Source: an uncultured Gammaproteobacteria bacterium
GTDB taxonomy: Bacteria; Pseudomonadota; Gammaproteobacteria; DRLM01
Assembly: GCA_963729605.1 (NCBI GenBank)
Contig: CAVSNY010000002.1
Span: 224,001-288,000 of the forward strand
DNA length: 64,000 nucleotides
Direction: 5' to 3'
Below are positions 1 to 64,000 of this stretch, one piece after another; positions within the stretch are counted from its first letter, which is position 1, and each line of letters starts with the position of its first letter. Both the position numbers and the translations under genes were made by a program. Below the pieces are notes generated by a model that made no database searches, was not told the DNA's origin, and worked only from the letters and a program-made list of their open reading frames with translations.

Positions 1-1041
1 CGGCGGCCGGAAACGGCCGGTGTCCAGCGGCGGCGGCGATTCGAAACCCAAACGTTGATGGGCCAGCCGGAACCGTTGCGCGATGAGGTCGGCGTAAATG
101 CCGGTGCCGCGCATGCGCTCGCCGAACTGCGCGGCGTAATCCTTGCCGCCGCGACTGTCGCGGATACGTTCCATCACATGCGCGGCCCGGGTCGGCGCGT
201 GCTCGGCCAGCCATTCGCGGAACAGGTCCTTCACCTCGTGGGGCAGGCGCAATAAAACATACCCGGCGCTGCGTGCCCCGGCGGATCGGGCGTCGGCGAG
301 TATGGTTTCCAGTTCGCCGTCGGTCAACACCGGGATCAGCGGCGCGACCATCACCCCGACCGGGATGCCGGCCTCGCTCAGATGACGGATGATCTCCACC
401 CGCCGCCGCGGCGCGCTGGCGCGCGGCTCGAGGGTACGCGCCAGCTGGTGGTCGAGGGTGGTGACCGAGACCATCACCTGCGCCAGGCCCTTGCCCGCCA
501 TCTCGGCGAGGATGTCGATGTCCCGCTCCACCAGCCAGGACTTGGTGACGATGGTGAGCGGATGCTCGCATTCCCGCAGCACGTCCAAAATCGCGCGGGT
601 GATATGCAGGCGCCGCTCCACCGGCTGATAGGCGTCGGTGTTGATGCCCACCGCGATCGGTGCGCAGCGGTAGCCGGGCGCCGCCAATTCCTTGCGCAGC
701 AGCGCGGCGGCGTCCGGTTTGTAGAACAGGCGGCTCTCGAAATCCAGGCCCGGCGACAGCCCCAGCCAGGCGTGGCTGGGGCGGGCGAAACAATAGACGC
801 AGCCGTGTTCGCAACCGCGATAGGGATTGATCGAGCGATCGAAGCCCACGTCCGGCGATTGATTGTAGGAAATCACGGTGCGGCTGGTGTCGACGCTGAG
901 GGTGGTGGCCAGCGGCGGCGGCTCGGCGTCGAGATTGCCCCAGCCGTCGTCCACCTCTTCGCGGCGGAGCGCCTCGTAGCGGTTGTCGGGATTGCTGCGC
1001 GCGCCACGGCCGCGTGGCGCCTGCGGTGGACGTTTGCTCAT
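1..1041 (-). CDS. PA0069/Rv2578c-family radical SAM protein (C-terminus runs off the window)
   Basis: Not in the ORF track. Manual translation from ATG 1041 gives MSKRPPQAPRGRGARSNPDNRYE...SPDVGFDRSINPYRGCEHGCVYCFARP, with a CxxxCxxC motif. Confidence 0.9.
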   Translation of the reverse strand, partial: MSKRPPQAPRGRGARSNPDNRYEALRREEVDDGWGNLDAEPPPLATTLSVDTSRTVISYNQSPDVGFDRSINPYRGCEHGCVYCFARPSHAWLGLSPGLDFESRLFYKPDAAALLRKELAAPGYRCAPIAVGINTDAYQPVERRLHITRAILDVLRECEHPLTIVTKSWLVERDIDILAEMAGKGLAQVMVSVTTLDHQLARTLEPRASAPRRRVEIIRHLSEAGIPVGVMVAPLIPVLTDGELETILADARSAGARSAGYVLLRLPHEVKDLFREWLAEHAPTRAAHVMERIRDSRGGKDYAAQFGERMRGTGIYADLIAQRFRLAHQRLGFESPPPLDTGRFRPP

Positions 1042-1184
1042 GATACGTTCCGAAGGCTGGGGTGAAAACGGCGGGCGCCGTTCCACCTTTAACGAAAACC
1101 GGCGGGCCGCCCTGTGACAAACCCGCCCGGACATTCTAAGCTTGAGGCCCAGTCCATCGCACTCTAAATAACAAGGTCAACGTC

Positions 1185-2663
1185 ATGTCCGTCACCGCAA
1201 CCCCATCTCCGCTGCCGATCGGCAAAGGCCAGTCCGAGGTGGTCTTGTATCCCAAACTCGCCAACCGCCACGGCTTGATCAGCGGCGCCACCGGCACCGG
1301 CAAAACCATTTCCTTGCAGGTGCTGGCCGAGGGTTTCAGCGCCCTGGGCGTGCCGGTCTTTCTCGCCGACGTGAAGGGCGACCTCGCCGGCATCAGCCAG
1401 CCGGGTGTACCCAATCCCAAGCTACAGCAGCGTATCGAACAGCTGGGCATCGGCGACCATCGTTACACCGGTTTCCCGGTGGCCTTTTGGGACGTGTTCG
1501 GCGAACAGGGCTTGCCGCTGCGCGCCACCGTCTCCGACATGGGGCCGCTGCTGCTGTCCCGGCTGCTGGATCTCAACGAGGTGCAGAGCGGCCTGCTCAG
1601 CCTGGTGTTCCGGGTCGCCGACGAGCAAGGCTTGCTGCTGCTGGATCTGAAAGACCTGCGCGCCATGTTGCGCCACGTGGCCGACAACGCCAAGACCGTC
1701 AGCGCCGACTACGGCCATGTCTCCACCACCAGCGTCGCCGCGATCCAGCGCCAACTGCTGACGCTGGAGGAACAGGGCGGCGAGCACTTTTTCGGCGAAC
1801 CGGCGCTGCGCATCGCCGATCTGCTGCGCCGGGACGAGTCGGGCCGCGGCATGATCAATCTGCTGGCGGCCGACAAGCTGATCGGTTCGCCGCTGGTGTA
1901 TTCGACCTTGCTGCTGTGGTTGTTGGCCGAGCTGTTCGAGCAACTGCCCGAGGTGGGCGACCCCGAGCGTCCCAAATTGGTGTTCTTTTTCGACGAGGCC
2001 CATCTGTTGTTCAAGGACACGCCCAAGGCGCTGCAAGACAAGATCGAGCAGGTGGTGCGGCTGATTCGGTCGAAGGGCGTGGGCGTGTATTTCGTCACCC
2101 AGACCCCCATGGACATCCCCGACAGTGTGTTGGGCCAATTGGGCAACCGCATTCAACACGCCCTGCGCGCCTTCACCCCGCGCGATCAAAAGGCCGTGCG
2201 CGCCGCCGCCGAGACCTTTCGCGGCGACGGCAAATTGGACGTGGCGGCGGTCATCACCGAGCTGGGGGTGGGCGAGGCGCTGGTATCGTGCCTCGATCCC
2301 CAGGGCAGCCCGCAGGTCGTGCAGCGCGCGCTGATCCGTCCGCCGCAAGGCCTGATCGGCCCGATTCCCATGATGACCCGCGACCGCCTGATCAGCGCCG
2401 ATCCGCTGTATGCCCACTATAAAACCGAAATCGACCGCGAGTCGGCCTATGAATTGTTGAAGGCCAAGGCGGCCGCCGTGATCGAGACGCCAGCGCCGGC
2501 ACCGGCGGCGTCGACGCCGCGTTCCGCCCCGCGAGCGGGCCGCGGCCGCGAGGGCGCGGTGGAGGCCATAACCAAAAGCGCGATGCGCGCCATCGGCTCG
2601 CAACTGGGCCGGCAAATCATGCGGGGAATACTGGGGGCCATCACCGGCGGCCGCGGCCGCTGA
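1185..2663 (+). CDS. HerA-like ATPase, YjgR/DUF853 family
   Basis: NRHGLISGATGTGKT Walker A; LVFFFDEAHLLF Walker B; RSKGVGVYFVTQ; family C-terminus GRQIMRGILG. Confidence 0.9.
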   Translation: MSVTATPSPLPIGKGQSEVVLYPKLANRHGLISGATGTGKTISLQVLAEGFSALGVPVFLADVKGDLAGISQPGVPNPKLQQRIEQLGIGDHRYTGFPVAFWDVFGEQGLPLRATVSDMGPLLLSRLLDLNEVQSGLLSLVFRVADEQGLLLLDLKDLRAMLRHVADNAKTVSADYGHVSTTSVAAIQRQLLTLEEQGGEHFFGEPALRIADLLRRDESGRGMINLLAADKLIGSPLVYSTLLLWLLAELFEQLPEVGDPERPKLVFFFDEAHLLFKDTPKALQDKIEQVVRLIRSKGVGVYFVTQTPMDIPDSVLGQLGNRIQHALRAFTPRDQKAVRAAAETFRGDGKLDVAAVITELGVGEALVSCLDPQGSPQVVQRALIRPPQGLIGPIPMMTRDRLISADPLYAHYKTEIDRESAYELLKAKAAAVIETPAPAPAASTPRSAPRAGRGREGAVEAITKSAMRAIGSQLGRQIMRGILGAITGGRGR

Positions 2664-2688
2664 GAACCTGTTCTGAACGGCGCGACGG

Positions 2689-3357
2689 CTAGACCAGCTT
2701 CAAATGGCTGGTGTCGGGCGGTGGTGGGGCCTCGCCCGGTTCTTGCTGGTCCACGTCGCTGCCGACGGGGGCGAGATCAAACGCGCTGGTGTCGATGGCG
2801 GGGGGCGTGATCGCCGGCGCCTCTCCCAGGCGCGCGCCGGGCGAGGCCATCGACAAGGCGCTGACGTCGATGGCCGGCACGGGCACCGGCGCGGCCTGGG
2901 CCAGGTTCACGCCCACGGGTGAAACCGATAGCGCGCTGACATCGATTTCGAGTGCGGGGATCGGTTCAGGTTTGATCAGCGTGGTGCCGGCGGGTGACAT
3001 GGAATAGGCGCTGATGTCGATGTCGGGCGCGGCGACCGGCACCGTCTCGACGAGCGTGACCCCGACCGGCGCCAGGCTGGGCGGTTGGTTTGCTTGAGGG
3101 CGGGTGACGGACGGACCGTCGTCGCTGAGGGTTTCCGCGACGCTGAGCAAGCCCGCCTCTTGCAGCGCGCCGACGTAACGTTGCGCGGCCGCCTGATCGA
3201 GGCCCTTCTTCACCACCACGCGCTGGCCGGAAAACAAGGGTTCCAGTTTGGCGGCCGGGACCTTGAACAAATTGGCGACTTTTTCCTTGACCTCCGCCAG
3301 CACCGCGCCGGCCGCCAATTGCCCGCTGACCACGATTTGATAGGTCTTGTCCGTCAT
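2689..3357 (-). CDS. Hypothetical protein: small N-terminal domain plus about five 25-aa tandem repeats
   Basis: Likely start MTDKTYQIVVSG at 3357; repeated IDxSA(L/Y/F)SxxPxG units. Confidence 0.75.
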   Translation of the reverse strand: MTDKTYQIVVSGQLAAGAVLAEVKEKVANLFKVPAAKLEPLFSGQRVVVKKGLDQAAAQRYVGALQEAGLLSVAETLSDDGPSVTRPQANQPPSLAPVGVTLVETVPVAAPDIDISAYSMSPAGTTLIKPEPIPALEIDVSALSVSPVGVNLAQAAPVPVPAIDVSALSMASPGARLGEAPAITPPAIDTSAFDLAPVGSDVDQQEPGEAPPPPDTSHLKLV

Positions 3358-3593
3358 TGCAGAGTTTCCCCATGACCGCCCGCTGAGCGCAGGGCTTGGT
3401 TTGCCTACTATAACGGCAGGTCCGGACGATCTCAAAACGGCGGGCCGGCATGACGACGAGGGGGCGCCGGGAGGCCGCGGCGCGGGTGACAATGGCCGCG
3501 GTTTACAGTACTGTGGCCGCGGAAAATACCGGGCACGCCTCTCACCAGGGTGTCATTCTTAATCCATGCCATCGCCCCGTCAGCCAGCCGACC

Positions 3594-4457
3594 ATGTTGA
3601 GTTACCGCCACGCCTTTCACGCCGGCAATTTCGCCGATGTCCACAAACACGCCGTGCTCTCGCTGCTGCTGGCGGCCTTGCGTAAAAAAGACTCGCCGTT
3701 TTGTTGCATCGACACCCATGCCGGCGCCGGCCGTTACGATTTGCAGAGCGCGGAGGCGCAAAAGAACCGGGAATACCTCAACGGCATCGGCCGGCTGTGG
3801 GGGCGTGGCGATGTGCCGCCCGCCCTCGATGGCTATTTGGCGGCGGTGCGCGCGCTCGATCCGGATGCCGCGCCCGAGGCCGGCGGCCCGGCCGCGCCGC
3901 GTTATTATCCTGGTTCGCCGCGGATCGCCCGCCATCATCTGCGCCCCCAGGACCGCTTGATCCTGACCGAGCTGCACAGCACCGACGTCGTGAATTTGCG
4001 CAACGAGTTCAAAGGCGATCCGCAGGTGGCGGTGCACCATCTCGATGGTTATCAAGGACTGAAGGCCTTTTTGCCGCCCAAGGAAAGGCGCGGCCTGGTG
4101 CTCATCGATCCGGCGTTCGAGTTGCACGACGAAGTGGAGCGTGCGGTCGAAGGGTTACACGCCGCCTGGCGGCGTTGGCCCCAAGGTATTTACGCCTTGT
4201 GGTATCCCATCACCCATCGCGCTTTTGCGCAGGGCATTCATCGGTCGGCGATCAAGCTGGGGATCGGCAAGACGCTGGTCGCGGAGATCGAGATCCGCCC
4301 GCCGCACAGCGCGCGGCAGTTGAACGGTTCGGGGATGTTGATCGTGAATCCGCCGTGGCGGATCGAGATGGATTTGAACGCGATCTGCAACTGGCTGGCG
4401 CCGGTCCTCGCCGACGACGGCGGGCAGGCGCGGGTCGAATGGCTGATACCGGAATGA
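3594..4457 (+). CDS. rlmJ: 23S rRNA (adenine2030-N6)-methyltransferase
   Basis: MLSYRHAFHAGNFADVHKH; DTHAGAGRY; YPGSP; LIDPAFE; IYALWYP; GSGMLIVNPPW. Confidence 0.95.
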   Translation: MLSYRHAFHAGNFADVHKHAVLSLLLAALRKKDSPFCCIDTHAGAGRYDLQSAEAQKNREYLNGIGRLWGRGDVPPALDGYLAAVRALDPDAAPEAGGPAAPRYYPGSPRIARHHLRPQDRLILTELHSTDVVNLRNEFKGDPQVAVHHLDGYQGLKAFLPPKERRGLVLIDPAFELHDEVERAVEGLHAAWRRWPQGIYALWYPITHRAFAQGIHRSAIKLGIGKTLVAEIEIRPPHSARQLNGSGMLIVNPPWRIEMDLNAICNWLAPVLADDGGQARVEWLIPE

Positions 4458-4576
4458 GCGCGCGCTGGCGGGACCACGCGACCAGACGCGGAATAACGCG
4501 CCTTACGCTGAAAACGCGCGGCGGCAACGATCCTTAACCGGCGCCTGTTCGCAACGGACGGGCGTTTTCTTCGCGC

Positions 4577-4963
4577 TTATTCCGGTTCGGCCGGCATGGT
4601 ATGGCGGCTCAGCGCCAACATCCCGCGCACGACGCGGTATATCCACCACACGACCGCGGCGATGGCGACGACCGCGCCCACTCCGTAATAAAACGTGCCC
4701 ATGGAGATCGGCGCGGCGATAAAGATAGTCAAGGCGGTGGTCAGCATCCAGCGATGATGGCTTTCCGCAATCAGCACGCCTTCCCGTTTTATGCCGGTCG
4801 CACGGCGATAACGCCAGAGTTCGATCAGATTGACGACGACGCCCAGCGGTATGAGCACACCGATCGCGTAAAGGCCGTAGGCCAGCCATAACAGCCGCTC
4901 TTCCTTGCGCTCGATACGCCGGATCTTCGCCAGTTTTCTTTGTGACATCACGGTGGTGTTCAT
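4577..4963 (-). CDS. Small membrane protein, DUF4870-like
   Basis: Two to three hydrophobic helices; ESHHRW and WWIYRVVRG motifs; AGGA RBS upstream. Confidence 0.65.
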   Translation of the reverse strand: MNTTVMSQRKLAKIRRIERKEERLLWLAYGLYAIGVLIPLGVVVNLIELWRYRRATGIKREGVLIAESHHRWMLTTALTIFIAAPISMGTFYYGVGAVVAIAAVVWWIYRVVRGMLALSRHTMPAEPE

Positions 4964-5201
4964 GGACTTTCCTTAGGTTATCTCTATTGAATTTCATTAA
5001 ACCGCCGCCGCGGCGCCCGCTCAGTGACAAGATCACAGTCCGCCGCCGTGGCCAATATCCTAATAACTAGGATTATATTGGTTCGGTTGAATTGGCCGAG
5101 TAGCGCTTCCTCTCATTCCAGTCGGGCGGGAGACCACTTTCCTCGTTTCGATAATCTATGCTGTAGATATATAGATGGTTCGCGCTGTGCGTGGAGGTGG
5201 C

Positions 5202-7250
5202 ATGTTAGAGGGAAGCACCGCGGTGAGTAAGGTTTCGGAGGAGCCGGATGTGCCGCGCGCCTTCTGGTTCGAATGTCTGCTCGATACCTTGTCGCATGAA
5301 ATCTATGTGTTCCGCGCGGATAATCTGCATTTCATCGAGATCAACCAAGGGGCGCGCCGGGCCTTGGGATACGGCCGCGAAGAGCTGTTGCAGCGTTCGC
5401 TGCTGGATATCGAATCCGTCGTCTCTTCCAGCCAATTTCACGAGTTGTCCGGGCCGCTGCGCCGCGCCGAAAAAGAGAAAGTGATTTTTGAAACGACACA
5501 TCGGCGCAAGGACGGCAGCATTTATCCGGTGGAAGTGCGCTTGCAGCTTTGCCAGTCGCGGCAAGCCAATGCCTTCATCGCCATCGCGACGGATGTCACC
5601 GAGCGCAAATCCGCCGAAAACAAATTCCGGCATTTATCCGACTCTTTTCCAGACGCCGTTTTAATCCTCGAAGAACAACTCTGCATTGAATGCAACAAGG
5701 CGGGTTTGCAAATGTTCCAAGTCGCTTCGCTCGAGGAATTGGCGCGGCACTGGCCGAGGGTATTCGCCGACGATACCGGCCCATCCGCCGGGACGGGTCG
5801 GCGTACCGTATCCCCACTCCGGCAGGTCCTCGCCGCGCCCGAGTTTCGCGGCGAGGTCGCGTTGCGGCGCGCCAACGGTGAGATATTCCCGGCCTGGGCC
5901 TTCCTGAGCCCGATCATGGAAGGCGGGCGGCACTTGCATCAACTTATTCTGCGCGATCTCACCGAGCAAAGACGCACCGAACATGCCTTGCGGGAAAGCG
6001 AGGAGCGTTTTTCCCTGGCCATGGCGGGCGCCAATGACGGTTTGTGGGATTGGGATCTGAAAACCGATGCCGTGTATTTCTCGCCGCGTTGGAAAAATAT
6101 GCTGGGTTATGAGGAGCACGAACTCGCCAACCACCTGACCACCTGGAGCAGCAGCCTGCATCCGGACGATCTGGACCGCGCCTTGCGCGAAGTCGATGCG
6201 TACATGAGGGGCGTCATCGATGAATATATGATCGAGTTTCGCATGAAGCATAAGGCGGGACATTACGTGGACATCCTGGCGCGCGGCATCATCGTGCGCG
6301 ATGAAAACGCCGTTCCCCATCGGTTCGTCGGCACCCACGTCGATATCAGCGAGCGCAAGAAGGCGGAGCAACTGCTCCAGCAGCGCTTAAGCGAATTGGC
6401 CAAGGCCAATATGACGATCAAGGATACCCAGGCCCAGCTGTTTCAGGCGGAGAAGATGGCCTCCATCGGCGAATTGGCGGCGGGGATCGCCCATGAGATC
6501 AATAACCCGGTCGGTTTCGTCAGTTCCAATATCAGAACGCTCAAGGAAAATGCCGAGTATCTGCTGGGCCTGATCGAGCTGTATACGCAATTGGAGGCGC
6601 GGCCCGCCGATCAAGCCTTGTTGAAGGATATCCGGGCCTTTAAAAAACAAATCGATCTCGATTTCATCACGCGCGATATCCACGTGCTCGGCGCCGAGAG
6701 CGAGGAGGGCATCGCGCGGGTGATCCGCATCATCAAGGATTTGAAATCGTTCTCGCATATGGATCAAGGCGAGGCGCAGTTGAGCGATCTCCACGCCGGT
6801 CTGGATTCCACCCTCAATATCGCGCACAACGAAATAAAATATAAAGCGGATGTCGTCAAGGAATACGGCGATATTCCGCTGGTGCTGTGCAATCCGTCTC
6901 AGATCAATCAGGTGTTCATGAATCTACTGGTCAACGCGGCGCACGCCATCGAAAAATACGGCCGCATCACCGTTCGCAGCGGCCGGCGCGGCCATGAGTG
7001 GGTGTGGGTGGAGATCAGCGACACCGGCGGCGGTATTCCCGATGCGATAAAAACTCGGATTTTCGAGCCGTTTTTCACCACCAAAGCGGTCGGCAAAGGG
7101 ACGGGGCTGGGACTCGCGATCAGTTATCGCATCGTTGAAAGCCATGGCGGTCGTATTGAACTGGACAGCGTGCTGGGGCGGGGTTCGACCTTCCGGGTAG
7201 TGCTGCCTATCGAGGGCGTCGGTCCAGGCGCCGCTTTAAAGTCGCTGTAA
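5202..7250 (+). CDS. Multi-PAS sensor histidine kinase (HisKA + HATPase)
   Basis: Three PAS/PAC segments (DVTERK, DLTEQR, DISERK); H-box [10 protein letters not shown]; N-box NLLVNAAHA; G boxes DTGGG, FFTTK, GTGLGL; GGAGG RBS before ATG 5202. Confidence 0.92.
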
Positions 7251-7357
7251 AGACGATGCTGGTTTTGCGTCGCTCGGCCGCTTCTTCGATCTGGGCGATC
7301 CAGGGAATTTCCAGGACTTGCTTTGGCACGGGCGGCCGCGTATTCCCGGCCATGGTT

Positions 7358-7386
7358 TTGACATTGACGGATTGAGCACTTATCAT
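7358..7386 (+). promoter_or_regulatory. sigma70 promoter of the alpha/beta hydrolase gene
   Basis: TTGACA-17 nt-TATCAT, 45 nt upstream of ATG 7431. Confidence 0.7.
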
Positions 7387-7430
7387 CGCCGCTCCCGCGA
7401 GTTCGCCGTTTTTATTCGTGAGCATTTGCG

Positions 7431-8129
7431 ATGAGTTTATCTACCCGCGCACTCCCAACCCAGCGGCCGCAGGCCCGGGAGCAGGACATTCAGTTCAAGG
7501 GCCCGGCCGGCCGCATCGAAGGCATCGTCAGCGTTCCCCCCGCGGAAAAACCGGCCGGCGCGGTGGCGATCATTTGTCATCCCCATCCCTTGCATGGCGG
7601 CAGCTTCAACAACAAAGTGACGCATACCCTCGCGCGCACCCTGTGCAATCTGGGCGCGGTGGCGATCCGCTTCAATTTCCGGGGCGTGGGCCACAGCGCG
7701 GGCCGCTACGACCACGGCATAGGCGAGACGCAGGATCTGCTCGCGGTGATCCGCGCCGTGCGTGCCGAGTATCCCGGCCGGGAAATCTGGCTGGCGGGTT
7801 TTTCCTTCGGCGCCTACATCGCCCTGCACGCCGCGCAATACACCCAGGTGGACCGCCTGATCACCATCGCGCCGCCGGTCAATCTTTTTCGTCTTGGCGA
7901 CATGGCGGCGCCCGCCTGTCCGTGGTTGCTGGTGCAAGGCAAGCAGGACCAACTGGTGCCTTATCAGGATGTGTTGCGGTGGGCGACGCGGATCTACCCC
8001 GCGCCGGAGACGGTGTATCTCGACGATGCCTGCCATTATTTCCACGGCAAACTGGCCGCGCTGCAAACCATCATCGCAGGCGCCGTCGCGGAGGGCTGCG
8101 GCCGGTATTCGTTCGCGGGCCACGCTTAA
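7431..8129 (+). CDS. Alpha/beta-fold hydrolase (COG2945-type)
   Basis: CHPHPLHGGSFNNKV; RFNFRGVG; GFSFG nucleophile elbow; C-terminal HYFHG. Confidence 0.9.
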   Translation: MSLSTRALPTQRPQAREQDIQFKGPAGRIEGIVSVPPAEKPAGAVAIICHPHPLHGGSFNNKVTHTLARTLCNLGAVAIRFNFRGVGHSAGRYDHGIGETQDLLAVIRAVRAEYPGREIWLAGFSFGAYIALHAAQYTQVDRLITIAPPVNLFRLGDMAAPACPWLLVQGKQDQLVPYQDVLRWATRIYPAPETVYLDDACHYFHGKLAALQTIIAGAVAEGCGRYSFAGHA

Positions 8130-8254
8130 AATCAGAAAAATCTCAAAACGTGTTTTCTTGTGTTGCCGGCGGGAGCGGTCTAGATGACGTTGGACGACGT
8201 GCACGCCTTGGCGTGAGGAAGGCATCCTTTCGGCGTCTCACCCTACGGCGGCGC

Positions 8255-8283
8255 GCCCCTCTCCCCGCTTGCGGGAGAGGGGC
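8255..8283. repeat. REP-like palindrome (CCCCTCTCCC-GCTTGC-GGGAGAGGGG family)
   Basis: Hairpin between convergent genes; near-identical copy at 21673-21698. Confidence 0.75.
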
Positions 8284-8402
8284 GTGAATACTCTCGATAC
8301 GTGATGGCGCACAACCGATAGACGGGTGGCGACGTTTGGTCATCGCGCACGAATTGGGCGTGGCCATCCACGCCGCGAGATCCCGCGCTGCCGGCGCTTG
8401 GT

Positions 8403-9620
8403 TCAGCGCGCCGAATGGCCGCTGAGTTTCACTTCCACTTTTTCATGCTCGGCCAGATTGGCGTAGTAATCGCGCAGAATGGCCAGCACCTCGGGGCGCG
8501 AGAATTCGGCCGGCACCTCGCCGTTCTCCGAGAGCGCCTTGCGCAGCTTGGTGCCCGACAGCAGCAAACGATCCGCGCCCTCGTGCGGGCAGGTGCGCAT
8601 CGAGGCCATGCCGCCGCACTTGTAGCAGTAAAAGGTCCAGTCGATCTTGAGCGGCTGGGTCTCGAGCGAGCCCTTGGGGATTTGATCGAAGATGTGGTGG
8701 GCGTCGAAGGGGCCGTAGTAATCGCCGACGCCGGCGTGGTCGCGGCCGACGATGAGGTGCGAGCAGCCGTAGTTCTGGCGGAACAGTGCGTGCAGCAGCG
8801 CCTCGCGCGGTCCGGCGTAACGCATGTCGAGCGGGTAACCCGATTGCACCACCGTGTCTTTGACGAAATAATTTTCGACGAGCGCGTTGATCGCTTTGAC
8901 GCGCACGTCGGAAGGAATGTCGCCGGCCTTCAATTTGCCGAGCAGCGAATGGATCATCACGCCGTCGCAGATCTCGATGGCGATCTTCACCAGATATTCG
9001 TGCGAGCGGTGCAGGGGATTGCGGGTCTGGAAGGCGACCACCGTGTTCCAGCCTTTTTCCTCGAATAATTTGCGGGTCTCGGCCGGGGTCATGTAGACGT
9101 CGGCGAAGTCAGTGGGGAAGCGGCCCTGCGACAAGACCTTCACCGGCCCGGCCAGATTCACCTCGCCCTGTTCCATCACCATCTGCACGCCGGGGTGTTC
9201 GGCGTCGGTGGTCTTGAACACCATGGCGCATTCATGGGCCTTGTCGATGGTGTATTTCTCGGTGACTTGCATGGTGGCCATGATCTCGCCGGATTCGCGG
9301 TCCACCAGCGCGACCTCGGAACCGGTCTTGATGCCGTCGGCGGTGTGCTGGTCGGTGGAGAGGGTGATGGGGATGGGCCAGAACAGGCCGTTGGCCATCT
9401 TCATTCCGTCGCATACGCCCTGCCAGTCGGCGCGGGTCATGAAACCGTCGAGCGGGGTGAAACCGCCGATGCCCAGCATGATCAGGTCGCCGACTTCGCG
9501 GGAGCTGATCCGCACCTGGCTGAGGGTCTCGGCCCGCTGGCGTTCGGCGGCCAACGCGGCGCCTTCCAGCAGCAGGGGTTTCAGCGTCTCGGCGCCGTGG
9601 GGTTTGACGAGTTTGGACAT
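8403..9620 (-). CDS. sat: Sulfate adenylyltransferase (ATP sulfurylase, Sat type)
   Basis: Start MSKLVKPHG; [13 protein letters not shown]; [34 protein letters not shown]; Zn motif CYKC...TCPH. Confidence 0.95.
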
Positions 9621-10297
9621 GGTGTGGACTCCTGAAAGTAAAAGACCCGGCCTGGGTGCGGCGCCGCGTTGCCGGCGAAAGAGCGCCATTTTAGCAATGA
9701 AACGGCCGCGCGGGTATGCGGCGCGCGGATTTACTGGTCGTGGCCGGTGCGCGCGCCCAAGATTGTTCGATGAGCTGGGCGCGATTGCGGACCCCCGGCC
9801 TGTCGAGGCGGCGGCTCATGGGCTTTTTGACGGTGATTCACCGAGGTTGAGCCGGCCGGTGATGATGCTGTTCGCGCGGAGTGAGCTTGCGCAGCCATTC
9901 CGCCACCGCCCGGGCCGTAGGGGTTGAGGATTTCCCATTCGCTGTCGCCCGCCAAGGCCGGGGCGAATAAATCACACTCGCGGGCGTGACCTACAAAAAA
10001 CCTTCCTGTTACACCATCGCCATTTTTGGAGGCCCGCCTCCGCCACGCCGCCTACTACAAAAAGCAGGGCCTCGCGCCACTCATCGGAGTAAAGCGGAAA
10101 CCGGGCGGGTATAGGCCTGCGGCAAAGACGTCCTGAACGAGAGCGAGTCCGGCATTTTCGCAGGGTGCCGAGAACGGTTGGGTTACAAATCGGTGACTTA
10201 GGAAAAATCGCGCAAGGCCGATGAGCTTGAGAGTTGTCTGTATCGATGCGTGAGCCACCAGGGCCGGCATAGCTGGAGATGTCAGGAGTGGAGCAGT

Positions 10298-11956
10298 ATG
10301 GCAGGGGATGCGAAGGATATACAGGCGCGGTTGCGCCGGCTGCGTGAACATTACATCGAGGCTTTACCCCACAAATTGCAGATCTTGCGCGATGGCTGGG
10401 CTCGTCTGGACGGCGCCTGGGAAACGCCCAATTTAGAATCACTCATCCGTATCAGTCACAACCTCGCCGGCTCGGCGGCCAGTTTCGATTTCCCCGGTCT
10501 CGGCTCGGCGGCCCATGAACTCGAAGAACAGTTGCGCCGTTTAAACGGCGTACCCGGCACGGCCGCGCAACGGCAGGTAATGCGGGACCATGTCGATGCG
10601 CTGCTCGAAGCGGGACGGGTGGCGAGCAGTCAGGGGCCGGCGGCCGGCGTATCGCTCGTGCAAAGTGAAATCCCCCTGCCGCCGTTGTCCGATGACCGGC
10701 TGGTGTATGTGGTGGACGACGATAGCGACTCCGCCGGGCAGCTGGCCTTGCAATTACGCCGTTACGGCTACGAGGTACGGTTGTTCACCACGCACGGCGG
10801 GGTGGCGCAGGCCCTCGGGGAACAGGCCCCGGTGGCGGTGTTAATGGACATCGTCGCACCCGCCGGAGGATTGGTGGGGATGGACGTGGTCGCGGTGATC
10901 CGGCACGCCCGCGATCAACTCGTGCCGGTGATGTTCCTCAGCTCGCGTAATGACTTGGAGGCGCGTTTGCATGCCGTGCGGATCGGCGGCATGGCCTATT
11001 TCACCAAACCGGTCGAGGTGGGCGGGTTGGTGGATAAACTCGACGCGCTGCGGGAACAGCGTCCCGAAGAGTTTTATCGAGTGATGGTGGTGGACGACTC
11101 GCCGCCGATGGCCGCCTATTACGGCGCGGTATTGCGGGAACAAGGCATGCAAGTGGAAGTGGTGTCGGAACTCGGCGGCATCATCAACCTCATCGATCAA
11201 TTCCGCCCCGATCTTATTCTGCTCGACCCCCTCATGCCCGGCTGCAACGGCCTGGAGCTGGCGGCGGTGATCCGGCAGAAGGAAGATTTCATCAGCACCG
11301 CGATCGTTTATTTGTCGGCCGAGACCGATCTCGATGCCCGGCTGCAGGCCTTGTTCCGCGGCGGCGACGATTTTCTGGTCAAGCCCATCGAGCCGCGCCA
11401 TCTGGTGGCGACGGTGCGCATGCGGGTGCGCCGGGCCCGCCAACTGCGCAGCTTCATGGTGCGCGACGGCCTCACCGGCCTGCTCAATCACACCGCGATC
11501 AAGGAGCAATTGGAGCTGGAATTGGCGCGCAGTCAGCGCGAGAAACACCCCTTGTGTTTCGTGATGATCGATATCGATCACTTCAAACAGGTGAACGACC
11601 GGTACGGCCATGTGATGGGCGACCGGGTCATCAAAAGCCTGTCGCGCCTATTGCGCGATCGCTTGCGGGGTTCCGACGTGGTGGGCCGCTACGGCGGCGA
11701 AGAGGTGGCCGTGGTATTGAAAGGCACCTATGTGCACGACGCCGAACGCTTGATCAACGCGATTCGCGAGGATTTCGCCGCCATCCAGCATCCCGGGGAA
11801 GACGGTGCCTTTACCGTCAGCTTCAGCGGCGGCATCGCCAGTTTTCCCGACTACGCCGGCGCGACCGAGATGAGTGAGGCCGCCGACAAGGCGCTCTACG
11901 CCGCCAAGCGGGCCGGGCGCAACCGCATTATGGTGGCCGTACCCAACCAACTTTAA
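10298..11956 (+). CDS. Hpt-REC-REC-GGDEF response-regulator diguanylate cyclase
   Basis: HNLAGSA Hpt; two receiver domains (VVDDD..LMD..TKP and VVDDS..LLD..VKP); DGLTGL, DIDHFKQVND, RGSD I-site, GRYGGEEV. Confidence 0.9.
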   Translation: MAGDAKDIQARLRRLREHYIEALPHKLQILRDGWARLDGAWETPNLESLIRISHNLAGSAASFDFPGLGSAAHELEEQLRRLNGVPGTAAQRQVMRDHVDALLEAGRVASSQGPAAGVSLVQSEIPLPPLSDDRLVYVVDDDSDSAGQLALQLRRYGYEVRLFTTHGGVAQALGEQAPVAVLMDIVAPAGGLVGMDVVAVIRHARDQLVPVMFLSSRNDLEARLHAVRIGGMAYFTKPVEVGGLVDKLDALREQRPEEFYRVMVVDDSPPMAAYYGAVLREQGMQVEVVSELGGIINLIDQFRPDLILLDPLMPGCNGLELAAVIRQKEDFISTAIVYLSAETDLDARLQALFRGGDDFLVKPIEPRHLVATVRMRVRRARQLRSFMVRDGLTGLLNHTAIKEQLELELARSQREKHPLCFVMIDIDHFKQVNDRYGHVMGDRVIKSLSRLLRDRLRGSDVVGRYGGEEVAVVLKGTYVHDAERLINAIREDFAAIQHPGEDGAFTVSFSGGIASFPDYAGATEMSEAADKALYAAKRAGRNRIMVAVPNQL

Positions 11957-12022
11957 ATCCCCTCGCTTTTTCCTCCCGCCGCGAGCGTGTAAGATTAAAC
12001 CCTTTGGCGGGGGAGTGCGGCT

Positions 12023-12568
12023 TTGGAACAGTTTCGAGGTACGACCATTTTGGCGGTGCGGCGCGGCGCGCGGGTGGTGATCGGCGGCGACGGCCAGGTG
12101 TCGTTGGGCAATACCGTGATGAAGGGCAACGCCCGCAAGGTCCGCCGCCTGTACGGCGAGCGGGTCATCGCCGGTTTCGCGGGCGGCACCGCCGACGCCT
12201 TCACCCTGTTCGAACGCTTCGAGGGCAAACTGGAGAAACACTCCGGCAACCTGGTGCGCTCGGCGGTGGAGCTGGCCAAGGACTGGCGCACCGACCGCAT
12301 ACTGCGCCGCCTCGAGGCCATGCTGATCGTGGCGGACAAGCAGAGTTCGCTGTTGATCTCCGGCAACGGCGACGTCGTCGAACCCGAGCACGACCTGGCC
12401 GCCATCGGCTCCGGCGGCCCTTATGCCCAGGCGGCGGCGCGGGCCTTGATGCTGCACACCGAGCTGGACGCGCGCGCCATCGTCGAAAAGGCCTTGTCCA
12501 TCGCCGCCGACATTTGCGTGTACACCAATCACAATCTGACCATCGAGGAGTTGGACGCGGTACAGTGA
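12023..12568 (+). CDS. hslV: ATP-dependent protease peptidase subunit
   Basis: GTTILAVRR; GDGQVSLG; [14 protein letters not shown]; AIGSGG; CVYTN. Confidence 0.97.
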
Positions 12569-12617
12569 AGTCCGCGCCAAGTCCCGATTTATCACCAATG
12601 ACTACCGAGTAGCCGTG

Positions 12618-13949
12618 ATGTCTTACATGACGCCCAGAGAAATCGTTCAGGAACTCGACAAACACATCGTCGGCCAGGCCGACGCCAAACGCGCGGTGGC
12701 GATCGCCCTGCGCAATCGCTGGCGCCGTTCGCAGGTCAGCGACGCGCTGCGCAACGAGATCACCCCCAAAAATATCCTGATGATCGGTCCCACCGGGGTC
12801 GGCAAGACCGAGATCGCGCGGCGGCTGGCCAAACTCGCCAACGCCCCCTTCATCAAGGTCGAGGCCACCAAGTTCACCGAGGTGGGTTATGTGGGCCGCG
12901 ACGTGGAATCCATCGTCCGCGACCTGGTGGAGGTCGCCATCAAGATGACCCGCGAGGAGGAGCTGGGCAAGGTCCGCCACCGGGCCGAGGACGCGGCGGA
13001 GGAGCGGGTGCTCGAGGCCTTGTTGCCGCGGGCGCGCACCGGTTTCGGCGCCAATCCCGACACCGCCGAAGAGAGCACCACCCGGCAGATTTTCCGCAAG
13101 AAGCTGCGCCAGGGCGAGCTGGACGACAAAGAGATCGAAATAGAAGTGAACGCCGCGCCGATCGGGGTCGAGATCATGGCGCCGCCCGGCATGGAAGAGA
13201 TGTCCGGTCAATTGCAGAGCCTGTTTCAAAACATGGGCGGCACCCGCACCCGCCGCCGCCGTTTGCGGGTGAAGGACGCGCTCAAGCTGCTCAACGATGA
13301 AGAGGCGGGCAAGCTGGTCAACGAAGACGATTTGAAGACCCGCGCCCTGCAAAACGTCGAACAGAACGGCATCGTGTTTCTCGACGAGATCGACAAGATC
13401 GCCAAGCGCGGCGAACATAGCGGTCCCGATGTCTCCCGCGAGGGCGTGCAGCGCGATTTATTGCCGCTGGTGGAGGGCAGCACCGTCACCACCAAACACG
13501 GCATGGTCCGCACCGATCACGTCCTGTTCATCGCCTCCGGCGCCTTTCACCTCGCCAAGCCTTCGGACCTGATTCCCGAATTGCAGGGCCGTCTGCCGAT
13601 CCGCGTCGAGTTGAGCGCGCTCACCGTGGAGGATTTCGTGCGCATCCTCACCGAGCCCGACGCCTCGCTCACCGAGCAATACATCGCGCTGCTCGCCACC
13701 GAGGGGTTGACGGTGCAATTCGCCGCGGACGGCATTCGCCGCCTCGCCGAGATCGCCTGGTCGGTGAACGAGCGCACCGAAAACATCGGCGCCCGCCGTT
13801 TGCACACGGTGATGGAACGTTTATTGGAAACGGTTTCGTTCGACGCCTCCGATCGCCAAGGTCAGACGCTGGTCATCGACGGCGCGTATGTGGACGCGCA
13901 GCTCGGCCAGTTGGCGGGCGACGAAGACATGAGCCGGTATATTTTGTAA
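12618..13949 (+). CDS. hslU: ATP-dependent protease ATPase subunit
   Basis: [11 protein letters not shown]; [13 protein letters not shown]; DEIDKI; [13 protein letters not shown]; C-terminal SRYIL. Confidence 0.97.
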
Positions 13950-13970
13950 AAGGGGAGGTCCTGGCGCTGA

Positions 13971-14138
13971 ATGTTTTCTGAAAAATCGCTTGGCAGCCAA
14001 GGCCCCAGAAAAACTTTTCTATGACGGGACATTCTCGGCGCCTTGGCGTTCAACCTGGATCAACCAGTAGTTATTAATTCATCGGGAATGAACGCCGACA
14101 TACAGCGGCGCGATGATGGCCCGTTTTTTCAGTAACCG
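13971..14138. mobile_element. Degenerate MITE-like intergenic element
   Basis: Imperfect inverted ends GTTTTCTGAAAAA ... TTTTTCAGTAACC; internal CAAGGCC shared with the element at 25171-25333. Confidence 0.4.
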
Positions 14139-14146
14139 AGAGACTC

Positions 14147-14518
14147 ATGTCAGCCGACACGCCGCGCCCCACCGACATCCGCCTGCACCGCGTCAGCCGC
14201 ATCCTGGAGCTTCGCTTCGACGACGGCGCGCATTACAAATTGCCCTGCGAATATCTGCGCGTCTATTCGCCCTCCGCCGAGGTGCGCGGCCACGGCCCCG
14301 GTCAGGAGGTGTTGCAGGTGGGTAAAGAGAATGTCAACATCACCGCCATCGAGCCGGTCGGTCATTACGCGGTCAAGATTTATTTCGACGACGGTCATAA
14401 CACCGGCCTCTATACTTGGGACCTGCTCCACAATCTCGGCGCCCATCAGCCGGCCTTGTGGCAGAACTATCTGGACGCCCTGGCCAAGGCGGGCCATCAA
14501 CGTATTCCACCGGTTTAA
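14147..14518 (+). CDS. DUF971 (gamma-butyrobetaine hydroxylase N-terminal-like) protein
   Basis: [19 protein letters not shown]; [23 protein letters not shown]; usual hslU-DUF971-ubiE position. Confidence 0.9.
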
Positions 14519-14532
14519 ACGGCGCACACACC

Positions 14533-15285
14533 ATGACTGAACGCGATTCGTCCAGCTCCACCCACTTCGGTTACCGGCAAGTGGCCGCCGAGGACAAGGC
14601 GCGCCTGGTGGCGGGCGTCTTCGATTCGGTGGCGAACAAATACGATTTGATGAACGACCTGATGTCGCTGGGCGTGCATCGTTTGTGGAAGCGTTTCACC
14701 ATCGAGCTCAGCGGCGTCGCCGTCGGGCAGCGGGTGCTGGACGTGGCCTCGGGCACCGGCGACCTCGCCGCCGCCTTCGCCGCGCGGGTCGGCGGCGACG
14801 GGCGGGTGATCTCCACCGACATCAACAACGCCATGCTCGATCGCGGCCGCGATGCCTTGATCGAACGCGGCATCGTCGGCAATGTCGATTACGCCCAGGC
14901 CAACGCCGAACGCCTGCCCTTCGTTGATAACGCCTTCGACTGCGTGAGCATCGCCTTCGGTCTGCGCAACGTCACCGATATTCCCGCCGCCCTGGCCTCG
15001 ATGCACCGCGTGCTGAAACCCGGCGGCCGTTTGCTGGTGCTGGAATTCTCCAAACCGGCGGCGCCGATCCGGCCGCTGTACGATGCTTATTCAAAGATAT
15101 TGCCGTGGCTGGGCAAGGCGGTGACCGGCGACGCAGACAGTTACCGTTATCTGGTGGAATCGATTCGCATGCACCCCGGCCAGGACGCGCTCAAGCACAT
15201 GATGCTGGAGGCGGGCTTTGCTCATTGTGATTATTACAACTTGAGCGGCGGCATCGTCGCCCTGCACCGGGGCTACAAATTGTGA
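14533..15285 (+). CDS. ubiE: Ubiquinone/menaquinone C-methyltransferase
   Basis: THFGY; [25 protein letters not shown]; LDVASGTGD; AFGLRNVTD; [12 protein letters not shown]. Confidence 0.97.
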
Positions 15286-15776
15286 GCTTCGGCGAGTCCG
15301 TCCAGTACGCCGGTTTCTGGCGCCGCCTGGCCGCCTCGCTGATCGACAGCTTGATATTCGGTTTGATCATGGGCCTGATGTGGCTGCTGCTGGGCTGGGG
15401 CGGTGCGCCGCAAAACGATTTGGCGCCCGGTCCGCAAGGCTACGACGGCGTCACTTTGCTGCGCAGCCTGGCGCAGAATCTTTTCTTCGCGCTGGTGACG
15501 GTGTTTTTCTGGCTGAAATTTCTCGGTACGCCCGGCAAGCTGCTGCTGGGTTGCCAAGTGGTGGACGCGCGCGACGGCGGGTCCTTGCGCACCGGCCAGG
15601 CCTTGTTGCGTTACTTCGCTTACTTCGTGTCGATCCTGCCGCTCGGTCTGGGTTTTTTATGGATCGCCTGGGACAAACGCAAGCAGGGGTTTCACGACAA
15701 GATCGCCAAGACCGTGGTGGTGCTGGAAGACATCGCGCGCGCGCCGTTGCCGGATTTTGAAAGGGACTGGAAGTGA
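15282..15776 (+). CDS. RDD family membrane protein
   Basis: [14 protein letters not shown]; TPGKLLLG; [14 protein letters not shown]. Confidence 0.9.
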
Positions 15777-16402
15777 TGTTGCCGACTTTGGTGCTGGCCG
15801 GCTTGGAGAGCGCCGTCAACCGTTATCTCGCGCTCGACCCCGCCGCGCTGGCGCGCCTCGCGCCGCTTAGCGGCAAGGTCGTCGCCCTGGAATTGCGCGG
15901 CGTCAATCTGACCTTTTACATGACGCCCCATGCCGGCGGTCTGCATCTGCTGGGCGACTACGCCGGCACGCCGGACACGGTGATCCGCGGCGCGCCTTTC
16001 AGCCTGGCGCGGCTGGGCGCGGCGCGCGGCGAACGCGGCGCGGTATTCAAGGGCGACGTGGAGATCCGCGGCGATGTGGAATTGGGGCAGCGTTTCGAAG
16101 CGGCGCTGCGCGACATCGACATCGATTGGGAGGAACAACTCTCGCGGTTGGTCGGCGATGTGGCGGCCCATCAAGTGGGCGTGGCGGTGCGCGGCTTGCG
16201 CGAATGGGGCGCCCGGGGCATGGATCATCTCGGCCGCGACGGCGCCGATTATTTGCAGGAAGAAAGCGATCACCTGCCGCGCCGCGAGGAAGTGGACGCC
16301 TGGCTGGCGGCGATCGACCATCTGCGCAGCGACGCCGACCGCCTGGCGGCGCGGGTGAAACGTCTCGCCGCCGCGCGAGCACAATCCGAGAAATCCGAAT
16401 GA
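15773..16402 (+). CDS. ubiJ: Ubiquinone biosynthesis accessory factor (SCP2 domain)
   Basis: [13 protein letters not shown]; GDVEL; [18 protein letters not shown]; DYLQEE; position before ubiB. Confidence 0.92.
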
Positions 16403-16433
16403 CGGTCACCGTAACGGCGGCGGAATTTTTGTC

Positions 16434-18101
16434 ATGCTGATGTTTCAACCGCGCCAGCTGCTGCGCCTGCTGCACATCAACCGGGTGTTGATGCGCCACG
16501 GCCTCGACGATATCGTGCTCGCCACCCATCTGTTCCGGCCGGTGCGCTTCATCCGCTATTTTCTGCCCTGGTATTGGGTGCCCCGCGAATTGCCGCCGCG
16601 CGGCATGCGGATCCGCCTGGCCCTGGAAGAGCTGGGCCCGATCTTCGTCAAGTTCGGGCAGATGCTCTCCACCCGCCGCGATCTGATCCCCGACGACATC
16701 GCCGTCGAACTCACCAAGTTGCAGGATCGAGTGCCGCCGTTTCCCGGCGCCGAGTCGCGCGCCATCATCGAAAGCGCCCTGGGCCAATCGGTCGACGAAC
16801 TGTTTGCCCACTTCGAAGAGACGCCGCACGCCTCGGCCTCCATCGCCCAGGTGCATCTGGCGCGCCTGCACGACGGCCGCGAGGTGGTGGTGAAGGTGGT
16901 GAGGCCGCATATCCTGGAGGTGATCGCCCGCGACATCGGCCTGCTGTATGTGGTGGCCGGTCTCGCCGAACACTACTGGAGCGAGGGCCGGCGCCTGCGG
17001 CCGCGCGAAGTGGTGCGCGAATACGAAAAGACCATCCTCGACGAACTCGACCTGCTGCGCGAGGCGGCCAACGCCTCGCAGCTGCGCCGCAATTTTCAGG
17101 GATCCACGCTGCTCTACGTGCCCGAGGTGTATTGGCCTTACAGCCGCCGCCAGGTGATGGTGATGGAGCGCATTCGCGGCATACCCATCGGCGACATCGC
17201 CGCGCTGAAACAACACGGCATCGACCTCAAGCAACTTTCCGAACGCGGCGTGGAAATCTTTTTCACGCAGGTATTCCGCCACAGTTTTTTTCACGCCGAC
17301 ATGCACCCCGGCAATATCTTCGTCTCGCCGCAGGGGCAATACATCGCCGTGGATTTCGGCATCATGGGCACCTTGAATCCGGTGGACCAGCGTTATCTCG
17401 CCGAGAATTTCCTGGCCTTCTTCCGCCGCGATTACCGGCGGGTGGCCGAGCTGCACGTCTTGTCGGGCTGGGTGCCGGAGGGCACGCGGGTCGATGAATT
17501 CGAGTCGGCGATCCGCACCGTCTGCGAACCGATCTTCGAGCGGCCGCTCAAGGAGATTTCCTTCGGCCAATTGCTGCTGCGCTTATTCCAGACCGCGCGG
17601 CGTTTCAACATGGAAGTGCAGCCGCAATTGGTGCTGCTGCAAAAGACCTTGCTGCATGTTGAAGGTCTGGGCCGCGAACTTTATCCCGATCTCGATCTGT
17701 GGCAGACCGCCAAGCCGTTTCTCGAACGCTGGATGAACGAACAAGTCGGCGTGCGCGCCTTGCTGCGCGGTTTGAAGGACAACATCCCGCGCTGGGCGGA
17801 GCGCCTGCCGGAAATTCCCGCCTTGTTGCACGGCGTATTGCAACGCGCGGAAAACGGCCAGTTCAAAGTGACCAGTGATAATCCCGAATTGCGCGAAATG
17901 CACCGCAGTTTGCGGCAAGGCCAGCAGCGTTTGTACGTCGCCATCGTCGGCGCCGCCTTGGTGGTCGCGGCGGCGGTGGTGCTGGGCTTGGACGGCTACG
18001 CCCCGTTGATGGTGGGCGATGCTCCGCTGTTCACTTGGGTGCTGGGCGGCCTGGGCGGCTTGTTGCTGCTGCTGGCGTGGCCGTCGGGCGGACGGGATTG
18101 A
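16434..18101 (+). CDS. ubiB: Ubiquinone biosynthesis protein kinase-like protein
   Basis: [17 protein letters not shown]; SASIAQVH; [10 protein letters not shown]; VDFGIMG; [12 protein letters not shown]. Confidence 0.97.
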
Positions 18102-18183
18102 TGGTGCGAGCCGCGATGAACGGCTGCTTTGGTCGGCGTTAAATATGCGCCGATCCGTTTTTTCGTGTGGCTTGATGGGGTTC

Positions 18184-18218
18184 CCCGGGTTTCGCATAAG
18201 GCGCTCAACCCAGACTAC
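18184..18218 (-). repeat. GTAG-type REP hairpin
   Basis: Minus strand reads GTAGTCTGGGTTGAGCGCCTTATGCGAAACCCGGG: 5' GTAG tetranucleotide plus an imperfect palindrome. Confidence 0.7.
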
Positions 18219-18240
18219 ATTGCTTACCTAATTAAAAGCA

Positions 18241-19173
18241 TCACCCGCCAACCTTGTTGTACGCCAACTCAATAAATGGCTTAACTTGCTCAAACTCGCC
18301 GTCAGAGCATAGGGTGAATTCTGTATCTCCTGTTCCATAGTGACCAATTTCCGTAACATCACGATAAAATTTCGGCGGTGATTCGATATCTGCGGCACCT
18401 AGTTTCAAAAAGAGTTTGATACCTCGGCTTTGTGGCTCCATACAGACAATATTCTGCGAAATCTTGTAGGCGATGTAGAATTTCTTGGGCGCTTCCTCAA
18501 TGGCCGGATCGAGGCTCACGATGAATTCGCGGATGCTATGCATGAGCGCCTGAATGAAATTCGGCTTTCCCTCCAGATGTTCTTCAAACGTGTAGGTTGC
18601 CGTGGCGCGTACCTGCGCGGCCTTTTTGCCGGCCTCCACCATGATCGGGTTTTTCCCATTTCCCTGGACAGTAGTGGGTACCTTGGTTGCCTGAAACACC
18701 TCTTCAAGGTAAAGCGAGCCGTTTTTGAACAGTCGATACTTCCATAGCTCAATATTTGCCCCCATCACTTGAACAGCATGCAGGTCATATTTCTTATAGT
18801 TCGGCGCGATACAGATGACCCTCACATCGAGCCAGTCCACTTTGGCGCCATTTCCTAGTGCCCGTTGGACGGCAATCTCGAAATCTCCTTTGTGATCCTG
18901 AATCCAGTGCAGGTAGAAGAGGCTTTGATTGATTAACTCGGAAGACTCTACCTTCTTGTATTCAATAATAACCGGGTTATTGTCCTCCGATAACGCCAGG
19001 CTATCTATGCGCCCGGCATGCAAGGCGTCAGTAGAGAATTCTGAGGCTACCAAACGGCAATTGAAGACGGTCGCGAGGTTCTTTTCGATCAGTTTCTGCA
19101 ACTCCTTCTCGATCGAGAAATTCGTCTGTTCAACCGGCACCAAGCTGTTCCCGGACATCTCAAATAGTGGCAT
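18241..19173 (-). CDS. NucS/DUF91-like PD-(D/E)xK endonuclease fused to a DUF5655 domain
   Basis: Start MPLFEMSG; EKELQKLIE; GRIDSLAL...IIEYKK...NQSLFY nuclease motif; C-terminal RDVTEIGHYGTGDTE; visibly AT-richer than neighbours. Confidence 0.8.
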   Translation of the reverse strand: MPLFEMSGNSLVPVEQTNFSIEKELQKLIEKNLATVFNCRLVASEFSTDALHAGRIDSLALSEDNNPVIIEYKKVESSELINQSLFYLHWIQDHKGDFEIAVQRALGNGAKVDWLDVRVICIAPNYKKYDLHAVQVMGANIELWKYRLFKNGSLYLEEVFQATKVPTTVQGNGKNPIMVEAGKKAAQVRATATYTFEEHLEGKPNFIQALMHSIREFIVSLDPAIEEAPKKFYIAYKISQNIVCMEPQSRGIKLFLKLGAADIESPPKFYRDVTEIGHYGTGDTEFTLCSDGEFEQVKPFIELAYNKVGG

Positions 19174-19220
19174 CTTGTTCGATCCCCCGTAACGCGCGTA
19201 AGGCGTAATCAGTAAAATAA

Positions 19221-19347
19221 ATGTAGGGTGGGTTAGGCCGAAGGCCGTAATCCACCAAGCGTCGCGCAGCGACTCATCAATCAATCATCATAAGGAGCGC
19301 CTGGTGGCGCGGGTTGGTGGGTTACGCTGCGCTAACCCACCCTACAT
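19221..19347. repeat. Inverted GTAG-REP doublet (REPIN/BIME-like)
   Basis: ATGTAGGGTGGGTTAG.. (19221-19256) and ..CTAACCCACCCTACAT (19316-19347) are inverted copies; each is also internally palindromic. Confidence 0.85.
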
Positions 19348-19367
19348 TGATATCGACCGCGCGTTCC

Positions 19368-20261
19368 TTAACACGCCCGCAGCCCCTGTTCCAAGGTCGG
19401 ATAACGCAGGCGCACGCCGAGTTCGCGCAGCATCTTGCGGTTGTCCATGCGCCGCGATTCTTCGAGGTAGGACATCATCTCCGCGCTGAGTCGGGCCTTG
19501 GCCTCGGCCAGGCCGATTTGCGGCGGACGTGGCAGGCCGTGCAGGTCGGCGACGCGGTTGAAATAGTCGGTCATGGTGCTGGGGTGACCATCACTGACGT
19601 TGTAAATGCCGTGGCCGCGAAACGCCGCCGCCACGCAGATGCTCGCCAAATCGTCGGCGTGGATGCGATTGGTGTAGCCGCACTCGGCCGCGTTCAAGAT
19701 CGGCGTGCCTTGCCGGATGCGTTCCACCGGCAAACGGCCGGGGCCGTAGATGCCGCCGACCCGCAGGATGACCACCGGCGCACCGGTGCTCGCTTCCCAC
19801 TCGTGCAGAGCGGTCTCGGCGTCGAGGCGGCGGCGGGCGCGGTCCGTGCCGGGACGGGCGGGGGTCTGTTCCGTGACCCACTCGCCTCGGCAATCGCCGT
19901 ACACGCCGCTGGTGCTGATGTAGACCAGCTTGGCCGGCAGCGCGCCGGGGGCGATATGCTGCAAGAAACCGCGCAGCCGCGGATCGCTGTCGCCCTGCGC
20001 CGGCGGGGGCGCGAAGTAGAACAGCACGCCGCCGCCGGTGGGCAGCGGCGGCAGGGCGGCGGTCTGGTCCAAATCGCCCACATCGGCGATGATGCCGCGC
20101 GCGGTGAGCTGTTGCGCCGTCGCGGGATTGCGGGTGAGGGCGTGCACCGCGGCGCCGCGCGCCTGGCAGAGGGCGGCGACCCGCCGGCCGATGTCGCCGC
20201 AACCGATGATGAAAAAGGTGTTCAGGGTGTTGCTCCCGCTGGAAATGGGCCAAAATGTCAC
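19368..20261 (-). CDS. SDR/NAD-dependent epimerase-dehydratase family protein (YeeZ-like)
   Basis: IIGCGDIG Rossmann motif; YISTSGVYGD; LRVGGIYGPGR; NRIHADDL. Start uncertain. Confidence 0.88.
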   Translation of the reverse strand: MTFWPISSGSNTLNTFFIIGCGDIGRRVAALCQARGAAVHALTRNPATAQQLTARGIIADVGDLDQTAALPPLPTGGGVLFYFAPPPAQGDSDPRLRGFLQHIAPGALPAKLVYISTSGVYGDCRGEWVTEQTPARPGTDRARRRLDAETALHEWEASTGAPVVILRVGGIYGPGRLPVERIRQGTPILNAAECGYTNRIHADDLASICVAAAFRGHGIYNVSDGHPSTMTDYFNRVADLHGLPRPPQIGLAEAKARLSAEMMSYLEESRRMDNRKMLRELGVRLRYPTLEQGLRAC

Positions 20262-20290
20262 GCTATGCCAAAGAGTATTAAGGAATCGTC

Positions 20291-21340
20291 ATGACATGCA
20301 ACGTCCGCGTGTTGACCAGCGGCCATGAATTCACCGTCGAGAGTGGTGAAAACGTGCTGGACGCCGCCCTCCGCCAGGGCCTGTCGCTGCCCTACAGTTG
20401 CCGCGGCGGCAGTTGCGGCAGCTGCAAGGGCAAACTGGTGAGCGGGGAGGTGGATTATCCGCGCGGCGCGCCCGCGGCCTTGAGCGCGGTGGAGCAGGCC
20501 ACCGGCATGGCGCTGTTTTGCCAGGCCCGGCCGCGCGGCGATCTGGTCATCGAGGTGCGCGAACCGCGCGCCGCCGCCGACATGCCGGTGAAGAAACTGC
20601 CGGCGCGCATCGCCAAAAAAGAATTCCTCGCCCCCGACGTGGTGCGCCTCTATCTCAAGCTGCCCGCCGCCGAGCGCCTGCAATTTCTCGCCGGACAATA
20701 TGTGGACTTCGTCTTGCCCGACGGCCGCCATCGCAGTTTTTCACTGGCCAACGCGCCGCACGACGACGCCTTTTTGGAACTGCATCTGCGCCATGTCGAG
20801 AAGGGCGAATTCACCGAACAGGTTTTCGAGCGCATGAAGGAAAAAGACATGGTGCGCATCGAAGGACCCTACGGTGATTTTTATCTGCGCGAGGACTCGC
20901 CGCGGCCGCTGATCTTCGTCGCGGGCGGCACCGGTTTCGCGCCGATCAAAGGGATCATCGAACACGCCTTCGCCGCCGCCGTGACCCGGCCGATGGCTTT
21001 GTATTGGGGCGCGCGGGCGCCGGTGGATTTATATCTGGACGGCCTGCCGCGGCAGTGGGCGGAGACCCACGGCCATTTCACTTACACGCCGGTGTTGTCG
21101 TCGCCCGCCGCCGCGGATCATTGGCAAGGCCGCGGCGGTTATGTGCATGAGGCGGTGGCCGGCGATCATGCCGACTTGAGCGGTTTCGATGTCTACGCGG
21201 CGGGTCCGCCCGCGATGGTCCGCGCGGCGCGCGACGCCTTTCTCGCCCGTGGCCTCCCCGCGGCGCAATTTTTCTCGGACCCTTTCGAATTCGCGCCGGA
21301 CACCTTGGCCAAGCAGCAAGCGCAGGCCCAGCAGCAGTGA
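20291..21340 (+). CDS. 2Fe-2S ferredoxin-NAD(P)H flavin reductase (CDP-6-deoxy-delta-3,4-glucoseen reductase family)
   Basis: PYSCRGGSCGSC...LFCQA 2Fe-2S motif; FLAGQY; RSFSLAN; AGGTGFAP; YAAGPP. Confidence 0.9.
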   Translation: MTCNVRVLTSGHEFTVESGENVLDAALRQGLSLPYSCRGGSCGSCKGKLVSGEVDYPRGAPAALSAVEQATGMALFCQARPRGDLVIEVREPRAAADMPVKKLPARIAKKEFLAPDVVRLYLKLPAAERLQFLAGQYVDFVLPDGRHRSFSLANAPHDDAFLELHLRHVEKGEFTEQVFERMKEKDMVRIEGPYGDFYLREDSPRPLIFVAGGTGFAPIKGIIEHAFAAAVTRPMALYWGARAPVDLYLDGLPRQWAETHGHFTYTPVLSSPAAADHWQGRGGYVHEAVAGDHADLSGFDVYAAGPPAMVRAARDAFLARGLPAAQFFSDPFEFAPDTLAKQQAQAQQQ

Positions 21341-21542
21341 CGGGATGCCGTAATTAAACTCGCTCAAATCGGCCGAGCATAGTCGGGGCCCGCGGCCATC
21401 CATGTCGATGGAGCTTGATGAACGTTAATCGAGTTGACGGCCCCGTTGCGATGTTGAGAGAGGTTGAATAGCCGCGTAAGCCTGGCCTCGTCCGTTCGGT
21501 ACAGAAAAATTCCGGAATACGTTCCCTCTCCCGGGCGGGGAG

Positions 21543-21763
21543 AGCGCCTATTTCAACGCCGAATATCCCTATAACTCCCGTTTTAAATCGCAGCGAGGGG
21601 GCGCAGCCGTCAGGGTGAGGGGAGAGAGGCGCACGGGTAGTGATGACTATTCTTTCAGCGCCCTCTCCCCCACCCCTCTCCCGCTTGCGGGAGAGGGGGC
21701 AAGAATTACGCATCAGTCCAAGTCCGGGAGGTATATCCAAGCTCCAATCTTGAAATAGGCGCT
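21543..21763. mobile_element. 221-bp MITE with 14-bp perfect terminal inverted repeats
   Basis: AGCGCCTATTTCAA (21543-56) and TTGAAATAGGCGCT (21750-63); subterminal inverted match TATA(A/C)CTCCCG; AG on both flanks; no convincing coding capacity. Confidence 0.75.
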
Positions 21764-21894
21764 AGATGGGGAGGGGCCTAATTCGTTACTGCGCATCGTC
21801 CCGGCTCGCAAGCCGGGATCCGGCGACCCGCGCGGGCGAACCGTGAAACACGCGACCGCGCCGCACTAGGTCCGCATCATTCATCGCTAGCGCT

Positions 21895-23166
21895 TTACGA
21901 GGTCTGCCTCGGCAGCAACGGCAGTTCCTCGGGCGGCATGATTAGGTCTCGCGGCGACGGCGCGGGACGCGCGAAGGATTTGCCCGGCATCAGAACCAGC
22001 GCGTTGCGATAACACTCGAGCGCCGCGTCGCGGTTGTTGATCTTTTCCAGCAGTGCGCCCAATTCGCGATAAGTTTCCGGCTGCGGGTCGCGGCCGAGGC
22101 TGGCTTCGAGATAACTTCGGGCCTTCCCCCACAACTGGCTGCGCACGCACACCCGGCCGAGGGTGAGCAGGAGCACCGGGTTTTCGGCGTGGTGTTTCAG
22201 CCAGCGTTCGGCCTGGGCGAGCTGGGCCGAAAGATTGCGCTGGGGGATGAGTCCGTAGACATACACGAGATTGTCGTTCCAGCGGCGGCGGAGCGCGTCG
22301 GCCAGCAGCGGTTCCAGTTGTTCGCCGGCGTTGTCATCGACCGCGCTCAGCGCGCGCGCGTAATCGAACAATACATCTTCGTTGCGTTTGACGTAGCGCG
22401 GCACGCGTTCCCACAGCTGGCGCAATTGATCGGCGTCTTTCTGTTCGGCGGCGCGGGTGAACAGGGCGCGGTAGGCGTAACCTTGCAATTCCTCCGCGCG
22501 GCTGACGCTAATGGCGCCGCGCCGCTCCACCTCGGGCACCAGTTCGAGCACGCGTTGCCAATCCTGGCGGGCGGCATGAGTCTCCATGAGTTTTTTAAGC
22601 ACCGCGGTGTGTTTGGGCTGTTCGCCGTGCAGGCGGGCCAAAATGTCCAGCGCGTCGTCGGCCTGCTGGTGCGCGAGCAGAAAACCGGCCTGGGCCAGGC
22701 CGACCGCCACGCCGGCCTTGGGTTCGTGCTCGTGTGCGGCGCGCAGATAGCCGTCGCGCCGCACTTGCGAACCCAGCGCCTCGGCGGCCTGCGCCGCGGC
22801 CAGATAATTGAGGGCGGGCGTGTCGCTGTAGCGCACCTGTTTCAGCAGCCATTTTTCCGCGCTCTCCCATTGGCCTTCCGCCAGCGCGTGCATGCCGCGC
22901 ATATAGGCGGTGCGGGTTTTGAGGTGGCGGCGTTGACGCTGCCAGCGCCGCAGGCGCTGGGGCAGGGCGCGGATGCCGCTCCACAGTCGCAGCGTGTAAT
23001 ACAAGGCCAGGAAGATCGCCAGCAGCGCCAGGACGAACAGCGTCAGGCTGGTCTCCAGCGTCCAGTTGCCGTAGGCGATGACCACGTGGCCGGTGTCGTC
23101 GCGCACGAACAGGGCGAGGGAGACACCGCCGAGCAGGACCAGCAGGCTGACGATGAGCAGTCTCAT
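21895..23166 (-). CDS. hemY: Heme biosynthesis-associated TPR membrane protein HemY
   Basis: True start MRLLIVSLL at 23166; GHVVIAYGNWTLETSL; ALAEGQWESAEK; LWGKARSYLEASL. Confidence 0.9.
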   Translation of the reverse strand: MRLLIVSLLVLLGGVSLALFVRDDTGHVVIAYGNWTLETSLTLFVLALLAIFLALYYTLRLWSGIRALPQRLRRWQRQRRHLKTRTAYMRGMHALAEGQWESAEKWLLKQVRYSDTPALNYLAAAQAAEALGSQVRRDGYLRAAHEHEPKAGVAVGLAQAGFLLAHQQADDALDILARLHGEQPKHTAVLKKLMETHAARQDWQRVLELVPEVERRGAISVSRAEELQGYAYRALFTRAAEQKDADQLRQLWERVPRYVKRNEDVLFDYARALSAVDDNAGEQLEPLLADALRRRWNDNLVYVYGLIPQRNLSAQLAQAERWLKHHAENPVLLLTLGRVCVRSQLWGKARSYLEASLGRDPQPETYRELGALLEKINNRDAALECYRNALVLMPGKSFARPAPSPRDLIMPPEELPLLPRQTS

Positions 23167-24272
23167 GGAACGGCCTCGCCGGATTTCTTGCCGCGCCGTT
23201 GCAACTGCCAGGCCTCGAGGGCGCGCAGGGAACCGGCGATGTCGGGCAGGGCGGGCGAGAGATTGATCTCCTGCATGCGCGCCAATTCGTTCAGCGCGGT
23301 TTGCGTGGCGGCGGCGTCGCGGTCGTAATACAAGGCGATCCAATCCCGGGCGCGGCGCAGGCTGTCGTGAAACAGGGCGGTGTTGCGGCGTATCGCCGCG
23401 GCGCGCGCCGATTCCAAGGTGAGATGCAGATTCTGTTGCAGGACATATCGCTCGTCCGGGGTCAGCAAGGCCTGCTCCGCCTGGTCCTTGTGTTTGATGA
23501 CCACCAGTTGCTTCAGCGCCTGCCACAGGTCGTGCATCACGCCGCGCCAGCCTTCGCCCGCGCCGGCGGCGGGCACGCCCTCGCCGGCGCTGGGCGTATG
23601 GGGAAAGGGCAGCCGCTCCACGCCGTCGCCGAGGGCGCCCAGTTTGAGCGCGATGCCGGTGATGTCCGGGTTGTCGATCGCGCGGAGGGCGGTGATCTCG
23701 CCGGTCAACAGGCGGCGCACCTCGAACAGCGACGGATCGTTGAATTCTTGCAGGCGCTGGTCGGCGGATTCCAGCGCGGCGAGGGTGGTGAGCAGGTCGC
23801 CGTCGAGATGCAGGCGGTCGTTGGCCAGTCGCAGCAGATAAATCACCTCGGTGGTGGCCCAACTCTGGGCGTTGCGTTCCACTTTGTCGCGCAAGGTGTC
23901 GAGCAGGTCTTCGATGGTTTGCTGCTGGATTTGCAGTTCTTCCAGATCGCTGGTGATCACATTGCTGAGCTGGCTTTCCGCCCGCTCGAGTTGTTCGGTC
24001 AGGCGCCGCATCTCCTGCCGCATCGCTTCGGTTTGGCCGGCGAGCTGGTTGTCCTGGTCGGTGAACTGCGCCTTGAGCGCCTGCTGTTCGTTCCAGATCA
24101 GATAACCGCCCGCCCCCGTCCACGCCACCAGCAGGACGATGATGATGAACAGCGGCGAAGCGAGGCTTTTTTTGGCGGCCGGACGCGGGGGCCGGGCCGC
24201 GGCGGCGGTTTCGGCGGCCGCGCCGAGGAGGGGCTGATCCTTGGCCTTGTCGTCCGGTAAATCGTTACTCAT
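23163..24272 (-). CDS. hemX: HemX family membrane coiled-coil protein
   Basis: Single TM then coiled coil; EVIYLLRLANDRL; LESADQRL; LLTPDERYVLQQNL; hemCDXY order. Confidence 0.9.
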   Translation of the reverse strand: MSNDLPDDKAKDQPLLGAAAETAAAARPPRPAAKKSLASPLFIIIVLLVAWTGAGGYLIWNEQQALKAQFTDQDNQLAGQTEAMRQEMRRLTEQLERAESQLSNVITSDLEELQIQQQTIEDLLDTLRDKVERNAQSWATTEVIYLLRLANDRLHLDGDLLTTLAALESADQRLQEFNDPSLFEVRRLLTGEITALRAIDNPDITGIALKLGALGDGVERLPFPHTPSAGEGVPAAGAGEGWRGVMHDLWQALKQLVVIKHKDQAEQALLTPDERYVLQQNLHLTLESARAAAIRRNTALFHDSLRRARDWIALYYDRDAAATQTALNELARMQEINLSPALPDIAGSLRALEAWQLQRRGKKSGEAVP

Positions 24273-25072
24273 GATCGATCCTCAATCTCTAGGGTTTGCC
24301 GGCGCCAGGCGGCGAGCGCCGCCACCAGCGCCTCGTCGCTGGCCTGGGTCGCCACCAGCGCGGCATGATGAAAACCCAATTCGCGCGCCAAGTCCGCGGT
24401 GCGGGGGCTGATCACCGCGAGTTGGGTGTTCAGCAGCCAGGCCCGCTGATTTTCTCCCGCCATGTTCAGCAGATTGTGCAAGGCGTCGTTGCTGGTCACC
24501 ACGATGGCGTCGATGGCGGCGCACGGGTTTAACTTTACCATGGCATCGAGGTCATGCCGCGGTTCGGCGCGGCGGTAGACCTCGGCATAATCCACCTCGG
24601 CGCCGCGCGCGCGCAAGGTGTCGGCCAACAATTCGCGCCCGCCGGCGCCGCGCACGATGAGGATGCGCGCGCCGGCCACCTGTTGCAGCGCGGCCGTGCC
24701 GAGCAGGGCCTCGCTGTTGTAGGGCGGCGGCCCCGCGATATCGACGCGGCCGAACCGTTCACGCAAGGCCTCGGCGCTGCGGCGGCCCACCGCCGCGAGG
24801 CGCAGCGCCGCGGGCAGTCCACCGGCTTCCGCGATCAGCGGCGCGGCCTGTTCGACGGCGTTGGCGCTGATGAAGAGGGCGATGTCGAATTCGGCGAGCC
24901 GGGCGAACAGGGCGCGGGCGGGCGCGAGGTCCGCCGGCGGCACGATGTCCAGCGCCGGCAGCAACAGCGGTTCGCCGCCGGCGGCGCGGATCAATTCGCA
25001 CAGCGGCGCGGCCTGATGCGCCGGCCGCGTCACCATCACGTTGAGTCCTTGTAATACCGGTGTTGCGTCCAT
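24269..25072 (-). CDS. hemD: Uroporphyrinogen-III synthase
   Basis: VMVTRPAHQA; FISANAV; NSEALL; RGAGGRELL; EVYRR. Confidence 0.95.
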   Translation of the reverse strand: MDATPVLQGLNVMVTRPAHQAAPLCELIRAAGGEPLLLPALDIVPPADLAPARALFARLAEFDIALFISANAVEQAAPLIAEAGGLPAALRLAAVGRRSAEALRERFGRVDIAGPPPYNSEALLGTAALQQVAGARILIVRGAGGRELLADTLRARGAEVDYAEVYRRAEPRHDLDAMVKLNPCAAIDAIVVTSNDALHNLLNMAGENQRAWLLNTQLAVISPRTADLARELGFHHAALVATQASDEALVAALAAWRRQTLEIEDRS

Positions 25073-25170
25073 GGGTCGGCGCGGCCCGTTACCGCCGCGC
25101 GAGGTTGTGAATGAGGACTCACTTTACTATTGATCGCCGCGTAAGCGAAACCGTGGCGTAGCGCCTTCCT

Positions 25171-25333
25171 CGGAACCGTTCATGATCTCGATCAAGAAAC
25201 GCGGCGCAAGGCCCCTTGGCTTATAAAGTAAAGGGCGCCCGGGAAAAGCGCGGCATACACTAGAGTATGTAAGCCTTTTGAGGGAGACCTTAATGCCGTG
25301 ACGCGTTTTTCAGCGAGCATGAGCAGGTTCTCA
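25171..25333. mobile_element. MITE-like element in the hemC-hemD gap, ending in the hemC stop codon
   Basis: Left end GGAACC-GTTCATGATCTCGATCAAGAAACGCG versus right-end reverse complement TGAGAACCTGCTCATGCTCGCTGAAAAACGCG; internal hairpin CATAC-ACTAGA-GTATG. Confidence 0.6.
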
Positions 25334-26266
25334 AGCGCGGCCGGCGTACACCGCTTGCAGTATGGCGGCCGCGCCCTTGCCGAGCAGTTCGTCCGCCAGC
25401 GCCACGCCGAGTTTTTCCGCATCGACGCGCGGGCCGCTGACCTCGCCGCGTATCACCCGGCTGCCGTCGGGCGCGCCGACCAGGCCGCGCAGATGCAGCG
25501 TGTCGCCGTCGAGCACGGCGTGGCCGCCGATGGGGACCTGGCAGCCGCCTTCGAGGCGATGGTTCATCGCGCGCTCGGCGCTGACGCGGGTGTGGGTGTC
25601 GGGGTCGTCGAGCACGGCGATGAGCTTGTTGGTCGCGGGATCATCGGCACGGCACTCGATGCCCACCGCGCCCTGGCCGATGGCCGGCAGGCTGAGCGTG
25701 GTGTCCAGATAGGCGGTGATGCGCGCCGCGAAACCCAGCCGCAGCAAGCCGGCGGCGGCGAGGATCACCGCGTCGAAGTCGCCGGCGTCGAGCTTGGCCA
25801 GCCGGCTGTTGACGTTGCCGCGCAGGGTGAGGATTTGCAGGTCCGGCCGCCGCGCGGTGATCTGGCACTGGCGGCGCAGGCTGGAGGTGCCGACCCGCGC
25901 GCCCGGCGGCAGCGCGTCGAGAGTAGGGTAAAGATTGGAGACGAAGGCGTCGCGCGGGTCCTCGCGCTCGCAGATCACCGGCAGGTGCAGGCCCGGCGGC
26001 AACTCCACCGGCACGTCCTTCATGGAATGCACGGCGATGTCGGCCCGGCCGCTCAGCAGACCGTCTTCCAGCTCTTTGACGAACAGGCCCTTGCCGCCGA
26101 TCTTGGCCAGCGGGCTGTCGAGGATCTTGTCGCCCTGAGTGCTCATCTTCACCAGTTCGACCCGCAGGCCGGGGTGGGCCGCCAACAGGCGGTCGCGGAC
26201 GTATTCGGCCTGCCAAAGGGCCAAGGGGCTTTTGCGGGTGGCGATGCGGAGGGTCTGGTTGCTCAT
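25331..26266 (-). CDS. hemC: Hydroxymethylbilane synthase
   Basis: [15 protein letters not shown]; [11 protein letters not shown]; VHSMKDVP; GTSSLRR; [10 protein letters not shown]. Confidence 0.98.
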
Positions 26267-26474
26267 GCGACGGCTCGAATTAATTAACGTGGGCGCCAAT
26301 CGTACGGATTGTGGGGCGGGGAGGCAAATGGGGGCGGCTTGCAGCGAGGCGCGGGCCGGGTTTTCAAATCACCGTTCGAATTCGAAGCGGTGAAGGGGGC
26401 GGACGGCAGTCCCGCGCCCACTCTTGCTATACTGCCCACCTTCTCATCCAGCAAAGCGCAGAGGGATTCCATCC

Positions 26475-27860
26475 GTGAGTAAAGAAGACGCCGGCACGCT
26501 CTGGGGCGGCCGTTTTTCCGAGGCCACCGACCGTTTCGTGCAGGAATTCACCGCCTCGGTGACGTTCGACAAGCGGCTCTATCGCCACGACATCGCCGGT
26601 TCCGTCGCCCATGCCCGCATGTTGCAGAAGGTGGGGGTGCTAAGCGCCGCGGAGTGCGAGGCCATCGTCACGGGTTTGCAGGACATACTCGCGGAGATCG
26701 AGCGTGGCGATTTCGCGTGGTCGGTGGCCTTGGAAGATGTCCATATGAACATCGAGGCGCGGCTCACCGACCGCATCGGCGTCGCGGGTAAAAAGCTGCA
26801 TACCGGCCGTTCGCGCAACGATCAAGTCGCCACCGACGTGCGCTTGTATCTGCGCGACGAGATCGACGCCCTCGACGCCGACCTCCAGCGTTTGCAAACT
26901 GCGCTGCTGGACAGCGCCGAGCGCGAGGCCGCCACCATCATGCCCGGTTTTACCCATCTGCAAGTCGCGCAGCCGGTGACCTTCGGCCATCACCTGCTGG
27001 CCTGGTTCGAGATGATCGCCCGCGACCGCGCGCGTTTTCAGGATTGCCGCAAACGAGTAAATGTCATGCCGCTGGGCGCGGCGGCGCTGGCCGGCACCAG
27101 TTATCCCATCGATCGCGCCTACACCGCGCAATTACTGGGTTTCGACGGCGTGGCGGAAAATTCGCTGGACGCGGTGAGCGATCGCGATTTCGCCATCGAA
27201 TTCTGCGCGGCGGCGGCCCTGCTGCTCACCCATCTGTCGCGTTTTTCCGAAGAGCTGATTCTGTGGGCCTCGGCCCAGTTCAACTTCATCAATCTGCCCG
27301 ACCGGTTTTGCACCGGCTCGTCGATCATGCCGCAGAAGAAAAATCCCGACGTGCCGGAATTGGTGCGCGGCAAGACCGGCCGGGTTAACGGTGATCTCAT
27401 CGCGCTGCTCACGCTGATGAAGGGCCAGCCGCTCGCCTACAACAAGGACAATCAGGAAGACAAGGAGCCGCTGTTCGACGCCATCGACACGGCGCGCGCC
27501 TGCGTGCGCGCCTACGCCGACATGGTGCCGGCCATCGAGCCCAAGCGCGACAATATGCGCCGCGCCGCGCTGACGGGTTTCGCCACCGCCACCGATCTCG
27601 CCGATTACCTGGTGCGCAAGGGCGTGGCCTTTCGCGACGCCCACGAGGTGGTGGGCAAGGCGGTGCGCTACGGCGTCGAGCAGGAGCGGGATTTGGCCGC
27701 GATGAGTCTGGATGAGTTGCGGCAATTCTCGGCGGTGATCGGCGAAGACGTGTTCGCGGTGCTGACTTTGGAAGGCTCGGTGGCGGCCCGCGATCACCTC
27801 GGTGGCACGGCGCCGCGCCAAGTGCGCGAGGCGGTGGTGAGGGCGCGGGCGCGGGTGTAG
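26475..27860 (+). CDS. argH: Argininosuccinate lyase
   Basis: LWGGRF; [15 protein letters not shown]; MPGFTHLQ; [12 protein letters not shown]. Confidence 0.98.
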
Positions 27861-27862
27861 TT

Positions 27863-28012
27863 GAAAAAAACTCAGCGCGTTGTGCTTCGGCGCATCCATG
27901 TGCTTGGACGCATCCGTGTCCGATGATGTTTTTTGGTGTTCCCCGCGCTCGGGGGCGGGGTGGTCCATTTGCGCCGCCTCTTCTTGAGAAGTCTGCATCC
28001 ATATGTCCGCCG
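27863..28012 (-). ncRNA. Candidate CsrA/Rsm-binding (GGA-rich) small RNA or 3' UTR element
   Basis: Seven GGA in about 115 nt, three of them ANGGAUG, two in short hairpins; ends in a T7 tract. Confidence 0.4.
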
Positions 28013-28149
28013 TACCGGCGGCTTTTCATTTTTCATTGAAAAGGCAAACCACCTCGTTACGCGTCCACCTCTCCCTCCACGGAACCTCTCGTGGGCTTCG
28101 CCGACACCGCGATGGCGCGAATGTCAGCCTCGTGCCCAATCCGAGCGGA

Positions 28150-28252
28150 ACCACTCTGTCGGCTTCGTCGCCACTCCTCCTTGGAAAGGGAGGGAAATTA
28201 ATTTTTTCTCCCCTCCTCTCCGAGGAGAAGTGCCCCGCAGGGGCGGGGTGGT
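28150..28252. repeat. Inverted REP-like doublet (ACCAC...CTCCT..AGGAG type)
   Basis: Left arm accactctgtc..ccactcctccttggaaagggaggg and right arm cccctcctctccgaggagaagtgccccgcaggggcggggtggt are imperfect inverted copies around an AT spacer. Confidence 0.6.
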
Positions 28253-28379
28253 GGGGCGGGGTCTGGTATGAACATGATCGCGGCCGCTACGCCGCCGTAG
28301 CAAGCGCGGCCAGGGTGCGATGCGCGCCGCGGCGGGTGGCGAAAATCGTGGTGTCGTGAACGACGGGCTTACGAAAAAT

Positions 28380-29213
28380 CTAGCCGCCCTGTTCCAGTTC
28401 TTCGCGGGCGCGGCGCAGCAGCTTGGCGCGGTCGTCGCCCTGCTGCCAGTCGGCCACGCCGAATTGGGCGGCGAGTGTCATCGGCCGGCCGTCGCTGCCT
28501 TTCGGTTCAAGCTGACTCAAGCGCGGTTGCAGTTTGTCCTTGAGCAGCCGCGCCGCGTCGCCGGCGGTTTCCGGCAGCACCAGCAGAAATTCGTCGGCGT
28601 CGAAGCGGCCGATCATGTCGGCCCAGCGCATTTGATCTTTTAACATGTGGGTGATGGCCACCAAGGCGATGTCGCCGCTGCCCTTGCCGTGGCTGGCATC
28701 CAATTCCGGCAGGTGGTTGACCCGCAGCCGGATCACCGAGAGCGGGTTGTGATAACGGCGGCTGCGCGAGACCAGCGGCTCGATGCCTTGCAGCAGGGCT
28801 TGGCGGTTGGGCAGGCCGGTGAGCGGGTCGCGGGTGTCGTGTTGGGCCAGTTCCTCGCTCAAGCGCGCCCGTTCGTCCAAGGCCTCTTGCAGGTCGGTGA
28901 TGTCGGCGTAGTAATGCACCGAGTAGCCGGCGTCCGCGCCGCTGCGCGCGCGCCAGGTTTGCAGCCAGCGGGCGGGGCGGTCGCCGTCATGCTCGAGATG
29001 CAGGGTGTCCGCCGGATTGAACACCGCGCCGCGCCAGGGGGCTTGCAGGCCGTCTTGGCTTTGGCCGAGCAGGTCTTCGCGGCGCGTGCCCAGCAGTTGT
29101 TCGGCGGCGTGGTTCAGCCAGGCGACGCGCTGGTCCTTGTCGATGAGGATGACGCCCACCGGGGCATTCCATAGGGTTTCGGTGGCGAGTGCGGGGTCGA
29201 GTGCTGGTGTCAT
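28380..29213 (-). CDS. PAS + degenerate GGDEF protein
   Basis: N-terminal PAS (PVGVILID..WLNHAAEQLLG); DPLTGLPNR; RWAD I-site; active site reads GRFDADEF. Confidence 0.88.
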   Translation of the reverse strand: MTPALDPALATETLWNAPVGVILIDKDQRVAWLNHAAEQLLGTRREDLLGQSQDGLQAPWRGAVFNPADTLHLEHDGDRPARWLQTWRARSGADAGYSVHYYADITDLQEALDERARLSEELAQHDTRDPLTGLPNRQALLQGIEPLVSRSRRYHNPLSVIRLRVNHLPELDASHGKGSGDIALVAITHMLKDQMRWADMIGRFDADEFLLVLPETAGDAARLLKDKLQPRLSQLEPKGSDGRPMTLAAQFGVADWQQGDDRAKLLRRAREELEQGG

Positions 29214-29623
29214 CGGCTAACTCCCTGGGTAATGCTTCGATATAGCAGAAGCGGCGCCTGTCAGGCAAGGACGTCGCGGCGCTGTCCCCGCGTTACAATG
29301 GCAGTGAGGATGCATGCGAGCCCGGCCTCCATGAAGATGGGTGGTTCGATGTGGGTTCCCGAGGGCGCGCGACGCGGAGTGGTCGCGCCGTGCAAGACAT
29401 GTCGGCAAAGGAGTAGAAAACATGACTGATAATATCCATGTGGCGCAGGAAGGCTCCTGCGATCCGGATAATCCTTGAGTTTACGGGCGATCCGCCCTTC
29501 GTGAGCGGGGCCGTTCCGGTTTTTGCCGCCGGGCGGCGGATCGCCGCAACTTGACTCTTTGGCATCACATTATTGCTCCAGCTTCACCGGGCAGAGCCGA
29601 TAACGGGGCTGGGTGAATCTACT

Positions 29624-32482
29624 ATGCAAAATGCCATGATGATCGAAGGATTGACGGGCGCGGGCACGGCGGCGACCAAGCAACGTTTTCTTTTGTTGAA
29701 CCGGGAACGGCTGCGCCGCGCCCAGGAATCGATGCGGGAACGGCAACGGGATTTTCTCGATCTGCTGCCCCTGTTGTTTCATGTCAACCACCCGATTTTG
29801 CCGGGCTTCGTGTCGTCCGACGGGCCGGTGGGCGTGGCGGACTATCGTCCCACCAAACGCGCCTTGCTCGCGGCCAAAAAAATCGCCATGGCCTTCGATT
29901 TCAAGAGCAAGGCCCTGCCGCGTTTCGACATCTATTCCCTGTTCCTGATGGGCAGCAGCGGCACGGTCGCTTACTCACCAAAAAGCGACTTTGATGTTTG
30001 GCTTTGCCATCGCCCCGATATGGACGCCGGCAAACTCGCCGAGCTCCAGCAGAAGGCCACCCTCATCGAGGCGTGGGCCGCCGCGATGGATCTTGAAGTG
30101 CATTTCTTTTTGATCAACTCCCATCAATTCCGCGAAGGGATGCACGCCGATCTCTCCAGCGAGAGTAGCGGCACCGCCCAGCATTATTTGTTGTTGGAGG
30201 AATTTTATCGCACCGGACTGTTGCTGGCGGGGCGTTATCCGGTGTGGTGGCTGGTGCCGCCCGAACAGGAAAAAAATTACGCGGACTGCGTCAAGGCGCT
30301 GGTTGAGCGGCGCCTGATATCGCCCAACGAATTTATCGATTTCGGCGATGTGGCCCGGCTGCCGGCCGAGGAGTTTTTCGGCGCGGCCTTGTGGCAGTTG
30401 TTCAAGGGCATCGATTCGCCTTATAAATCGGTGCTCAAATTGTTGCTGATGGAGATTTACGCCAGCCAATATCCCAATATCGATTTGCTCTGCCAGCGAT
30501 TCAAGCGGGCGATTTACGCCGGCGAAAGTCAGCTCGATCAGCTCGATCCTTACATGATGCTCTATCGCGATATCGAGGAATACTTGGAGGGCAAAGGAGA
30601 ACATGACCGCCTGGATTTCGTGCGGCGCTGTTTTTACTTCAAGGTGAACGAAAAACTGAGCACCCCGGACAATCCCCGTTACAACACCTGGCGCCGCGAA
30701 CTGATGCGCGCCCTGGCGCAGTCCTGGGGATGGGGGGCGGTCTATCTGGAGATGCTCGACGCCCGCGCCTCGTGGAAGATCAACCGCGTATTGCGCGAAC
30801 GACAAATCCTGGTGAGCGAACTGACTCACAGCTATCGCCTGCTCTCCAATTTCGCGCGGGAACACGCCGGGCTGATGCTGATCAATCAAAAAGACATCAC
30901 CGTGCTCGGCCGCAAATTGTACGCGGCCTTCGAGCGCAAGGCCGGCAAGGTGGAGATGATCAATCGCGGCATCTCCGATGACTTATGGGAGGCGCGGGTC
31001 TCGTTCCATCAATTGGTGTCGCGCGACAATCAGGAAACCTGGGCCCTGTTCCGCGGCATGGTCACCACCGCCGAGCTGGCGCACAGTACGCCGCTGAAAC
31101 GCGGCCGCAGCGTCTGCGAACTGATGGCGTGGAGTTATTTCAACGGACTGGTCGATGAGCGGACCGCCTTGGCTTTGTATGTCCAGCGCGGCGAACTCAC
31201 GACCCGCGAACTGAGCAACACCATTCGTTGCTTCGAAAAAATCTTTCCGCTCGGCCAGGCCATGGAAACCGTGATCGACGATCTGTCCCGTCCGGCCCGG
31301 GTGGTGCATACCGCCATCTTGATGAATGTCGGGCTCGATCCCTTTCTGCAACACACCCGCGAAGGCCGCCATCTGACCACCACGCGCACCGATGCCTTGA
31401 GTTATAGCGGACTGGGGGAAAATCTCGCGGTGACCTTCGATCAGGTGGTGGTCACCACCTGGAAAGAGGTGCTTACTTATCGTTACAGCGGCGTCGATGG
31501 TTTGTTGAGTTGTCTCGGTGAATACCTGCAATGGTCGCCGCCCAGCAGCGATATGCGCCCGCCGGCGCCGGCGGTGTATTGCTTTTCCAGCGTCCGCGGC
31601 GACGCGATCAGCAAACGAATTAAAGAATTGTTCGAGGATGTGACCGCCTGTTATTACGGCGATCCGGCAGGCCGCTCGGCGCGGTATGTGTTGGCGGTGG
31701 AGCAGACCTTTTTCACCTTGCGCTTGGATAACGATTCCCTGCACTATGAAAAAATCGGGCCCTACGGAAATTTGCTGACCCACCTCTCGCAAGGGCAAAT
31801 CGGTTTCAGTCCGGTGGTGATCGATCGGTATGCCTTGGACGACACCTTGTTGCCGCCGATCTTCAAGCTCAATCGCGCCGGGGTCGTGCAGGTGGTTTAT
31901 CGGGTCGACGGCGCCACCGCCGATGTCTACGTGGTGGACGAACGCGGTTCCTTGTTCAATCAACGCATCGATTATTTCGATCGCGGGGCGCTGATCGACC
32001 ACTTCCGGGTGTTCTTCGACGCGGTGCTCAAGCGTCAGCAGTTCGATATTTCCATCGACAATACCGACATGCCCGCCATGGAAGTGGAATTTTACGAGGC
32101 GGTGAAGGATGAACGGGGCGGCCGCAAGCTGGTGCAGGTCTATCCCGACCCCGCCCGCCGTGGCGGCCATTACTACAAGGTGCAGGTGATCGGCGAGGTG
32201 CTGGCCAACGGTCAGCCGAGTTTCAGCATTTATTGCAACGAGGTGGAGTTCGCCGGGCTAAGTTACGGCGATCAATTGTTCAGCGAGGTCGCGGCCTTTG
32301 TGTTGCAGGGGCGCCGCAGCGGCCAGCGTTATCCGATTTATATCACCGACATCGACGGACCGCGCACCATGTTCAGCACCGAACCGGGCGGCCGGGTGCA
32401 GACCATCCATTTTCTCAAGTATAAAAAGCAGATCGAAGAGCGGCTCAACGCGGCCTTGGAATCGCTGGATAAAACCACCTGA
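29624..32482 (+). CDS. cyaA: Class I adenylate cyclase
   Basis: LLPLLFHVNHP; MGSSGTVAYSPKSDFDVW; LLLEEFYRT; KGIDSPYKSVLKLLLME; GRKLYAAFE. Confidence 0.95.
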   Translation: MQNAMMIEGLTGAGTAATKQRFLLLNRERLRRAQESMRERQRDFLDLLPLLFHVNHPILPGFVSSDGPVGVADYRPTKRALLAAKKIAMAFDFKSKALPRFDIYSLFLMGSSGTVAYSPKSDFDVWLCHRPDMDAGKLAELQQKATLIEAWAAAMDLEVHFFLINSHQFREGMHADLSSESSGTAQHYLLLEEFYRTGLLLAGRYPVWWLVPPEQEKNYADCVKALVERRLISPNEFIDFGDVARLPAEEFFGAALWQLFKGIDSPYKSVLKLLLMEIYASQYPNIDLLCQRFKRAIYAGESQLDQLDPYMMLYRDIEEYLEGKGEHDRLDFVRRCFYFKVNEKLSTPDNPRYNTWRRELMRALAQSWGWGAVYLEMLDARASWKINRVLRERQILVSELTHSYRLLSNFAREHAGLMLINQKDITVLGRKLYAAFERKAGKVEMINRGISDDLWEARVSFHQLVSRDNQETWALFRGMVTTAELAHSTPLKRGRSVCELMAWSYFNGLVDERTALALYVQRGELTTRELSNTIRCFEKIFPLGQAMETVIDDLSRPARVVHTAILMNVGLDPFLQHTREGRHLTTTRTDALSYSGLGENLAVTFDQVVVTTWKEVLTYRYSGVDGLLSCLGEYLQWSPPSSDMRPPAPAVYCFSSVRGDAISKRIKELFEDVTACYYGDPAGRSARYVLAVEQTFFTLRLDNDSLHYEKIGPYGNLLTHLSQGQIGFSPVVIDRYALDDTLLPPIFKLNRAGVVQVVYRVDGATADVYVVDERGSLFNQRIDYFDRGALIDHFRVFFDAVLKRQQFDISIDNTDMPAMEVEFYEAVKDERGGRKLVQVYPDPARRGGHYYKVQVIGEVLANGQPSFSIYCNEVEFAGLSYGDQLFSEVAAFVLQGRRSGQRYPIYITDIDGPRTMFSTEPGGRVQTIHFLKYKKQIEERLNAALESLDKTT

Positions 32483-32503
32483 GCGCCGGATCCGGCGCCA
32501 TCC

Positions 32504-33178
32504 TCATACCGTGGTTTCGCCCAGGACGCGGGCGAGAAACGCGCGGATATCCTCGATCTCCGCGCCGGACACGCCGTGCGCCATGGGATAGACGCGCCAT
32601 TCCACCGGGCAACCCATCGCGATCAGCGCCTGTCTGGAGAGTTGGGCGTGGGGCAAGACGATGACCGTGTCCTGATCGCCGTGGGCCATGAAGATCGGCG
32701 TGCCGCGATTGGCGTTGGCCAGTTCGGCGGCGGTCTGTTCGGCCAGCGGCAAATAGGTTGAAAGCGCCATGATGCCGGCCAGGGTCCGCGGGTAACGCAG
32801 ACCGGTGTGGAGGGCGATGGCGCCGCCCTGGGAAAAACCCGCCAAGACGATGCGCGGCGCGGCGATGCCGCGTTCTTGCTCCCGTTCGATGAGGGCGTGC
32901 AGTTGCCGTTCCGACGCGCGGATGCCGGTCTCGTCTTCGCTGCGCGGCCGTTCGAAGGACAGGATGTCGTACCAGGCCCGCATCACGTAACCGCCGTTGA
33001 CGGTGACCGCGCGGTGCGGCGCGTGAGGAAAAATGTAACGCACCGGCGTGGCCAGTCGCAGTTGCGGCACGAGGGGCTCGAAGTCATGGCCGTCGGCGCC
33101 GAGGCCATGCAGCCAGATCACGCTGGCGGTGGCGGGCGTGATGGGGTCGATCTCAATGCAGGGAAGATAAGTGGTCAT
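32504..33178 (-). CDS. Phospholipase/carboxylesterase (alpha/beta hydrolase)
   Basis: IWLHGLGADGHDF; MRAWYDI; GFSQGG; MALSTYLP; YPMAH. Confidence 0.93.
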   Translation of the reverse strand: MTTYLPCIEIDPITPATASVIWLHGLGADGHDFEPLVPQLRLATPVRYIFPHAPHRAVTVNGGYVMRAWYDILSFERPRSEDETGIRASERQLHALIEREQERGIAAPRIVLAGFSQGGAIALHTGLRYPRTLAGIMALSTYLPLAEQTAAELANANRGTPIFMAHGDQDTVIVLPHAQLSRQALIAMGCPVEWRVYPMAHGVSGAEIEDIRAFLARVLGETTV

Positions 33179-33267
33179 GGTCGGCGCGCGAGCCTCGTTG
33201 GGTTTGCCGGTGATCCCGGTTTATACTGCGGCGGCATTGTAACGCGGGCGGACGCGGAGGGGTAATC

Positions 33268-33390
33268 GTGAAGCGGTGGATGATACGGCTGACGCTGGGT
33301 GTGCTGATGGGCGCGACGCTGCTCGCGGGTTGTGGACAAAAAGGGCCGCTCTATATTCCCGATGACGCGGTGCGCGATCAGGGCAAATGA
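33268..33390 (+). CDS. lptM: Small outer-membrane lipoprotein, LptM/YifL (LppL) family
   Basis: Missed by the ORF track. GGAGG RBS then MKRWMIRLTLGVLMGATLLAGCGQKGPLYIPDDAVRDQGK*; lipobox LAGC followed by the family signature GQKGPLY. Confidence 0.9.
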   Translation: MKRWMIRLTLGVLMGATLLAGCGQKGPLYIPDDAVRDQGK

Positions 33391-33619
33391 GGGCGGCACC
33401 GATTCACCGCACGGCGTCACTTCAGGAATGGAAATTTCCCCCTTCGTATTCAAAGGTGCCCGCGGGAACGGGGTGGTTGATGCGCGGTGCATCGAGCAAT
33501 TTATTTTAAGGCGCCGATCCGGCGCTATCGCGCGCGCCTTCGTCGTTGGATGAGGGTGTGATCAAACGGTTTGCTCTTGCATCGCAGCGCAAATGTCCCG
33601 GCCAGGGTGAAGCGCAACA

Positions 33620-34183
33620 TTAATGCATGGGGCGGATCAGGCTGGTTTCCACTTCGTCGCGTTTGACCTTGCCCGCCAGGGTTTCCAGCAGGGCCAGGGC
33701 GAAATCCAGCGCGGTGCCCGGCCCGCGCGAGGTGATGAGGGTACCGTCTTGCACCACCGGCGATTCCTGATAATTGACGCCGTCCAGTTGGCGGGCATTC
33801 AATGAGCCGGGATAACTGGTGGCGCGCCGGCCTTTGAGCAGGCCGGCGTCCGCCAGCACCTTGGGCGCGGCGCAGATCGCGGCGATGTATTTTTCCTGGC
33901 GCGCCATGCGCTGCAATAATTCGCGGATGCGGGGATCGTCGTTGAGGTGGTTGGCGCCGGGCAGGCCGCCCGGCAGCACCACCATGTCGTAATCTTGCTT
34001 CAGCGCGTCGTCCAGATCGGTGTCGGGTACCAGTACGGTGCCGCGGCTGGCGCGCACCGGCGTGCCGCGCGCGCCGAGCCCGGCGCTGGTGACCTCGATA
34101 CCGCCGCGCCGCAGGATATCGATCACCGTGACCGCTTCTAATTCTTCGCAACCCGCCGCCAGTGGGATCAGTACTCGAACCAT
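33620..34183 (-). CDS. DJ-1/PfpI family protein (YajL/ThiJ-like)
   Basis: Start MVRVLIPLAAGCEELEAV; VLPGGLPGA; AAICAAP; TSRGPGTA. Confidence 0.93.
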   Translation of the reverse strand: MVRVLIPLAAGCEELEAVTVIDILRRGGIEVTSAGLGARGTPVRASRGTVLVPDTDLDDALKQDYDMVVLPGGLPGANHLNDDPRIRELLQRMARQEKYIAAICAAPKVLADAGLLKGRRATSYPGSLNARQLDGVNYQESPVVQDGTLITSRGPGTALDFALALLETLAGKVKRDEVETSLIRPMH

Positions 34184-34253
34184 GGTCGCGCCCTCCGTTG
34201 CCTTCCACCACAGCGTGCAGCATAAAGGCTGGCGCACCGTTTGAGAATCGGAT

Positions 34254-35144
34254 TCAAGGGTTGACCTGAATTTTGAGCGGGGCCACGGCCGCGCCGCCGG
34301 CGCTGGCCAGCCCGGTGGCGGGGGAGGATGCGGTGTGGAGGCCGGGCTGGGCTCGCTGTTCCAGCAGGGCGCGGACGGCGACCAGTTGGACGCCCAGGCC
34401 GGGCAGTTCGGGCAGGTGTCGTTCCAGAAAAGTGAGGGTGGCGTCATGAGGGTGGCCGATGGCCACGGCGCCGCCCTGACGGCGCGCGAGGGTGATCAGG
34501 CGCTTGAATTGGAGGGCGATGGCCTCGGGTGTGGGGTCGTTGTCGAGAAAGACGTCGCGGCGGAGATTGGGCACGCCGTTTTCCACCGCCACTTGCTGCG
34601 CCACCGTGGCGGCGGTGGTGCGGCTGTCCACGAAAAAGAGCCGGCCGCGCCGGTTGATGGCCTGCATCAGCCAGCGCATGGGGCCGGCCTGTTGAGTGAG
34701 CAGGCTGCCCATGTGGTTGTTGATGCCCGTCACGTGGGGAATGTCGGCGAGATTCGCTTCCAGGGTGCGGACGAATTCCTGCTCAGTCATACCGAGCGTA
34801 AGGCTGCCGGGTCCGGCGGGCATGCCGTCGGCGGCCTCCATCGGCAGGTGCAACATGACTTCTTTATCGCGGTGGTGGGCGAGCCGCGCCAGGCGGCGGG
34901 CATAAGGCGTGTGGGGTAAAAAGGCCGCGGCCACCGGTCCCGGCAGGCGGATGGTGCGCAGGCCGTTGTGCAGATTGCCGCCGACGTCGTCGATGATGAT
35001 GGCGATCAGCGGCGGGGTGGCCGCCGGTGCGGTGCCGGGAGAGAGGGGCTCGCCCGCCCAGCCCGCTCCCCACGGCGCAAGGCCGGCCCAGAGCAGACAC
35101 AGCCATGGTCTCCGCCACCGAAATTTAAAGGGAGACCATGGCAT
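34254..35144 (-). CDS. Divergent polysaccharide deacetylase (YibQ family)
   Basis: IAIIIDDVG; MLHLPME; GINNHMGS; FFVDSRT; RDVFLD; AIGHP. Confidence 0.92.
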   Translation of the reverse strand: MPWSPFKFRWRRPWLCLLWAGLAPWGAGWAGEPLSPGTAPAATPPLIAIIIDDVGGNLHNGLRTIRLPGPVAAAFLPHTPYARRLARLAHHRDKEVMLHLPMEAADGMPAGPGSLTLGMTEQEFVRTLEANLADIPHVTGINNHMGSLLTQQAGPMRWLMQAINRRGRLFFVDSRTTAATVAQQVAVENGVPNLRRDVFLDNDPTPEAIALQFKRLITLARRQGGAVAIGHPHDATLTFLERHLPELPGLGVQLVAVRALLEQRAQPGLHTASSPATGLASAGGAAVAPLKIQVNP

Positions 35145-35170
35145 GGCTACGCCGCCGGTGCGCCGGCCGG

Positions 35171-36559
35171 TTACTTGCGTTTCTGTTGCAGGATGTTGAG
35201 GCCTTTGAGCAGATTGAGCGCCTCGTGTAATTGATAGTCGGTCTTGGCCAGCGGTTGTTCCTTGACTTTCACGTCTTCACCGGGCAACGGGTCGATGCCG
35301 TCTTTCGACAAGGGATCGATGATGTCTTTGACCGCATCTTCAGCTTTCTCTTTTTCTTTCGCCTTTTTCTTGCCGTTTTCCAGATGGCCGGTGAGATTGG
35401 ATTCTTTGACCGGCTCGAATTCCGGCGCATCCGCCTCGGCCACGGTCACGTTGATCAGCGGGATGTCCGGGTTGATGCCTTCGGCCTGGATGGAGCGGCC
35501 GGACGGGGTGTAGTAACGGGCGGTGGTGAGTTTGAGCGCGGCGCCGGTGCCGATGGGCACGATGGTTTGCACCGAACCCTTGCCGAAGGACTTCTCGCCC
35601 ATGATGACCGCGCGGTGATGGTCTTGCAGGGCGCCGGCCACGATTTCCGAGGCCGAGGCGGAGCCGGCGTTGATCAGCACCACGATGGGCGAGCCGTTGA
35701 GCACGTCGGACGGCGTGGCCTTGAATTTCATTTCGGAGTCTTTCACCCGGCCTTCGGTGTAGACGATCAAACCGCTTTCGAGGAAGGCATCCGACACCGA
35801 GACCGCCGCGCTCAACACGCCGCCGGGGTTGTTGCGCAAATCCAGTACCAGGCCCTTGAGCTCGCCGCCGTTTTCGCGCTTGAGTTCGCCGATGGCCTGG
35901 ATCAAGTTTTCCGGGGTGTGGGATTGAAATTGGGTGATGCGCAGATAACCGTAGCCTTTTTCCAGGCTGCGGCTCTTGACGCTCTTCACCTTGATGATGG
36001 CGCGGGTGAGGGTGAACTTGAGCGGTTTTTCCGCGCCCTCGCGGATCACCGTGAGCAGGATGTCGGTGCCCGGTTTGCCGCGCATGATGTCGACCGCGTC
36101 TTTCAGTGACAGGCCTTTCACCGGCGTGCTGTCGAGGCGGATGATGATGTCGCCGGTGCGCAGGCCGGCCTTTTGCGCCGGGGTGTCGTCGATGGGGGAC
36201 ATGACTTTGACGAAGCCGTTTTCCATGGTGACTTCGATGCCCAGGCCGCCGAATTCGCCGGAGGTGCCGACTTGCAGTTCTTTATAGGACTTGGCATCCA
36301 GATAGGACGAGTGAGGATCCAGGTTGGACAACATGCCGCTGATGGCGTGTTCCAGCAGGACTTTATCCTCCACCGGTTCCACATAATCGCTTTTGATTTT
36401 GGCGAACACCTCGGTGAAGGCGCGCAGATCCTCCAGTGGGATGGTGGTGTTGGCCGCCTCATCGGTGCGTTGGGCCCATACCCCGGTGCCGATGGCGATG
36501 CCTACGCCGAGGGTGATGCCGATCGTCAGCACCAGCAGATTACGTTTTTTGTCGATCAT
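35171..36559 (-). CDS. ctpA: Carboxy-terminal processing protease (S41)
   Basis: LDPHS; PDZ GGLGIEV; LDLRNNPGG; SASASEIVAGALQD; FGKGSVQ. Confidence 0.95.
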   Translation of the reverse strand: MIDKKRNLLVLTIGITLGVGIAIGTGVWAQRTDEAANTTIPLEDLRAFTEVFAKIKSDYVEPVEDKVLLEHAISGMLSNLDPHSSYLDAKSYKELQVGTSGEFGGLGIEVTMENGFVKVMSPIDDTPAQKAGLRTGDIIIRLDSTPVKGLSLKDAVDIMRGKPGTDILLTVIREGAEKPLKFTLTRAIIKVKSVKSRSLEKGYGYLRITQFQSHTPENLIQAIGELKRENGGELKGLVLDLRNNPGGVLSAAVSVSDAFLESGLIVYTEGRVKDSEMKFKATPSDVLNGSPIVVLINAGSASASEIVAGALQDHHRAVIMGEKSFGKGSVQTIVPIGTGAALKLTTARYYTPSGRSIQAEGINPDIPLINVTVAEADAPEFEPVKESNLTGHLENGKKKAKEKEKAEDAVKDIIDPLSKDGIDPLPGEDVKVKEQPLAKTDYQLHEALNLLKGLNILQQKRK

Positions 36560-36778
36560 GAGTGACTCCGTGGACCTATCCGGCGTTGAGGCGGTGGATT
36601 AAATGCTTCGGAAAGCATACAAGTTAGCTTGATTCATTTACAAGTTACGCATGCGCGCACGTTTCGATGCGTGTCCATGCGTAACCGCACTGTTTATTTA
36701 CTGGCCCATGCCTGGCCCCTTCCTCGAGTGAGGGGCGCGGGCGGCGGGATTTAAGCGAGATAAACGGGTTAGCGGTCA

Positions 36779-37963
36779 TTAGGGCGCTTTGCACCAGAGC
36801 AACGGGTTGACCGGCGTGCCCTGCTGGCGGATTTCAAAATAAAGGCCCGGCCGTTCGCGCGCCTCGCCGATCCCGCTGCGGGCGATCAGCGCGCGGGCCT
36901 CGACCAGGTCGCCGACGTTTTTGTTGAGCGCTTGATTATAGCCGTACAGGCTCATATAACCGTCGCCGTGATCCAGGATCAGCAGCAGACCGAAACCGCG
37001 CATCCAGTCGGCGAACACCACCCGGCCCGGGGCGATGGCGCGCACCTCCGTCCCTTCGGACGCGTCGATGACGATGCCTTGCCATTTGAGGTGGCCGAGT
37101 TGGCGCGGGCTGCCGAAACGCGCGGCGATCTTGCCTTCGGCCGGTAGTTTCAATTGGCCTTTGAGCTTGGCGAAGCCTTTGCCGGTGAGCGCCGGCGGCG
37201 GCATTTCGGCGATGGCGCGCCGCAGGCGGCCCACCAATTCCTGCAAACCCTGTTCGTCTTCCTTGAGTTGAGCCAGGCGTTGCTGTGAAGTGCTGATTTC
37301 GCTTTCGAGTTGTGAGAGCAATAGCTTACGTTCTTGGCGTTTCTCTTCCAGCGCGGTCTTCTGGATTTGCTGGCGGGTTGATAACTCGTCGAGGGCGCGG
37401 CCCTGGCTTTGGATGTCCTGCTCCAGCCGCGCGACGGCGAGCAGGGTGCGGTTGATGGCGTCGATCTGAGCTGTCCTCGCCCGGTGGAAATATTCGTAGT
37501 ACTTGAGACTGCGCCCGGCGGCGGCCGGTTCCGTCTGGTTGAGCAGTAATTTCACCGGCCCTTGCTGGCCGAAGGCGTAGCTGGCGCGCAGGTGTTCGGC
37601 GAGGGTTTGCCGTTGCTGGGCGAGGCCGGCCTCTTGGTGTCGTTTGTCTTGTTGCAGTTGCGCGAGGGTGGTGGCCTGTTCGCGGCGTTGCTGTTCCAGT
37701 TCGCGCAGGGAGTCGTTGATGCCGCCGATGGCGCGTTCGACCTCGCGGCGCTGGGCGCGCAGATGGTCGTAGCGGGTGCGCAAGGCGTTGAGCTGGGTGC
37801 TGGTCTCCTTGATCACCTGCCGCAATTTTTCCAGTTCCGCTTCCTTGTTTTGGACCTGGCGTTGATCCGCCGCGGCGGCCGCGGCCGACAGGCTCGCCGC
37901 GCAGAGCGCGATGCCCAGGAGCGTGGCGAGCCGTTTCGGGATGGTGGTGGGCCCCGTGTCCAC
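36779..37963 (-). CDS. envC: Murein hydrolase activator (coiled coil + M23-like domain)
   Basis: Signal peptide; long coiled coil; WQGIVI..VVFADWMRGFGLL..MSLYGYNQ..LYFEIR; gpmI-envC-ctpA order. Confidence 0.92.
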   Translation of the reverse strand: MDTGPTTIPKRLATLLGIALCAASLSAAAAAADQRQVQNKEAELEKLRQVIKETSTQLNALRTRYDHLRAQRREVERAIGGINDSLRELEQQRREQATTLAQLQQDKRHQEAGLAQQRQTLAEHLRASYAFGQQGPVKLLLNQTEPAAAGRSLKYYEYFHRARTAQIDAINRTLLAVARLEQDIQSQGRALDELSTRQQIQKTALEEKRQERKLLLSQLESEISTSQQRLAQLKEDEQGLQELVGRLRRAIAEMPPPALTGKGFAKLKGQLKLPAEGKIAARFGSPRQLGHLKWQGIVIDASEGTEVRAIAPGRVVFADWMRGFGLLLILDHGDGYMSLYGYNQALNKNVGDLVEARALIARSGIGEARERPGLYFEIRQQGTPVNPLLWCKAP

Positions 37964-37982
37964 TGGGCGTTTACGGCGTCCG

Positions 37983-39542
37983 TTAGTCGGGCTGACGGAG
38001 TTCGATGAGCGGCCGGCCGCTCATCTCCGAGGGCTTTTCGATATTCAACAGATACAGCATGGTCGGCGCCACGTCCGCCAGGGTGCCGGTGTTGGGGGTG
38101 GGTTGCGCGGGACGGCCCACGTACACGAGGGGCACCAGGTTGGTGGTGTGCGCGGTGTGGGCCTGGCCGGTGCTGTCGTCGCTCATCTGTTCGGCGTTGC
38201 CGTGGTCGGCGGTGATCAGCAGTTCGCCGCCGGCCTTTTGCACGGCCGCGACGATCCGTCCCAGGCAGAGGTCGAGGGCCTCGATGGCCTTGATCGCCGC
38301 CGGCATCGAGCCGGTGTGGCCGACCATGTCGGCGTTGGCGTAATTACAGATGATGGCGTCATAACCGCCGCTTTCGATGGCGGCCACCAGCTTGTCGGTG
38401 ACTTCCGGCGCGCTCATCTCGGGCTGGAGATCGTAGGTCGCCACCTTGGGCGAGGGCACCAGGATGCGGTCTTCGCCGGGATAGGGCTGCTCCACGCCGC
38501 CGTTGAAAAAGAAGGTGACGTGGGCGTATTTCTCGGTCTCGGCGATGCGCAGCTGGTGCAGGCCGAGATTGGCGATGTATTCGCCGAAGGTATTGCGCAG
38601 CCGCTCCGGCGGAAAGGCCACCGGCACGTGAAATTCCTCGTTGTATTCGGTGAGGGTGACGAAGGCGCTGAGCTGGGGGAGCACCGCCCGCGGGAAACCG
38701 TCGAAGTCGTCTTCGATGAAGGCGCGGGTGATTTGCCGGGCCCGGTCGGAGCGGTAATTCATGAAGATCACCGAGTCGCCGTCCTGCATGGTCACCGGCA
38801 GTTCGCCGGGCGGCACGAGGGCGGTGGCCTGGATGAATTCGTCGGTCTCGCCGCGTTCATAAGCCGCTTGCAGGCCGCTGAACGGATCGGGCGCGGTGAA
38901 GGCGGCCTTGCCTTGGGTGATCAAATCATAAGCGGTCTGCACCCGCGGCCAGCGATGGTCGCGGTCCATGGCGAAATAACGGCCGACGAGGGAGGCGATG
39001 CGGCCGCGCCCCAGTTGGGTGAAGAGTTCGGACAGGGATTGCAATGAGCTTGCCGCGCTCTTGGGCGGGGTGTCGCGGCCGTCGAGAAAGGCGTGGACGT
39101 AAATTCGCCGGGCGCCACGTTCCGCCGCCAGTTTCACCATGGCCTGGATGTGTTCCTCGTGGCTGTGCACGCCGCCCGGGGAGAGCAGGCCGAGGATGTG
39201 CACGGCCTTGTCGTGGGCGACGGCGGCATCCACCGCGTCGGTCAGGGTGTGGTTGTTGAAGAACGAACCGCTCTTGATCGCCCGGCTGATTCGCGTGAAT
39301 TCCTGGTACACCACCCGGCCGGCGCCGAGGTTGAGATGACCCACTTCGGAGTTGCCCATTTGATCGGCCGGCAGGCCGACGTCGGTGCCGGAGCAGCGGA
39401 TCAGCAGGCGGGGGTAGTTGGTCCACAAGCGGTTCCAGATCGGCGTGCTGGCGTTCAAAATGGCGTTGTGTGCCTTTTGTTCACTGTAACCCCAACCATC
39501 AAGGATAAGTAAAACAACGGGTTTATGACGTGACGGATTCAT
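37983..39542 (-). CDS. gpmI: 2,3-BPG-independent phosphoglycerate mutase
   Basis: LLILDGWG; MGNSEVGH; FLDGRD; [13 protein letters not shown]; DMVGHTG; TADHGN. Confidence 0.97.
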
Positions 39543-39768
39543 GCTGACGATGCTTTTCGAATGTGGTTCCTGGAAACGCAAGCAGGTCTTTTTCAATCTA
39601 GCCGCGATTTCCGCGAGACCGGGGGAATACCCAAGTTTCCCCAGACCGGACGGTGATTGTATAATCTTTTGCCCTCAAAAGGCAGTATCGATGTGGAGTG
39701 GCGTGTTTATGGAGGTTGTCGTGACTTAAATAATTCATACATGAAGGTCTCTATCGAGGGTAATAACA

Positions 39769-40080
39769 ATGGAAAATATAACTGCCGCGCTCATCAATGA
39801 TGATGAAGAAATTGAGCAAGCGGCGCGTTCACTGAAGGCAATGGCCCACCCCATCCGGTTGAAAATCCTGTGTGCCCTAGGCGATGATGAAGTGAGTGTT
39901 CAGTGTATCGTGGAAATGGTCGGCACATCCCAAAGCAATATCTCTCAACATCTGGGTATTTTGCGCGAAAAGGGTATATTAATGACCCGCAAGAATGCCA
40001 ACCGGGTATATTATCGGGTAGGCGATAAGCGCACCTTGCGCCTGATCGGCATGATGCGAGAGGTGTTTGTACGGGTTTGA
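39769..40080 (+). CDS. ArsR/SmtB transcriptional regulator, YgaV/BigR/SqrR-like
   Basis: LKAMAHPIRLKILC; SQSNISQHLGILR; RVYYR; upstream of a rhodanese gene. Confidence 0.9.
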   Translation: MENITAALINDDEEIEQAARSLKAMAHPIRLKILCALGDDEVSVQCIVEMVGTSQSNISQHLGILREKGILMTRKNANRVYYRVGDKRTLRLIGMMREVFVRV

Positions 40081-40143
40081 TGCCCGGATTAAGCCTTGGC
40101 GTGACTGTTAGTACATTTTGAAGTAAAGGTTTCGATTATTCCC

Positions 40144-40569
40144 ATGGCTCAATTTGGCGAATTCGTGGTCAACCACTGGTTGTTGGTATTGGCCTTGGTC
40201 GTGATTCTCGTGTTGATCATAGCCGGTGAGGCCCAGCGCAAATTGTTGGGATTCACGGATATCAAACCGCAGGAGGCGGTGCGTCTGATGAATCAGGAAG
40301 ACGCGATCGCCTTGGATGTGCGCGATGACCCGGAATACAGGCAAGGCCATGTGATCAATGCCGTCCATATCCCGCTGGGGTTATTGGATAAGCGGCTCGG
40401 CGAACTGGAACCTTATAAAGACAAGCCCATCGTGGTTTATTGCCGCACCGGGCAGCGTTCGGCGCAGGCCGGCGTGCAGTTGCGCAAGCAGGGCTTCACC
40501 CGCATCTACAAGCTGGGCGGTGGCATGCTGGCCTGGCAAGGCGCGGACTTGCCGGTGACTAAAAAATAA
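40144..40569 (+). CDS. yibN: Membrane-anchored rhodanese-like protein (YibN-like)
   Basis: FVVNHWLL TM anchor; LDVR; GHVINA; CRTGQRS; LGGGMLAWQGADLP. Confidence 0.88.
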   Translation: MAQFGEFVVNHWLLVLALVVILVLIIAGEAQRKLLGFTDIKPQEAVRLMNQEDAIALDVRDDPEYRQGHVINAVHIPLGLLDKRLGELEPYKDKPIVVYCRTGQRSAQAGVQLRKQGFTRIYKLGGGMLAWQGADLPVTKK

Positions 40570-40682
40570 GGCGAAACCGTTTCGCTGGCCGGGCGGTATC
40601 CCTAAGGTATTTATTACGCTGTGACACGGCGGCGTTCGGCCGGCGGGTCCAGTCCATTTAACCGACCGTGAAGGAAATGACG

Positions 40683-41162
40683 ATGGCAGATGCACCGCAA
40701 CCCGAGAACCGGGCCCAATTCACGATTCAGAAGATCTACGTGAAAGACTTGTCTTTCGAAACCCCCAACTCGCCGCAGGTGTTTTTGGAGAAGTGGGAGC
40801 CGGAGGTAGGACTGCAGATCAGCAACAGCGCCACGGTTTTGAACGAGACCACCCATGAGGTGGTGCTCACCCTCACGGTGACCGCCAAGCAAAAAGACAA
40901 GACCGCCTATCTGATCGAAGTGCAGCAGGCCGGTATTTTCAATATCGAGGGTTATCAAAAAGAGCAGGTGGCGATCATGGTGGGCAGTTATTGTCCGCAT
41001 GTTTTATTCCCCTTCGCGCGCGAAACGGTGTCCGATGTGGTGACGCGCGGCGGGTTTCCCCAGTTGTTGCTGGCTCCCATCAATTTCGACATCCTCTACC
41101 AGCAGCATGTGGAGCAGGCGAAAAAACAGCAAGAGCTGGCGGCCTCCGAGCTGACGCACTGA
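40683..41162 (+). CDS. secB: Protein-export chaperone
   Basis: FTIQKIYVKDLSFETPNSP; EVQQAGIF; CPHVLFPFARE; GGFPQLLLAPINF. Confidence 0.97.
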   Translation: MADAPQPENRAQFTIQKIYVKDLSFETPNSPQVFLEKWEPEVGLQISNSATVLNETTHEVVLTLTVTAKQKDKTAYLIEVQQAGIFNIEGYQKEQVAIMVGSYCPHVLFPFARETVSDVVTRGGFPQLLLAPINFDILYQQHVEQAKKQQELAASELTH

Positions 41163-41239
41163 TCCCTGATCGAAGTGGGCGGAGTGTCGACCAGGATGCG
41201 CACGACCCGGGATTCTTTTCCCGCGAGTTGGACGGTTCG

Positions 41240-42950
<1,711 letters not shown>

Positions 42951-42957
42951 ACGCCGC

Positions 42958-43650
42958 TCAATCGCGGGTGGGTGTGATGCTGAATTCCTGGATCTGCTCC
43001 ATCTTGCTCAAGGTTTCGGCGAGATAACGCAGATTGACGGCGTCGCGGGTGCGAATGCTCATTTGGTATTGAAACATCCGCCCTTCGTCCTCCAGCTGAT
43101 AACTCGGACCGCCCGCGGTGATGTCGTGGGCGCGTATCACGTCGACCAGTTCGTCCTGACTCAAATGACTGTGCCGGGAAAAGCGCACCGTGAGCTGGGC
43201 GTAACGGATGGCGGGCATGATGGACTCCACCCAGCGGAACACCGCCAAGGTGCCGAGGGCCATGGCCACGCCCAGGCCGGCGGCGGAATAAAAACCCATG
43301 CCGATCACGATGCCGATGGCGGCGGTGATCCAGATCGAGGCGGCGGTGGTGAGGCCGCGCACGGCGAGCCGCTCTTTGACGATCACCCCCGCGCCGAGAA
43401 AGCCGATGCCGGTCATGATGCCCTGGGCCATGCGGGTGGGGTCGATGCGGATGGTGTCCCGCGGGGCGTCAGGCAACAGCTCCCATTGATACACCGAGAC
43501 CAGCACCAGCAGGGTCGAGGAAGCGCAGACCAGGACATGGGTGCGGAAACCCGCCGGCCGGCCATGGTAGGTCCGCTCCAGCCCGATGATGCCGCCGGCC
43601 AGCACCGACAAGATGAGGCGAGTGGCTACCGTTATAAATTGCTCATCCAT
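42958..43650 (-). CDS. MgtC/SapB family membrane protein
   Basis: GGIIGLER..PAGFRTH; RMAQGIMTGIGFLGAG; GLTTAASIW; C-terminal ACT-like region. Confidence 0.93.
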   Translation of the reverse strand: MDEQFITVATRLILSVLAGGIIGLERTYHGRPAGFRTHVLVCASSTLLVLVSVYQWELLPDAPRDTIRIDPTRMAQGIMTGIGFLGAGVIVKERLAVRGLTTAASIWITAAIGIVIGMGFYSAAGLGVAMALGTLAVFRWVESIMPAIRYAQLTVRFSRHSHLSQDELVDVIRAHDITAGGPSYQLEDEGRMFQYQMSIRTRDAVNLRYLAETLSKMEQIQEFSITPTRD

Positions 43651-43669
43651 TCGAAATCAAACTCCTGAA

Positions 43670-43759
43670 TTATTGCTGGCCAACCGGGGGTACGGGGGGT
43701 AGCGGACAGGGGAGCGGTCGGGATCCTCTGAGAGGGGACGATCTACGTGTTCTCTCCAT
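43670..43759 (-). CDS. Putative proline-rich leader peptide upstream of the mgtC-family gene
   Basis: MERTRRSSPLRGSRPLPCPLPPVPPVGQQ* (8 Pro in 29 aa); stop 19 nt before the mgtC ATG. Confidence 0.4.
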   Translation of the reverse strand: MERTRRSSPLRGSRPLPCPLPPVPPVGQQ

Positions 43760-44083
43760 GTCATCGCATTTTAATACCCTTTACCTGAAAGTGATCGGCT
43801 TGAAAGTAGTCGGATCACCCGCCGCCTTTATGAAGGGCCGCCCAAAAGAAGAGCTATGTTATGCTTGGACCGACCCGCTGATTAACCGCCTCCACGGCGA
43901 GCTAACGAGAAGGCGGGCAGTTTCCACGGACCTCGCGGCCGCGCGCAGATAGTGCGCCGATATTAATGAATCAGGGGGCCGCCGCCGACATATCATGAAC
44001 TTAAGTCGATCGTGGAAAATCCATAACGACCATTTGACGGGCGATGACCTATTGAGCGTCCCGCCGATTCTGGAGGTTAGGCA

Positions 44084-45262
44084 ATGAAAGGCAAAGACCG
44101 CCGCCTGGCGGAATTGAAAAACGCCATTCCGGAAATCTCGCCGGAAGAGGCTCTGGCCGAGCACAAACAGGGTGCGGTGTTATTGGATGTGCGCGAGGCC
44201 GACGAAGTGGCCAATGGCAGCCCCAAGGGGGCGCTGCGGCTGAGTCGGGGTTTCCTCGAATTGCGCATCGAAGAGAAGGTGTCCGACCTGGCGCAACCCG
44301 TTTTGGTGATGTGCGCCGGCGGCACGCGGTCGCTGTTCGCGGCCGAGGCGCTGAAACAACTCGGTTATCAAAACGTGAAATCCGTCGCCGGCGGTTTCAG
44401 CCGCTGGAAAAATAAAGGCCTGCCCTTTGAGATGCCCCGGACCCTCGACGACGACGCCCGCGAACGGTATTCCCGTCATCTGTTGTTGCCGGAGGTGGGC
44501 GAGCAAGGGCAGCTGAAATTGCTCGACAGCAAGGTCTTGTTGATCGGCGCCGGCGGCTTGGGTTCGCCGTCGGCCTTTTATCTGGCCGCCGCCGGGGTGG
44601 GTACCCTGGGGTTGGTGGACCACGATGTGGTGGATCGCAGCAATTTGCAGCGGCAGATACTCCATACCGAGGCGCGGGTGGATGTCTCCAAAGTGGCTTC
44701 GGCCCGCGAGGCCCTGGAGTCGCTCAACCCGCGGGTCAAGGTCGTCGGTTATGAAACCCGCCTCGATAGCAGTAACGTGGAAGAGATACTGTCCGGTTAT
44801 GACGTGGTGGTGGACGGCTCGGACAATCTGCCCACCCGATATTTGATCAACGATGCCTGCGTCAAACTGGGCATCCCCAATATCCACGCGGCGGTGTATC
44901 GCTTCGAGGGACAGATCACCGTGTTCTGGCCGGGCTACGAGAAGCGTCGCGGCGGCTGTTACCGCTGTATGTTCCCCGAACCGCCGCCGCCGGAATCGGC
45001 GCCGTCCTGCGCCGAGATCGGCGTGCTCGGCGTGTTGCCCGGCGTGCTCGGCGTGTTGCAGGCGGTGGAGACCTTGAAGGTGCTTTTGAAAATCGGCGAC
45101 TCGCTGGTGGGCAGGATGCTTTATTACGATGCCCTGCACGGGTCGTTCAACGAGTTCAAGCTCAAGCGCAATCCGGAATGTAAAGTCTGCGGCGACCATG
45201 CCCGGTTCACCGGCTACAGCGATTATGCCGAGGTGTGCGCAACCCCGGCCGCGGCGGGCTGA
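44084..45262 (+). CDS. moeB: Rhodanese-MoeB/ThiF fusion sulfur-carrier adenylyltransferase
   Basis: N-terminal rhodanese (LDVRE, CAGGTRS); RYSRHLLL; GAGGLGSP; SNLQRQ; CYRC...CKVC. Confidence 0.88.
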   Translation: MKGKDRRLAELKNAIPEISPEEALAEHKQGAVLLDVREADEVANGSPKGALRLSRGFLELRIEEKVSDLAQPVLVMCAGGTRSLFAAEALKQLGYQNVKSVAGGFSRWKNKGLPFEMPRTLDDDARERYSRHLLLPEVGEQGQLKLLDSKVLLIGAGGLGSPSAFYLAAAGVGTLGLVDHDVVDRSNLQRQILHTEARVDVSKVASAREALESLNPRVKVVGYETRLDSSNVEEILSGYDVVVDGSDNLPTRYLINDACVKLGIPNIHAAVYRFEGQITVFWPGYEKRRGGCYRCMFPEPPPPESAPSCAEIGVLGVLPGVLGVLQAVETLKVLLKIGDSLVGRMLYYDALHGSFNEFKLKRNPECKVCGDHARFTGYSDYAEVCATPAAAG

Positions 45263-45273
45263 CGCGGGATTCG

Positions 45274-45759
45274 TTACAGGGAAGGGAGAAATAGGAGGAC
45301 CCTGCCCTGTCCCGGCCAGATGGCGATTTCATAACTGATGAGCCCGGCGTAAAAGGCGAAAATCGAGTAAAGGATATGCCGGATTTTGAGGCGCTTGAAT
45401 AAGGAAAGGTGGTGGTAGCCGACCAACACCACTAAACAGACCGCGGTCATGGCCAGCTTGACCGTGACGAATAAATCGATGTCGCGCCGGATCAAATAGT
45501 CCATCAGCAAGTTCATTTCTTGGGCGCCCAGCTGCAGCAATTGCAGCGTATTGTGGGCGTCGGCCACAGACAGCAGCATGATGCCGAGGGTGAGATAAAA
45601 CAGGTGCGGCGGGTGCCAATCCAGGCTCAATTGCGCGTTAAGGGCGTCTTCCTGGCGCCGGTAACGGCGGCGGCGGCCGCGCAGGCCGTGGACGTGAAAG
45701 AGCGAATGCTGCGGCCGGCGCCGGTCGGTGCGCGGCGTATGGTGTCGTTCTAATAGCAT
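45274..45759 (-). CDS. DUF5658-like membrane protein
   Basis: Arg-rich N-terminus; LLSVADAHNTLQLLQLGAQEMNLLMDYL..FVTVKL. Confidence 0.75.
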   Translation of the reverse strand: MLLERHHTPRTDRRRPQHSLFHVHGLRGRRRRYRRQEDALNAQLSLDWHPPHLFYLTLGIMLLSVADAHNTLQLLQLGAQEMNLLMDYLIRRDIDLFVTVKLAMTAVCLVVLVGYHHLSLFKRLKIRHILYSIFAFYAGLISYEIAIWPGQGRVLLFLPSL

Positions 45760-45791
45760 GTTTGAAGCCGGCCCGATTTTTTATTCAAAAA

Positions 45792-45807
45792 AGCAGTATT
45801 CATGCCA
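45792..45807 (-). promoter_or_regulatory. sigma54 (-24/-12) promoter
   Basis: TGGCAT-GAATA-CTGCT, i.e. GG-N10-GC, 33 nt upstream of the DUF5658 ATG, with AT-rich upstream DNA. Confidence 0.6.
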
Positions 45808-46006
45808 GTAAAATTATTTCTTTTTATCTCAGTTTGCTAAGTCCAGCACGGTACCGCCGGCCGGCGTCGATGTAAATTCGGCCGACAAATTCGCTACCTG
45901 GTGTGGGCCGTCCTTTATTTTCAGCCCCTGATGGCCGATAACCCGGTACGGATAACGTCCGCCGGTAGTAACACCTTGCGGCGGAGAGACGGTATAGGAG
46001 GCGGAG

Positions 46007-47389
46007 ATGCCCATTGCGGATAGGCTGAGGCAATACCTCGACAGAAAACATATTATTTACGACGTCCATGAGTTGGCGCCGTTTACCTCGTTGCTCCAGG
46101 CCTCGGACGCGGCTGGGATCACCGCCGCCTCGGTGGTGAAAACGGTGGTATTAAAAGACGAAGTCGGTTTGGTGATGGTCGTGATGTTGGCCACCCACAG
46201 CCTGGACGTCGATGCCTTGAGTAAATTGCTGCATCGTCGCATGGAGTTGGCGACCGAGGCGCAGATTAAACAGGTGTTTCCCGATTGCGTGCCCCGTTTC
46301 GTCCCGCCCTTGGGTGAGCCGTATGGCGTACGGACCATCGTCGATGATGCGCTGGTGGCATGTGATGGCCTGTATTTCTCGGGGGGTGACGCCTCTCATT
46401 TGGTGCAAGTCAATAATAAAGATTTCTTCAATCTACTGAGCAATGCCTGGCTGGCCGGCAACTTTTCCCGGGCTATCGGCAGTTATGATGAGCGTGCCGC
46501 GGCGGCGGGCGGCGATACCGCTGTTACTGGCACCGATATCAAAAAACGTATTCAAGCGCTGAAAGAGCTGCCGGCCATGCCCGCGGTGGCGCGACAAATT
46601 TTCGAATTGCGCGCCAATCCGCTGGCCGACGTGGAAAGGCTCGGCAAATTAGTGGAGCTGGATCCCAGCTTGGCGGCGCAGGTGATTCGTTACGCCCGTT
46701 CGCCGTTTTTCAGTTATCGCGGCAAGGTCGATTCGGTCAATACCGCCATCTCGCGGGTGCTCGGTTTCGAGATGGTGATGAATTTGGCGCTGGGTATCGC
46801 CAGCGCGCGGCCGTTCAAGATTCCGGCGATCGGTCCCTTGGGTCTGAACGCCTTCTGGCGCCACGCTACTTATAGCGCGGCCCTGGTGCAGGCCTTGGGA
46901 CGTGAATTGCCGCACCCTATGCGTCCGCCGGCGGGGATGAGTTATCTCGCCGGGTTATTGCACAACATGGGGCACCTGTTGCTGGGGCATTTGTTCAAGC
47001 CTGAATTCTGCATGCTGAATAACGCGGTCAGCGCCCATCCCGGCATCTCGGTGGTGGAGCAGGAAATGGCGATGCTGGGTATCGAACACGGTGAGTTGGG
47101 TGCCTGGCTGATGGAAAGCTGGAATATGCCGGAGGAAATCATCGTCGCCACCCGCGAGCACCACAATGCGAGTTACAACGGTCCGCACGCCGTCTACGCG
47201 CGTTTGACCTTGCTGGCCGACCATATGTTGAAAGAGCATGGCATCGGCGATGCGCCGACCCATGAATTACCGGCGGAGATCATGGCTGAACTGGGATTGG
47301 AGGAGATACAAATCGTCATGGTCATGAGCCGTATCCTGGAAGGCTGCGAGGGACTCAATGCGATGGCGCGTAATCTGGCCGCGGCTTGA
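46007..47389 (+). CDS. YbaK-like + HDOD domain protein (SadB-like architecture)
   Basis: N-terminal YbaK fold (VVKTVVLKD..FPDC..VPPLG); HDOD (LPAMP, DPSLAAQVIRYARSP, FWRHA, AGLLHNMG, EHH). Confidence 0.87.
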   Translation: MPIADRLRQYLDRKHIIYDVHELAPFTSLLQASDAAGITAASVVKTVVLKDEVGLVMVVMLATHSLDVDALSKLLHRRMELATEAQIKQVFPDCVPRFVPPLGEPYGVRTIVDDALVACDGLYFSGGDASHLVQVNNKDFFNLLSNAWLAGNFSRAIGSYDERAAAAGGDTAVTGTDIKKRIQALKELPAMPAVARQIFELRANPLADVERLGKLVELDPSLAAQVIRYARSPFFSYRGKVDSVNTAISRVLGFEMVMNLALGIASARPFKIPAIGPLGLNAFWRHATYSAALVQALGRELPHPMRPPAGMSYLAGLLHNMGHLLLGHLFKPEFCMLNNAVSAHPGISVVEQEMAMLGIEHGELGAWLMESWNMPEEIIVATREHHNASYNGPHAVYARLTLLADHMLKEHGIGDAPTHELPAEIMAELGLEEIQIVMVMSRILEGCEGLNAMARNLAAA

Positions 47390-47546
47390 GTTCAGTGTAA
47401 GACGATAGATCTCTACCGGATTTTTTTAGCGTTATTTTCATTGCGCTGATCCCGTTCTGATCAGCGCGATCCAGTTTTTCGCAATCCATCTCCCCCGACG
47501 ATCTGACATCGGCAAAAATTGAAATGCGGATGCGAGTCCTCGGAAA

Positions 47547-47578
47547 GGCGGTGCGTTGCTGGTCGCCAACGCACCGCC
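47547..47578 (-). terminator. Intrinsic terminator after the CHRD gene
   Basis: 12-bp stem GGCGGTGCGTTG/CAACGCACCGCC followed by TTT on the minus strand. Confidence 0.6.
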
Positions 47579-47600
47579 GCGCCGTTTGGTTAAGTAAGGA

Positions 47601-48167
47601 TTAATGCAAAAACTTGAAAGGCGAACGATCTTCGATTTGGCCGCGGACTTCTCCCGGCGGGTTGGCGGTGGTATGAACGTTCACGTAGGTATTCCCGCGT
47701 ATCAGGTTGGCGATGGCATCTTCAAAAGTGTTGATGCCCAGATTCGGTTGCGGAATCAAATTTGCGGCAGTGATCATGCCGGAAATTTCCCCCGTGAAAG
47801 GGCCGTCGTCCCGCGGCAGCGGGGTGCCGGCCGGGTTGTTGCTGCTGTCCCCGAATAACCAAAACATCACCGGCCCATTTTGACCCGCGGGCCCGAGATG
47901 GATATGGGCCATGAAGATAGGGGTGGCGGTATTGCTGACTTTAAGCCGGTAATGGAGCGTGCTGCGATCCTTGGAAAGCGAGATATGGGCCTCGCCATAA
48001 GCCCCCGTGACCAGGCCCACCACGGGGATGACCGTGCCGGAGACATTGGTGTTGATGACTTCTTGGGCGCCGCTTAATTCCGTTTCAAACTTGTTGTTTC
48101 TGGCGTCGACGCTCATTGCGGACAGGCTGGCGAGGGTCGCGGCGGTGAGGGTAATGAATTTATTCAT
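47601..48167 (-). CDS. Secreted CHRD domain protein
   Basis: Signal peptide; LSGAQEV; MAHIHLG; YVNVHT..NPPGEVRGQI. Confidence 0.92.
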   Translation of the reverse strand: MNKFITLTAATLASLSAMSVDARNNKFETELSGAQEVINTNVSGTVIPVVGLVTGAYGEAHISLSKDRSTLHYRLKVSNTATPIFMAHIHLGPAGQNGPVMFWLFGDSSNNPAGTPLPRDDGPFTGEISGMITAANLIPQPNLGINTFEDAIANLIRGNTYVNVHTTANPPGEVRGQIEDRSPFKFLH

Positions 48168-48515
48168 ATTGCTTGTTCCTTCAAGATTCGGAGTGGATAA
48201 AGGGAACGCACGGGGACGGCGATGCCGTGGCGGTCCCGTCAGGAATCAACTTCATGAATTTAAAAATGATTGCAGGTACTGATGACGCTGGCGGGCGAGG
48301 GATGGCGTATTGAGCAACGCAGTACGGCGACCTCGCCTTTGAATAAAGGTAGCAGTCTTTTGTGAGGCTGCAAGCCGGGCCTTGTCTACTAATTTTAATG
48401 AATCAATTGTTTACATTTTTATGATGGTGAGCCCGGTCGCGCGTTTCCTGGCGGGGACAATTTGATACACTGAACCCCACAATCGAAAAGAAAAAGATAG
48501 TTGGGGGTAAGTTTT

Positions 48516-48878
48516 ATGAGCGGTTCAATACCGGAGTTTGATTTTGAGTTTTGGGTCAAGCTTGCCGCAACGGATTCGCAAGCCTTTGAAGAAAAACGGC
48601 GCGAAGTGATCGAGGACTTTATCACGCGATGGTCTCCCGACCAGCAGTCGCGCCTGCGCGGCTTGCAGTGGCGGATTGATATGGAACGCAAAAAACACCG
48701 TCATCCGCTGGCGGCGTGTTCGCATTTGTTCAATAAGATGTGGGCGTCGGTGTATGGCGAAGGCGGTTTATCCGACGCCTTGCAAGGCCGGGTGAAACAG
48801 TCCGAACAATCGGCTGTCGTATTGATCTTTTCACCGGATCGGCGCGAACGGGTTCGGGGTTTGGTGGCGGGTCCGTAG
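48516..48878 (+). CDS. DUF3135 family protein
   Basis: DFEFWVKLA..AFEEKR; RLRGLQWRIDMER..PL. Confidence 0.8.
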   Translation: MSGSIPEFDFEFWVKLAATDSQAFEEKRREVIEDFITRWSPDQQSRLRGLQWRIDMERKKHRHPLAACSHLFNKMWASVYGEGGLSDALQGRVKQSEQSAVVLIFSPDRRERVRGLVAGP

Positions 48879-48888
48879 CCGTCCGCCG

Positions 48889-49533
48889 TCACAGCCACTG
48901 TCCGGACCAGTGTTTGATCATGCCGCTCCATAAAACGTCAGGCGCGGTATTGAAAACCGCCTCGCCATCGGCGGGGGCGACGATCCAGTCCCCGCGCGCG
49001 ATTTCCCGCTCCAGTTGACCGGCAGCCCACCCGGCGTAACCGGCGTAGATGCGTACCGATGCATCCGTACGCAAGGCGGCAAGACTCGACCGCAGATTGG
49101 AAAGACCGCGGCCCAAAAAAATATTGGAGAATAAAATCTGCGCGGGCGGCGGGGTGTCGCTGCGAATCAATACGAACATTTCATTGGCGCCGACCGGGCC
49201 ACCCGCGTACAAGGGACCCGGATAGTGGCTCAGTTCCTCGATACCCGGCAGGACGTGAGCGATGCTGATGGGGGTAGGCCGGTTGATGATGAGACCCGCC
49301 GCGCCGGTCGCGCCGGTATCGATGATTAAAATAACCGTCTTGCGGAAACGCGGATCCGTCAGGCGCGGATGCGCGATGAGCAGCGTGCCTTTCTGCAAGG
49401 CGAACTGGAACATGTTGAGGGGCGGCGGTCTTATTTCGCCGGCCGCCTTATTGCAAACTAACAAGAACGCCGTGGCCAGGGCGCAAAAGATCGCGAGTCG
49501 GCTGTGACGTCTGTGTGGCGGCATGGTCTGCAT
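48889..49533 (-). CDS. YqgE/AlgH (UPF0301) family protein
   Basis: LLIAHP..DPRFRKTVIL; GLIINRP; GGPV; GYAGWAAGQLEREI..GDW. Confidence 0.9.
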   Translation of the reverse strand: MQTMPPHRRHSRLAIFCALATAFLLVCNKAAGEIRPPPLNMFQFALQKGTLLIAHPRLTDPRFRKTVILIIDTGATGAAGLIINRPTPISIAHVLPGIEELSHYPGPLYAGGPVGANEMFVLIRSDTPPPAQILFSNIFLGRGLSNLRSSLAALRTDASVRIYAGYAGWAAGQLEREIARGDWIVAPADGEAVFNTAPDVLWSGMIKHWSGQWL

Positions 49534-49649
49534 TCCATTCTGCGCTCATTTCAACTATAGCAGCTGATGATGGATGGCGGGCATGAATGAATTTGGCGCT
49601 GGGTATGGTCAGCGCGCGGCCGTTTGGCGAGGAGGCACCCGCGCGTCGT

Positions 49650-50195
49650 TTATTCCGACGCCGCGAGCACTTTTTCCGTCATGCGCATGATGGAGCGGTC
49701 GCTGGTGAAGCGGCCGATGTCGTCCAAGGCCACCCACGCTAAGTCTCTCGATTCGCTGCTGATCACCAAGGGCGTGGCGCGATCCGCTTCCAGCAGCCAG
49801 CGCACGTCGTAGTGTAAATGCCGTGGTTCATCGCCGCGGGCCGGGATGGGATGCACGTCCACATCGAACGGCACGTTGGAGAGGGGTTTGATATCTTCCA
49901 GACCGGACTCTTCGCGGGCCTCGCGCAAGGCCACCGCCAGGATATCCGTTTCGCCGTCGGCATGACCGCCCAATTGCAGCCAGCGATTCAGTTTGCGGTG
50001 GTGGGTCAATAACACATGGCGGCGTTGGCGATCGATTATCCACGCCGAGCCGGTGATATGGCCGATGCGCAAGTGGCGTTCGAAACATTGGGTTTCGTTT
50101 TCCACGAAGCGGACCAGCATTTCATACATCTCCCGCTCGTTTTTATCGTAGGGCTGATACGCCTTCAGCAGCGCTAATAAAGGATGTCTATGCAT
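49650..50195 (-). CDS. NUDIX hydrolase
   Basis: GHITGSAW; HRKLNRWLQLGGHADGE; ALREAREESGL Nudix box; HLHYDVR. Confidence 0.92.
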   Translation of the reverse strand: MHRHPLLALLKAYQPYDKNEREMYEMLVRFVENETQCFERHLRIGHITGSAWIIDRQRRHVLLTHHRKLNRWLQLGGHADGETDILAVALREAREESGLEDIKPLSNVPFDVDVHPIPARGDEPRHLHYDVRWLLEADRATPLVISSESRDLAWVALDDIGRFTSDRSIMRMTEKVLAASE

Positions 50196-50242
50196 GTCGT
50201 GCCATCGCGAATAACGTCGGGCGGTCATTATACCCAAATAAT

Positions 50243-50623
50243 TTAACGCGAGTGCCGGGTTTCCCGAGGCAGCGCGCGCAAATCCACCCATACCATGTGT
50301 TCCGCGATATGCGCCGGTAACGCGGTGAGGTGCTGGCGTACACAGGGACCCCGGATGCATAAACCGTCCTCGATGCGGAATTGCGCGCCGTGCAACGTGC
50401 AGAGTATGAGGCTGCGATCGAAGGTCAGAAATTCATCCGCCCCCCAATTGAGCGGAGAACCGGTATGCGGACAGCGATTGAGATAGACGTATACCCGTTG
50501 ATGCTGGCGCACCGCGAACAGGGAACGCATGTCGTCGTTAGGTAGAGGAAACTCCCGGCTTGTCCCATGCGCAAGTTCATCATCACGACATAGCGGGTGT
50601 AAATGTGGCGGCGTGGCGAACAT
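50243..50623 (-). CDS. Rieske (2Fe-2S) ferredoxin-like protein
   Basis: YLNRCPH; ILCTLHGAQF..GLCIRGPC. Confidence 0.9.
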   Translation of the reverse strand: MFATPPHLHPLCRDDELAHGTSREFPLPNDDMRSLFAVRQHQRVYVYLNRCPHTGSPLNWGADEFLTFDRSLILCTLHGAQFRIEDGLCIRGPCVRQHLTALPAHIAEHMVWVDLRALPRETRHSR

Positions 50624-50873
50624 GATAGTTGCGGCTGGAAGTTTCCGTGAATAAAGTGCCGACGCACTTTAGCATAATGTCACGAGTCATGGTGCGGCCG
50701 AGTGGCTAGCCCTGTAAGCATTTGAATACCCATTGCGCTTTATATTCGTGGTGTCGCGCGGAGTTTCTTCGTTGGAACTTTTATGGCGCAGGTTTGTTTG
50801 ATAAATAAGGCCATGAAGAAGTTCGGGCCTGCTGTCGATACGTTGTATAAGGCCATTGTATGAATGATGCGGT

Positions 50874-51800
50874 ATGAAAGATCCGGCATTGATTGGCGTC
50901 GCGAGCGGCTGGGGCGCGCGGGATCGGGGTTGTGCGGACGGCCCCGATGCGCTATTGGCGGCGGGGCCGGTAATGTGTTTGGCGGGGAAGGGAGATTCTC
51001 CGCCGCCCCATGATATTTTACGCGCCGCGCCGCCGCCGACCGAACGGGATGTGATCGAGGTGGTGGTGGAGATCAATCAACGTTTGGCGCGTACGGTACG
51101 GCGGCGTATGGAAGAGGATTATTTTCCCATCGTCATCGGCGGCGATCATTCCTGCGCGGTGGGAACCTGGAGCGGTGTGCGTGGCGCGGTGGCCGAGCGC
51201 GGCGGCGTGGGCTTGTTGTGGGTGGATGCGCATATGGACAGTCATGTGCCGCAGACCAGTCCCAGCGGCGCGCTGCACGGGATGCCCCTGGCGTGTTTAT
51301 TGGGGCACGGCTTCGACGGACTGACTCACCTGGCCGGCCCGGCCCCCACGTTGCAACCCGCGCATGTGTGTCTGCTGGGTGTGCGCAGTTTTGAAGTCGG
51401 CGAGGCGGCGTTATTGAAAGCGCTGGGTGTGCGAGTGATTTTCATGGAAGAAGTCACGCGGCGCGGATTCGCGACGGTGTGGCGGGAAGCCTTGGCGCAG
51501 GTCTCACGCGCCAGCGCCGGTTATGGAATCACCCTTGATCTGGACGCGCTGGATCCGCGCGATGCGCCCGGTGTGGGGACGCCTGCCCCTGGCGGTATCG
51601 ATGCCGATGAATTGGTGCGCGCGCTGACCGATGCGCGGCAGGATCGAAACTGGTTGGCCTTGGAGATCGCGGAATACAACCCGCACCTTGATCACGATCA
51701 AACGACATTGCGTTTGCTGCGACGCATCGTGTGCGCGGCAGGTGGGAGAACAGTCGATGAATCCTACGATACACCTCGAACAACACTATTGCGCCCATAA
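50874..51800 (+). CDS. rocF: Arginase
   Basis: GGDHSCAVG; DAHMD; SGALHGMP; LDLDALDP..PGVGT; EYNP; coupled to rocD. Confidence 0.88.
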   Translation: MKDPALIGVASGWGARDRGCADGPDALLAAGPVMCLAGKGDSPPPHDILRAAPPPTERDVIEVVVEINQRLARTVRRRMEEDYFPIVIGGDHSCAVGTWSGVRGAVAERGGVGLLWVDAHMDSHVPQTSPSGALHGMPLACLLGHGFDGLTHLAGPAPTLQPAHVCLLGVRSFEVGEAALLKALGVRVIFMEEVTRRGFATVWREALAQVSRASAGYGITLDLDALDPRDAPGVGTPAPGGIDADELVRALTDARQDRNWLALEIAEYNPHLDHDQTTLRLLRRIVCAAGGRTVDESYDTPRTTLLRP

Positions 51801-52965
51801 TTACGCGCCCTTGCCGGTGGTGCTGGTGCGGGGCGAGGGCGTGTATGTGTGGGACGACCAGGGCAAGCGCTACCTCGATATGATGAGCGCCTATTCGGCG
51901 GTGAGTCACGGACACTGTCATCCCCGCCTGGTGCGCGCGCTCAGTGAACAAGCGGCGCGGCTCGCGGTGGTGTCGCGGGCGTTTTATTCGGATCGGCTCG
52001 CGCCGTTTTTGCAGCGCCTTTGCGAAGTCACCGGTTACGACATGGCCCTGCCCATGAACAGCGGCGCCGAGGCGGTGGAGACCGCATTGAAGGCCGCGCG
52101 CAAATGGGCCTATACCGTGAAAGGCGTCGCGCCGGAGCGGGCGGAGGTCATCGCCTGCGACGGCAATTTTCACGGCCGCACCATCGCCGTGGTCGGCCTC
52201 TCTTCGGAGCCGCAATACCGCGAGGGTTTCGGGCCGTTTCCGCCCGGCATGAAACGCGTTGCCTACGGTGACGCGGCGGCTTTGGAAGCGGCGATCACGC
52301 CCGATACGGCGGCGTTTCTAGTGGAGCCCATTCAAGGTGAAGGCGGCATCGTGATTCCACCGGCGGGTTATCTCGCCGAGTGCGCCCGCATCTGCAAAAA
52401 ACATAATGTGCTGTTGATCTGCGACGAGATTCAAACCGGCGTGGCGCGTACCGGCGCTTTATTCGCGTGTTCGCACGACGGCGTAAAGCCCGATGGGGTG
52501 GTGCTCGGCAAGGCCTTGGGCGGTGGACTGTTGGCGGTGTCCGCCTTCCTCGCGCGGCGCGAGGTGATGGAGGTGTTTCAGCCCGGCGATCACGGCAGCA
52601 CCTTCGGCGGTAATCCGCTGGCGTCGGCGGTGGCCTTGGAAGCCGTCAATGTCATGTTGGAAGACCGGTATGCCGAGCGGGCCGCCGAGTTGGGCGATTA
52701 TTTTTTGGGGTGTTTGCGGCAAATAAACAGCCCTCTGATACGGGAGGCGCGCGGCAAAGGTTTGTTGATCGGTTTGGAAGTGGATCCTGCCAAAGTATCG
52801 GCACGGACCTTGTGTGAGGCTTTGATGCGGCGGGGCATACTCAGTAAGGAAACCCATCACACGGTCTTGCGTTTCGCGCCGCCGCTGGTGATTACCCGCC
52901 GGCAAATAGACGATGCCGTCGAGCGGATTCGAGAAGTTTTACAAACGTTCAGCCCTATTAACTAG
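51757..52965 (+). CDS. rocD: Ornithine--oxo-acid transaminase
   Basis: AHNYAPLPVV; DMMSAYSAVSHGHCHP; MNSGAEAVETALK; DEIQTG; GKALGGG; HGSTFGGNP. Confidence 0.95.
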   Translation: MNPTIHLEQHYCAHNYAPLPVVLVRGEGVYVWDDQGKRYLDMMSAYSAVSHGHCHPRLVRALSEQAARLAVVSRAFYSDRLAPFLQRLCEVTGYDMALPMNSGAEAVETALKAARKWAYTVKGVAPERAEVIACDGNFHGRTIAVVGLSSEPQYREGFGPFPPGMKRVAYGDAAALEAAITPDTAAFLVEPIQGEGGIVIPPAGYLAECARICKKHNVLLICDEIQTGVARTGALFACSHDGVKPDGVVLGKALGGGLLAVSAFLARREVMEVFQPGDHGSTFGGNPLASAVALEAVNVMLEDRYAERAAELGDYFLGCLRQINSPLIREARGKGLLIGLEVDPAKVSARTLCEALMRRGILSKETHHTVLRFAPPLVITRRQIDDAVERIREVLQTFSPIN

Positions 52966-53023
52966 CCCCTAAAAACGGGGTTGAATCGCTTTTAAATTCT
53001 CGTAATTTCATTACGCCGTGCAC

Positions 53024-53039
53024 TGGTACACCCTTTGCA
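53024..53039 (+). promoter_or_regulatory. sigma54 (-24/-12) promoter
   Basis: TGGTAC-ACCCT-TTGCA upstream of the PilZ gene. Confidence 0.55.
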
Positions 53040-53127
53040 TTCTTGCTCTCGCGTCAATAAATGCGCCGTCATTCTGGCGCTTGGGTTATAGTAACGGGAC
53101 TTGCCAGCAGCAAGGAGGAATAGAAGT

Positions 53128-53514
53128 ATGTTCACTGACAGTCGGTCAAACGCGCGATTACCCATTCCGAAATATTTCACCGGCGGCGCCTTTCATCTGG
53201 TCGACGGTGAGCGCGAGTATCACTATATCCGGGCCAATGACGTCTGCGTGTCGGGCATTGGCTTGGACGTGCCCTCGCCGCTGGAATGCGGATCGCAAGT
53301 GAAAGTGCGCTACACCACGGAAGGATGGCGGTCGGATCTGGATGGGACGGTGATGTGGTGCGTGCGCTCGGACCGGGTGGGTGTGAGCATGCGCGCCTAT
53401 CAGAATTTTCGAGTGGGTATCCGTCTCAATCCGAACAATGTCCAGGCCAATGCCCTGCTGTTTCTCACGCTGAAAGATGATTTGCAGCAGTCTCGCACGG
53501 AGGCGAGGGGTTGA
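53128..53514 (+). CDS. Stand-alone PilZ domain protein
   Basis: AAGGAGG RBS; RSNAR (RxxxR) and DVCVSG (DxSxxG-like); GTVMWC; FRVGIRL. Confidence 0.8.
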   Translation: MFTDSRSNARLPIPKYFTGGAFHLVDGEREYHYIRANDVCVSGIGLDVPSPLECGSQVKVRYTTEGWRSDLDGTVMWCVRSDRVGVSMRAYQNFRVGIRLNPNNVQANALLFLTLKDDLQQSRTEARG

Positions 53515-53566
53515 CGCCATTGTGCGTTGTGCCGCGCCCATAAGCGCGCTGCTATTTTAAAAAGGG

Positions 53567-53586
53567 GCGCGGCCATCGGGCCGCGC
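53567..53586 (-). terminator. Probable terminator between the PilZ and CsrA-like genes
   Basis: GCGCGGCC-ATCG-GGCCGCGC stem; CCCTTTTT follows on the minus strand. Confidence 0.5.
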
Positions 53587-53644
53587 GATTCCTCCCCGCC
53601 TCGTTACGGCTGTTGTGTAAGCCGCCGTTTAATCCTCAAGCCGG

Positions 53645-53845
53645 TCAGCACCAATAATGATTATGAAGGACCGTGAATTGGCGAGGTGCCATGACCGCCA
53701 GCTTGATTTCATGTTCTTTTACCCGGCCGACGAAGATCTCGATGCTCTCGTGCGCGAATAGATGATAGGCGGGGAATTGGGGCGAGGTGGGTGTCTTTAA
53801 TTTGATCTCCACCGAGTGGCCTGGTCTGCAAGTGATGATGCGCAT
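53645..53845 (-). CDS. Divergent CsrA/RsmN-like protein (66 aa)
   Basis: AAAGGA RBS; MRIITCRPGHSVEI-(insert)-ESIEIFVGRVKEHEIKLAVMAPRQFTVLH aligns by eye with CsrA [43 protein letters not shown]. Confidence 0.7.
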   Translation of the reverse strand: MRIITCRPGHSVEIKLKTPTSPQFPAYHLFAHESIEIFVGRVKEHEIKLAVMAPRQFTVLHNHYWC

Positions 53846-53918
53846 GGGTATCCTTTCTTTGGGCGAAAGCGGATGCGAATACGGCGGCGGCTTAAAGCCG
53901 GTCTGCACGTTACGATCA

Positions 53919-53961
53919 ATTATAAGTATTACTAAATACATGTCAATATAGCAATACTTAT
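53919..53961 (-). promoter_or_regulatory. Consensus sigma70 promoter overlapped by an inverted-repeat operator
   Basis: Minus strand TTGACA (53946-41), 16 nt, TATAAT (53924-19); arms ATAAGTATTACTA (53922-34) and TAGCAATACTTAT (53949-61), a 12/13 inverted match. Confidence 0.8.
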
Positions 53962-54019
53962 GTTGCAAGCCGCCGATCACTGCTAATAATCGAACCTTAT
54001 TTTTGCAGGTTCGAGTCGG

Positions 54020-54403
54020 ATGGAAATCGGGGAACGTATCAGATTGGCGCGTGAGGCGGTGGTGATGACCAAGTCCGAATTGGCAAGGCGGGTGGGGGTG
54101 CATCCCAGCGCTTGCATACAATGGGAGAGCGAGGGTGGCACCCATCCCAAAGTAGAGCATCTCGCCCAGGTGGCGATGGTACTGGACGTGCGTTTTGAAT
54201 GGCTGGCCACCGGCCGCGGCGAGATGCGTTACAGCCCCGCCGTACACGAGGAGCGTCCGGCTTACAGCGGGGTCGAGCCGCGTTTGAGTTCCGACGAGAA
54301 GCGCTTGCTGGACCTCTACCGCGGCCTCACTCGACGCAAACAGAAATCCTTGCTGGACGTGCTCGACGGCATGGCCACGGGAGGAGCGGACACTTCTTCC
54401 TGA
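54020..54403 (+). CDS. XRE/cI-like helix-turn-helix regulator
   Basis: IGERIRLAR..KSELARRVGV..QWE..LDVRFEWLATGRG; C-terminal LSSDEKRLLDLYRGL. Confidence 0.9.
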   Translation: MEIGERIRLAREAVVMTKSELARRVGVHPSACIQWESEGGTHPKVEHLAQVAMVLDVRFEWLATGRGEMRYSPAVHEERPAYSGVEPRLSSDEKRLLDLYRGLTRRKQKSLLDVLDGMATGGADTSS

Positions 54404-54421
54404 AAAAATCGAGGTTACGCT

Positions 54422-54814
54422 TCATTCGCCGCGGCCGGTGAAACGGGTCATTTGCCGGCGCTGGCGTTTGGTCGGCCGTTCGCCGGGTTGCGGGCCCGCC
54501 ACCGCCAAGAGGCGATGTTGTTCGGCGAGCCGCCGCCGGTCCGCGATGCTCTCCGGTGTTTCCTCATATAAAAGCGCGGCCACGCCGGCGGGACCGCGAC
54601 TCCGTGAGAGGTCTTTGACCACCACGGTGAATTGATACGGCCCTTTGCGAATCTGCAATTCGTCGCCGGGGTGCACGGCGTAGGCGGGTTTGGCTCGGGC
54701 GCCGTTGACGTGGATTTTACCGCCGCCTATCGCCGTGGCCGCGAGGGCGCGGGTCTTGAAGAAGCGGGCCGCCCACAGCCATTTGTCGAGCCGCACTTTG
54801 CCGTCGTCTGTCAT
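54422..54814 (-). CDS. hslR: Ribosome-associated heat shock protein Hsp15 (S4 domain)
   Basis: VRLDKWLWAARFFKTRALA; GGKIHVNG; LYEET; RPTKRQRR. Confidence 0.93.
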   Translation of the reverse strand: MTDDGKVRLDKWLWAARFFKTRALAATAIGGGKIHVNGARAKPAYAVHPGDELQIRKGPYQFTVVVKDLSRSRGPAGVAALLYEETPESIADRRRLAEQHRLLAVAGPQPGERPTKRQRRQMTRFTGRGE

Positions 54815-55217
54815 GCCGGATGTCGTCAATAACGTAACCATGATGGGTGTATCTCAAGATTGGGCGTTCGCCGCGACAACCCATATGACATGAATTGAAT
54901 TTTAATTGCTCCGCGTTGTCGGAGAACGCATGATTATGCGCCTGCCGCGGTTTTTAGTGGCGAGAAATAAAACTTATCCATGATGCGGAAAAGTCCCTGT
55001 TTTGTACATGGCCACTATCACGCCTATACTGATGCATAACCGCACAGGATAATGTTTGGGCGGCGTGGGATTTCCAGCAACGGGTCGATCGACCTAGCGG
55101 AGTCCCCTCTCAATCATGATCGGGTAAACGGCGTCTTGCCCGTCTCTCATTTCAAGTCATTCTTGCCGTCCACGGCGAAAAAATCGACCGACTTTTATAC
55201 ATTTGATGAGGCCACGG

Positions 55218-56417
55218 ATGTACGAAAAATTTTACGGATTGCAGGCGAAACCGTTTCGCCTCAGTCCGGAGCCCCGGTTCTTTTTCACCAGTGCCACTCA
55301 TAAAAGCGCGCTGGCGTATTTACGTTATGGTTTATATCAGGGCGAGGGTTTCATCGTGGTGACCGGAGGCGCGGGCACCGGGAAGACCACGCTGGTGCGT
55401 ACCTTGTCCGGCGAAGTGGCGGGCCGCCGGATGGCGGTCGGTGAATTGGTCAATACTCAATTGCAAGCCCACGATTTGCTGCGCGCTATCGCCGGCGCGT
55501 TCCAACTTTCCCAGCGCGGCACCAAGTCGGATTTGATCAACCGCCTATACGATTTTCTACTGGTGCGCGCTCAAAAAAATCAACGCGTCTTGCTGGTGGT
55601 GGACGAGGCGCACAATCTGCCGCCCGGCTCGTTTGAAGAGTTGCGCATGCTCTCCAATTTTCAACATGGCGAGCGTTCTTTGTTGCAATGCATCCTGCTC
55701 GGCCAGCCGCCGTTGCGGGACGCGCTGGCGCATTCCGCCTTGCAGCAGCGGGTGATCGCCACTCATCATCTCGAACCGCTGCTGCCCGAAGAGACCCGGG
55801 GCTATATTCTTCACCGCTTGCGTTATGTCGGTTGGCGCGGTGATCCCGTCTTCAGCGGCGAGGCGATCGGATTGATCCATCGTTGCAGCCACGGTATCCC
55901 GCGGCGGATTAACGCGTTGTGCGATCGGCTGCTGCTATTCGGTTGCCTGGAGGAGCGCCACGAGCTCGACGCCGCGGCGGTGGCGAAGGTGTACGCGGAA
56001 TGGGTGACCGAGGCGGGTCTGGAAGCGTGCGTGGCCGATGACGCCGCGAACGGCGTCGTGAATCTCGGCGCCTTGGCGCGGGAACAAGCGGCCATTCGAA
56101 TTTCTCCGCGCCCGGCGCCGCCGCACGAAATCATGACCGCATCGGCGCCGTCTTCAGCGACACCAATCCCGCATTCGGTTGCCGTGGCCGACCCGGGCTT
56201 GCCACCGACCCCGTTGCCAGCCGCGCCGCGCCGTTTGATCGCGGCCCAGTCTTTAGTGCGCCCCCTGATCAGCGTGACGGCGGTTGCAGTGGCGGCCCTG
56301 TTGGTTTGGATGTGGTCGCTGAATGGTGGTGTGCGCGATCAACAGGCGGTGCATACGCCGTCGTCGCCCGCTCCGGCGAGCGGGCCGGCGGCGACCATGA
56401 ACATCCCGTCGAGTTGA
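55218..56417 (+). CDS. ExeA-type AAA ATPase with C-terminal TM segment
   Basis: MYEKFYGLQAKPFRLSP; TGGAGTGKTT; VVDEAHNL; EELRMLSN; GIPRRINALCDR. Confidence 0.9.
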   Translation: MYEKFYGLQAKPFRLSPEPRFFFTSATHKSALAYLRYGLYQGEGFIVVTGGAGTGKTTLVRTLSGEVAGRRMAVGELVNTQLQAHDLLRAIAGAFQLSQRGTKSDLINRLYDFLLVRAQKNQRVLLVVDEAHNLPPGSFEELRMLSNFQHGERSLLQCILLGQPPLRDALAHSALQQRVIATHHLEPLLPEETRGYILHRLRYVGWRGDPVFSGEAIGLIHRCSHGIPRRINALCDRLLLFGCLEERHELDAAAVAKVYAEWVTEAGLEACVADDAANGVVNLGALAREQAAIRISPRPAPPHEIMTASAPSSATPIPHSVAVADPGLPPTPLPAAPRRLIAAQSLVRPLISVTAVAVAALLVWMWSLNGGVRDQQAVHTPSSPAPASGPAATMNIPSS

Positions 56418-56581
56418 ACCACGTCTACAGCGAATCATTCTCCGTTGCCGTTATTGTGGTTGCGATCACGCCGCGCTTGCGGGGGATGATTTGCGGCGGT
56501 GGTGTATCCAACGGACTCGGTCCGCGGCGATGGGCGCGCTGCGCTTGACAGTGCCCATGCCCGCGGGCAGACTTTCGAACC

Positions 56582-56683
56582 ATGTGTTTACATTCTCAAT
56601 CGGCCGTCGTCGTAATCGCACCTCGCCTGGCCCGGGCGCGAGTGTGGTGTGCGTTTATGTGGCCGGGGGATGTCTATTGTTAG
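56582..56683 (+). CDS. Putative leaderless leader peptide (33 aa)
   Basis: MCLHSQSAVVVIAPRLARARVWCAFMWPGDVYC*; ATG 8 nt after the -10 box. Confidence 0.55.
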   Translation: MCLHSQSAVVVIAPRLARARVWCAFMWPGDVYC

Positions 56684-56716
56684 TTTCGTAATACAGTCAG
56701 CGCAGCGCGCAATCCC

Positions 56717-56754
56717 AAGGCCACAGAATCCGCGTTCTGTGGCCTTTTTGTTTT
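56717..56754 (+). terminator. Intrinsic terminator 27 nt upstream of the EamA gene
   Basis: AAGGCCACAGAA-TCCGCG-TTCTGTGGCCTT followed by TTTGTTTT. Confidence 0.9.
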
Positions 56755-56781
56755 GGGCGCCGCCATGATCGGGAGGTCAGC

Positions 56782-57666
56782 GTGTCCGTGCCCGCCGCTT
56801 ATCTGGGTATTATCCTTATCTGGTCCACGACGCCGTTGGCGATCAAGTGGAGCGGAGAGGATGTCGGTTTTTTATTCGGCGTCACCGGCCGCATGTTGCT
56901 CGGCGCCGTGTTGTGTCTCGCCTTGATCCGATTGTTGCGGGTCGAGTTGCCCTGGCACCGTACCGCGATACACACCTATCTCGCCGCGGGCATCGGTATC
57001 TACGGCTCCATGCTCTGCGTGTATTGGGGCGCGCAATATATTCCTTCCGGTTTGATCGCGGTGTTGTTCGGATTGACCCCGCTGATGACCGGCGTGCTGG
57101 CGATGGCGTGGCTGGACGAGCGCAGTTTCACGCCCGGCAAACTCGCGGGGATCGCGGCGGGTTTGGCCGGGCTGGCGGTGATCTTCGGCAGCGGTGGTCA
57201 ACATGGACCGCTGGCGGTGCAAGGGATCAGTGCGGTGTTGGTGGCGGTGCTGCTGCATTCGATCAGCAGTGTGCGGGTCAAACAGATCGGCGCCGAGGTG
57301 CCGGCCTTGGCGGTGGCCGCCGGCGGCCTCCTGGTGGCGGTGCCGCTGTATCTCGTCACCTGGTGGCTGGCGGACGGGGTCATGCCGCGGCTGTTGCCGG
57401 CGCGGGCCGTGTTGTCGATTGTTTATCTCGGCGTGGTGGGATCGGCGATCGGTTTCGTCTTGTATTACTACGTGCTCAAGCGCCTCACCGCGGGGCGGGT
57501 GGCCTTGATCACCTTGGTGACGCCGGTCACCGCCTTGCTGCTCGGCAATGTCCTCAATGACGAGCGGCCCGGTCTCGAGGTGTGGGCGGGCACGGCGGTG
57601 ATTTTACTGGGGCTGGTTTTGTATCAGCGCGAAGCGAAGATGCACGCCGACAAGCCGGCGGCGTGA
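56782..57666 (+). CDS. EamA/DMT family transporter
   Basis: About 10 TM in two repeats; IWSTTPLAIKWS; YIPSGLIAVLFGLTP; YLGVVGS; GGGAGG RBS. Confidence 0.92.
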   Translation: MSVPAAYLGIILIWSTTPLAIKWSGEDVGFLFGVTGRMLLGAVLCLALIRLLRVELPWHRTAIHTYLAAGIGIYGSMLCVYWGAQYIPSGLIAVLFGLTPLMTGVLAMAWLDERSFTPGKLAGIAAGLAGLAVIFGSGGQHGPLAVQGISAVLVAVLLHSISSVRVKQIGAEVPALAVAAGGLLVAVPLYLVTWWLADGVMPRLLPARAVLSIVYLGVVGSAIGFVLYYYVLKRLTAGRVALITLVTPVTALLLGNVLNDERPGLEVWAGTAVILLGLVLYQREAKMHADKPAA

Positions 57667-57781
57667 GCACGCAGCGGCCCGGTGTCGCGCGTCACTTGCG
57701 CAGGGCGCGCGCCGTCTCGTTGTAAGCGGAGGGACAATAACTTTATACTCCGGGCACCTTTTTTATTCCGGAGCGCGCGCC

Positions 57782-58987
57782 TTGGTTAATCCTATTCCGA
57801 AACCGACCATCCAATCTTTCAATCCCGCCGTGCGTACCTTGATGGGTCCGGGTCCTTCGGATGTGCATCCACGCATACTGGCGGCCATGGCGCGGCCCAC
57901 CATCGGCCATCTCGATCCGCTGTTCGTCGATATGATGGATGAGATGAAGCTGTTATTGCAGTACGCCTTTCAAACCCGCAACGCCCTCACCATTCCCGTT
58001 TCGGCGCCGGGTTCGGCGGGCATGGAGACCTGCTTCGTCAATCTGCTGGAGCCGGGCGACAAAGTGGTGGTCTGCCAGAACGGCGTGTTCGGCGGCCGCA
58101 TGAAAGAGAATGTCGAGCGCTGCGGCGCGCTGCCCATCATGGTGGAAGATGCTTGGGGCGAACCGGTCGATCCCGAAAAATTGGAGGACGCCCTCAAGGC
58201 CCATCCCGGCGTCAAGGTCGTGGCCTTCGTCCATGCCGAGACCTCCACCGGCGCGCGGTCGGATGTGCAACAACTGGCGGAAATCGCCCGCCGTTACGAC
58301 TGCCTCACCATCGTCGATGCGGTGACCTCGCTGGGCGGCATTCCGCTCAAGGTCGATGAGTGGCAAGTGGACGCGATTTATTCCGGCACGCAGAAATGTT
58401 TGTCTTGCACGCCGGGCCTGTCGCCGGTGAGTTTCAGCGAGCGGGCGGTGGCGCGCATCAAGGCGCGCAAAACCAAAGTGCAGAGCTGGTTTTTGGATTT
58501 GAATCTGGTGATGGGGTATTGGGGCGCCAGCACCAAACGCGCCTATCACCACACCGCGCCGATCAACGCCTTGTACGGTTTACACGAGGCCTTGGTGATG
58601 TTGCAGGAAGAGGGTTTGGAGGCGGCGTGGGCGCGCCATCATCGGCATCATCTCGCGCTGCGCGCCGGGGTGGAGGCCTTGGGTCTGCGCTTCGTGGTGA
58701 AAGAAGATTATCGCCTGCCGCAGCTCAATGCGGTCACCGTGCCGGACGGGGTGGACGAGGCGGAGGTCCGCCGCCGCTTGTTGACGGAGTTCAATCTGGA
58801 GATCGGCGCGGGGCTGGGCAGCCTCGCCGGCAAGGTATGGCGCATCGGTTTGATGGGCCATGCCAGCACGCCGAAGAACGTGCTGTTCTGTTTGGCGGCG
58901 CTGGAAAAGGTATTGAGTGATCTTCAGGCGCCGATTCTCCGCGGCAAGGCGCTGGGCGCGGCGGGGGCGGCGCTGGCCGGGGGGTGA
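57782..58987 (+). CDS. Alanine-glyoxylate / serine-pyruvate aminotransferase (class V)
   Basis: LMGPGPS; VHAETSTG; DAVTSLGG; SGTQKCL; YHHTAP; WRIGLMG. Confidence 0.93.
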   Translation: MVNPIPKPTIQSFNPAVRTLMGPGPSDVHPRILAAMARPTIGHLDPLFVDMMDEMKLLLQYAFQTRNALTIPVSAPGSAGMETCFVNLLEPGDKVVVCQNGVFGGRMKENVERCGALPIMVEDAWGEPVDPEKLEDALKAHPGVKVVAFVHAETSTGARSDVQQLAEIARRYDCLTIVDAVTSLGGIPLKVDEWQVDAIYSGTQKCLSCTPGLSPVSFSERAVARIKARKTKVQSWFLDLNLVMGYWGASTKRAYHHTAPINALYGLHEALVMLQEEGLEAAWARHHRHHLALRAGVEALGLRFVVKEDYRLPQLNAVTVPDGVDEAEVRRRLLTEFNLEIGAGLGSLAGKVWRIGLMGHASTPKNVLFCLAALEKVLSDLQAPILRGKALGAAGAALAGG

Positions 58988-59139
58988 CGCGGAGGGTCAC
59001 AAGTTGACTGAAAGGGCCGGTTTCCGGCGGGCGGCGATGAGAACGTGTCGGCGAATTGGGGCGGACTTGGTTAACAGTTTAAATCGGGGGTTTTCCCTCA
59101 CAAGGTTAACCTTTTGAATATCTGGCCAATAATTATTGT

Positions 59140-59155
59140 TGGCACATAGGCTGCA
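59140..59155 (+). promoter_or_regulatory. sigma54 (-24/-12) promoter
   Basis: TGGCAC-ATAGG-CTGCA; palindrome AAGGTTAACCTT at 59102-59113 upstream. Confidence 0.6.
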
Positions 59156-59227
59156 ATAGTCGGGGCAGAAAACATGAACGATGCCGCCGCCGGGGCGCGG
59201 CCGTAAACAGCTTCGAGGATACAGCCA

Positions 59228-59569
59228 ATGAGCCAGACGATGACCTACGACGACCTCTCCCAATTGGCGGGGACTTTCCGCGACACCGGTGGTGTGAGCG
59301 AGGAAAACCGGAGTCTGGGTTTCCGCCCCGCCTTTCTCGATCGCGACAGCGGCCGCTTTCTCATGGCGCGGGATGCCGAGGGCGCGCCGGCGGCGGTGCA
59401 CCAGTTCGATGGTCTGCCCGATGACTGGGTGGTGAGACGCGATCAGACCGGCCGGCCGCTGGCGGTGAAGACCTCGGTGGTGGCCGGTTTCGTCCGCGGC
59501 GGCTGTTTCTACACCCGGGAACAGGCGGCGCAGCTGGTACAGTGGGAGTTGGATAAACGCGCCAGCTGA
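59228..59569 (+). CDS. Hypothetical protein (113 aa)
   Basis: GAGGA RBS; host-like codon usage; globular motif-rich sequence (TGGVS, GFRPAFLD, DGLP, GFVRGGCFYTRE). Confidence 0.8.
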   Translation: MSQTMTYDDLSQLAGTFRDTGGVSEENRSLGFRPAFLDRDSGRFLMARDAEGAPAAVHQFDGLPDDWVVRRDQTGRPLAVKTSVVAGFVRGGCFYTREQAAQLVQWELDKRAS

Positions 59570-59594
59570 ACCGCGGCGCGGAATGCATGGAATA

Positions 59595-59978
59595 TCAGTG
59601 CAGTATTCGCGGCACCGATAAGGTAAAGACCGGGATGTCCGCGTCGAAATGGTTGCCGTCGTCGCCCAGCATCTGATACGTGCCGCGCATCGTGCCCACC
59701 GCCGTATCCAGCACCGCCCCGCTGGTATATTGAAAGGCCTCGCCCGGCCGCAGATAGGGCTGTTCCCCCACCACGCCTTGACCGCGCACCTCCTGCGTCT
59801 TGCCGTTGGCGTCGGTGATGATCCAATGCCGCGAGAGCAGTTTGGCGGGAACCCGTCCCAGATTCTGGATGCTGACCGTATAGGCGAAGACGAAACGATT
59901 CTGCTCGGGAACCGACTGTTCCTCGACGTAGAACGGCTCAACCAAGACTTTGATGCTATAAGAAGAATCGCTGTTCAT
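59595..59978 (-). CDS. apaG: ApaG protein
   Basis: FVFAYTVSI; LLSRHWIITD; GQGVVGEQP; YTSG; GTMRGTY. Confidence 0.95.
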   Translation of the reverse strand: MNSDSSYSIKVLVEPFYVEEQSVPEQNRFVFAYTVSIQNLGRVPAKLLSRHWIITDANGKTQEVRGQGVVGEQPYLRPGEAFQYTSGAVLDTAVGTMRGTYQMLGDDGNHFDADIPVFTLSVPRILH

Positions 59979-60091
59979 GTTGACGGCTACCACCTTCAAT
60001 TTGCGCTTTTTTATGGAGGGAGAAGGATATTAGGTGCGCAACTTTAGAGAAAGTTTAGCACAGGCCTTGTAGGCTGTCCCGGCGGGGTGGT

Positions 60092-62386
60092 TTATTTGGC
60101 GGCGACCTTGCGCACTTGGGCGAGATCGGTTTGGCCTTTGAACATCTTGGTGATGCCGTCCTGCATCAACGTCCGCATGCCTTCTTTCATGGACAGGGCC
60201 TGCAATTCCTCGGCCGTGCCCTTGTGATAAATGAGTTCCTTGATGCCGCGGCTGGACACCAGTAACTCGTGGATGCCGGTGCGGCCCCGATATCCGGTGC
60301 CGTCACAGGCCGGACAACCCGGCGCTTTATAGAGGGTGGCCTTGCCGGGGTCGGGGCAGACCTCGGCGAAATGCTCTTCGCCGTAATAGCGGCGGATCAG
60401 GGTCAGTTCGTCGGCGTCGGGTTGATAGGGCTTTTTGCATTTCTCGCACAAGGTGCGCACCAGCCGCTGCGCCATCACCCCCAGAAACGCGTCGGAAAAA
60501 CTGATGGGGTCGATGCCGAGGTCGAGCAGACGGGTGATGGTCTCCGCCGAGGAGTTGGTGTGCAGGGTGGAGAACACCAAATGGCCGGTGAGCGAGGCCT
60601 CGACGCCGGCCTCGGCGGTTTCCTGGTCGCGCATCTCGCCGATCATGATGACGTCCGGATCGGCGCGCAGAAAGGAACGCAGCGCCGTGGCGAAGGTGAG
60701 CCCCGCCTTCTTGTTCATCTGCACCTGCTGCAAGCCGGGCTGGGTGATTTCCACCGGGTCTTCCGCGGTCCAGATCTTGCGCTCGGGGGTGTTGATGTGG
60801 GCGAGAATGGCGTGCAGGGTGGTGGTCTTGCCCGAACCGGTCGGACCCACCACCAGAAAAATGCCGTGAGGATGTTCCACCAGGGCCTTGGTCTCGCGCA
60901 GCGTGCGCTCGGCGAAGTTGAGCTGCTCGAGCGGCGGCGGTTTGTTCGAAGCCAAGATACGCATCACCACCGATTCGCCGTTGACGGTGGGGATGGTGGC
61001 GACGCGCAGCTCGATGGGTTTGCCTTTGATCTTCACCACGCACTTGCCGTCTTGCGGACGGCGGCGGTCCGAGATGTCCATGCCGGCGGTGATTTTGATG
61101 CGCGAGACCACGGCGCGAATATGGCTGGCCGGTATGGTAAGGCTGCGCTGGCATTGGCCGTCGATGCGGATGCGCACCGAGGACGGCACTTTGCCCTTGC
61201 CGGGTTCGATGTGGATGTCGGAGGCGCGCGCGTTGTAGGATTCACGGATCAACTGATTCACCAGCTGGATGACGGTGGCCTCGTTTTCATCGACCGCGTC
61301 CACTTCCTCGTCGGAGATGCCCTCGACGCCTTCTTCGTTGAGGCGGTCCACCAGTTCGTTGATATCGACCTTGCCGTCGATATTGAGCGGGGTTTCGCCG
61401 AGAAATTGCCGGATGTCTTCGGGCAGCGAGACTTTGAAAATGTAATTGCGGGCGCGCAACACCCGTTGAATTTCCATGAGGCGGCGGTCGTCGGTGGGAT
61501 CGTCGATCAACACCACCACTTCATTGCGGTCGCCTTGAATGGGCACCCAGCATTCTTTTTTGAGATAGGCCTCGTTGATGCCCTTCAGCAGCTCCTTGGG
61601 TATTTCCACTTCCGGGTCGTAGCCCATGTACGGCACTTGGTAGTAGCGTTCCAGCGAGGCGCCGATTTCCGCGGCGCTGAGATTGGCCTCGGTGAGCAGT
61701 AAATGGGTGACCGAGGTGCCTTCCTTGGGCGCGCGCTGTTTGAATTCGTCGAGGCGTTGTTGAGTGAGTTTGTCCGACTGCACCAGATATTCGTAGGGAT
61801 CGCGGGTGCCGCCCAATTCATAACGAAACTGGTTGCCGAGGAAGAAGCCCAATTTGATGGTGTTGCGCAGCTCCGCGTCGGAAAATGCCCCGCCGCCGCG
61901 GCGATTGAGCACTTGGATCACCCCGAACAAGACGTCCTTGGATTTGATGGGCACCACGATCATGGATTGGGTGCGAAAGCCGCTCTTGAGATCGTAGGAC
62001 TTGTCAAACCGCAAATTCGGGTGAATATTGGTCAGTTCCTCGGCGTTGTAGACGTCGGTGATGCGTACCGGTTTTTGATTGAGTCCCACATACCCGGCGA
62101 TGGACGAAGTGGAGAGCGCGACCCGGATTTCCTTGATCTCGCTGCCGCTCTTGTATTTGGAGACCAAGGCCGGCTCGGTGCGCGAGCGCTGGTAGACGGT
62201 GATGCGTTCGGCGTTGAGCAGGGAGAGTAAATCCTCCTCGATTTCCGGCATGACGTCGCGGAAATTGGCGGATTCCTGGATGCGTTGAATGACCGCGTTG
62301 AGCCGAACCTGAAACTCGAGCTGGCGCTTGAGTTGATCCGGATTCAGTTTTCTCTGCGCCTCGTTGCTTCCGTCAGTCATGCTCAT
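60092..62386 (-). CDS. GAF domain-containing GspE/PilB-family secretion ATPase
   Basis: GAF (SIAGYV..FDKSYD..GFRTQSM..GVIQVLN); ASDIHIEP; GPTGSGKTTT; TAEDPVE; LRADPDVIMIGEMRD; CEKC/CPAC. Confidence 0.93.
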   Translation of the reverse strand: MSMTDGSNEAQRKLNPDQLKRQLEFQVRLNAVIQRIQESANFRDVMPEIEEDLLSLLNAERITVYQRSRTEPALVSKYKSGSEIKEIRVALSTSSIAGYVGLNQKPVRITDVYNAEELTNIHPNLRFDKSYDLKSGFRTQSMIVVPIKSKDVLFGVIQVLNRRGGGAFSDAELRNTIKLGFFLGNQFRYELGGTRDPYEYLVQSDKLTQQRLDEFKQRAPKEGTSVTHLLLTEANLSAAEIGASLERYYQVPYMGYDPEVEIPKELLKGINEAYLKKECWVPIQGDRNEVVVLIDDPTDDRRLMEIQRVLRARNYIFKVSLPEDIRQFLGETPLNIDGKVDINELVDRLNEEGVEGISDEEVDAVDENEATVIQLVNQLIRESYNARASDIHIEPGKGKVPSSVRIRIDGQCQRSLTIPASHIRAVVSRIKITAGMDISDRRRPQDGKCVVKIKGKPIELRVATIPTVNGESVVMRILASNKPPPLEQLNFAERTLRETKALVEHPHGIFLVVGPTGSGKTTTLHAILAHINTPERKIWTAEDPVEITQPGLQQVQMNKKAGLTFATALRSFLRADPDVIMIGEMRDQETAEAGVEASLTGHLVFSTLHTNSSAETITRLLDLGIDPISFSDAFLGVMAQRLVRTLCEKCKKPYQPDADELTLIRRYYGEEHFAEVCPDPGKATLYKAPGCPACDGTGYRGRTGIHELLVSSRGIKELIYHKGTAEELQALSMKEGMRTLMQDGITKMFKGQTDLAQVRKVAAK

Positions 62387-62778
62387 CGTTAGCCGTGTCC
62401 ATATCGAATGCGAACGCCGGAGCGAGAGGCGTCCGCCGGCGGGATGTCCCTGTTCACGGCAAAGCGCCGGCACTCTCGAGCGAGGCAGGCTAGGGTTTCG
62501 AAGCATGTCCCCGCACCCCACGGAGGAACGGGGCATCCGTCATTACTCCCACGCTGGGTATCGACTGGGCGGGGGAATGCTTGAACCCGGGTTGGACCGC
62601 CCGTCCCGCGGACACTCGGAGGGTCCTCGTGGTCGGCAAGGCGGGCGGAGTAGGGTTTTGGTTCGATTAACCTGTTGAAGCGTCATAAGAACTTTGCAAG
62701 ACTGGCGATGCCGGGTTGGATCGCTTTCGGCGGGACGGGCATCCCGTTTTTCCGCGAGTTGGATGAAGTAAGGCGAAT

Positions 62779-64000
62779 ATGCTCACACAGATCATTACAC
62801 GGCTCCGCGCAACCTACCGGCGGGTGATTTGGGACGCGGTCCCCGGCCGTCTGTCGTGGCCCCGGCGGGCGGCGGTCAACGCCATGCGCATTATTCAATG
62901 CATCGCCGTCGAGTTGGCGAAAGGCGACCTCACCCTGCGCGCCATGAGTTTGGTGTACACCACCTTGTTGTCCCTGGTGCCGCTCCTGGCGGTGAGTTTT
63001 TCGATGCTGAAGGCCTTCGGCGTCCACAATCAGATCCAGCCCTTGTTGTTGAACGTATTGTCGCCCCTCGGCGAGCAAGGGGGGGAGTTCAGTCGCCGCA
63101 TCATCGATTTCGTGGAAAACGTGGAAGTGGGCGTGCTGGGGTTCTTGGGCCTGGCGATGTTGATCTACATCGTGGTCTCCCTGGTGCAAAAGATCGAGAG
63201 CGCGTTTAACTTCATTTGGCGCATCGACCAGCCCCGCCGTCTGGCGCGGCGTTTCAGCGATTACATGAGCGTAATCCTGGTCGGACCCGTGCTGATGTTT
63301 TCGGCGCTGGGCATCACCGCCGCGGTGATGGGCACGGACCTGGTGCGAAGTCTGGTGGCCGTCGAACCGATCGCGACCCTGGTGGCGATCGCCGGCGCCG
63401 TACTGCCTTATGTGCTGGTGTGCGCCGCCTTCACTTTCATCTATGTCTTCATTCCCAATACCCGGGTGAATTTTTCCGCGGCCCTCACCGGCGGTTTGAT
63501 CGCCGGCGTGTTATGGGAGACCAGCGGCTGGTTGTTCGCGGCCTTCGTGGCGTCGTCCACCCAATACGCCGCCATCTATTCGGGTTTCGCCATCCTCATC
63601 ACCTTCATGATCTGGCTTTATCTCAGCTGGCTGATCGTGCTGCTGGGGGCGCAGATCGCCTATTACCAGCAACACCCGGCCATGCTGAACGTCCGGCCCG
63701 TCGGCGAACCGCTCAGTAACCAGGGCCGGGAACGCCTGGCGATACTGCTCATGACGATGATCGGGTATAACTATTTCCACCGACGCGGGCCGTGGACGCA
63801 GGAACGTTTGGCGCAGGAGCTGGGCGTCATGCCGCGGTCATTGCGATACCTGCTGGATATTTTGGATAAACACGGATTCATCGGCCGGACCGGCGACGAT
63901 CCGCCCGCTTATTATCCGGCGCGGGACATCGAAACCGTCGGCCTTCACGAGTTGCTGGCGGCGGTCCGCCGGGCCGATGCCGCCGAGGAGACTGTGAACG
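62779..64000 (+). CDS. YihY/BrkB family membrane protein with C-terminal winged helix (runs off the window)
   Basis: Not in the ORF track. Manual translation: MLTQII..LRAMSLVYTTLLSLVPLLAVSFS..IESAFNFIW..YAAIYSGFA..WLIVLLGAQI. Confidence 0.9.
   Translation, partial: MLTQIITRLRATYRRVIWDAVPGRLSWPRRAAVNAMRIIQCIAVELAKGDLTLRAMSLVYTTLLSLVPLLAVSFSMLKAFGVHNQIQPLLLNVLSPLGEQGGEFSRRIIDFVENVEVGVLGFLGLAMLIYIVVSLVQKIESAFNFIWRIDQPRRLARRFSDYMSVILVGPVLMFSALGITAAVMGTDLVRSLVAVEPIATLVAIAGAVLPYVLVCAAFTFIYVFIPNTRVNFSAALTGGLIAGVLWETSGWLFAAFVASSTQYAAIYSGFAILITFMIWLYLSWLIVLLGAQIAYYQQHPAMLNVRPVGEPLSNQGRERLAILLMTMIGYNYFHRRGPWTQERLAQELGVMPRSLRYLLDILDKHGFIGRTGDDPPAYYPARDIETVGLHELLAAVRRADAAEETVN

Follow-up and report, generated by a model that had tools for sequence, protein, structure and literature searches.

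The window analysed here, a 64,000-nucleotide stretch of a contig from an uncultured gammaproteobacterium, carries a gene for an EamA/DMT transporter and, ahead of it on the same strand, a compact leader composed of a promoter, a short open reading frame (uORF), an antiterminator and an intrinsic terminator (Table 1). A sequence-only reading had described these parts as a complete leader-peptide attenuator, and it proved accurate in its details. The TTGACA at 56545, the 17 nt to the CAGACT at 56568, the further 8 nt to the ATG at 56582 and the 33-codon peptide are all as it gave them, and both arms of its antiterminator match exactly. A consensus promoter scanner run on the window did not call the promoter at 56545-56573, whose -10 element is weak, and the promoter call therefore rests on conservation. 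Transcription would start at or just before the AUG of the uORF. The RNA runs gave contigs only; run X2 has two 151-base pieces in this region (56587-56737 and 56763-56913), a depth of 2 that is too weak for calling a start, an end or read-through.

Table 1. Parts of the leader and the transporter gene, in window coordinates
Feature	Position	Strand	Basis
-35 hexamer TTGACA, sigma70	56545..56550	+	sequence; TTGACA in 123 and TTGACN in 167 of 180 orthologous leaders
-10 hexamer CAGACT (weak, family-typical CANACT)	56568..56573	+	CAGACT and CACACT commonest among 180 leaders
leaderless uORF, 33 codons and TAG (putatively translated)	56582..56683	+	median of 32 codons across 180 leaders
segment 1 (protector); if untranslated, pairs with the 5' arm of the antiterminator	56590..56609	+	folds; family-wide 1:2 test
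W22, proposed control codon	56645..56647	+	key Trp found in 131 of 145 leaders; 94 of these have it at codons 17-20
segment 2, 5' arm of the antiterminator, codons M26-D30 including W27	56658..56671	+	folds; cognate pairing test
segment 3, common to antiterminator and terminator	56712..56725	+	folds; cognate pairing; terminator covariation
intrinsic terminator, stem 56717-56746 and U tract	56717..56754	+	terminator prediction; covariation in 62 leaders
Shine-Dalgarno GGGAGG of transporter gene	56771..56776	+	sequence
EamA/DMT 10-helix transporter, 294 aa, GTG start, unnamed subfamily	56782..57666	+	Pfam, AlphaFold, fold match

Conservation and RNA pairing of the leader

Orthologues of the transporter gene were drawn from relatives, GTDB genomes and metagenomes. 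The 289 loci gave 262 distinct upstream regions, eight of which were too short, leaving 254 that could be read. A filter for promoter, ATG, uORF and terminator was passed by 180 of these; the promoter spacer of 16-18 nt in all 180 follows from the way the filter was constructed. A leader model, R1, was built from 62 of the 180 and recovered 22 further full-length leaders among the remaining 74 loci, bringing the architecture to at least 202 of the 254 readable loci. Beside eight distant EamA genes R1 found no leader. Chromatiales, Thiohalomonadales, Sedimenticolaceae and Thiobacillus records are among the named carriers, and a profile of the EamA subfamily matched at E <= 1e-40 in 113 of the 400 genomes of the class that were searched. 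The uORF ATG lies 6-8 nt past the -10 element in 164 of the 180 leaders, and among 145 non-redundant leaders a Shine-Dalgarno-like word precedes it in only three, compared with 121 in front of the EamA start. For these two reasons the uORF is likely to be leaderless, as had been proposed. Its pN/pS is 0.54 over 29 independent close pairs. Rfam gave nothing at the gathering score in the window or in the leaders of 16 related loci, and by E-value only chance hairpin matches in the window. A literature search that covered neither subscription papers nor supplementary tables, and could thus miss a listing in a supplement, found no description of this leader. The leader represents a real, widespread and apparently undescribed family of leaderless attenuators.

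The terminator stem has 13 pairs, counting the A-U at its base, and a folding energy of -20.2 kcal/mol, and is followed by a U-rich tract to about 56754. Across the 62 leaders 93.3% of the cells are paired, 8 of 12 pairs show two-sided changes, and none of 500 shuffles scored as high; slid controls were lower as well. The antiterminator, in which segment 2 pairs with segment 3, reaches -26.8 kcal/mol including the enclosed RNA, and its duplex stands out at z = -4.9 against 60 codon shuffles of the native uORF. In 131 leaders the cognate 2:3 residual was -2.73 compared with -0.72 +/- 0.19 in GC-binned permutations; kinship inflates such cognate tests, and a control region in the 5' part of the uORF, subject to the same kinship, gave +0.13. 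Missing from the sequence-only reading was a protector. The uORF folds at -41.0 kcal/mol when untranslated, with 56590-56609 paired to 56658-73, and this 1:2 pairing holds family-wide (cognate residual -2.08 compared with -0.55 +/- 0.29 in GC-binned permutations). With a conserved 1:2 protector, 2:3 antiterminator and 3:4 terminator the trp-type geometry is complete, and together with the placement of tryptophan described below this bears out the trp/ilv-type attenuation that had been suggested. In the computed fold of the full transcript the terminator wins over the antiterminator at equilibrium, and hence antitermination must be co-transcriptional.

The proposed control codon

Two tryptophan codons are present in the uORF. 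W27 is part of the antiterminator arm, which leaves W22 as the sole candidate signal of the two. The sequence-only reading had offered cysteine or tryptophan as one possible input; tryptophan survives as this single codon, whereas cysteine does not (see Discussion). Tryptophan occurs in 137 of the 145 non-redundant leaders and is missing from eight, most of them without a linked argD-like gene, and the conserved residue lies near codon 18-20. Exactly one tryptophan is typical of codons 12-22: at least one is found there in 85% of leaders, two or more in 4%. Unlike in trpL, tandem tryptophan is rare, with a WW pair in just one of the 145. Within codons 15-24 TGG is in frame in 117 leaders, compared with 43 and 6 for the other two frames, and among in-frame NGG codons TGG (127) far exceeds CGG (25), GGG (10) and AGG (8). 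A single ancestor could have passed on such an in-frame bias. In the 29 close pairs, which are independent, tryptophan is the best-retained residue (52 of 55 comparisons, compared with 106 of 125 for arginine).

The position of the codon fits a switch. When the front of the ribosome stands 12 nt beyond the tryptophan codon, the 5' arm of the terminator is paired upstream with a probability of 0.88, which falls to 0.47 at 24 nt and to 0.35 at 30 nt. A stall at the tryptophan would therefore lead to read-through and translation to the stop codon to termination. The codon sits a median of 21 nt (IQR 15-27) ahead of the last ribosome front compatible with 2:3 pairing, compared with 9 nt for the leucine runs of leuA leaders, and because of this distance a stall one to three codons past the tryptophan would fit too.

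The scaffold in front of other genes

R1 was scanned over 150 genomes of the class, 80 chosen genomes, 41 plus 41 relatives of two carriers and 150 genomes of the phylum, sets that overlap, and full-length or strong matches away from known EamA genes were taken as leaders of other targets. One group precedes leuA genes, named by eye from sequence, in other classes of the phylum (L395, L399-L404, L406, L407, L411, L414, L415, L420, L421, L424, L426-L428, L430-L436). These are leaderless and of the leucine type. The 12 in front of type-1 leuA all contain LL runs, with CTA codons in the set, and the 13 in front of type-2 leuA are leucine-rich and all contain CGA. Leucine leader-peptide attenuators of leuA are a known class. 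The leuA leaders found here share the leaderless scaffold, a GGCCRC-type terminator and the control zone with the EamA leaders, and differ by their leucine runs and biosynthetic target; Rfam gave no match on two of them, L411 and L421.

Nine arginine-rich leaders (L339, L360, L365, L372, L378, L381, L384, L422, L425) precede operons with a PRK03715-type argD-like aminotransferase gene, often together with transglutaminase-like or GNAT genes. CGA is found in codons 9-22 of all nine, and in 80 of 157 EamA leaders. In four of five genomes checked the argD-like gene, which is presumably related to PA0530, coexists as a second copy with a better argD match, and in G423 it is the sole match over the cut-off. 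Three other argD-like loci had no leader, and the nearest neighbours of the nine leaders are mixed as to a single or a repeated origin. We know of no classical arginine attenuator on an arg gene, and a literature search found none; the argD-like leaders are candidate arginine-codon transcription attenuators. In L372 an EamA orthologue is co-transcribed with the argD-like gene, and tryptophan is lost from the leader. L342, which precedes an EamA gene of a different subfamily, contains WW.

Tryptophan within codons 9-22 is found in 140 of 157 EamA leaders, in one of nine argD-like leaders and in 3 of 12 and 3 of 13 type-1 and type-2 leuA leaders. In making this count we assigned L014 to the argD class, excluded L279 and L292 because their starts were mis-called, and kept the 15 EamA leaders from other classes without de-replication; since leaders of one target class are kin, Fisher p-values for the association overstate it. 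These differences argue that the scaffold is independent of TGG and that the codon in the zone tracks the target. Further R1 targets are secreted alpha/beta hydrolases (4), an unknown 127-aa protein (2) and transglutaminase-like genes (2). None of the hydrolase, transglutaminase-like or GNAT genes that related leaders precede has an obvious connection with tryptophan.

Several single loci were noted along the way. Leaders also stand before a GDSL hydrolase, and the hydrolase, transglutaminase-like and 127-aa set comprises L340, L341, L359, L363, L144, L361, L364, L376 and L391. L144 has tandem leaders, a full copy (706-903) before the hydrolase and an extended copy (1642-1937) before EamA. In L362/G364 a second leader directly follows EamA, and no clear gene on the same strand comes after it. 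L343 (G135:C158:2785-2973) combines a leaderless uORF of six consecutive cysteine codons with a terminator before a cysH-cysD-cysN-like operon, a candidate transcriptional cysteine attenuator in a gammaproteobacterium. L437 (G495:C4:219127-219309) matches the leader weakly, has a CGA codon and stands before an unannotated ORF of 137 aa.

The transporter and its metabolic context

The gene product matches PF00892 twice, both times over the Pfam cut-off. All NCBIfam cut-offs were missed (YddG 26.6 of 300, YedA 63.8 of 270, EamA(YdeD) 21.1 of 472), a sequence search of the PDB gave no match, and an Atlas search returned generic DMT clusters only. The AlphaFold model (pLDDT 88) is closest in fold to PDB entry 5i20 (TM 0.79), which we take to be YddG and which has the same 10-helix DMT fold at 23% identity. 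At this identity, and with 26.6 bits against a cut-off of 300, the substrate of YddG is not transferable to this transporter. The model also resembles the choline importer LicB (TM 0.74), and because the EamA fold includes this importer the term exporter is an assumption. The genes around the orthologues vary from locus to locus and are uninformative on the ligand, and no trp gene was seen, by eye, among the recurrent neighbour clusters printed for them. Downstream in the window, at 57782-58987, lies a class V aminotransferase gene with a promoter-like site of its own at 57720-57749. It follows EamA only within the genus, and on both grounds it is probably outside the attenuated unit.

A link to aromatic metabolism was found in one lineage. 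In L192 a tryptophan leader is followed by a 102-aa PF01817 chorismate-mutase/PchB-like gene and then by EamA; in L165 the same gene pair is present and the leader is displaced. Beyond these two loci, one other match was found in 400 genomes, and it has no leader. The genome of the window itself has a candidate leader peptide, MRLETTLTNTARLWRWRG, containing WRW, before trpE (G000:C2:398839-398895), and a leucine-rich candidate leader peptide before leuA (G000:C3:223941-224051). TrpR and a permease of the Mtr/TnaB type gave no match in this genome, which is 94% complete. The candidate trpE leader and the lack of a TrpR match make sensing through tryptophan codons plausible in this organism. The only DAHP synthase match in this genome is type I-beta-like. 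The type of DAHP synthase was considered as a rationale for cross-inhibition by phenylalanine or tyrosine and set aside, as type I-alpha occurs in 214 of 300 genomes irrespective of the presence of the transporter and does not discriminate. Elsewhere, L344 and L345 are leaderless uORFs with four and three consecutive tryptophan codons, before a DAHP synthase/trp cluster and trpE.

Discussion

Attenuators of the trp and leu type are recognized by a conserved short uORF, a terminator, a mutually exclusive antiterminator and protector, and the placement of control codons, and all of these were found here. We consider it very probable that the leader is a real ribosome-dependent attenuator. According to one study, trpL of E. 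coli and trpL/rnTrpL of S. meliloti likewise have a uORF with tryptophan codons, mutually exclusive protector, antiterminator and terminator, and read-through on stalling, and the S. meliloti leader is leaderless as well (PMC6614838). The present family differs from trpL in having one tryptophan and no consecutive ones, 27-37 codons, a transporter as its target and no Rfam match. With neither tandem tryptophan nor a tryptophan-biosynthesis target, it falls outside the trpL type. The trpRS1 leader of Streptomyces coelicolor reportedly works by tryptophan-codon attenuation in response to TrpRS inhibitors; its target is said to be a synthetase, here it is a transporter.

The reading that we favour, and think reasonably probable, is that the transporter is switched on when charged tRNA-Trp runs short, a state sensed through one tryptophan codon. 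A ribosome would load leaderless at the uORF AUG. With plentiful tryptophan it would cross segment 2 and run to the stop codon, 3:4 would fold, and transcription would end ahead of the transporter gene; with no translation 1:2 and 3:4 would fold, with the same outcome. With charged tRNA-Trp in short supply the ribosome would wait at W22, presumably stalled on uncharged tRNA-Trp, leaving segment 2 free; by the computed geometry 2:3 would then form before segment 4 is made, and EamA would be transcribed. A single tryptophan codon would imply a less sensitive, emergency-type switch.

The role of the transporter is the weakest step of this explanation. Given tryptophan sensing, we see an even chance that it exports an aromatic amino acid, an analogue or another metabolite whose excess starves the cell of tryptophan. 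Uptake of tryptophan or a precursor is nearly as plausible, and is somewhat less favoured than export. One paper notes that too much of one amino acid can leave the cell short of another, and it describes EamA exporters, the aromatic exporter YddG among them, as weakly expressed up to the point of need; together these statements provide a rationale for an exporter induced by tryptophan shortage (PMC11005379).

An alternative that we consider unlikely is arrest of the nascent peptide by a ligand. Here an R-x-x-x-W motif together with the substrate of the transporter would stall the ribosome at the tryptophan or one to three codons later, so that substrate excess gives read-through. The pattern of one tryptophan in codons 12-22 is in line with this, R-x-x-x-W is enriched (53 compared with 21 expected, z = 8.4) as is L..W (z = 5.6), and acidic residues and glycine are depleted in frame in the uORFs. 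The geometry tolerates a stall anywhere from W to W+3, and the idea suits an exporter and detoxification-like cargo such as the GNAT and hydrolase genes. In ligand-sensing arrest peptides such as TnaC and SpeFL, conserved residues lie at a set distance from a stall codon that is itself conserved. In the EamA leaders the R-x-x-x-W signal is weak, none of the residues W+1 to W+3 is conserved, and the distance from W to the stop varies from 5 to 22 codons. The arginine and leucine signal is explained by an Arg-Leu pair (CGM CTG) that resembles segment 3 and would pair with segment 2; it recurs in all target classes including leuA, and seems to be mainly protector strand. Plain leucine runs on the same scaffold before leuA also speak against arrest. 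Under an arrest reading the leader would be a portable leaderless module retuned repeatedly (to leucine on leuA, to Arg-CGA on the argD paralogue, to a ligand on exporters and hydrolases with a detoxifying role), a picture that we likewise find doubtful.

Comparably improbable is a general sensor of translation stress or of arginine, in which slow arginine (CGA) and other codons of the zone would signal starvation or the presence of ribosome-targeting compounds, with tryptophan as one of several inputs. Arginine is found in all 180 uORFs and in codons 12-22 of 91% of leaders, its frequency in codons 12-21 is 17.9% in frame compared with 9.7% and 8.4% out of frame, the CGA counts of the EamA and argD-like leaders agree with this idea, and EamA leaders without tryptophan exist. 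However, arginine is common in leuA leaders too and hence looks like a feature of the scaffold, and it is tryptophan that is best retained and that tracks the EamA target. Macrolide-sensing leader peptides carry a +x+ arrest motif, which is not enriched here (50 of 145 leaders compared with 57 +/- 5 in shuffles). There is a precedent in the whiB7/wblC uORF, which answers many starvations yet is tuned to one amino acid (PMC10274678). That uORF is likewise variable in sequence, with one universally enriched amino acid and antitermination on stalling, a likeness at the level of description, and it differs in being enriched in alanine and in controlling a transcription factor in mycobacteria (PMC10274678).

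It is very unlikely that TGG is kept as RNA only, as part of the 1:2 hairpin, with the uORF coupling translation to termination irrespective of any particular amino acid. Both G positions of TGG are paired when the RNA folds untranslated (0.82 and 0.87), which suggests that selection at the RNA level contributes to TGG conservation, and C follows TGG in 65%. However, the T is paired at just 0.55, partner positions range widely, from -51 to +78, TGG stands far above the other NGG codons, and the scaffold works without TGG on other targets. Sensing of valine/isoleucine or cysteine, as the sequence-only reading had proposed from the VVVI run and three cysteines of the native copy, is hardly credible in spite of an in-frame excess of valine in codons 12-21 (12.4% compared with 5.3%), since a V/I run of three or more occurs in just 14 of 145 leaders and is already broken in L004 of the same genus, and at least three cysteines in 19, with cysteine rarer in frame (4.4%) than out of frame (8.2% and 5.4%). 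Polycysteine leaderless sORFs of mycobacteria are likewise leaderless sensing uORFs; they unmask a ribosome-binding site, whereas here an intrinsic terminator is switched and cysteine is not conserved (10.1101/834739).

Tryptophan sensing would give a common uncharacterised EamA subfamily a signal that can be tested, Trp-tRNA, and narrow its substrate to tryptophan, a precursor of it or a compound that causes tryptophan starvation. If true, a leaderless uORF with one tryptophan codon is enough to operate a transcription attenuator ahead of a gene outside biosynthesis. A common scaffold carrying different codons, with the candidate arginine-codon attenuators before the argD paralogue among its forms, amounts to a natural experiment in how attenuator specificity changes.

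Finally, BLAST, a pattern scan and the leader model found no second copy of the leader in the genome of the window. Just upstream of the promoter, window positions 56435-56495 form a degenerate look-alike of the 5' half of the leader. It is missing, by eye, from same-genus loci. Its alignment score of 44, compared with 30 +/- 5 in shuffles, was reached by 2 of 500 of them for a region that was picked post hoc, and it is possibly a decayed partial duplication of the leader.
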